30,952 bases of DNA, taken from Promethearchaeota archaeon. GTDB taxonomy: Archaea > Asgardarchaeota > Lokiarchaeia > Sigyniarchaeales > SOKP01. The stretch covers positions 1-30,952 of the forward strand of contig JAEOTP010000067.1 in assembly GCA_016839765.1 (NCBI GenBank), given 5' to 3'. Numbering within the stretch: the first letter of the stretch is position 1; each line of letters starts with the position of its first letter. A program made the position numbers and the translations under genes. The notes beneath the pieces are model-generated. The model was not told the DNA's origin and searched no databases. It saw only the letters and a program-made list of their open reading frames with translations. Positions 1-30,952 of this stretch are shown piece after piece.

Positions 1-456
1 GTAGAAGATGCTAACGTGATTATCTTTGCTATGGGATCAGTCGCATCTCAATCAAAAATAGTATTGAAAAAGCTAAGGCAAGAAGGTTTAAAAGTAGGGT
101 TAGTTAGTTTAAAACTTTTTCGACCCTATCCTGCGAAATACTTAAAAGAGTTATTGAAGGAGAAGGAAACAATTGTAGTTTTCGATAGAGATATTGGATA
201 CGGTTATGAAGGGGTATTATGCTATGAATTAAAATCAGCTTTATATGGGTTGAAGAAACCTCCTTTCATTAAAGGTTTTATAGTTGGTTTAGGTGGAAGG
301 GATGTAACAAACGAACATATTATTGATGGAGTTAATAGAGCTTTAAATCAAGCTAAAACTGGAGAGATGTCTCAAACAACTGAATTTATAGGTCTAAAAC
401 TAGATCAACTTAGTAATTATGATGAATCAACTTTTTTTGAGGAGGTAAAGAAATAA
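1..456 (+). CDS. porA: Pyruvate/2-oxoacid:ferredoxin oxidoreductase alpha subunit, C-terminal part (truncated by window edge)
   Basis: Frame is open from base 1. Motifs AMGS, KVGLVSLKLFRPYP, VFDRD and GLGGRD match the PFOR alpha C-terminal domain. Stop overlaps the porB ATG (TAATG). Confidence 0.85.
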   Translation, partial: VEDANVIIFAMGSVASQSKIVLKKLRQEGLKVGLVSLKLFRPYPAKYLKELLKEKETIVVFDRDIGYGYEGVLCYELKSALYGLKKPPFIKGFIVGLGGRDVTNEHIIDGVNRALNQAKTGEMSQTTEFIGLKLDQLSNYDESTFFEEVKK

Positions 457-1355
457 TGGTAAAAGTAATGGACATTCCCGAAGAAGAATTTATTTATCCA
501 GGAACCAGAGCATGCGCTGGGTGTTCAATGGCTTTAATATATAGGATTGCTCTTAAGGCTTTAGGTCCAAATACAATAATAACCGTACCTGCTTCATGTT
601 TAACCGTATTACATGGTATGCAGGGTTTTTGTACAACTAAAGTATCCGTATATCACACCCCGTTCGCTACCACAGGAGCTGCAGCATCAGGTATAGTAGC
701 ATCTTTGGACGATAAAGGTTTATCAGAAGACATCAATGTAGTAGCATTTGCAGGAGATGGTGGAACTGTTGATATTGGTATTCAGAGTTTAAGCGGAGCT
801 GTAGAAAGGGGTACAAATTTTATTTTTGCTTGTTATGATAATGAGGCTTATATGAATACGGGCGTTCAAAGAAGCGGAAGCACTCCTCCAGGAGCGTTTA
901 GTACTACAACACCCGAAGGAAAAACAGGTTATAAGAAAAATATGGCAAAAATTATGGAGGCTCACGGAATTCCATATGTAGCTACCGCTATATCATCTTA
1001 CCCGCTTGATCTGTATGAGAAATTTCAGAGAGCTAAAGGTATAACCGGTCCAAAATATTTGCATATTTTAGCCCCTTGCCCTCCAGGCTGGGGATACGAG
1101 CCAAAAGACTCAATTGAGATAGGTAGATTAGCCGTACAAACAGGATTTTGGCCATTATACGAAGTAATTGAAGGCAAATTTATCCTTTCTAAAGATAGTA
1201 GAAGATTTCTAGACGCTTCAAAAAGGAAACCTATAGAAGAGTATTTTAATTCCCAAAAAAGATTTAGAAAAATCTCAAAAGAAGAAATCGAAAACCATAA
1301 AAGATATATCAATGATTCATGGAATGATATTGAAAAGAGATTAGAAGAAATTTAA
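456..1355 (+). CDS. porB: Pyruvate/2-oxoacid:ferredoxin oxidoreductase beta subunit (TPP-binding)
   Basis: ACAGC, TPP motif GDGG...YDNEAYMNTGVQRS, and APCPPGW. Confidence 0.9.
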   Translation: MVKVMDIPEEEFIYPGTRACAGCSMALIYRIALKALGPNTIITVPASCLTVLHGMQGFCTTKVSVYHTPFATTGAAASGIVASLDDKGLSEDINVVAFAGDGGTVDIGIQSLSGAVERGTNFIFACYDNEAYMNTGVQRSGSTPPGAFSTTTPEGKTGYKKNMAKIMEAHGIPYVATAISSYPLDLYEKFQRAKGITGPKYLHILAPCPPGWGYEPKDSIEIGRLAVQTGFWPLYEVIEGKFILSKDSRRFLDASKRKPIEEYFNSQKRFRKISKEEIENHKRYINDSWNDIEKRLEEI

Positions 1356-1475
1356 CTTTTTTATTATATATATTTATCCTTTTTATTTTCGTATAAATTC
1401 TTATGAATATAACATTTACCAAAATAAATCGATAAAAATTAAAGATATTATAATTTTACAATTAATTGATCCTTT

Positions 1476-2261
1476 ATGCTAAGAAGTTTTATTTTCAACG
1501 AGATTAAAAATAATTGGATTGAAGAGGATGAGTATTTATTTTATCATGATTTATGCGCATTTCTTGATGAAGATAGTAAAATCGTCTATCTATGGAGAGG
1601 ACCTAAGAGTACTAAAGCGAGGTATAAAAAGGGATATCAATTACTAAATGAATTAATTTCAAAGGATTTGCAATTTAAATTCCAAATTAATGTATTAGCT
1701 AGATACATTCCGGATAATGTTAAAGAAAGACTTGACAAAATGCTAATCGCAGCTAAAAAGCAAAAAGAAATTGGTAAATATAAATTTTCAAAATTCACAA
1801 CTATTAGACTTTATTCAATCTTTTTAATAGTATCAATTACTTTTCCAATCCTTTCTCTTTTATTGCTAATCACTTGTGTATTTTGGCCTGTTTCAAATGG
1901 TAATTATGTTGTATCTGCGGTAATATATCAAAGTTGGCTGTTTTATCCAAAAGTCCTATTAATAATTTCTCTAATAATGTTTATCCTTAATATGATAATT
2001 GGATTATATGAAATGGAAACTCAAGTTATTATTTTTTCATTAATGGGTGTGATAATTTGTAGTGGAGTCTTATTATATCTCCAACAAGGAATTTATTTGT
2101 TTTTATTTCAGGAGGGATCAACTTCTACTTTATATATAATTAAAATACAAGATATTACTCTGTTTTATATAATTATTTTTTCTGCAATTACTATTTTTGA
2201 ATTACCTAATTTGCTCAAATTAATATCATTCATAAGAACTTACAGAAAATATATTTTTTAA
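1476..2261 (+). CDS. Membrane protein with N-terminal gelsolin-like domain and ~4 C-terminal TM helices
   Basis: DLCAFLDEDSKIVYLWRGPKSTKARYKKG resembles the gelsolin-repeat core (D.f.lD....iy.W.G..s). Four long hydrophobic segments follow residue ~110. Confidence 0.55.
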   Translation: MLRSFIFNEIKNNWIEEDEYLFYHDLCAFLDEDSKIVYLWRGPKSTKARYKKGYQLLNELISKDLQFKFQINVLARYIPDNVKERLDKMLIAAKKQKEIGKYKFSKFTTIRLYSIFLIVSITFPILSLLLLITCVFWPVSNGNYVVSAVIYQSWLFYPKVLLIISLIMFILNMIIGLYEMETQVIIFSLMGVIICSGVLLYLQQGIYLFLFQEGSTSTLYIIKIQDITLFYIIIFSAITIFELPNLLKLISFIRTYRKYIF

Positions 2262-2299
2262 TTCTATACATTACTTATTTATTTATAATCATTTGATTA

Positions 2300-2315
2300 A
2301 ATAAAAATTATAAAT
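2300..2315 (+). promoter_or_regulatory. Putative BRE/TATA box for rio2 (possibly leaderless transcript)
   Basis: A-rich stretch followed by TTATAAA at 2308-2314, 24-30 nt upstream of ATG 2338. Weak evidence because the background is AT-rich. Confidence 0.3.
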
Positions 2316-2337
2316 AAAAAAATTCAAATTTAATAAT

Positions 2338-3219
2338 ATGGCTGAAGCTGCCAAACTTCTTCCCAATCTTGAAAAAGAAGATTTGAGGATATTAATGGCA
2401 ATTGAACTTGGAATGAAAAGATCTGAGTATGTTAAAATTAGTGATATAAGATTTTATGCTAGATATCCAATTGAAGAAACGCTATTTCGACTTAAAAAAG
2501 TGCATAAAAACGATTTAATTATAAGGAACTCCTCAGAATATGAAATCTCCTATACATTAAATTCACATGGGTATGATGTATTAGCTTTACATGCTTTAGT
2601 TGAAAAAAACATCATCAGTCAATTAGGACCTTTAATTGGAAAAGGAAAAGAGTCAGATGTTTATAGTTGTAGAGATGATAATGAGAATATATATGCACTT
2701 AAAATTTACCGAATGGGAAGAACAAGCTTTAAAAATATTAAGAAGTATCGAAGTTTTATAGGGAAGAGATCACATCTTTCATGGTTATACATAAACAGGC
2801 TGGCAGCAAAAAGGGAATATCGTGCATTAAACAAAATTTATTTACTTAAATTAAATACTCCTAAACCGATCGCGTTTAATAGACATGCTGTTGTTATGTC
2901 ATATTTAAGAGCTAAAGAACTTGTATATTGCCATAGCATTAAAAATCCAGATAAAATTTTTAATAAGATTATAAAACAGATAAAAGTAATATATAAAAAA
3001 GCAAATATGATTCATGGTGATTTGGGGGAATTTAATATTATTTTAGATGCGAAAGAAAATATCCTAATAATAGATTGGCTGCAGTGGGTTCCAAAAGAAC
3101 ATCCAAATGCTCACTCTCTATTAGAAAGAGATATTGAAAATGTTTGTAATTACTTTAGAAAAAAGTATAATGTTATAAGTAATCCTGATGAAATTGTCGC
3201 TGAATTTTATAAAAATTAG
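2338..3219 (+). CDS. rio2: RIO2-family atypical Ser/Thr kinase (small-subunit ribosome maturation)
   Basis: N-terminal winged helix (EDLRILMAIELGMK; GYDVLAL), GKGKESDVY, RMGRTSF, HGDLGEFNI and IIDW.Q. Confidence 0.92.
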   Translation: MAEAAKLLPNLEKEDLRILMAIELGMKRSEYVKISDIRFYARYPIEETLFRLKKVHKNDLIIRNSSEYEISYTLNSHGYDVLALHALVEKNIISQLGPLIGKGKESDVYSCRDDNENIYALKIYRMGRTSFKNIKKYRSFIGKRSHLSWLYINRLAAKREYRALNKIYLLKLNTPKPIAFNRHAVVMSYLRAKELVYCHSIKNPDKIFNKIIKQIKVIYKKANMIHGDLGEFNIILDAKENILIIDWLQWVPKEHPNAHSLLERDIENVCNYFRKKYNVISNPDEIVAEFYKN

Positions 3220-3229
3220 CGGAAATCTC

Positions 3230-3826
3230 TCAATCCTTTATTAATTTTCCTTGAATTATTACATCTTCAATAGATTCAATATTTTTAATTTTAAGATCTA
3301 TTAATTTTGAATTCAAGAATGAAATTAATAAATCTAAATCTAGATTTTTTTTTAATATTGAAAATTCTAGATTAGCCATATGTTCACCCACCCTTAAAAT
3401 TTCTATTATGCCTTTAGAAATATTAGGCAGATTTTGTAATGATGTAATTGAAAAAATTGAATCAATTCTATTATCTCTAAAAGGCAAATGCTCAATATCA
3501 CTTAATATTAAATTTACATTAAGATTATTATTCAAATTTCTACATTTATCGGCAAATCTTTTTAGCATATTCAAAGAAATCTCAATACCGATATAATTTA
3601 AAATTTGGTTAATCTTAAATTTTTTTACAATAAATTCAAAAAGAAGACCAGAACCACAACCAGCGTCTAGTATTATTTTATTTTTTTCTAACAGAAAGTC
3701 ACTGAATATTATCGTATATTTTTCTTCTTGGATTTTTCTATATCTTTTATCATAAGAAGTTGCAGTAGAGTTATATTTACTTATTATTTCCTTTTTCTTG
3801 TCATAATTCCCTTTAAAAATTCGCAA
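3230..3826 (-). CDS. Class I SAM-dependent methyltransferase (Bud23/BioC-like)
   Basis: Motif I ILDAGCGSG, IGIEIS..ML, and LPFRDNRIDSIFSITSLQ. TTG start. Confidence 0.8.
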   Translation of the reverse strand: MRIFKGNYDKKKEIISKYNSTATSYDKRYRKIQEEKYTIIFSDFLLEKNKIILDAGCGSGLLFEFIVKKFKINQILNYIGIEISLNMLKRFADKCRNLNNNLNVNLILSDIEHLPFRDNRIDSIFSITSLQNLPNISKGIIEILRVGEHMANLEFSILKKNLDLDLLISFLNSKLIDLKIKNIESIEDVIIQGKLIKD

Positions 3827-3954
3827 TTATGATTACCAAAATATAATAATTATTTAAGGGATTAATACCCGATAAAAAGGTTTTAATTCAAAAAAGTTTT
3901 TCTTTAAATTAACTTTTCTATAAATATAGTAATTATTTCAACAAAGGTAGAAAT

Positions 3955-4221
3955 ATGTCAAGTAAGAATAATAATTCTAGTTCTAAATCTAAAAATCCAC
4001 TATCAATTCTTATGGCATCACAGAATAGCCAAATTTTATTAAGATTAAAAGACGGTACTGAATATAGAGGGTTGTTAAAAGAAATTGATGCATACATGAA
4101 TCTAATCCTATATGATGCCACAGAACTCTTAGAGGGGACTCCCGTAGCTAAATATAACGAGATTTTCATACGAGGTAATAATCTTCTCTTCATAAAGCCA
4201 GATGCGTCTCAAATTATGTAG
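3955..4221 (+). CDS. Sm-like archaeal protein (SmAP/LSm)
   Basis: Sm1 motif (LKDGTEYRGLLKEIDAYMNLIL) and Sm2 motif (EIFIRGNNLLFI). Confidence 0.92.
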   Translation: MSSKNNNSSSKSKNPLSILMASQNSQILLRLKDGTEYRGLLKEIDAYMNLILYDATELLEGTPVAKYNEIFIRGNNLLFIKPDASQIM

Positions 4222-4226
4222 AGAAG

Positions 4227-4670
4227 TTGAGAGAATTTAACCCTTCCTATAACCTTGTTTCTGTAATTGGATACGGAACATTCATTTCCCGTGGAATTTG
4301 GAGAACTAAAAGGAATGTTGAAGTTTGTATAGTTAAAAGTTATGTTCGGATTTATCCTGAAGGATATTGGTATCCTTTTATTTTACCCTCAGAAGGATCC
4401 TCATTCTATGCATTGAAATTTGATGTCACGAAAGAAGAATTGAGATCCTTAGATTTTTATGAGGGTGTTTCAGAAAATTACTTTAAACGGGAAATTATTG
4501 AAGTTTATCGTAAAAATAATGAAAAAATTCAAGCCTATATATATTTACCTACAGATCAATTAATTACAAAATACAAGTTATCTGTTAATTTGGATGAAAA
4601 GGATAGATGGAAGGAAGAAATAAAAAAGGATCCCGAGATAATAGAAAAATTTCCAGAATTAATTCTTTAA
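4227..4670 (+). CDS. Gamma-glutamylcyclotransferase-like (GGCT/AIG2-like) protein
   Basis: N-terminal GYGT motif, LDFYEG (catalytic Glu position), Y.R...V and AYIY. TTG start 5 nt after the Sm stop. Confidence 0.75.
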   Translation: MREFNPSYNLVSVIGYGTFISRGIWRTKRNVEVCIVKSYVRIYPEGYWYPFILPSEGSSFYALKFDVTKEELRSLDFYEGVSENYFKREIIEVYRKNNEKIQAYIYLPTDQLITKYKLSVNLDEKDRWKEEIKKDPEIIEKFPELIL

Positions 4671-5573
4671 TCATTGAATTAACATTGGAATTAGATTATT
4701 ATCTCTTATTATAGCATACGATCCGGGATTAGGTGAAAAATATCCCCTGTAATTAGCAGAAGAAAAAATTGATAATAACCTTTTATTGAAAAACCATCTA
4801 TAGCCTTCAGGAAAGCATTCATGAGCTCTTATTAGTAATTGTAAATTATTTTTTTCCATAAAAGCATCAAAAGCTTTTTGTCCAAAAAACTTTATACCTG
4901 GACCTCTAAAACTATTTGAAAAATTTAAAATTTCTACATCTTTTGGATCATTCCATAGAATCTGATAGATGCCCGGTTTAATTAATTTAATAGTAGCTTT
5001 ATCCAAATCTTTATGTTTTTTATTCTTCAATTTTTTTAAAATATCAAAATCTTCGGGAATTCCACCATGCAAACATAGTATATTGTCATTAATCACAGCA
5101 CAAATAGGCAAAACGTTGTAGATAGATAAAATTTCATTAAATTTGGATTGATCTTTAAACCTTGACATAAAATCCTGGAAAAAACCATAATATTGATTCA
5201 TTTCCAATGTTTCATGATTACCTTTTAAAAGAAAATATCTTTTAGGTTCAATTATTTTTAAAGCTAGTACTAATATTAAACATTCAAGTTGGTATGAACC
5301 TCTATCCACTATATCCCCCAGAAAAATTACTAATTTAGGATTTTTTTTTTCTATGATTTCAATTAGTTTCAATATACTTTGTAAATTTCCATGAATATCT
5401 CCAATAATATAAACCTCTTCCTCCTTTCCATCCAACTTAAATTCTAATAGTAAATTTTCCTCTTTAAAATGGGCCTTTACCTCTTGAAAAATATTTGCAA
5501 GTTCTTCAAATTTCAATTCTGATATTACTTTTGGCTTTTTTATCAAATTTTTTAGATAGGATTTCTCAATCAT
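4671..5573 (-). CDS. PPP-family Ser/Thr protein phosphatase (PP1/PP2A-like)
   Basis: GDIHG, GDIVDRG, KGNHE, LHGG, LWNDP, RGPG, IRAHE and SIFSSANY. Confidence 0.92.
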   Translation of the reverse strand: MIEKSYLKNLIKKPKVISELKFEELANIFQEVKAHFKEENLLLEFKLDGKEEEVYIIGDIHGNLQSILKLIEIIEKKNPKLVIFLGDIVDRGSYQLECLILVLALKIIEPKRYFLLKGNHETLEMNQYYGFFQDFMSRFKDQSKFNEILSIYNVLPICAVINDNILCLHGGIPEDFDILKKLKNKKHKDLDKATIKLIKPGIYQILWNDPKDVEILNFSNSFRGPGIKFFGQKAFDAFMEKNNLQLLIRAHECFPEGYRWFFNKRLLSIFSSANYRGYFSPNPGSYAIIRDNNLIPMLIQ

Positions 5574-5734
5574 TATTCTTCGCTTGAAAAAATAATACTA
5601 GCGTATTTTTCTTATATAAATGTTCTATTTTTTTATTATAAAATATAAGTGTTATAGATATAAACTAGAAGAATAAGTAATTTAAAATATCTGCTAGAAG
5701 TATTAGAAATACTAAATAGATAAATTAAATATAT

Positions 5735-7738
5735 ATGGTAATACAAGAATTAAAAAAGATCTTAGTTTCGCTTGAGGAACATATTACTGAATTTGAAAGT
5801 AATAAAAGAGAACAAAAGAAAATAAAAAAAGATTTAGGAATTATTTATACACCCCAAAATATAGCAGATTTTATGGTTTCAGAAAGTTTTAAATTATATT
5901 TTAAAAATAATTTTGATTTTAAAGAGAATAATGAGATTTTTTCTAAAAATCATAGTTCTGAAAAAATATTGTATAAAATTGTCCCAAATTTAAAAATTTT
6001 AGATCCTGCCTGTGGTTCTGGAAGATTTTTAATTTCAATGGCTAAAATATTGTTTCAATTTTATAAAAATCTAGGTTTACACTTACCAGATTATGATATA
6101 AAAAAAAGAATAATTGAAAAAAACCTATTTGGAATTGATATCGATTATTCAGCATTAAAAATCTCAAAATTAAGACTAGTTAAATGGTTATTATCTGATT
6201 TGTCAGATAAATCAAGCTTAAAAATTGACAATATTAATCAAATTTCAAAAAAGATTGAAATTAAATTTAATCTATTTGTTAAGGATTTTCTTTTAGAATT
6301 TAATATAAATAATTTTGATTTTATTATCGGTAATCCTCCATATATAGAAAATAAGAAAATCTATGACAAAGTCTATAAACAAAAACTTACAAAAAGATTT
6401 TATTCTGCTTATCGATTGTATGACCTATCAATATTATTTATTGAAAAATCAATAGAATTGTTAAAACAAAATCAGGGTGTACTCTCATTTTTAACAATAA
6501 ATAAATTTTTATCAGCGGATTATGGAGAAAAACTTAGAGAACTCCTCATTAATGAGGTGGAAATTAAAGGGATTATAGATATTTCTTCTTTACCAGTATT
6601 TCATAGAATAGCTGCGTATCCAATTATTATATCTTTGAAGAAAAAAGTACCCCAGAACTCAACAATAATAGTAAAAAAAGCTGTTGATTTAAATCTATTA
6701 AAAAAATCAAAATCAATTTTAGTAAATGAAATCCCTCAAGAAGATATCAAACTATTCCCTGCAAAAGTAATTCCCATCTCGAAGAATTTGCATTTAATAA
6801 AAAGATTGTATACAAAATATAAACCAATGTCAGAAGTGATAGCAGACCTTAATATAATTTATCGCCCTTATGGATTTATTAAATGGGCTCAAAACTTCAA
6901 ATATGCATCCAAAAAAAAGGTTTCAAATAAAGATTTACTTTTAATTGGAACTGGAAATGTAGGAAATTTCCATATAAACTTTAAAAAACCAATTAGGATT
7001 GCTAAACGTAAATTGAATATATCATATTTTAATTATAATAAAAATTTTGAGCATATTTGGAAGAAAGTGAGTGTTGAAAAACTAATTTTCAGAGAAATTG
7101 CTAAAGATCTCACATTTACTTATGATCCTGGCATATTTACTAATATTACTGGATTATATTTTATTCAGATTCCCTCCTATAACACAGATAACCTATTTAG
7201 TTTACTATTAATTTTGAATTCAGATTTGATAAATCTAGTTTTTAAAACACTATTTAACTCATTACATATGGCAGGGGGTTACTTAAGAATTAACGGAAGC
7301 TTTATTAAAAGATTACCTTTACCTGAAATATTTCCAACTTCATTTTCACGCTTAGGAAAGATACTCCAATTTCTTTTCCAATTTAAATCTGATTTTATAG
7401 AAACAGATCAATATGATCCTCCTGGAGGAGTTGAAATTTCATTCTTAGAGAAAATGATTTGCTTTTATAAAAAACTTTCAAATTCTCTTGTAAATGGCAT
7501 ATACCTAAAAGAAGCAGACTCTAAAGAATTGGAAAACATAATTAATTATATAAATTATCTGCCTAAAATTCAATTAAAATATTTTGGCCAAGGATATAAT
7601 CTCCCAAAATATGAAATTTATCGAAAGCAAGAGGTTGAATCAATCTTTAATTCAATTCTTAATACTTATTTTGATCTGAATAGAAATAATAAAATTTTAG
7701 AACAGATTTGGCCATTTCAAAAATTAATTTTGAGTTAA
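5735..7738 (+). CDS. N6-adenine DNA methyltransferase, gamma class (TaqI/Eco57I-like), apparently orphan
   Basis: GIIYTP, motif I LDPACGSGRFL, FGIDID, motif IV IIGNPPY, then a TaqI_C-like region (EKLIFREIA; LNS). Confidence 0.85.
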   Translation: MVIQELKKILVSLEEHITEFESNKREQKKIKKDLGIIYTPQNIADFMVSESFKLYFKNNFDFKENNEIFSKNHSSEKILYKIVPNLKILDPACGSGRFLISMAKILFQFYKNLGLHLPDYDIKKRIIEKNLFGIDIDYSALKISKLRLVKWLLSDLSDKSSLKIDNINQISKKIEIKFNLFVKDFLLEFNINNFDFIIGNPPYIENKKIYDKVYKQKLTKRFYSAYRLYDLSILFIEKSIELLKQNQGVLSFLTINKFLSADYGEKLRELLINEVEIKGIIDISSLPVFHRIAAYPIIISLKKKVPQNSTIIVKKAVDLNLLKKSKSILVNEIPQEDIKLFPAKVIPISKNLHLIKRLYTKYKPMSEVIADLNIIYRPYGFIKWAQNFKYASKKKVSNKDLLLIGTGNVGNFHINFKKPIRIAKRKLNISYFNYNKNFEHIWKKVSVEKLIFREIAKDLTFTYDPGIFTNITGLYFIQIPSYNTDNLFSLLLILNSDLINLVFKTLFNSLHMAGGYLRINGSFIKRLPLPEIFPTSFSRLGKILQFLFQFKSDFIETDQYDPPGGVEISFLEKMICFYKKLSNSLVNGIYLKEADSKELENIINYINYLPKIQLKYFGQGYNLPKYEIYRKQEVESIFNSILNTYFDLNRNNKILEQIWPFQKLILS

Positions 7739-7864
7739 ACATTCTATATAGATTTAAGATTTAAAAGAAAAAGAAAAATAAAAAAATCTAAATTCAATTG
7801 TATCAAATTTTTATATGTAATTTCATTAAAAATCAAAACTTTAAAAAAATCAGTTGTGAGATCA

Positions 7865-8185
7865 ATGGCAAAAAAGAAGAAAGTAATTGAACAACCTGAA
7901 TTTGATGAAGTCCCTGGGGGGAAACCAGATGAAGAAGGGGATGAAATCATTGATTTATACGATGAGCAAGATAATTTAGAGGAAGACTTAGATTATGATT
8001 TGAGTAAAATCAAGGATGAAATGTTAGCTGATGAAACTGAAGACGAAGAGTTTGGATACGAGGTAAATGAAGTAGAAGCATTGGTAAGAAAGGTTAAATG
8101 TGAGCCATGTCCAGGAAGTTCAAGCAAAAGTGAATGTAAAATACGCAATGACTTTGGATGTCCTCCTGATAAAGCAAAAAAATAA
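7865..8185 (+). CDS. Small acidic protein with C-terminal four-Cys cluster
   Basis: Likely ATG at 7865. Basic N-terminus MAKKKK, long Asp/Glu-rich tract, then CEPC-x8-C-x7-C. Confidence 0.65.
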   Translation: MAKKKKVIEQPEFDEVPGGKPDEEGDEIIDLYDEQDNLEEDLDYDLSKIKDEMLADETEDEEFGYEVNEVEALVRKVKCEPCPGSSSKSECKIRNDFGCPPDKAKK

Positions 8186-8266
8186 ATCGCTAAGAAATTG
8201 TTTCCAGAAATCTTTCATTTTTTATCTTTATTTTTTCCTATCTAAATTATAACTGAGGAATAGTTT

Positions 8267-9271
8267 TTGCTCTCTAAAAATATAAAAAGAATTATAGTAG
8301 TTTATTTTGGTATCATTACTAGTACGCTCATTTGGAATGTAAATCAAAATATTTTTGGTAATCCCTTTTGGCCATGCTTTATTTTATCAACTACAACTTT
8401 TTTAATAATTTATACTCCTTTTGAAATTTATTTTAGTTTTCGAGATCTTTGGTTTGATAGATGGATTCAATTTCATTTAGAAGATTTAAACATAAAAAAG
8501 GTAAAAATAAATGTAGATAATGGAAAAAAGAAAAAAACTAGAGCATTAACTGCATTTTTAATTACATTGAATAACGAAAATTATATTAAATCTAAAAATA
8601 CGGTGATTGTTGTATGCCATGGTTTTTCTGATAAAAAAGAAACTCTCCAATTCTATTATTTACCATTAGCAATGCAAGGATTTACGATATTGGCATATGA
8701 TGCTCGAGGAACTGGCGAATCAAGAAGAGTAGGTAGAAGAAACCAATTCTATAAACGTATTGAAGATTATAAAACCGTAATCAAATGGATTAAAGAAAGG
8801 GATGATTTAAAAAATAAGAAAATATGTTCAGTAGGCTTCAGTATAGGCGCATTAACAATTTTATGCGGGGGTTTTCCTAATATTCAAATTGAAAAATTAA
8901 TCGCGATATCATCAATATCAGATTATAAACAAAACTTGCCAAAGTTTAATCCCATCATTTTATTAAGGTATTTTTTTAAAGGCGTTAAACTTTTCCCTAC
9001 TGATGAAGAGAATGAAAAATTATCTCCATTAATAGTTATGAATAAAATTAAACAAACCCAACCAGATGAAGAATGGAAAATCTTATCAAAAAGAGTGTTA
9101 TTAATTCATTGTAGAAATGATAAAATAATAAAATTAAGGAATTTCGAAGAAAATAGCAATTTATTAAACATTTCGGAACAAAATAAGTTAATATTAAGAA
9201 AAGGTGGACATACTAATAAAAAAGATGAATTAGCTTTGGTAGGTATCTCTTTACGATTTCTTAACTCTTAG
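8267..9271 (+). CDS. Alpha/beta hydrolase with N-terminal membrane anchor
   Basis: Two hydrophobic N-terminal segments, CHGF, YDARGTGES, nucleophile elbow GFSIG, H..ND and GGH. Confidence 0.85.
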   Translation: MLSKNIKRIIVVYFGIITSTLIWNVNQNIFGNPFWPCFILSTTTFLIIYTPFEIYFSFRDLWFDRWIQFHLEDLNIKKVKINVDNGKKKKTRALTAFLITLNNENYIKSKNTVIVVCHGFSDKKETLQFYYLPLAMQGFTILAYDARGTGESRRVGRRNQFYKRIEDYKTVIKWIKERDDLKNKKICSVGFSIGALTILCGGFPNIQIEKLIAISSISDYKQNLPKFNPIILLRYFFKGVKLFPTDEENEKLSPLIVMNKIKQTQPDEEWKILSKRVLLIHCRNDKIIKLRNFEENSNLLNISEQNKLILRKGGHTNKKDELALVGISLRFLNS

Positions 9272-9349
9272 ATGTTAATATTTAGATTATCTGTTCACTT
9301 TAAATATGCTAATTTTAATAATTAGATAAAAATTTTGATTCTTCTTAGA

Positions 9350-9532
9350 ATGGTTAATTGTTATTTATGTAAAAGAGATATTGAAATTCAAGATTTGCGA
9401 AAATCATTTCAAATTACATTAGGAAATATAATAAATGGAAAATTCTATGGTGAAAAGGTACTTTTTTACCATAAAGACTGCTTAATCAGTGATTTAAGTA
9501 GAGAAAGCAAAGCTGCCTCACAGATAATATAA
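9350..9532 (+). CDS. Small CCHC zinc-finger protein
   Basis: Likely ATG at 9350. C-x2-C-x33-H-x2-C (CYLC...FYHKDC). Confidence 0.55.
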   Translation: MVNCYLCKRDIEIQDLRKSFQITLGNIINGKFYGEKVLFYHKDCLISDLSRESKAASQII

Positions 9533-9553
9533 CATTTTTCATTCTTTTGAAGG

Positions 9554-10717
9554 TTAAAAGAGTTTTATCATTTCTTTTATGGTTTCACTTACTAATAGAA
9601 TACTGCTATTAATAGAATTTACTTTCTTTTTAAGATAATCTGGATCAGATTTTAACTTTTCAATTTCTCTAAAGATATCAAAAAATTGCTTCTTTGATTC
9701 TAATTCCATAGCATATAATTTTTGCCGTTTTGCAACTTTGTTCATGTTTACAAAACACCCATGATCATGAAAATCATGTGGAAAAGCTGGAAATCTAGTT
9801 TCCCACAGTATTTCCTCTAATTTATGATATATAACTTCAGATAATTTTTCACAATACTCCTTGCTTTTATTATTATAACAAAAATAAAATGGTAATTTTC
9901 CATTATTTTTTGTAATATAATCTAAAAGTTTCCCATAAATCAAATTAATTTCCTTCATAGTTAGGTTTAGATGTCTATGGTTTGCAGAAGGCTTACGCTT
10001 AAAAAATAGATTCTGACGACAAATTATAAGATTATACAATTCTATTATATTTAGAATAATTTTTTCTTGAAGCCAATGAGTAAATTTAAAAGTATATGAT
10101 TCTTGATTTAAATTCAAACTCAATTGCTTCATAAAGCGATCTATTAATGAGGTTTCATGAAAATCCATTATATAAATACCAATACTTTCATTTTTCCAAT
10201 AATTTTTGAGAACCTTTTTAATAATTCGCGTTTGCATTGGTGGGTCATAATTATTTAAAGGTATTTTTAGCTCATTATATTCTGGAACGAATGTTTTTCT
10301 CCAGAATCTATTAAGATTACCTCCATTTTTTAAAAAATATCCTGATTTATTGTCTTTTCTAGGATTCAAAAAACCATAGGGATTCATTAATGGAAAAAAT
10401 ATAACAGTTTGGTTTTTATTTAGAATATTTTCAATTTCAGTTACTTTTTCATCGATATCTTGTAAAAATTTTAATATTCCAAAAAGACCATTATACTCGT
10501 TATGTTGGGCTGCAATAAAAATTTTAACATATTTTACTGTTCTACTATCAAGAGAATTAGAAATGAATAAGACAGGAATTAATCCCTCTGGAATCTCATA
10601 TGCTTTATAATATATGTTCTTTATATTATTGAATAATTTAAATTTTTTCAATATTTCAAGAAACAGCTGTTTTCTTTTAGGTAAATCCATTAACTTTTTC
10701 AATTCTAAAATATCCAT
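9554..10717 (-). CDS. M14-family Zn-carboxypeptidase/deacylase-like protein
   Basis: IFIAAQHNE (Zn ligands), FPLMNPYG, GGNLNRFW, IMDFHE and C-terminal AMELE (catalytic Glu position). Confidence 0.75.
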   Translation of the reverse strand: MDILELKKLMDLPKRKQLFLEILKKFKLFNNIKNIYYKAYEIPEGLIPVLFISNSLDSRTVKYVKIFIAAQHNEYNGLFGILKFLQDIDEKVTEIENILNKNQTVIFFPLMNPYGFLNPRKDNKSGYFLKNGGNLNRFWRKTFVPEYNELKIPLNNYDPPMQTRIIKKVLKNYWKNESIGIYIMDFHETSLIDRFMKQLSLNLNQESYTFKFTHWLQEKIILNIIELYNLIICRQNLFFKRKPSANHRHLNLTMKEINLIYGKLLDYITKNNGKLPFYFCYNNKSKEYCEKLSEVIYHKLEEILWETRFPAFPHDFHDHGCFVNMNKVAKRQKLYAMELESKKQFFDIFREIEKLKSDPDYLKKKVNSINSSILLVSETIKEMIKLF

Positions 10718-10723
10718 TCTCGT

Positions 10724-12172
10724 TTAAGCCAAAATTTTATCCCAATTTGAAAATTTAATGATTTTTTTATAATTTTGAACCATTCCCTTAAATAAAACGC
10801 ATCCGATACAAAACATATTTATAAAGTCTTCTGATGTTAAATTTAATATTTCACATGTTCTTCTTGAAAATCCAATTCCTCTCTCAACTTCTATTTGACC
10901 ATTATATCCAGAAAGATTAACTACGAATTCTTGCTTATTCAAACCACTTATAAAATTATCCCTCGAAATTCTTACCAATCCCCCAATTGGAATGACTTTT
11001 TTATTATTTTGGGCCAAATATATACGTAGATCAAATGTATGTTTTCCACCTTTCCAATCTATTAATGAAAAATCAGCTTTTTCTTGTATAGTATAAGGAA
11101 ATGGATTGCGAGTCTTCATAAATTTGGCAAAAAATTCTTTTTTACTCTCTTTTATGATTTTTCTAATATCAGAAGGCTTCTCAAATTCAGATATTGGCAT
11201 AACACCAGCTCCACCAGATCCGCCACTAGGTTTAATTATAAAAGATTGTTCATATTCCCTCAAAAGAAATTCAATTTTATTTATGAGTTCTTCTTCATTG
11301 TAAGCTTTTGTAAATAAAAGATACTTTAAATTATATTTAGCGAGTTTTTTTTTATTATAGTAACTAGCTAAATATGTTAATGATTTATCGTCTGTAATCA
11401 AAAAAATAGGATTTACAATAATAGTATTTAGCATCCGAATATCTTTCTTTATTAAATTAATAAATTTATGATTATTTAGGCGTCTTGCGATTCCATCTCC
11501 TATTAACACATTTACTTTTTCTCCATCATATTTAACCCAATTCTGGGAAAAAGTAAGAGCTGTGGTTAATTGTCTGTAATCGGCAATTAGAAAAACAACT
11601 TCTGCTTTAAAGGTCCTATCAAAATTATCAACATTAAAAATTTTGATAGAGTGGTGTTTTTCCTTTAATTTCTTTCTTAAATATTCAATCATTATTATCT
11701 TTTCATGTATTAAACCATCATTAATAGGTACTCCAACCAGTACAAATATCTTATTATCATCTCTCTTATTGCTTATAATTGCTTGAAAAATAGCCTCAAG
11801 ATACCCATTATACAGAATAGACTGTTGTCTCTTTGATAAGATTGATAGTCCTCGATGTGATCCCCCATTTGTTTCTAAAAGAAAAAACTTTTTTCCCTCT
11901 GGATCGTTTGAAACCATGAAATCAATACTTCCCGTGTAAAAATAATCGTCGCATTGAAGATAATTATCTTTTTTTTCCTGCATTCTGTATAATGCTTTCT
12001 CTCTTACTTTATCAACAAATTTATCTTCTTGAGATGCTCTTAAATCAGCAAAAGAAACTAAATCTAAACCTAATGATTTCCCAAGTTGAATTAATTCCAA
12101 ATCAGATTCAGTAACTTTTTTTGACATTAATTTTAAAAATTTTGTGAGTACATTTACACTCAAATTTATCAC
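10724..12172 (-). CDS. Circularly permuted ATP-grasp ligase (real start may be ATG at 12127)
   Basis: N-terminal SIDFMV...FFLLETN (D...ExN). C-terminal IIKPSGGSGGAGV, IQEK, FDLRIY, GGLVR and VVNLS. Confidence 0.8.
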   Translation of the reverse strand: MINLSVNVLTKFLKLMSKKVTESDLELIQLGKSLGLDLVSFADLRASQEDKFVDKVREKALYRMQEKKDNYLQCDDYFYTGSIDFMVSNDPEGKKFFLLETNGGSHRGLSILSKRQQSILYNGYLEAIFQAIISNKRDDNKIFVLVGVPINDGLIHEKIIMIEYLRKKLKEKHHSIKIFNVDNFDRTFKAEVVFLIADYRQLTTALTFSQNWVKYDGEKVNVLIGDGIARRLNNHKFINLIKKDIRMLNTIIVNPIFLITDDKSLTYLASYYNKKKLAKYNLKYLLFTKAYNEEELINKIEFLLREYEQSFIIKPSGGSGGAGVMPISEFEKPSDIRKIIKESKKEFFAKFMKTRNPFPYTIQEKADFSLIDWKGGKHTFDLRIYLAQNNKKVIPIGGLVRISRDNFISGLNKQEFVVNLSGYNGQIEVERGIGFSRRTCEILNLTSEDFINMFCIGCVLFKGMVQNYKKIIKFSNWDKILA

Positions 12173-12240
12173 TTAAGGAAATATTGAAATGGGAAAAAAA
12201 CTCTTAAAAATAAAACCGATAATTAATCTTAAAAATATTA

Positions 12241-13446
12241 TTATAAATAAAGATATCCTTGATGATTACCTTTAGTACTTAGTCTTAAACTACCAAGTAA
12301 AATTTTCTTAATTTGGTTTTGCTCCTTAAAATTGAAATCTGAATATAAAAGAATGTAATCCTTTTCTAAATTAATTACAAAAAGAAGTCCAATTTTAATC
12401 ATTTTTGAATCTTCAGTCATTAAGGAGATAATGACATAATGGTAGGGTAATTTAATCAAATCGTTCACTCCTATTTCTATTTCAATAATTTCATCCTTCT
12501 CTTTATCATAATCGTTTTTAATAAATTTTATATCGTTTAAAGGTATAGATATCTTTCTAAATCCTTCTAAAATTTTAGCAAATTGACTTTGCCTTAGGAA
12601 TCTTCTTTCATCTTTATTTTTTTCATAAAAATATCTATTTTCTTCTTTTAAAAGAAGCAGTTTTCTATTTTTTGATTTAGAGGCATTTTTTTCAATCTCT
12701 TTTAGCTCTTCAATACTATCATCATGAAAAATAATTAAGATATCTGGATCAATAGTATCTATAAAAAAATTTTTATAAATAACTCCTGCTTCTGTTTTAA
12801 TCCAGCCATCACTATCAATAAGAATGAAATCTGAATTTTTATGAATTTTATTATAATTGTCAATTAAGGACTTGCACGAATGTGCTACAATAAATTTAAA
12901 ATTTGACTTAGGAAAAGTACTCCCAATGAAAACCGTTTCTTCTGCATTAATATCTGCGCTTGTTATTATAAAATCCTTAATTTCTCCTATGTTTAAAGTA
13001 GTGGGTAGATACATTATCTGTTGACCTAAATCTGAATCAAGATACCCACCAGTAAATCCTTCTTTTAGTAAATTATTAGCTATGTACTTGATTAAAGTTG
13101 TTTTTCCATTACTTATTCCTAATACCATTATTTTTAGTGGATTCCTTGTTTGATTCTTTTTAATCTCAGTTATAACTATATCTTTAATTTTATCCCATTC
13201 TTTATTGATTGTATTTTCCTCTATTAAATTAAGATTATCCTCATTTGAAATATAAATTTCTAGTTTTGAAGGTTCTAATGCATAAATTGGATATATTGTG
13301 GCACTTGGTATAATTAAAGAATTCTCTTTTCCAGCTTTCTCAGGTGAAAAAATTTTACCAAAAACTTCTACTTTTCCTTCAAGGATATTAATTCTTGATG
13401 GACCTTTAATTAATATTGTATGACTCTTTTCTACATTTTGAATCAT
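12241..13446 (-). CDS. Clp1/Grc3(Nol9)-like polynucleotide 5'-kinase family protein
   Basis: N-terminal LIKGP..I..LEG.VEVFG, P-loop MVLGISNGKTT, DSDLGQ, FIGSTFP, IDSDGW and lid ERRFLRQ. Confidence 0.8.
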   Translation of the reverse strand: MIQNVEKSHTILIKGPSRINILEGKVEVFGKIFSPEKAGKENSLIIPSATIYPIYALEPSKLEIYISNEDNLNLIEENTINKEWDKIKDIVITEIKKNQTRNPLKIMVLGISNGKTTLIKYIANNLLKEGFTGGYLDSDLGQQIMYLPTTLNIGEIKDFIITSADINAEETVFIGSTFPKSNFKFIVAHSCKSLIDNYNKIHKNSDFILIDSDGWIKTEAGVIYKNFFIDTIDPDILIIFHDDSIEELKEIEKNASKSKNRKLLLLKEENRYFYEKNKDERRFLRQSQFAKILEGFRKISIPLNDIKFIKNDYDKEKDEIIEIEIGVNDLIKLPYHYVIISLMTEDSKMIKIGLLFVINLEKDYILLYSDFNFKEQNQIKKILLGSLRLSTKGNHQGYLYL

Positions 13447-13614
13447 AAAACGCTCATTTTATCATGTTTAAATTAAATAATAATGCTGTTAAGACAACAT
13501 TTTATGTTTATTAATTAAAAGAAAAATACTTTTCTTTTCTACTTTTTATATTTTTTATTCATAAATATGAACTATTTGCTTTAATTTTTATAAGTTTATT
13601 AATTTAATCTAATT

Positions 13615-14373
13615 TTAAATCTCTTTTACAAAATTAATAAGTTCAGAGACTATTTTATCATGATCGGGACTTTCTAATATTGGATGATCATTATTTTCTA
13701 GCCAGAGTTTCTTTTTAACAATTGAACCTATCTTTTCATATATATAATCCATGCTATTCGTTTTTATGGCAGAATCCAAGCGACCTTGAAGTAATAATGC
13801 CGGACATTTTATATTAGGTAATATCTGCTTCATCTGTTTTATAAGTTTTTTCATTTTAGTTGCTTGATTCAAAGGAATTTTATTATAACCAACCCATTTG
13901 TTATTTGTTTCTTTTTTAAATTTTGCTGAATCAACAGGATAATATTTAATAAATATTTTTAAAAGTGGAACTAATTTTGAGCCGATAGCTTTTATACCAG
14001 TAGGAGCACTTATAGTGAAGATACCATCCAATTCATACTTGCCTGCCAAAATCAATGCTAGGACACCACCCATCGAATGCCCACCAACTATTAATTTATC
14101 ACATTTTTCTTCTAGCAACTGTATTTCTTCATTTAATGCATTTTTCCAAGCAACTATTAGAGTATTCTTTAAATCTTTAGGCGAAGTTCCAAATCCAGGT
14201 AATAAGGGGATATGAATCGTATATCCTGTTTTATTATTAATATCATCTGCAATATATTTTAAATCTGCGCATGTACCTCCTCCACCTCCAGGAATCATTA
14301 AAATTCCAGTCTTATTCCCTTGAAAATAAAAAGGACCCGCACCTGGTAATGTTTCCTGAGTCAAATTATGCAA
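13615..14373 (-). CDS. Carboxylesterase/monoacylglycerol lipase-like alpha/beta hydrolase
   Basis: PLLPGFGT, GHSMGG, QGRLD and NNDH (Ser-Asp-His triad). TTG start. Confidence 0.85.
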   Translation of the reverse strand: MHNLTQETLPGAGPFYFQGNKTGILMIPGGGGGTCADLKYIADDINNKTGYTIHIPLLPGFGTSPKDLKNTLIVAWKNALNEEIQLLEEKCDKLIVGGHSMGGVLALILAGKYELDGIFTISAPTGIKAIGSKLVPLLKIFIKYYPVDSAKFKKETNNKWVGYNKIPLNQATKMKKLIKQMKQILPNIKCPALLLQGRLDSAIKTNSMDYIYEKIGSIVKKKLWLENNDHPILESPDHDKIVSELINFVKEI

Positions 14374-14420
14374 TTTAATTCACACAATAGTAATATATAA
14401 AACCATAAGGGAAATATTAT

Positions 14421-14957
14421 TTACTTTTTCATCACCTTATAACAAGGAATACACATATTGGAACCTTGATAATCAACAATTCGGGAACTCATAGTCAGCT
14501 CATTACAAACTTCACAAGGAATAGATTCTTCTATCTGAGCTCTTTCAGGAGGAATAAATTCTACTTCTCTAATGTCAAAGAGGTTCTCTGGGTTTGATGA
14601 TAATAACTTCTTTACTCTCTCATCACGAGTTAACTTTTTATCTTTAAAAACAGCACTTTTCAAAGCTAACCTAACACCTTTCTGAGATTTACGACTATAT
14701 ATTGTAAAATTATTTTTTCCATAATCTAGATGAATTAAATTTCCTTTGCCATAAGTTGTTCCTAATAATGCCTGAATAGCATCTACACTACAATTATCAT
14801 TTTCTACAACAGCTACCAACTCTTCATCAGGTGAATGTTCGAATCCGAGACTTAAAATGTATTTAGCAACTAAAACTCCTAATGCTACACCTGGACATAT
14901 GTGCCCATGAAAAATTGTGGCTTTTTTCATTAAATCTTGAACATCCATATACCACAC
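14421..14957 (-). CDS. FmdE-family protein (formylmethanofuran dehydrogenase subunit E-like) with C-terminal Zn finger
   Basis: FHGHICPG, ENDNCSVDAIQ, TYGKGNL and C-terminal CEVC...CIPC. Confidence 0.88.
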   Translation of the reverse strand: MWYMDVQDLMKKATIFHGHICPGVALGVLVAKYILSLGFEHSPDEELVAVVENDNCSVDAIQALLGTTYGKGNLIHLDYGKNNFTIYSRKSQKGVRLALKSAVFKDKKLTRDERVKKLLSSNPENLFDIREVEFIPPERAQIEESIPCEVCNELTMSSRIVDYQGSNMCIPCYKVMKK

Positions 14958-15030
14958 TAAGCAAAATTTATGTATATAAAAATTTCATTTATATTATTTA
15001 TTAGATGATATTTATAAATTTTTCATAGAT

Positions 15031-15555
15031 ATGAAATTTTCTATTCAAAATGCTACTGACATGAAATTCTTAGTTGACGCGATGTTGGGAAGATTATCAC
15101 GCTTTTTAAGAATTTTTGGGTATGATACAATATATGCAAATGATTTAAAGAAACACTTTAAAGTGGATCCTATTCCTGATGAAAATTTAAAAAAGTACGC
15201 GGAAGATAATGACCGCATAATTATAACGAAAGATTATCCTTTTTATGCCAAAACAAAAAGCAGAAGTATATATTTAGAAGGAGAAGGCATATATAATTAC
15301 TTAAACCAACTTAAAGAAACTTTAGATATCACTTATGAATTTGATCTAAGGAAAGCTAGATGTTCTATTTGCAATTCAGAATTAACACGAGTTAAAGATA
15401 AAAATATAATTAAAGAAATTGTGTTAAAAGAGACTTATAAGAATTACGATGAATTTTATCAATGTAATAATCCAAAATGCAAAAAAGTATTTTGGAATGG
15501 ACCTCATATAATAGATATCACAAACAATTTAAAGAAAAAATTAAACCTTGATTAA
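15031..15555 (+). CDS. Mut7-C RNase-domain (PIN-like) protein with Zn ribbon
   Basis: KFLVDAMLGRLSRFLRIFGYDT, RIIITKD, RCSICN and C..PKCKKVFWNGPH. Real start may be ATG 15061. Confidence 0.88.
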   Translation: MKFSIQNATDMKFLVDAMLGRLSRFLRIFGYDTIYANDLKKHFKVDPIPDENLKKYAEDNDRIIITKDYPFYAKTKSRSIYLEGEGIYNYLNQLKETLDITYEFDLRKARCSICNSELTRVKDKNIIKEIVLKETYKNYDEFYQCNNPKCKKVFWNGPHIIDITNNLKKKLNLD

Positions 15556-15786
15556 TTATTCCTTCTTAAAATAAGTTTGCTTAATTTCTTGAAACTTTAG
15601 TTTGGTATTTTCAGCCTCTTCTGTACACTTACCCTTTGTATACATACTGTAAGCTTGATTCAATAATTCGAGTGTTTTTTTATATTCTTTATTCTTAAAA
15701 TGGTTCTCTGAAAGTTCTACAAGGTAATCTCCTTTTTTCTTATAAAAGGCCATAAAATCTTTAGAGGTGTCAATTTTTTTATCCAT
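15556..15786 (-). CDS. Small helical TPR-like hypothetical protein
   Basis: Helical-repeat-like pattern (HFKNKEYKKTLELLNQAYSMY). ATG start; fills the gap between neighbours. Confidence 0.55.
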   Translation of the reverse strand: MDKKIDTSKDFMAFYKKKGDYLVELSENHFKNKEYKKTLELLNQAYSMYTKGKCTEEAENTKLKFQEIKQTYFKKE

Positions 15787-15865
15787 GATATAGTTTCGTA
15801 TAAAATTTTTGGATATATAGTATTTATAACGTATTAAAAAATAAAATTAACTAAATTTGTATAAT

Positions 15866-17290
15866 TTAAAATTCTTCTGCTCTTCTGCGGAAATCCTCTA
15901 AATATATGACTTTTTCATTCAATCGGGATTCTTCTGCGGCAAAAGCCATCAAATGACTTTCTAATGATGCGCGAGCGCTTGTTAAAGGTTGAATTTTGTT
16001 TTTATCAATAAGTGTATCAATAAAAGCATCTAATAGTTCGGAATCTCCTTCATCAGCTTTACCTGATTCAAGAGACATTTTGTTTCTATATACTAGTTTC
16101 TTTTTCCCTGAAAAATGATTATAGAAAAATAATGTTTCACCACTGACATGAAATTCTCCGATTAATGTTGCTTTTGTTCCATCTATTCTTAATGTACGTC
16201 CTTCTTGTTCGCTGAAACCATGCATTGTTAGATTAGCTGTAATTCCATTATCAAATTCAATATTTACAATTTGATGATCAACTACATCATTATCACAATG
16301 ATATACACATTTACCATATTGACTCGTTTTTAAAATTCTAGCTTTTGCTTTATCAGAATAATCTTCTTTCTGACCTGAATATAAATAATATATTGGGAAA
16401 TCTTGGTAATATCTCAATCTTTTTAATGGTTTTATTATTTTAGAAAAATAGGTTAGAAAATTCACATGTTTCCTTCTTAATCGACCTAATAACTTTATAA
16501 GTAGATTTTTACTTTTTTCCATCATTTGAGTTATTGGGACAATATCAATATAAATTCTTGGGGCATAATAGAGGCAATCTTGTTTTGCAGGACATCCATC
16601 TAGACAATATTCAGGAGCTCCTTTCGGTGCATTTTCCGGCTTGAAATGTAATAAGCTTCCAAAAGAACTAATCTTTTTTGGCATTGAATTTACTATCCAA
16701 TAAAGAAGATCTAAGTCATGGCAGCATTTGGCAAGAATCATTGGCGAAGAAGTTTCCTCATTAGCCCATGGTCCTCTTACATAGCTATGTGCATAATGAT
16801 ACCACATTACATTCTCTCTATAAGTAATGTTGATAATGTCTCCGAGCAGTCCTTTATGTACTATATCATGCACTTTTGAAAAGAAATTAGAGTATCTAAG
16901 TATATGTCCGACTCCTAATATTCTTCCTGTTTCTTCCACTTTTTTCACAATTTTAATACATTCCTGTAGAGTATGTGCCATTGGTTTTTCTAATAAAATA
17001 TCATATCCCTTTTCTAGGGCTTGAATTGTAGGTTCTGTGTGCATTTGATCTTGAGTACAAATAAACGCAGCATCTGCCAATCTTTCTTTATTAAATAAAT
17101 CCTGCCAACTTTCATAACATCTTTCAGGAAGAATTCCATGTAGAGAAGCAAATTTCTTACGTCTTGTCTCTATAGGTTCAGCTACAGCGACGAATTTTAA
17201 CTTTTTTCTATTCTTTAAAGCGAAATCTCCATAGATAGTTAAACCACGCCTACCAGCTCCAATGAGTACAGCAGTTATTGGTTTTTTCAT
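15866..17290 (-). CDS. Gfo/Idh/MocA-family NAD(P)-dependent oxidoreductase
   Basis: IGAG.RG Rossmann motif, LLEKPMA, HSYVRG.W, LAKCCHDLD and DVVDHQ. Confidence 0.9.
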   Translation of the reverse strand: MKKPITAVLIGAGRRGLTIYGDFALKNRKKLKFVAVAEPIETRRKKFASLHGILPERCYESWQDLFNKERLADAAFICTQDQMHTEPTIQALEKGYDILLEKPMAHTLQECIKIVKKVEETGRILGVGHILRYSNFFSKVHDIVHKGLLGDIINITYRENVMWYHYAHSYVRGPWANEETSSPMILAKCCHDLDLLYWIVNSMPKKISSFGSLLHFKPENAPKGAPEYCLDGCPAKQDCLYYAPRIYIDIVPITQMMEKSKNLLIKLLGRLRRKHVNFLTYFSKIIKPLKRLRYYQDFPIYYLYSGQKEDYSDKAKARILKTSQYGKCVYHCDNDVVDHQIVNIEFDNGITANLTMHGFSEQEGRTLRIDGTKATLIGEFHVSGETLFFYNHFSGKKKLVYRNKMSLESGKADEGDSELLDAFIDTLIDKNKIQPLTSARASLESHLMAFAAEESRLNEKVIYLEDFRRRAEEF

Positions 17291-17305
17291 TTTTATTAAA
17301 ATCTT

Positions 17306-18415
17306 TTAAGATTCTATAACAGAAGAAATTTTTCCTTCTAATAATAAATAATCTAGCAAAACAATAGCAGTCATAGCCTCAACGACTATAACTGCACGTG
17401 GAACAATACAAGGATCATGTTTTCCCTCAATCTGGATTAGGTCTTCCTTCATAGTCTTGATATTAACAGTTTTTTGTGAAACTTCTACGGAAGGTGTAGG
17501 TTTTATAGCAACTGTAAACTCTATAGGCATCCCAGTCGAAATGCCTCCGATTATTCCTCCTGAATCATTTTTTTCCGTTAAAATTTTACCATCCTTAATA
17601 ATCCAAGGATCATTATGTTCTGACCCTTTCATTTTGGCTGCGTTAAAACCAGCACCAAATTCTATACCCTTTATAGCTGGAATTGAAAAAATAGCTTTAC
17701 TAAGATTAGATTCAATACTATTAAAAAGTGGGCCCCCTACGCCAGCAGGGAAATTAATTGCGACACATTTTATTAAACCTCCTATTGAATCGCCTGCATT
17801 TCTCACTATCTCAATTTTTTTTATCATATCTTTAGATAATTCTGGATTTAATGATCTAACCATTGATTTTTCTCTTATGCTGAACCATCTTTCTAACTCT
17901 TTAAAATCATAATACCTATCATCTACAATTGACCCAATACCTTTAGTATAAGCGATTATATAGATATTATGTTTTCTTAAAATTTGCTTTGCTAATGCCC
18001 CAGCCATGACAAAACCAGCAGTGATTCTGCCCGAAAAGCGTCCTGATCCTCTATAATCTGCAAATCCACCATATTTTTTTAAAGCAGAATAATCGATGTG
18101 GGATGGTCTTAGTAATTCTCTGAATTTTTCATACTTTGTTGAATCTATATCTTCATTTTTAATAATAAGACAAATCGGAGCACCAGTTGTTTTATTATTG
18201 AAAATACCGGATAATATCTGTGCTTTATCCAATTCATCACGGGGTGTAGCTAAGTGAGATTGGCCAGGTTTTCTCATATTTAATTCTTTCTGAATTAGAT
18301 CTAGGCTAAAATTAATACCTGCTGGCATTCCATCAACTATTACTCCTATCAAAACTCCATGACTTTCTCCGAAGGAAGTTATTTTTAAATGATTACCGAA
18401 AGTGTTGTCTCCCAA
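17306..18415 (-). CDS. aroC: Chorismate synthase
   Basis: FGESHG, RPSHID, SIGG, IPAIKGIEFGAG, GGISTG, KPTPS and GKHDPC. TTG start. Confidence 0.95.
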   Translation of the reverse strand: MGDNTFGNHLKITSFGESHGVLIGVIVDGMPAGINFSLDLIQKELNMRKPGQSHLATPRDELDKAQILSGIFNNKTTGAPICLIIKNEDIDSTKYEKFRELLRPSHIDYSALKKYGGFADYRGSGRFSGRITAGFVMAGALAKQILRKHNIYIIAYTKGIGSIVDDRYYDFKELERWFSIREKSMVRSLNPELSKDMIKKIEIVRNAGDSIGGLIKCVAINFPAGVGGPLFNSIESNLSKAIFSIPAIKGIEFGAGFNAAKMKGSEHNDPWIIKDGKILTEKNDSGGIIGGISTGMPIEFTVAIKPTPSVEVSQKTVNIKTMKEDLIQIEGKHDPCIVPRAVIVVEAMTAIVLLDYLLLEGKISSVIES

Positions 18416-18532
18416 ATTTTACACTTTTAAATAAAATTTTTTAATTTATTAGAATAAATATCTTTTAATTAATAATATATCCTTGATTTTCTTTAATTTT
18501 TATTTACGCAATTTTTTAATAACCTTGAAAAA

Positions 18533-19867
18533 ATGAATTTACGAGTTAATCCAATAGACAGTATAAATGGAGAAGTAAAAGCTCCTCCATCAAAAAGCTA
18601 TTCACATCGTGCGTTTATAGCTGCTAGCCTTGCTGAAGGAGTCTCAATTATTAAAAAGCCCTTAATAGTTGGAGATGTGGAAGTGTCTATTGAAATTTTA
18701 AAGAAGTTAGGTGTGAAAATTTTAAAAGAGGGGAAAGATACTTATATCGTTGAAAAAGTGAATAAAACTTTTAAAAAAAGTGATCAAGTATTGGATTGCA
18801 GAAATTCTGGCACCTCAATAAGAATATTTAGTGCTTTATCACTCTTAATTGAAGGAGGACTTTCATTTAAGGGTAGATTCTTGAGAAGGAAAAGACCTAT
18901 TCTCCCTCTTTTGGACTCATTAAAAAAATTGGGTGCTGATTATCAACTTACAAAAAGAAAGTTGTTTATTCATCGAATTAAAAATAACTGCAATAAGATA
19001 AAAATACGAGGAGATATTAGTTCACAATTTATTACTGCCCTATTAATGATATGCCCTCTATTGATATGTGAAAAGGAAGATTTTATAACAATCGAAGTAA
19101 ATACTCCAATAGTATCATATCCTTATGTTGAAATTACTAAACATATTTTAGAATCATTTGGTATAAATATTTTTGAGGAGTTAAATGCAGAAAAAATTGG
19201 AAAATATTATATTAGCACCCAACAAAATTATAGAACCCAAATTTTTGAGATTCCAGGAGATTTTTCTTCAATAGCAAATATAATAGTTGCTGCAATAATT
19301 TCTCCAGAAGATTCCCAAGTTGTCATAGATAATTTAAATTTTAAAAAACCCCAAGGAGATAAAAAAGTTATTGAAATATTACAAGATTTTGGCGCAAATA
19401 TAGAAATTGACCAAAAAACAAATCGAATAATTGTTTATGGCAATCGAAATAAAAATACCTTAAAAGGATTAGATATAGATATATATGAAAACCCAGATTT
19501 ATTCCCTATTTTAGCTGTTGTAGGTGCATTTGCGAAAAATAAGACCACTTTATTTAATGCATCAAATCTTAGATTGAAAGAAAGTGACAGAATCTCCATA
19601 GTTGCTAGAGAATTGGCTAAAATGGGTGTTAAAGTGAAAGAAGATAAAGATAAATTAACTGTATATCATTGCAAAAAATTAAAAGCTTCTGAAATAAACC
19701 ATGAAGAAGATCATAGAATTGCAATGGCTTTTACTATAGCAGCTTTATATGCAGATTCCATTTCTAGAATAAATAATATTGAAATAATAAAAGATTCTTA
19801 TCCTAATTTTATTTATGACTTACAAACTCTTGGAGCAAAAATCGTAAGTGAGGATGGGTTTATCTAA
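18533..19867 (+). CDS. aroA: 3-phosphoshikimate 1-carboxyvinyltransferase (EPSP synthase)
   Basis: PPSKSYSHR, NSGTSIR, SSQFITALL, LRLKESDRI and DHRIAMA. Confidence 0.95.
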   Translation: MNLRVNPIDSINGEVKAPPSKSYSHRAFIAASLAEGVSIIKKPLIVGDVEVSIEILKKLGVKILKEGKDTYIVEKVNKTFKKSDQVLDCRNSGTSIRIFSALSLLIEGGLSFKGRFLRRKRPILPLLDSLKKLGADYQLTKRKLFIHRIKNNCNKIKIRGDISSQFITALLMICPLLICEKEDFITIEVNTPIVSYPYVEITKHILESFGINIFEELNAEKIGKYYISTQQNYRTQIFEIPGDFSSIANIIVAAIISPEDSQVVIDNLNFKKPQGDKKVIEILQDFGANIEIDQKTNRIIVYGNRNKNTLKGLDIDIYENPDLFPILAVVGAFAKNKTTLFNASNLRLKESDRISIVARELAKMGVKVKEDKDKLTVYHCKKLKASEINHEEDHRIAMAFTIAALYADSISRINNIEIIKDSYPNFIYDLQTLGAKIVSEDGFI

Positions 19868-20276
19868 ATGATTTTTGCCTTCTTTTTCTTGCTTTTGTCC
19901 CACCAAAGTGTTTAGGTTCTGTTCTTCGAGAATCTCCAGAAAGTAATGATTCGTCATATTCTCTGAAAGATTTTTCAATAGTTTTAGTACCAATAAACTT
20001 ATTAATAGACTTTGCAATCGCTATCCGGACTGCATCAGTTTGACCCATTTTTCCACCACCATTAACATAAACATTGATATCACATTTCTCTAATTTTGGA
20101 TGATCTATAACCTCCAATACTTCCTGTATTCTTAATCTAGCAATTACAGGTTCATAATTTTCCAAAGGAACATTATTGATTTTAATTTGGCCTTTAGCAG
20201 GAAACCTTAAAACAGCTCTAGCAATAGCTGTTTTTCTTTTCCCCGAGGACTGAACAATTTTAGTTTTTTCAGACAT
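19860..20276 (-). CDS. rps9: 30S ribosomal protein uS9
   Basis: SGKRKTAIARA, GGGKMGQ.DA.R and ARKRRQKSFR. Confidence 0.96.
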   Translation of the reverse strand: MSEKTKIVQSSGKRKTAIARAVLRFPAKGQIKINNVPLENYEPVIARLRIQEVLEVIDHPKLEKCDINVYVNGGGKMGQTDAVRIAIAKSINKFIGTKTIEKSFREYDESLLSGDSRRTEPKHFGGTKARKRRQKSFR

Positions 20277-20281
20277 AAGAT

Positions 20282-20752
20282 TTAAGCCTCAATTTGATTA
20301 TTATTCCATCCTAATCTGGAACATAGATTTTCTAATGTAATATATCTATTATAGTATGAAAGTCTTGTTTTTTCAGCATTGGGGATCTCTGTTGGAATTA
20401 ATTTCTGGTATCTTTTTTGGAAACGCTCCGGAATATCACTGATGTAAACATGTACTCTTTTAACAGCTTCTTTTCCACGAATCTTTTTCCTAGGCAACAT
20501 TTTTTTAATTATATTTCTCATAAAAGTATCAGGCTTTCTTGGCCAAAATGGTCCTCTTGTAGGATTAGTCGCTGTACTAATATTTAACTTTTTCAAATAT
20601 TTCTCATGGATATTTTTCTTAGTCCCGCTAATTATTGCATGTTTAGCGTTAATCACTACAACTCTTTCTCCTAATAAAGCTTTTTTAGCGACTTGACTAC
20701 AAAAGCGTCCTAATATTTTATCTGTAGCATCTATTAATAAATATTCTAGCAT
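20282..20752 (-). CDS. rpl13: 50S ribosomal protein uL13
   Basis: IDAT.KILGR.CS.VAK, GPFWPRKP and MLPRKK.RG. Confidence 0.95.
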   Translation of the reverse strand: MLEYLLIDATDKILGRFCSQVAKKALLGERVVVINAKHAIISGTKKNIHEKYLKKLNISTATNPTRGPFWPRKPDTFMRNIIKKMLPRKKIRGKEAVKRVHVYISDIPERFQKRYQKLIPTEIPNAEKTRLSYYNRYITLENLCSRLGWNNNQIEA

Positions 20753-20776
20753 AATAATTCACTCATTGATTAAATT

Positions 20777-21133
20777 TTAATAAAATACTTTTAAATTCTT
20801 ACCCTCAGGGTTCTGCTCTAATAGTTCTTCAATTGAGATTACTTTACTGCCTGAATCTTCAATTTTTTTCCGTGCTGATTTTGAACAATCTAAACAAGCA
20901 ATCGTTAGTTTATGATCTAATTCTCCAATTCCCAAAACCTTACCTGGAATCACTATCACATCATTTTGTTTAGTTTTTCTGTTAATTCTGTATAAGTTAG
21001 CTTCTACTCGATTTCTTCTCGGCCCCGATAATTTTTTTGAAATTTTTTTCCAAATTCTTCTTTTAGTTTTCCATAATTCTCGAATTAGTTTTCTATCATA
21101 ATAATTTGAGGGGCCTGTAACTCTATGACTCAT
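20777..21133 (-). CDS. rpl18e: 50S ribosomal protein eL18
   Basis: PRRNRVEANL.RI, VIPGKVLG.G and EQNPEG. Canonical position between rpoD and L13. Confidence 0.95.
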   Translation of the reverse strand: MSHRVTGPSNYYDRKLIRELWKTKRRIWKKISKKLSGPRRNRVEANLYRINRKTKQNDVIVIPGKVLGIGELDHKLTIACLDCSKSARKKIEDSGSKVISIEELLEQNPEGKNLKVFY

Positions 21134-21211
21134 TTTTATAAATCCTTTATATATTTAATTCACTAAATATGAGATGTAAAATATGGGATATTTTAATAAA
21201 TTTTTGATTGA

Positions 21212-22051
21212 CTAAGACTCTATCTCAAGCTCTTCTAATTTAGTAATAAACTCATCAATTTTTTCATTAAATATTTCAATAGTTTTTTTAATAACGATAT
21301 TAAAAGGTAATACTCCATCACTTTCTATCGAAAAAATATATGAATTTTCTTTTGCTCGTACTTTTATTTTGTTATCAGTGTTTTTCTCACAAGATTGACA
21401 TAAAGTACAAGTTTTCCAATAATCCTCCTTTAATCTCAAGGAATTTTTTGATGTTAATTCAAAAAGATTTTCTGGACACATTTTTACGACTAAATTATTT
21501 TCCTCCGGATTATTTAAATCATTTTCGTTGAATTCAACAATAGGATAATACCTATAAGCTACATTTGAAACAGCTTGCCACTTTGCGTGGTTTCGACCAA
21601 TCCCCAAAATTGCATATGCCTCTAAAATTACTTGGTCATTTTTATCAATTTTTACTATGGGAATATTTGGATCAACCGGAATTATTTTTGGGTCATTTGA
21701 ATTTAAATTCCCTGAATAAATCTCTATTGGAGCATTGGTTGTATTTGTCATTTCTAAAGTTAGTGAAACTTGACAAAGTGGACACCCGAAACCAGAGCAC
21801 TCACAGTCGCTTGGTAATTTATAAGCATCCAAATCGGTCTTGAGCGGAATCATTCCAAGACGGTGTGCCAAAATCTCATCGTATAGAGGAGAATCGTTTT
21901 TAAGAATAATAACTTCATCAATTGCCATAGCAGGAATTTCAGTTAGCATAATCCGCCGTAGGGCATTCACCATTTCAATAGAAATTCCTTCAATTACAAA
22001 TACTAAATTATGCGGGGTCTGTTCAATTACTTCAAGATTTAATGGGCTCAT
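21212..22051 (-). CDS. rpoD: DNA-directed RNA polymerase subunit D (Rpo3)
   Basis: NALRRIMLTEIP.MAI, N.S.LYDEILAHRLGMIPL, CECSGFGCPLC, HAKWQ and F.IESDG.L. Confidence 0.96.
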   Translation of the reverse strand: MSPLNLEVIEQTPHNLVFVIEGISIEMVNALRRIMLTEIPAMAIDEVIILKNDSPLYDEILAHRLGMIPLKTDLDAYKLPSDCECSGFGCPLCQVSLTLEMTNTTNAPIEIYSGNLNSNDPKIIPVDPNIPIVKIDKNDQVILEAYAILGIGRNHAKWQAVSNVAYRYYPIVEFNENDLNNPEENNLVVKMCPENLFELTSKNSLRLKEDYWKTCTLCQSCEKNTDNKIKVRAKENSYIFSIESDGVLPFNIVIKKTIEIFNEKIDEFITKLEELEIES

Positions 22052-22161
22052 TGTTTTAAATACTCAAAAAGATAATAATTAGTATCAGAATATAATTTCA
22101 AATACGTAATTTTAGATAAATTTTTCTGTTCTTAGGTAAAAAAATAGAATGATAAAATGAA

Positions 22162-23490
22162 TTAATAAAACTCAAAATATTCATATGCTTTATTTACACT
22201 CTGGAAGCAATACTTAATTTCTTGGAAGTTTTTTCTAAATTCAGCAACTTCTAACTTTACTTTTTTAGGATCTTTTTTTTCAACTAATACTTTTTTAATA
22301 AATTCGGCTATATCTTCCATTTCACTTTTCCCCATGCCAAGTCTGGTGATTTCAGAGGTTCCTATTCTCAATCCGCCTGGATTTTGATAATGTCTACCCT
22401 GTGCGATATCATATGGTAAAAGATTTCGATTAAGAATTATATTTGCTTCTTCCAATAACTTTTCTATGTCTCCACCTAACCCGATAATTTTCTCAAAGTC
22501 GGTTATATCTACAACAATCTGATGTGATTCTGTAAAACCCTTATGTTCCATTAAAACTTTGATTCCACGTTCGTGTAAAGCTTGACCAAGCGCCTTAGCA
22601 TTCTCAATAACATTTTTATGGTACTCTTTCCCATACTCAAGCATTTCAGCTAATGCAATAGCCAATCCTGCTACATTATGTAGGTGATGATTAGAGAGTA
22701 GAGCAGGAAATGCGCAAGATCTTAAAGTCTCAATTAAATCCTCTCTATTAGATACTAAAGTTCCATGCTGTGGTCCTGGAAGAGTTTTATGTGTACTCAT
22801 TGTCATAGCATCTGCACCTTCTCTTAACGGATCTTGAAAATATCCAGAACCAATCAATCCTGCAACGTGAGCAGCATCATATCCTACTTTAGCTCCAACC
22901 TCTTTTGCTACATCGCCAAGTTCCTTAACTGGATGTGGAAACAAAAAAACGGATCCCCCAAATAAAACTAATTCAGGTTTAAATTCTCTAATAATTTTTG
23001 CTGAAGCGTCAATATCGAGATTCATCTCATCATTATCGAAAGTAAGATATTCGATATTTAGCCCCCTAGTTGTCCCAGCTGTACCAAAGATTTCTCTACC
23101 ACTTTTAGCAAATCTAGGACCATGTGAAATATGTCCTCCTCTAACAATAGACATACAACACATTTTTCCGTTATTATCTGAAGTAAATGCATTATACATC
23201 GTTAGATTTGCTACAACCCCTGAAACTGGGCGAACATCAGCGTGAATGGATTTGAAGTATTCATTGGCAAGGTCCATACAAATATCTTCTACTTTATCTA
23301 TATATTTACATCCCGCATAAACGCGTTGTCCACTCCATCCTTCTGCATATCGATGACTAAAATCACAACTACAAGCTTCATCCACAGCAGGACTCGTAAT
23401 ATTTTCTGAGGCGATTAAAGGAATACTATGTTTAAACCAATCATGATGTTCCATTAATAAATTTCGAATTTTTTCGATTTTCTTCTTCAA
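22162..23490 (-). CDS. glyA: Serine hydroxymethyltransferase (archaeal type)
   Basis: LIASEN, YAEG, GGHISH, YDAAHVAGL, PLP-Lys motif STHKTLPGP and G.RIGT. TTG start. Confidence 0.95.
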   Translation of the reverse strand: MKKKIEKIRNLLMEHHDWFKHSIPLIASENITSPAVDEACSCDFSHRYAEGWSGQRVYAGCKYIDKVEDICMDLANEYFKSIHADVRPVSGVVANLTMYNAFTSDNNGKMCCMSIVRGGHISHGPRFAKSGREIFGTAGTTRGLNIEYLTFDNDEMNLDIDASAKIIREFKPELVLFGGSVFLFPHPVKELGDVAKEVGAKVGYDAAHVAGLIGSGYFQDPLREGADAMTMSTHKTLPGPQHGTLVSNREDLIETLRSCAFPALLSNHHLHNVAGLAIALAEMLEYGKEYHKNVIENAKALGQALHERGIKVLMEHKGFTESHQIVVDITDFEKIIGLGGDIEKLLEEANIILNRNLLPYDIAQGRHYQNPGGLRIGTSEITRLGMGKSEMEDIAEFIKKVLVEKKDPKKVKLEVAEFRKNFQEIKYCFQSVNKAYEYFEFY

Positions 23491-23705
23491 TTTTTATCAA
23501 ACCTTTTTTACAAAATTTATAATTGTTAAATTAATAATAAAACTCCAATTTTTTTAAATCTTATTGCAAAATAAAAGATATAGTATATTTATTCTAATAG
23601 AACGAGAATATTAATGTAAAACCCAATAAGATTATCTAGAGTATCCAAAAGTTTTAAAAATTAAATAAAGTCTATCAAAATCGGAATAAATAACACACTC
23701 TTACT

Positions 23706-24623
23706 TTAACCTTTAGATTTCTCCAAAATCAACCTTGCTTCATATAGATCCAATTTTTTTCCAGCCTTTTGCTTTTCTAATGCTGTTGCCAGCTTTTGTT
23801 GTTTAATTTTTTCAAGTTCTTCATTTCGCTTTGTTTGAGCTTTATAGGGTTTTTTAGATCTTTTCCCCTGCTTATAGGATTGTGTACCTCTTGGAAATCT
23901 TTTTCTCTGATTCATTAATTTTAAATATTGTTCGTGGCATTTGTCTGCTTCCTTTTTATTTTCAATTAGTTCTTCTTCAATTGCTCTTTTTTTATCTCTT
24001 AAGTCTGTTGCCAGTTGGTATAATTCATTCATTTTTATATGATAATTCTGAGATTTATTAGACCATTTATTCAATTGTTCATAAATTTTGTTTAAATTAA
24101 TTTTGACAATTTGTATTTTCCTTTCTATTTTAAATAAATCAGAGTTTTGTTGTTTAGCCAAAAAATCCTGCTTTATTTTCGCTAACTCTCTAATCTTATC
24201 TATAATCGTATTTTCTTCTGAAATATTCAAATTTTCAGTCTCAATCTTCCTTTCTAAAGCACCTATTTTTCGTTCTATTTGTTTAATTGAAATAAATTTG
24301 TTACCATCTTTACCTTGATTAGTTGATTTTTGTAAACCTTTCTTTTCATCTATAAACTTATCAAAAATCTTTTTATATTCAATCTTTTTCTCTTTTAACT
24401 TCTTTACCTTGGTATTCCAATAATCTCTTTTTTTTTTACTATCATTTTTAGCTGATTTTAAATAGTTATCAATTTGATTGTCGATTTCTTGTAACTCATT
24501 TATATAATTTTTAGTTTTTTTATTAAGGTCATCTCTTTTATTTCTGAATACTTCAATTTGGTCTTGAAGTTCTTTTAAAGAGAGCCTAGAGGGTTGAGAG
24601 AACTTAGATTTTTCACTACTCAT
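23706..24623 (-). CDS. Archaeal coiled-coil protein (COG1340-like)
   Basis: Heptad-rich K/E sequence with KRDDLN, LERKIET..L...EE, AD.CHE.Y and C-terminal K.G.KLDLYEAR. Confidence 0.7.
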   Translation of the reverse strand: MSSEKSKFSQPSRLSLKELQDQIEVFRNKRDDLNKKTKNYINELQEIDNQIDNYLKSAKNDSKKKRDYWNTKVKKLKEKKIEYKKIFDKFIDEKKGLQKSTNQGKDGNKFISIKQIERKIGALERKIETENLNISEENTIIDKIRELAKIKQDFLAKQQNSDLFKIERKIQIVKINLNKIYEQLNKWSNKSQNYHIKMNELYQLATDLRDKKRAIEEELIENKKEADKCHEQYLKLMNQRKRFPRGTQSYKQGKRSKKPYKAQTKRNEELEKIKQQKLATALEKQKAGKKLDLYEARLILEKSKG

Positions 24624-24916
24624 GGATTAATTCATTAACGAGTATTTATAAAAAGATTTGCAATAAACATTGATTGAGTATTTCAATCTTACATTTATTT
24701 TATATTTTTGGTAAAAAACCACTTAAATCATTTAAACAATCATTTAATATAACAAATTTGTAAAACTTTTACTAAATAAAAGGTATTCATTTTCAAGCTT
24801 AAAAAAAGGTATTTATTATGAAATTCGTTGTTTAATATTTAATAAAATCGATTTTTATTAAAGAATGAAATCATTAAATAATAATTAGAATAATTGAAAA
24901 TCAAACAGGATAATTC

Positions 24917-25783
24917 ATGAATTCAGAGTTTATTAATGAAAATGATTTAGTATTTTTAGTCCTTGATGATAGAAGAAAATGGTTAATTAAAGCAAAATCA
25001 GGAGAAGAATTTCATACTGATCGGGGAATCATTTATTTTAATGATCTTATAGGTAAACCTTACGGGTCTGTAATATTTTCAAAACCCTATGAAACCCAAG
25101 GATATAAATTCTGTGTATTACGACCTTTACCTTCGGATTATATTCTTCATATGAAGCGAAAAACACAGATAGTTTATCCAGAAGATGCTGGTTTAATTTT
25201 AATATATACTGGGATAAGTCCAGGGAGTAAAGTGATCGAGGCTGGCTGCGGTTCAGGAGCATTAACGTGTATTCTAGTTAACTATATACGACCAGATGGC
25301 CATATTTATTCTTATGATATCAGCCAAAAAAATATCGAAAGGACTATTAAAAATCTTAAAAAAGCAGGATTACAACGTTTTGCCACTGTGCAATATGGTG
25401 ATATCACAAATGATAATTTGGAGCATAATAATATAGATTCTGTTGTCTTAGATATGCCACAACCCTGGGAAGCTATTGAAAATGTGGATCATTATCTGAA
25501 ATTAAGTGGAACTATTGTTTCATTCTCCCCAACTATAGAACAAGTGAAAAAAACTACATTTTCACTTAAAAATCATGGATTTTTTGATATTAACACATAC
25601 GAACTAATTAAAAGAAAAATCCAAGTAAAAGAGAATGCTACAAGGCCATTCACAAGGATGGTTGGACACACAGGTTATATGACGTTCGCTCGAAAAATTC
25701 AAGATCTTCAAAATCCTTATCGGGAAAAAAAACCTTTTAAGAAAGAATATATAAATTTTAACGGAATGCCATTAAGGGGATGA
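24917..25783 (+). CDS. trmI: tRNA (adenine-57/58-N1)-methyltransferase
   Basis: FHTDRG, RKTQIVYPED, EAGCGSGALT, LDMPQPW, FSPTIEQV and GHTGY. Confidence 0.93.
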   Translation: MNSEFINENDLVFLVLDDRRKWLIKAKSGEEFHTDRGIIYFNDLIGKPYGSVIFSKPYETQGYKFCVLRPLPSDYILHMKRKTQIVYPEDAGLILIYTGISPGSKVIEAGCGSGALTCILVNYIRPDGHIYSYDISQKNIERTIKNLKKAGLQRFATVQYGDITNDNLEHNNIDSVVLDMPQPWEAIENVDHYLKLSGTIVSFSPTIEQVKKTTFSLKNHGFFDINTYELIKRKIQVKENATRPFTRMVGHTGYMTFARKIQDLQNPYREKKPFKKEYINFNGMPLRG

Positions 25784-25789
25784 TTTGTC

Positions 25790-26128
25790 ATGGAAATTGA
25801 ATATAAAGAGTTTTTAAAATTAGATATTAGAGTAGGTTTGGTTAAAAATTGTGAGAAAATTGAAAATTCAAGAAATCTATACAAGCTTCAAGTCGACTGT
25901 GGAGATATTGGAGTAAGACAAATATTAACTGGTATAGCGAGTTATTATTCGCCTGATGAATTAATAAACGAGAAAATAGTAGTTTTAGCTAATTTGAAAT
26001 CAAGAAAGATAATGGGATTTGAAAGTCAGGGGATGTTATTAGCAGCTGATTTTGATAATGAGCCGTTTTTATTGAAGATTGATGAGCGAAGGGGAAGAAT
26101 AATAACTCCTGGGAGTAAAATTAAATAA
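25790..26128 (+). CDS. Stand-alone tRNA-binding OB-fold protein (Trbp111/MetRS C-terminal/CsaA-like)
   Basis: FLKLDIRVG, RQILTGI, NL..RKIMGFESQGMLLAA and PGSKIK. Confidence 0.9.
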   Translation: MEIEYKEFLKLDIRVGLVKNCEKIENSRNLYKLQVDCGDIGVRQILTGIASYYSPDELINEKIVVLANLKSRKIMGFESQGMLLAADFDNEPFLLKIDERRGRIITPGSKIK

Positions 26129-26548
26129 TCAAAATCCTTTTAATTTTACACCCGTTTGAAACTCTTTCTTTTTCTTAAATCTTTCTGTTTTAAAGTAATT
26201 TCTTTTTTTCTCAGGTAAAATATTAATATACTTCCGTAAAATATCTTCTACAAATTCTTTTGTAGCTTTATTAGGTATTTTATTAGGATCGCTTAAATGT
26301 GCTAATATTTCTTTATCTTTTGAACCTGGAGAAAGACCTAAATTCTTAATGGGAATATGAAATGAATGAATAAACCATCCAGTTTTTTTCTCATCATGAG
26401 CAATCACTCTCAAAATATTTTCTGGTTCTTTTCGAATTTTAATATCAAGTAATTTTCTTGCTGAACGAACTAGTATTGTTGCGTAAATAGGAATATCATT
26501 TTTTGGGTTATGGATTTTTTTATAAAATTCTTTTAATCTTTCACTCAT
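26129..26548 (-). CDS. Hypothetical basic protein
   Basis: 139-aa ORF with ATG start that overlaps no other gene. No recognised motif. Confidence 0.55.
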   Translation of the reverse strand: MSERLKEFYKKIHNPKNDIPIYATILVRSARKLLDIKIRKEPENILRVIAHDEKKTGWFIHSFHIPIKNLGLSPGSKDKEILAHLSDPNKIPNKATKEFVEDILRKYINILPEKKRNYFKTERFKKKKEFQTGVKLKGF

Positions 26549-26745
26549 ATTGATTCAAAATAAAAAAGATATATTTGTAGCTTTAAAATAATCTAATTAA
26601 GAATATTAAATAAACTTACCATTTATCCCTAGAATTAAGAATCTGACAATTCTTTAAATACTATTATTAAAAGATTTCTTAAAATTATTTTTCTATTGTA
26701 CATTATTTACATCAAAATTAAATTCTTATCTTCAAAAAGGAAAAA

Positions 26746-27168
26746 ATGCCAGTCCAATTAAAAAGTTTTGAAATAAATACGGAACCATTTTGCGATGTAA
26801 TAGATATTACATCTCAAGTTAAAACTATAATTAAAGAAAGTCATATAAATACGGGAATAGTGAATGTACATATCGCAGGTTCTACTGGTGCGATATCTAC
26901 AACTGAATATGAACCAGGTTTAGTTAAGCACGATATTGAAGACCTTTTGGAAAAGGTAACCCCCTATGAAAAAAACTATCATCATCATAAAACCTGGGGG
27001 GATCATAATGGTGCAGGTCATTTAAGAAGTTTCCTCCTTAAGACTTCTCAAACATTTCCATTTCAGAATAAAAAATTGATTTTGGGTACGTGGCAGCAAA
27101 TAATCTTTTGTGAATTTGATGAAAAACCTCGATATCGAAGAGTGTACTGTCAGATAATTGGAGAATAA
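26746..27168 (+). CDS. YjbQ/UPF0047 family protein
   Basis: IDIT, GST.AI.T.EYEPGL, YHH...GDHNG.GH and LGTWQQI.FCEFD. Confidence 0.9.
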   Translation: MPVQLKSFEINTEPFCDVIDITSQVKTIIKESHINTGIVNVHIAGSTGAISTTEYEPGLVKHDIEDLLEKVTPYEKNYHHHKTWGDHNGAGHLRSFLLKTSQTFPFQNKKLILGTWQQIIFCEFDEKPRYRRVYCQIIGE

Positions 27169-27184
27169 ATATTAATAAAAAAAT

Positions 27185-27427
27185 CTATTTTTTTGTTAGC
27201 AGTTTGTTAAATTCCTGAACCAACATATTATATACATCTCTACGGCCTATGTCTATCATTTTTAGGATGGTATAATGACAATCTTGGATTTTATTTTTAA
27301 ACAATGGTATCTTCCTTACAACCTTATCAAATGTATTCTTTTGATTAATCTGATGATGTAAAAATTCCAAAAATTTACTTTCTTCCTCAACCAATTCATT
27401 CAAAAATTTCCTTTCTTCTTCAATCAA
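27185..27427 (-). CDS. Hypothetical protein
   Basis: 80-aa ORF with TTG start and helical composition. No recognised motif. Confidence 0.4.
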   Translation of the reverse strand: MIEEERKFLNELVEEESKFLEFLHHQINQKNTFDKVVRKIPLFKNKIQDCHYTILKMIDIGRRDVYNMLVQEFNKLLTKK

Positions 27428-27481
27428 TTAATTCAACTTTGAAAGTTATTTTGAAAATATAGAAATCATTTTCAATTAAAA

Positions 27482-27569
27482 ATAGAAATATTATCCTTAA
27501 GTCATAGAAATATTATTCTTAAGGTACAACAATATTATTCTAAAAATATCGGAATATTATTTTAAATTC
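27482..27569. repeat. Four degenerate 22-bp tandem direct repeats (core AATATTAT)
   Basis: ATAGAAATATTATCCTTAAGTC / ATAGAAATATTATTCTTAAGGT / ACAACAATATTATTCTAAAAAT / ATCGGAATATTATTTTAAATTC. The core starts at 27487, 27509, 27531 and 27553. Confidence 0.75.
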
Positions 27570-27696
27570 CTTTGGATTCAGATAAGGTTAAAAATGATGA
27601 TTTTCACTTACTAATAAATATTTGTTGTTTGATATTATAACTGTCTTGCATTTTTAAAATTCACGTGCATAACCCATATAAAGAACTGAACAAACT

Positions 27697-28626
27697 ATGG
27701 AAAAATTAGTAAAAATTATTGTGTCAGGTTTGGATAATGCGGGTAAAACTTCCATTTTAACAGCTTTAGATAAAAAATATGATTTTCACAAGGATATCAT
27801 TTCGCTCACTCCAACAATCAGAGTAGAGTACCATACAACATATTTTTTAAATCAAAAAGTAATTTTCTGGGATTGTGGTGGCCAAAGTCAGTATCGCGAA
27901 TTATATGAAAAAAAACAAGATATATATTTTGATGGAACCGACTTGATGCTTTTCATTATAGATATTCAAGATAAGGAAAGATATGAAACGTCTCTTGAAT
28001 ATTTGGATATGATTTTGCAACATTTTAATCGTAATAAGATGGACGTTCCTCTTATAATTTCGTTTCATAAATTTGATCCCGAAATCAGAACTAATGGCGT
28101 TTATATAGAAGAAATTGAAAGTATAAGAGAAAATATACTTAAAAAATATTCGAATTTTAAAGTATTATTTCAGCAGACCTCGATATATGATTTAATTTCA
28201 ATTGTGCAGCTTGTTTCTTATGGGTTGTCAGTTTTTGATGATAAATTTTTTGATTTGTCAGAATTACTTGAAAATTATATCTACGAATTTAACTGTAAAT
28301 CATTGATTTTATTTGATCGAAATGGAATTATTATCAGTGAATTTTATAACAGTGAAATAGAACCGGAATATTATGTTGAATTACTAGAATCAATTAAAGA
28401 ACATTTATTTTTACTTAAAAGAATGCAACAGGAATCTTATGAAGCAGAAAATAACTTAATTACAAATGGTAGTGGGTTATTATCATATTTACATAGGATA
28501 AAGATTGGTGAAGAATCCTTATTTATTTCTGTGATTATACAAGAAAAATATAAAGATCCATTTATGGAAAAATTTTCAGAGTTTTTAATAGAAATAAGAG
28601 ATATTTTAACCCCAATTTTGGCTTAA
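27697..28626 (+). CDS. Small GTPase (Arf/Rag-like) with C-terminal roadblock/longin-like domain
   Basis: G1 GLDNAGKTS, G2 PT, G3 WDCGGQ, G4 FHKFD, G5 TSIYD, and C-terminal SLILFDRNGIIISE. Confidence 0.85.
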   Translation: MEKLVKIIVSGLDNAGKTSILTALDKKYDFHKDIISLTPTIRVEYHTTYFLNQKVIFWDCGGQSQYRELYEKKQDIYFDGTDLMLFIIDIQDKERYETSLEYLDMILQHFNRNKMDVPLIISFHKFDPEIRTNGVYIEEIESIRENILKKYSNFKVLFQQTSIYDLISIVQLVSYGLSVFDDKFFDLSELLENYIYEFNCKSLILFDRNGIIISEFYNSEIEPEYYVELLESIKEHLFLLKRMQQESYEAENNLITNGSGLLSYLHRIKIGEESLFISVIIQEKYKDPFMEKFSEFLIEIRDILTPILA

Positions 28627-28644
28627 GAATTTAGAATTAAAAAT

Positions 28645-29754
28645 TCATTCAACTTTCAGGATTTCTTTTGCTTTATCAATTAATTTTTCTTTTTTCTTTT
28701 TGTGTTCTCTTATAAATTTAAGCACTTTTTCAATACATTCTTTTTTATGATCTCCGCACATTAACTCTCCACGTACACAATCTTGAAACGCTTCAGTTAA
28801 TCTATCATCATCGTCTTCAAAATGATACATTAATATTTTATATATCATGCATTTTTGAGGTTCTCCTCCCAATTGTTGTTGCTCCTCCTTATTTCGACGA
28901 CCTCCTGTCAATGCACCCATAATCTTTCTTTCAATCGATTCCAAAGGTTCATTGAAGGTGAAATAACTATTTGGATTTCTCTTTGCCATTTTTTCGGATC
29001 CATCTATACCAGCTAATAAATAATGATAAGTTGCCCCGGGTAAAAAGAAACCATTATAATATCTACGTGTGAGATCCCTTGTAAGACGAATATGTGGATC
29101 TTGATCTATCCCAACAGGAACAACTGTAGGTTGAGGCCCATCAAGAATTTGTGGTAGAACGATATCACCTACTTGAACGAGCGCAGAAAGATATAACCCA
29201 AATGATTTTTCTCCATAAATTGCATTTAACATATTTTGGGTAACTAGTCTACTTACTTTGAAACATGCATCTTTTACAATAGGTTCTTCTGATTGTCTCC
29301 AAATATATGCCTTCTTTGGATCAGGATCTAATCCTAAAGCTAATAAATCTGCTATATTGTCAATTGCAAATTCTTCAGATTCTTCATATGTCAATCCATT
29401 GTCTTCCCATGTTTCAATATCTGCTATACCATAATACGCTTTACCGCCCATTTTTTGGAATTCAATAATTTCTAAAGCAGTGGTTGAAGTTCCAAGATGG
29501 AAAGGCCCAGATGGTTTGATTCCGCTCATTACTGCCCAGGGTTGTTGGGTTTCAACTGCTTTAAATACACTCTGAAGATCTCGATGGCCAAAAATGATTT
29601 TTCTCCTAATATATCGGTTTTTAATAGCTTTTTGCCGTACTTTTTCATCAATTTCTTGAATTCCAAACTCCTTTATTAGTCTAACATAGTCTTCCTCTAA
29701 TAAACTTGTTGTACCCCAAGGATCAATTCGTAATTCTTTATTATTTTTTGGCAT
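28645..29754 (-). CDS. trpS: Tryptophan--tRNA ligase (archaeal type)
   Basis: IDPWG, FGHRD, SGIKPSGPFHLG, PVGIDQDPHIRLTRD, KMAK, ALTGGR and CGDHK. Confidence 0.93.
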   Translation of the reverse strand: MPKNNKELRIDPWGTTSLLEEDYVRLIKEFGIQEIDEKVRQKAIKNRYIRRKIIFGHRDLQSVFKAVETQQPWAVMSGIKPSGPFHLGTSTTALEIIEFQKMGGKAYYGIADIETWEDNGLTYEESEEFAIDNIADLLALGLDPDPKKAYIWRQSEEPIVKDACFKVSRLVTQNMLNAIYGEKSFGLYLSALVQVGDIVLPQILDGPQPTVVPVGIDQDPHIRLTRDLTRRYYNGFFLPGATYHYLLAGIDGSEKMAKRNPNSYFTFNEPLESIERKIMGALTGGRRNKEEQQQLGGEPQKCMIYKILMYHFEDDDDRLTEAFQDCVRGELMCGDHKKECIEKVLKFIREHKKKKEKLIDKAKEILKVE

Positions 29755-29999
29755 TTTGATTATAACTAAAAAAATTGATAATAATAATAAAAATAATAGA
29801 AAAATAAAAAATTTTGATATCTATGGAGAAATTGTTGAAGAGTTTTTGAACCAAATAAAGTATATGAAAATAAAATGTGCTAGGTTATAAATTAAAGTAT
29901 CTTCTTCTAAATTTCCTTACTATTATAATCCAAATTCCTTTTTCTTAACAAATTATAAACAGAACGTATATTTTATCTATTTGCGATTAATATCTTGTT

Positions 30000-30404
30000 A
30001 TGAAAAAAAAAGATAATATTTCGGAAGAGGAATGGAAAAAAAAATTAAGTAAAGAAAAATATTATGTGCTTCGTCAAAAAGGTACTGAAAAACCTTTTAC
30101 GGGGAAATATTGGGACAATCATGAAAATGGAATATATTATTGTTCAGGTTGTGGAACGCCATTATTTGAGTCTGGAACAAAATTCGAATCCAGATCTGGT
30201 TGGCCTAGTTTTTATGAACCAATAAAAAATGAAAAAGTTTTGAAAAAAAAAGATTTAACTCATGGAATGATACGTACAGAAATTCTCTGTTCAAAATGTG
30301 GTGGTCATTTGGGCCATGTATTTAAGGATGGACCTCAACCAACTGGTGAAAGGTATTGTGTAAATTCTATTTCTTTGGATTTCAAGCCTAAAAAAGAAGC
30401 TTAA
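30000..30404 (+). CDS. msrB: Peptide-methionine (R)-S-oxide reductase
   Basis: [33 protein letters not shown] and RYCVNS. Confidence 0.95.
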
Positions 30405-30420
30405 TTGATTTCTTTGAAAA

Positions 30421-30882
30421 TTACAGCCCAATAATGGATGATGAGTTTTTATATTCCTTTAATACCATATTAGAAATTGTTTTAGTGACATATTCCTTTT
30501 CATTCAATTCTCTAATAAAATTATGAACATCGCCTGCTTCTTTAAATCGGCATACCAAACAGGCTGATTGCTCCCCAGTAGTATGGAAAATTGAACAAAC
30601 TTCAGGTTTTTCTTTAATTTGACTTAAGATATCCCCAGTATGTTTCCCATCTATTTGTACTCTTATCAAAAATATTAATTTGTATCCAAGCTTTTCATTG
30701 TTGAGTTTTAATGTATATCCCTCTATAATTCCATTGTTTTCCAATTTAGATAAGCGATTGTGAATAGTCCCAATTGAGATGCCTAGTTCTTCATGAATTT
30801 CGCGATATGAAGTTTTAGCATTTTCTTGAAGAATACGTATGATACTTCTATCGATATCATCTAAAGCTTTTTCTTTTTTCAT
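30421..30882 (-). CDS. Lrp/AsnC-family transcriptional regulator
   Basis: LDDIDRSII..LQENAK.S..EI...LG.S.GT...R..KLE..GII.GY HTH followed by a RAM domain. Likely ATG at 30882. Confidence 0.92.
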   Translation of the reverse strand: MKKEKALDDIDRSIIRILQENAKTSYREIHEELGISIGTIHNRLSKLENNGIIEGYTLKLNNEKLGYKLIFLIRVQIDGKHTGDILSQIKEKPEVCSIFHTTGEQSACLVCRFKEAGDVHNFIRELNEKEYVTKTISNMVLKEYKNSSSIIGL

Positions 30883-30952
30883 TTTTAAACAATACCAACA
30901 GGAGATCAAAAATATTATAGAACCAATATTATTTATTTTGAATAAAATTTAA

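What the first reader, a model, noticed from the sequence alone, without database searches (positions are those of the whole stretch)
1476..2261. Gelsolin-like domain fused to a four-helix membrane domain: possible membrane-anchored actin regulator
Seen: the first ~90 aa contain YLFYHDLCAFLDEDSKIVYLWRGPKSTKARYKKGYQLLNEL, which fits the gelsolin-fold strand-strand-W.G-helix pattern, followed by ~4 hydrophobic helices. Established: Asgard archaea encode actin and soluble one- or multi-domain gelsolins, and cultured Lokiarchaeia have actin-containing protrusions. Inference: an integral-membrane gelsolin-domain protein could tether or cap actin filaments at the membrane. I do not recognise this architecture from characterised gelsolins.
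Basis: partly seen in the sequence, partly recalled or inferred. Interest (0 to 1): 0.72.

Follow-up and report, generated by a model that had tools for sequence, protein, structure and literature searches.

The report
Membrane-embedded gelsolin-domain protein of Lokiarchaeia
This Asgard-archaeal gene joins a genuine gelsolin-type (actin-regulator) domain, facing the cytoplasm, to a conserved four-helix membrane module, a layout I found in no paper and a candidate link between the archaeal actin skeleton and the cell membrane, although direct actin binding is still unproven.

Summary
ORF 1476-2261 (+) encodes a 261-aa protein with an N-terminal gelsolin-homology domain, a basic helical stalk and four TM helices. 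A family profile matches villin (E 2.4e-11), gelsolin (3.7e-9) and Thor ProGel (3.4e-7). Foldseek's top hit is ProGel (7C2F, E 1.4e-5), followed only by gelsolin-family domains. The hallmark residues are D25 and G42 (invariant) and W40 (over 90%). The positive-inside rule over 44 homologs places both termini in the cytoplasm. The gene is single-copy, syntenic, under purifying selection and near-universal in one Asgard order, which includes L. ossiferum (NEF87_002464) and P. syntrophicum (DSAG12_00505, transcribed, not flagged as gelsolin-like). It was not found elsewhere in the phylum.

The membrane domain folds confidently but matches no solved structure.

Function is unsettled. The domain lacks the calcium ligands and the small, apolar helix face of cleft-inserting gelsolins. 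Its helix surface varies freely, unlike 2DGel and the single-domain Gel in the same genomes. However, a soluble GelX-like paralog is just as variable and just as basic, so this does not show loss of actin binding.

Best guess (about 45%): a calcium-independent, low-affinity tether between actin filaments and the membrane. The main rival is a non-actin docking module.

This scan noted the same family before in other genomes.

The parts
1476..2261 (+). Whole ORF with stop codon: 261-aa membrane-embedded gelsolin-domain protein ('TM-Gel')
   Evidence: homologs
1476..1709 (+). Gelsolin-homology domain core, residues 1-78: strands 2-8, 13-16, 27-31, 36-40, long helix 47-63, strand 70-73. Hallmark residues E16, D25, D31, W40, G42
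   Evidence: AF2 model; Foldseek top hit 7c2f_B, E 1.4e-5, all listed hits gelsolin family; profile vs PDB villin 2.4e-11; D25 and G42 invariant, E16 and W40 at least 90%
1710..1793 (+). Stalk helix (residues 79-101, starting at conserved P79) and basic juxtamembrane linker (KYKFSKF, residues 102-106)
   Evidence: AF2 helix 80-101; 6 K/R in residues 95-112; 2.3 K+R per 10 aa over 44 homologs
1794..1883 (+). TM helix 1, residues 107-136
1884..1916 (+). Outer loop 1 with a predicted beta-hairpin, residues 137-147; almost no K/R
1917..2012 (+). TM helix 2, residues 148-179; W154 and E179 invariant within the window's own family
2019..2099 (+). TM helix 3, residues 182-208; S188, G191, G197 and Y201 conserved; start of the YLQQGIFLFLFQEGST motif
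2100..2144 (+). Outer loop 2 with a predicted strand (219-223), residues 209-223; F209 and F211 invariant within the window's own family
2145..2258 (+). TM helix 4 and short basic cytoplasmic end (..FIRTYRKYIF), residues 224-261

Best explanation
Shown: the gene encodes an integral membrane protein of one Asgard order (the Lokiarchaeia lineage that holds Lokiarchaeum and Promethearchaeum). A cytoplasmic gelsolin-homology domain sits on a basic helical stalk of about 22 residues, directly above a conserved four-helix membrane bundle. Both termini are inside. Shown: the domain belongs with the single-domain, calcium-independent Asgard gelsolins. It has no calcium-ligand pair, and the first half of its long helix is basic, as in the soluble Gel and GelX-like paralogs. 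Inferred: it makes weak, side-on, charge-assisted contacts with Lokiactin filaments, in the way ProGel and 1DGelX are reported to act. Because it is fixed in the membrane at high local density, these weak contacts add up to hold cortical or protrusion filaments against the membrane. It would not cap or sever them. The conserved membrane bundle, with its small outer beta-sheet, probably also self-associates or binds a partner. That would explain why it is as constrained as the head.
For: Gelsolin homology: A2 profile vs PDB gives villin 2.4e-11, gelsolin 3.7e-9, ProGel 3.4e-7. Foldseek top hit is ProGel 7c2f_B, E 1.4e-5, TM-score 0.66 on the target, and every hit listed is a gelsolin-family domain, none Sec23/24 or cofilin. 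D25 and G42 are invariant and E16 and W40 at least 90% over 44 diverse members, matching the DWG motif named in PMC7444086. Topology: K+R per 10 aa is 2.3 / 0.35 / 1.5 / 0.38 / 2.1 along N-side, loop 1, loop 2, loop 3 and C-tail; there is no N-terminal signal-like segment. Constraint: dN/dS 0.10-0.28 for the head. Host biology: the genome has five actin-family genes and four soluble gelsolin-domain genes. All characterised Asgard gelsolins act on actin (PMC7444086), and five soluble gelsolin-homology proteins co-purified with Lokiactin in L. ossiferum (preprint 10.1101/2025.11.30.690169). Helix character: net charge W+3..W+16 is +3.1 here, +5.0 in Gel, +5.3 in GelX-like, -0.1 in 2DGel D1. Closest paralog by hhalign is the single-domain Gel, 88%. 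The P. syntrophicum homolog is transcribed, RPKM 157.
Against: No direct evidence of actin binding. The exposed face of the long helix, the canonical actin contact, is free to vary: mean entropy 1.62 bits and 2 of 22 positions at 80% or more, against 0.47-0.49 bits and 16-18 of 22 in 2DGel D1 and Gel from the same genomes. The position that is Ile in gelsolin G4 and in G1, and Ala in 2DGel D1, is Gln/Glu/variable here. The protein evolves faster than its soluble paralogs (41% vs 53% and 71% mean identity). No actin-related gene is nearby. It is not among the gelsolin-homology proteins that the L. ossiferum preprint names as Lokiactin-associated, though that assay under-represents membrane proteins and I could not map its identifier. 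The GelX-like control is itself uncharacterised, and I could not show it is orthologous to Thor 1DGelX or B35_GelX. The family is absent from other Asgard classes.
Confidence: 0.45

Rival explanations
1. Non-actin docking module. The gelsolin fold has been re-used as a cytoplasmic protein-protein interaction head, as in the gelsolin-like domain of Sec23/24, on a membrane protein whose main job lies in the four-helix bundle (scaffold, receptor or subunit of a membrane complex). It does not touch actin.
For: The canonical actin-facing helix surface is unconstrained, while it is nearly invariant in 2DGel D1 and Gel in the same genomes. The calcium ligands and the small/apolar helix patch are absent. 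Nearly all residues conserved across the wide family are fold hallmarks, not a surface patch. Within the window's own family the membrane bundle has more invariant positions than the head and folds at pLDDT 92.9. PMC7444086 notes that Sec23a has this fold without known actin binding. No actin gene is nearby.
Against: All structural neighbours are actin-binding gelsolin-family domains, none Sec23/24. A soluble GelX-like paralog has the same helix variability and the same basic character, so the variability test does not discriminate. The head is under purifying selection at least as strong as the bundle. Every Asgard gelsolin tested so far acts on actin.
Confidence: 0.35
2. Classical membrane-anchored capper or severer. 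[quoted passage not shown]
For: Gelsolin fold and DWG hallmark residues.
Against: The 'DE' pair at W+8,9 is invariant in 2DGel D1 (20 of 20) and absent here. Small residues at W+12..15 average 1.1 of 4 here against 3.6 of 4 in 2DGel D1. W+15 is polar and variable. PMC7444086 reports that one-domain Asgard gelsolins are not calcium-regulated and that ProGel binds only loosely.
Confidence: 0.05
3. Lipid-directed or other role. The basic helix and stalk bind acidic lipid head groups (phosphoinositide-like), so the protein senses or organises membrane domains. Alternatively the bundle is a small channel or transporter regulated by the head.
For: The stalk and helix are basic. Inositol-phospholipid synthesis genes are expressed in L. 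ossiferum, and an Asgard profilin responds to PIP lipids. Polar residues are conserved at the bundle ends: E179 and the QQ..Q-E motif.
Against: No similarity to any transporter or channel family. Four helices with few buried polar residues make a poor pore. This is pure inference.
Confidence: 0.1

Closest known systems
Thorarchaeota ProGel (PDB 7C2F chain B; Akil et al. 2020, PMC7444086)
   Same: A single gelsolin-homology domain of about 90 aa with the DWG hallmark residues and no calcium sites. It is the best structural match (Foldseek E 1.4e-5, TM-score 0.66 on the target) and the best single-sequence PDB match.
   Different: ProGel is a free soluble domain. This protein continues into a stalk and a four-helix membrane bundle. 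Sequence identity over the aligned fold is only 19%. ProGel's actin binding is shown by a crystal structure; nothing is shown here.
Single-domain soluble gelsolins of the same genomes ('Gel' 288 aa, GelX-like 203 aa; cf. B35_Gel, B35_GelX, Thor 1DGelX)
   Same: One gelsolin domain, a basic first half of the long helix, and no DE calcium pair. The closest profile match is Gel, hhalign 88%. Helix variability equals that of GelX-like.
   Different: Those proteins are soluble, with C-terminal helical or disordered extensions. The Gel class keeps its helix nearly invariant, and this protein does not.
Two-domain Asgard gelsolin 2DGel (PDB 7WHG, 7C2G) and eukaryotic gelsolin/villin G1-G6
   Same: Homologous repeat (profile E 2.4e-11 to villin). 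The best-aligned eukaryotic repeat is G3.
   Different: Those have calcium sites, a WH2-like linker and a small/apolar cleft-inserting helix face, and they are nearly invariant across the same genomes. None is an integral membrane protein.
Four-TM 'tetraspan' membrane proteins (claudin/PMP22, cornichon)
   Same: Four helices, both ends inside, and a small outer beta-sheet formed by the two outer loops. One family member weakly touches Pfam Claudin_2 (E 0.014). The best Foldseek row is cornichon CNIH (E 0.8).
   Different: No significant sequence or fold match. Outer loop 1 is far shorter than in claudins. I treat this as a resemblance of topology only.

Membership tests
Gelsolin repeat / gelsolin-homology domain (Pfam PF00626) | Sequence-profile similarity to gelsolin repeats | tested here: met
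   A2 family profile vs PDB: villin 2.4e-11, gelsolin 3.7e-9, ProGel 3.4e-7. The window's protein alone gets no Pfam hit. 13 of 28 and 14 of 44 homologs touch PF00626 only at E 2e-4 to 1e-3.
Gelsolin repeat / gelsolin-homology domain (Pfam PF00626) | Fold: mixed beta-sheet packed against one long helix, then a further strand and helix | tested here: met
   AF2 order of elements E-E-E-E-H(47-63)-E-H. Foldseek top hit 7c2f_B, and every hit listed is a gelsolin, villin, adseverin, CapG or Asgard gelsolin domain.
Gelsolin repeat / gelsolin-homology domain (Pfam PF00626) | DWG hallmark residues (Asp before strand 3, Trp-x-Gly after strand 4) | tested here: met
   D25 and G42 invariant, W40 at least 90% over 44 diverse members; motif named in PMC7444086.
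Gelsolin repeat / gelsolin-homology domain (Pfam PF00626) | Binds actin | not testable with these tools
   No co-folding tool is available, and no experiment exists for this family. Not every gelsolin-fold domain binds actin (Sec23a).
Cleft-inserting, calcium-regulated gelsolin domains (G1, G4, 2DGel D1) | Acidic calcium-ligand pair at the start of the long helix (W+8, W+9 = D-E) | tested here: not met
   DE in 20 of 20 2DGel D1; here ER, KK, KR, AR and others.
Cleft-inserting, calcium-regulated gelsolin domains (G1, G4, 2DGel D1) | Small or apolar helix face (W+12..15, e.g. AAAI or AGAA), conserved | tested here: not met
   G1 and 2DGel D1 aligned; G4. Here KGYQ, with 1.1 small residues of 4 against 3.6, and entropy 1.6-2.4 bits at these positions.
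Asgard single-domain gelsolins (ProGel / 1DGelX types) | One gelsolin domain, no calcium sites, soluble, with or without domain X | tested here: not met
   The single domain and the lack of calcium sites are met. Solubility is not: there are four TM helices in every member. There is no domain X. It is therefore a new architecture beside these, not a member.
Sec23/Sec24 gelsolin-like domain | Structural neighbour of the Sec23/24 domain; embedded in a COPII coat subunit | tested here: not met
   No Sec23/24 chain among the Foldseek rows listed, and no Sec23/24 Pfam domains.
Claudin/PMP22-type tetraspan proteins | Significant sequence or fold match to the family | tested here: not met
   Foldseek on the bundle alone: best E 0.8, no claudin. 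Pfam Claudin_2 appears in only 1 of 28 members at E 0.014. The VIA aligners were not available.

The most novel reading that the evidence does not exclude
TM-Gel is the direct actin-membrane linker of Lokiarchaeia. It would be an integral-membrane gelsolin that holds Lokiactin filaments to the envelope in the protrusions. Eukaryotes do this with peripheral adaptors, so an integral-membrane gelsolin would be a pre-eukaryotic, lineage-specific solution. The sister family that holds the cultured species may carry a second, WH2-like actin contact in its cytoplasmic C-tail (the PTILRDK..VELKEI motif).
Probability: 0.3. Interest if true: 0.85.

Novelty: new variant of a known kind. Interest (0 to 1): 0.66.

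Why it matters
Cultured Lokiarchaeia build actin-filled, dynamic protrusions, but no protein that couples Lokiactin to the membrane is known. The published repertoire is soluble profilins and gelsolins. This family is the only gelsolin-domain protein found here that is built into the membrane. It is conserved and single-copy across one order and transcribed in P. syntrophicum, and it was missed by Pfam and by the published ESP annotation. Named homologs exist in two cultured species (NEF87_002464, DSAG12_00505), so the question of what links archaeal actin to the membrane becomes directly testable. If the head does not bind actin, it would be a prokaryotic case of the gelsolin fold re-used for another purpose, as in Sec23/24.

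Tried and rejected
- Single-sequence Pfam and NCBIfam scans gave nothing. Only family profiles reach gelsolin.
- I looked for the L. ossiferum homolog in the Lokiactin co-IP and proteome tables. The tables use Prokka IDs. From the accession offset it should be GNAMCCOK_02482-02486. The only candidate with a listed mass is 54.8 kDa (too large), and the stored file is cut, so the result is inconclusive.
- ProGel as a conservation control: no proteins under 143 aa related to the head were found, and I could not obtain ProGel orthologs.
- Orthology of the GelX-like paralog to B35_GelX or Thor 1DGelX: neither a single sequence nor a profile found an ortholog in L. ossiferum or P. syntrophicum. The profile's gelsolin-domain hits were only the 2DGel genes, plus one isolated domain-X-like hit in an 89-aa frame in P. 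syntrophicum.
- No fused forms over 457 aa.
- Membrane bundle: Foldseek found nothing significant. The Atlas structure search on P0117 found only the protein's own family plus gelsolin families.
- Gene neighbourhood gave no functional lead: PFOR, RIO2, methyltransferase, LSm.
- PF25109 on P0008 is an assembly chimera.
- Rejected: the helix variability alone shows loss of actin binding. A soluble paralog class behaves the same way.

Full report
**1. The observation**

The window has an ATG-started ORF at 1476..2261 (+) of 261 aa. Hydropathy shows four TM-like peaks after residue 110.

The ORF is a real gene:
- 42 full-length homologs of almost constant length (about 261 aa) were found, all from Asgard metagenome genomes and all named 'hypothetical protein'.
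- An exhaustive search gave 69 clusters at 50% identity, and the distant ones (22-31% identity, 270-320 aa) cover residues 5-250.
- dN/dS against close orthologs is 0.10-0.28 for residues 1-105 and 0.14-0.40 for residues 106-261.

**2. Is the head a gelsolin domain?**

The single sequence gets no Pfam or NCBIfam hit. Its best PDB match is Thorarchaeota ProGel at a non-significant E of 0.17.

Profiles settle the question:
- A 28-sequence profile gives gelsolin at 1.2e-4.
- A 44-sequence profile that includes the most divergent members gives villin 2.4e-11, gelsolin 3.7e-9 and ProGel 3.4e-7.
- AlphaFold2 on the family alignment (mean pLDDT 83.8) gives strands 2-8, 13-16, 27-31 and 36-40, a long helix 47-63, strand 70-73 and helix 80-101, followed by four long helices.
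- Foldseek against PDB returns ProGel 7c2f_B first (E 1.4e-5, TM-score 0.66 on the target). Every other hit listed is a gelsolin, villin, adseverin, CapG or Asgard gelsolin domain. No Sec23/24 and no cofilin appears among them.
- Over the 44 diverse members, D25 and G42 are invariant and E16 and W40 are at least 90% conserved. These correspond to the 'DWG motif' that Akil et al. name for gelsolins (PMC7444086).

The head is therefore a true gelsolin-homology domain.

**3. Topology and the membrane module**

Over the 44 homologs, K+R per 10 residues is:

| Segment | K+R per 10 aa |
|---|---|
| Before TM1 | 2.3 |
| Loop 1-2 | 0.35 |
| Loop 2-3 | 1.5 |
| Loop 3-4 | 0.38 |
| C-tail | 2.1 |

. There is no N-terminal signal-like segment. 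By the positive-inside rule both ends, and hence the gelsolin head, are cytoplasmic.

The bundle folded alone is very confident (pLDDT 92.9, pTM 0.84). The two outer loops carry short strands that form a small sheet. Foldseek finds no significant PDB match; the best row is cornichon at E 0.8, and the rest are generic four-helix bundles. The Atlas structure search on the P. syntrophicum homolog finds only the protein's own family plus gelsolin families over residues 1-84.

Within the window's own taxonomic family the bundle has more invariant positions than the head, including W154, E179, S188, G191, G197, Y201, F209 and F211. No shorter (split) or longer (fused) relatives were found.

**4. Distribution**

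Among 400 genomes of the phylum, the family profile matches as follows:

| Group | Genomes with a match |
|---|---|
| Window's own family | 111 of 134 (single copy in nearly all) |
| Sister family, same order | 13 of 14 (divergent copies) |
| Third family, same order | 3 of 4 |
| Rest of the phylum | none, apart from one chimera-like partial match |

The divergent copies all have the same head-plus-four-TM build. Exact look-up names three of them:
- Ca. Lokiarchaeum ossiferum NEF87_002464 (UYP46179.1)
- Promethearchaeum syntrophicum DSAG12_00505 (QEE14692.1)
- a Ca. Harpocratesius repetitus protein

In Imachi et al. 2020, Supplementary Table 3, DSAG12_00505 is a 'hypothetical protein' with RPKM 157 and an empty ESP column, whereas DSAG12_01672 is flagged as gelsolin-like. 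Neither cultured-species homolog hits any Pfam family.

The gene order PFOR-beta, TM-Gel, RIO2 is kept in all 30 loci of the window's family, the window's own locus included, and the methyltransferase was also found in 26 of them. TM-Gel is the fastest-evolving gene of the block. In the sister family the neighbours are an Eco57I-like methylase and TFIIB. No actin-related gene lies nearby.

**5. Does the head still look like an actin binder?**

Earlier notes of this scan disagreed on this point, so I tested it. The genome has five actin-family genes and four soluble gelsolin-domain genes:
- a 2DGel, nearly identical over its whole length to the crystallised Lokiarchaeota 2DGel 7WHG (phmmer E 4e-157)
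- a 203-aa GelX-like protein
- a 288-aa single-domain 'Gel'
- a further 287-aa single-domain protein

.

I took TM-Gel, 2DGel and Gel from the same 20 genomes. Mean identity to the window's genome is 41%, 71% and 53% respectively.

Positions are counted from the Trp of W-x-G. From W+4 to W+29 the long helix is nearly invariant in 2DGel D1, and from W+4 to W+17 in Gel. In TM-Gel only the buried hydrophobic positions are kept, and the exposed ones have 1.7-2.8 bits of entropy. The position that is Ile in gelsolin G4 and in G1, and Ala in 2DGel D1, is Gln/Glu/variable here. The calcium-ligand pair D-E at W+8,9 is present in 20 of 20 2DGel D1 and absent here. Small residues at W+12..15 number 3.6 of 4 in 2DGel D1 and 1.1 of 4 here. 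G1-like cleft insertion and calcium control are therefore unlikely.

I then added the GelX-like class as a further control, using the 14 genomes where it was found:

| Class | Mean helix entropy (bits) | Positions at 80% or more | Net charge W+3..W+16 |
|---|---|---|---|
| TM-Gel | 1.62 | 2 of 22 | +3.1 |
| GelX-like | 1.58 | 2 of 22 | +5.3 |
| Gel | 0.49 | 16 of 22 | +5.0 |
| 2DGel D1 | 0.47 | 18 of 22 | -0.1 |

(entropy, charge, where TM-Gel, Gel and 2DGel were taken from all 20 genomes). A freely varying helix face is thus a property shared with a bona fide soluble gelsolin class, so by itself it does not show loss of actin binding.

Two caveats apply. The GelX-like class of this family is uncharacterised. 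I could not show that it is orthologous to Thor 1DGelX or to B35_GelX, which co-purified with Lokiactin. By profile-profile comparison the TM-Gel head is nearest to the single-domain Gel (88%), then 2DGel D1 (65%) and D2 (49%).

**6. Literature**

Akil et al. 2020 list three Asgard gelsolin architectures (ProGel, 1DGelX, 2DGel), and the word 'transmembrane' does not occur in the paper. The 2025 preprint on crawling motility reports five soluble gelsolin-homology proteins enriched with Lokiactin and notes that membrane proteins are under-represented. TM-Gel is not in its identifier list, and I could not map it in the proteome table. Full-text searches for a membrane or transmembrane gelsolin in Asgard archaea, and for the locus tags and accessions, found nothing. 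The search library excludes much subscription content, so this is absence in what I could search.

**7. Reading**

High confidence: this is a cytoplasm-facing gelsolin-homology domain fused to a conserved, orphan four-helix membrane bundle. It is specific to one Asgard order and is an undescribed architecture.

Mechanism, inferred:
- About 45%: a calcium-independent, low-affinity, side-on tether between filaments and the membrane. This rests on a strong prior, since every tested Asgard gelsolin acts on actin and ProGel does so only weakly, and on the basic-helix character shared with the soluble single-domain classes.
- About 35%: a non-actin docking head, by analogy with Sec23/24.
- About 5%: G1-like capping.
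- About 10%: a lipid-directed or transport role.

The remaining few percent are left for readings not listed here. Co-folding with Lokiactin and a co-sedimentation assay with the soluble head would decide between these.

**8. Earlier findings of this scan**

The same family was noted on at least six other genomes. My result agrees with those notes on the architecture and on the variable helix face. It adds the GelX-like control, which weakens the inference that the head has 'lost its actin grip'.

Noticed in passing
window 1-1355: The 3' end of a 2-oxoacid:ferredoxin oxidoreductase alpha subunit (PFOR_II domain) and the full beta subunit (TPP_enzyme_C) lie directly upstream. This pairing with TM-Gel is kept in all 30 loci of the window's family, its own locus included.
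   Followed up: partly
window 2338-4221: RIO2 kinase (Rio2_N + RIO1), a class I SAM methyltransferase on the minus strand, and an LSm protein. I confirmed only the Pfam identities.
   Followed up: partly
window 4227-7738: A GGACT/AIG2-like protein, a calcineurin-like (PPP-type) phosphoesterase on the minus strand, and a 667-aa Eco57I/MmeI-like N6 DNA methylase. An Eco57I-like methylase also sits next to the TM-Gel homolog in L. ossiferum, H. repetitus and P. syntrophicum, which suggests remnant synteny across the order.
   Followed up: partly
L104:1042-1905 (+) (own genome, contig C15): A fourth soluble single-domain gelsolin-like protein of 287 aa, below Pfam's cut-off (Gelsolin E 0.043). It is conserved in another genome (L105) with a near-identical long helix.
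   Followed up: partly
L001:724-1734 (-), ORF residues 277-337: The C-terminal CPKC...CGQC zinc-ribbon-like module of the 2DGel recurs in the genomes searched, as stand-alone 62-89 aa ORFs in most of them and as the C-terminus of several other, larger proteins.
   Followed up: no
L039, L040, L041 and proteins P0095, P0100, P0111: In the sister family with the cultured species, TM-Gel has a cytoplasmic C-tail of about 40 aa ending in a conserved motif, P[ST]IL[RQ]D x3-7 [LIM][KQ][EK][IV] (for example PTILRDKTIVELKEI). It resembles the LKDV/LRRV WH2-like word of 2DGel only loosely. The window's protein lacks this tail.
   Followed up: partly
L043 (G058, another family of the phylum): A truncated TM-Gel head plus stalk runs in frame into an EamA-like region of about nine TM segments, on an 8-kb contig. 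It could be an assembly chimera, contamination or a real fusion. It is the only match outside the order.
   Followed up: no
window 1445-1457: An AT-rich TATA-like stretch (atattataatttt) lies about 25 bases upstream of the ATG, which would fit a leaderless or short-leader archaeal transcript. In DNA this AT-rich, that could easily be chance.
   Followed up: no
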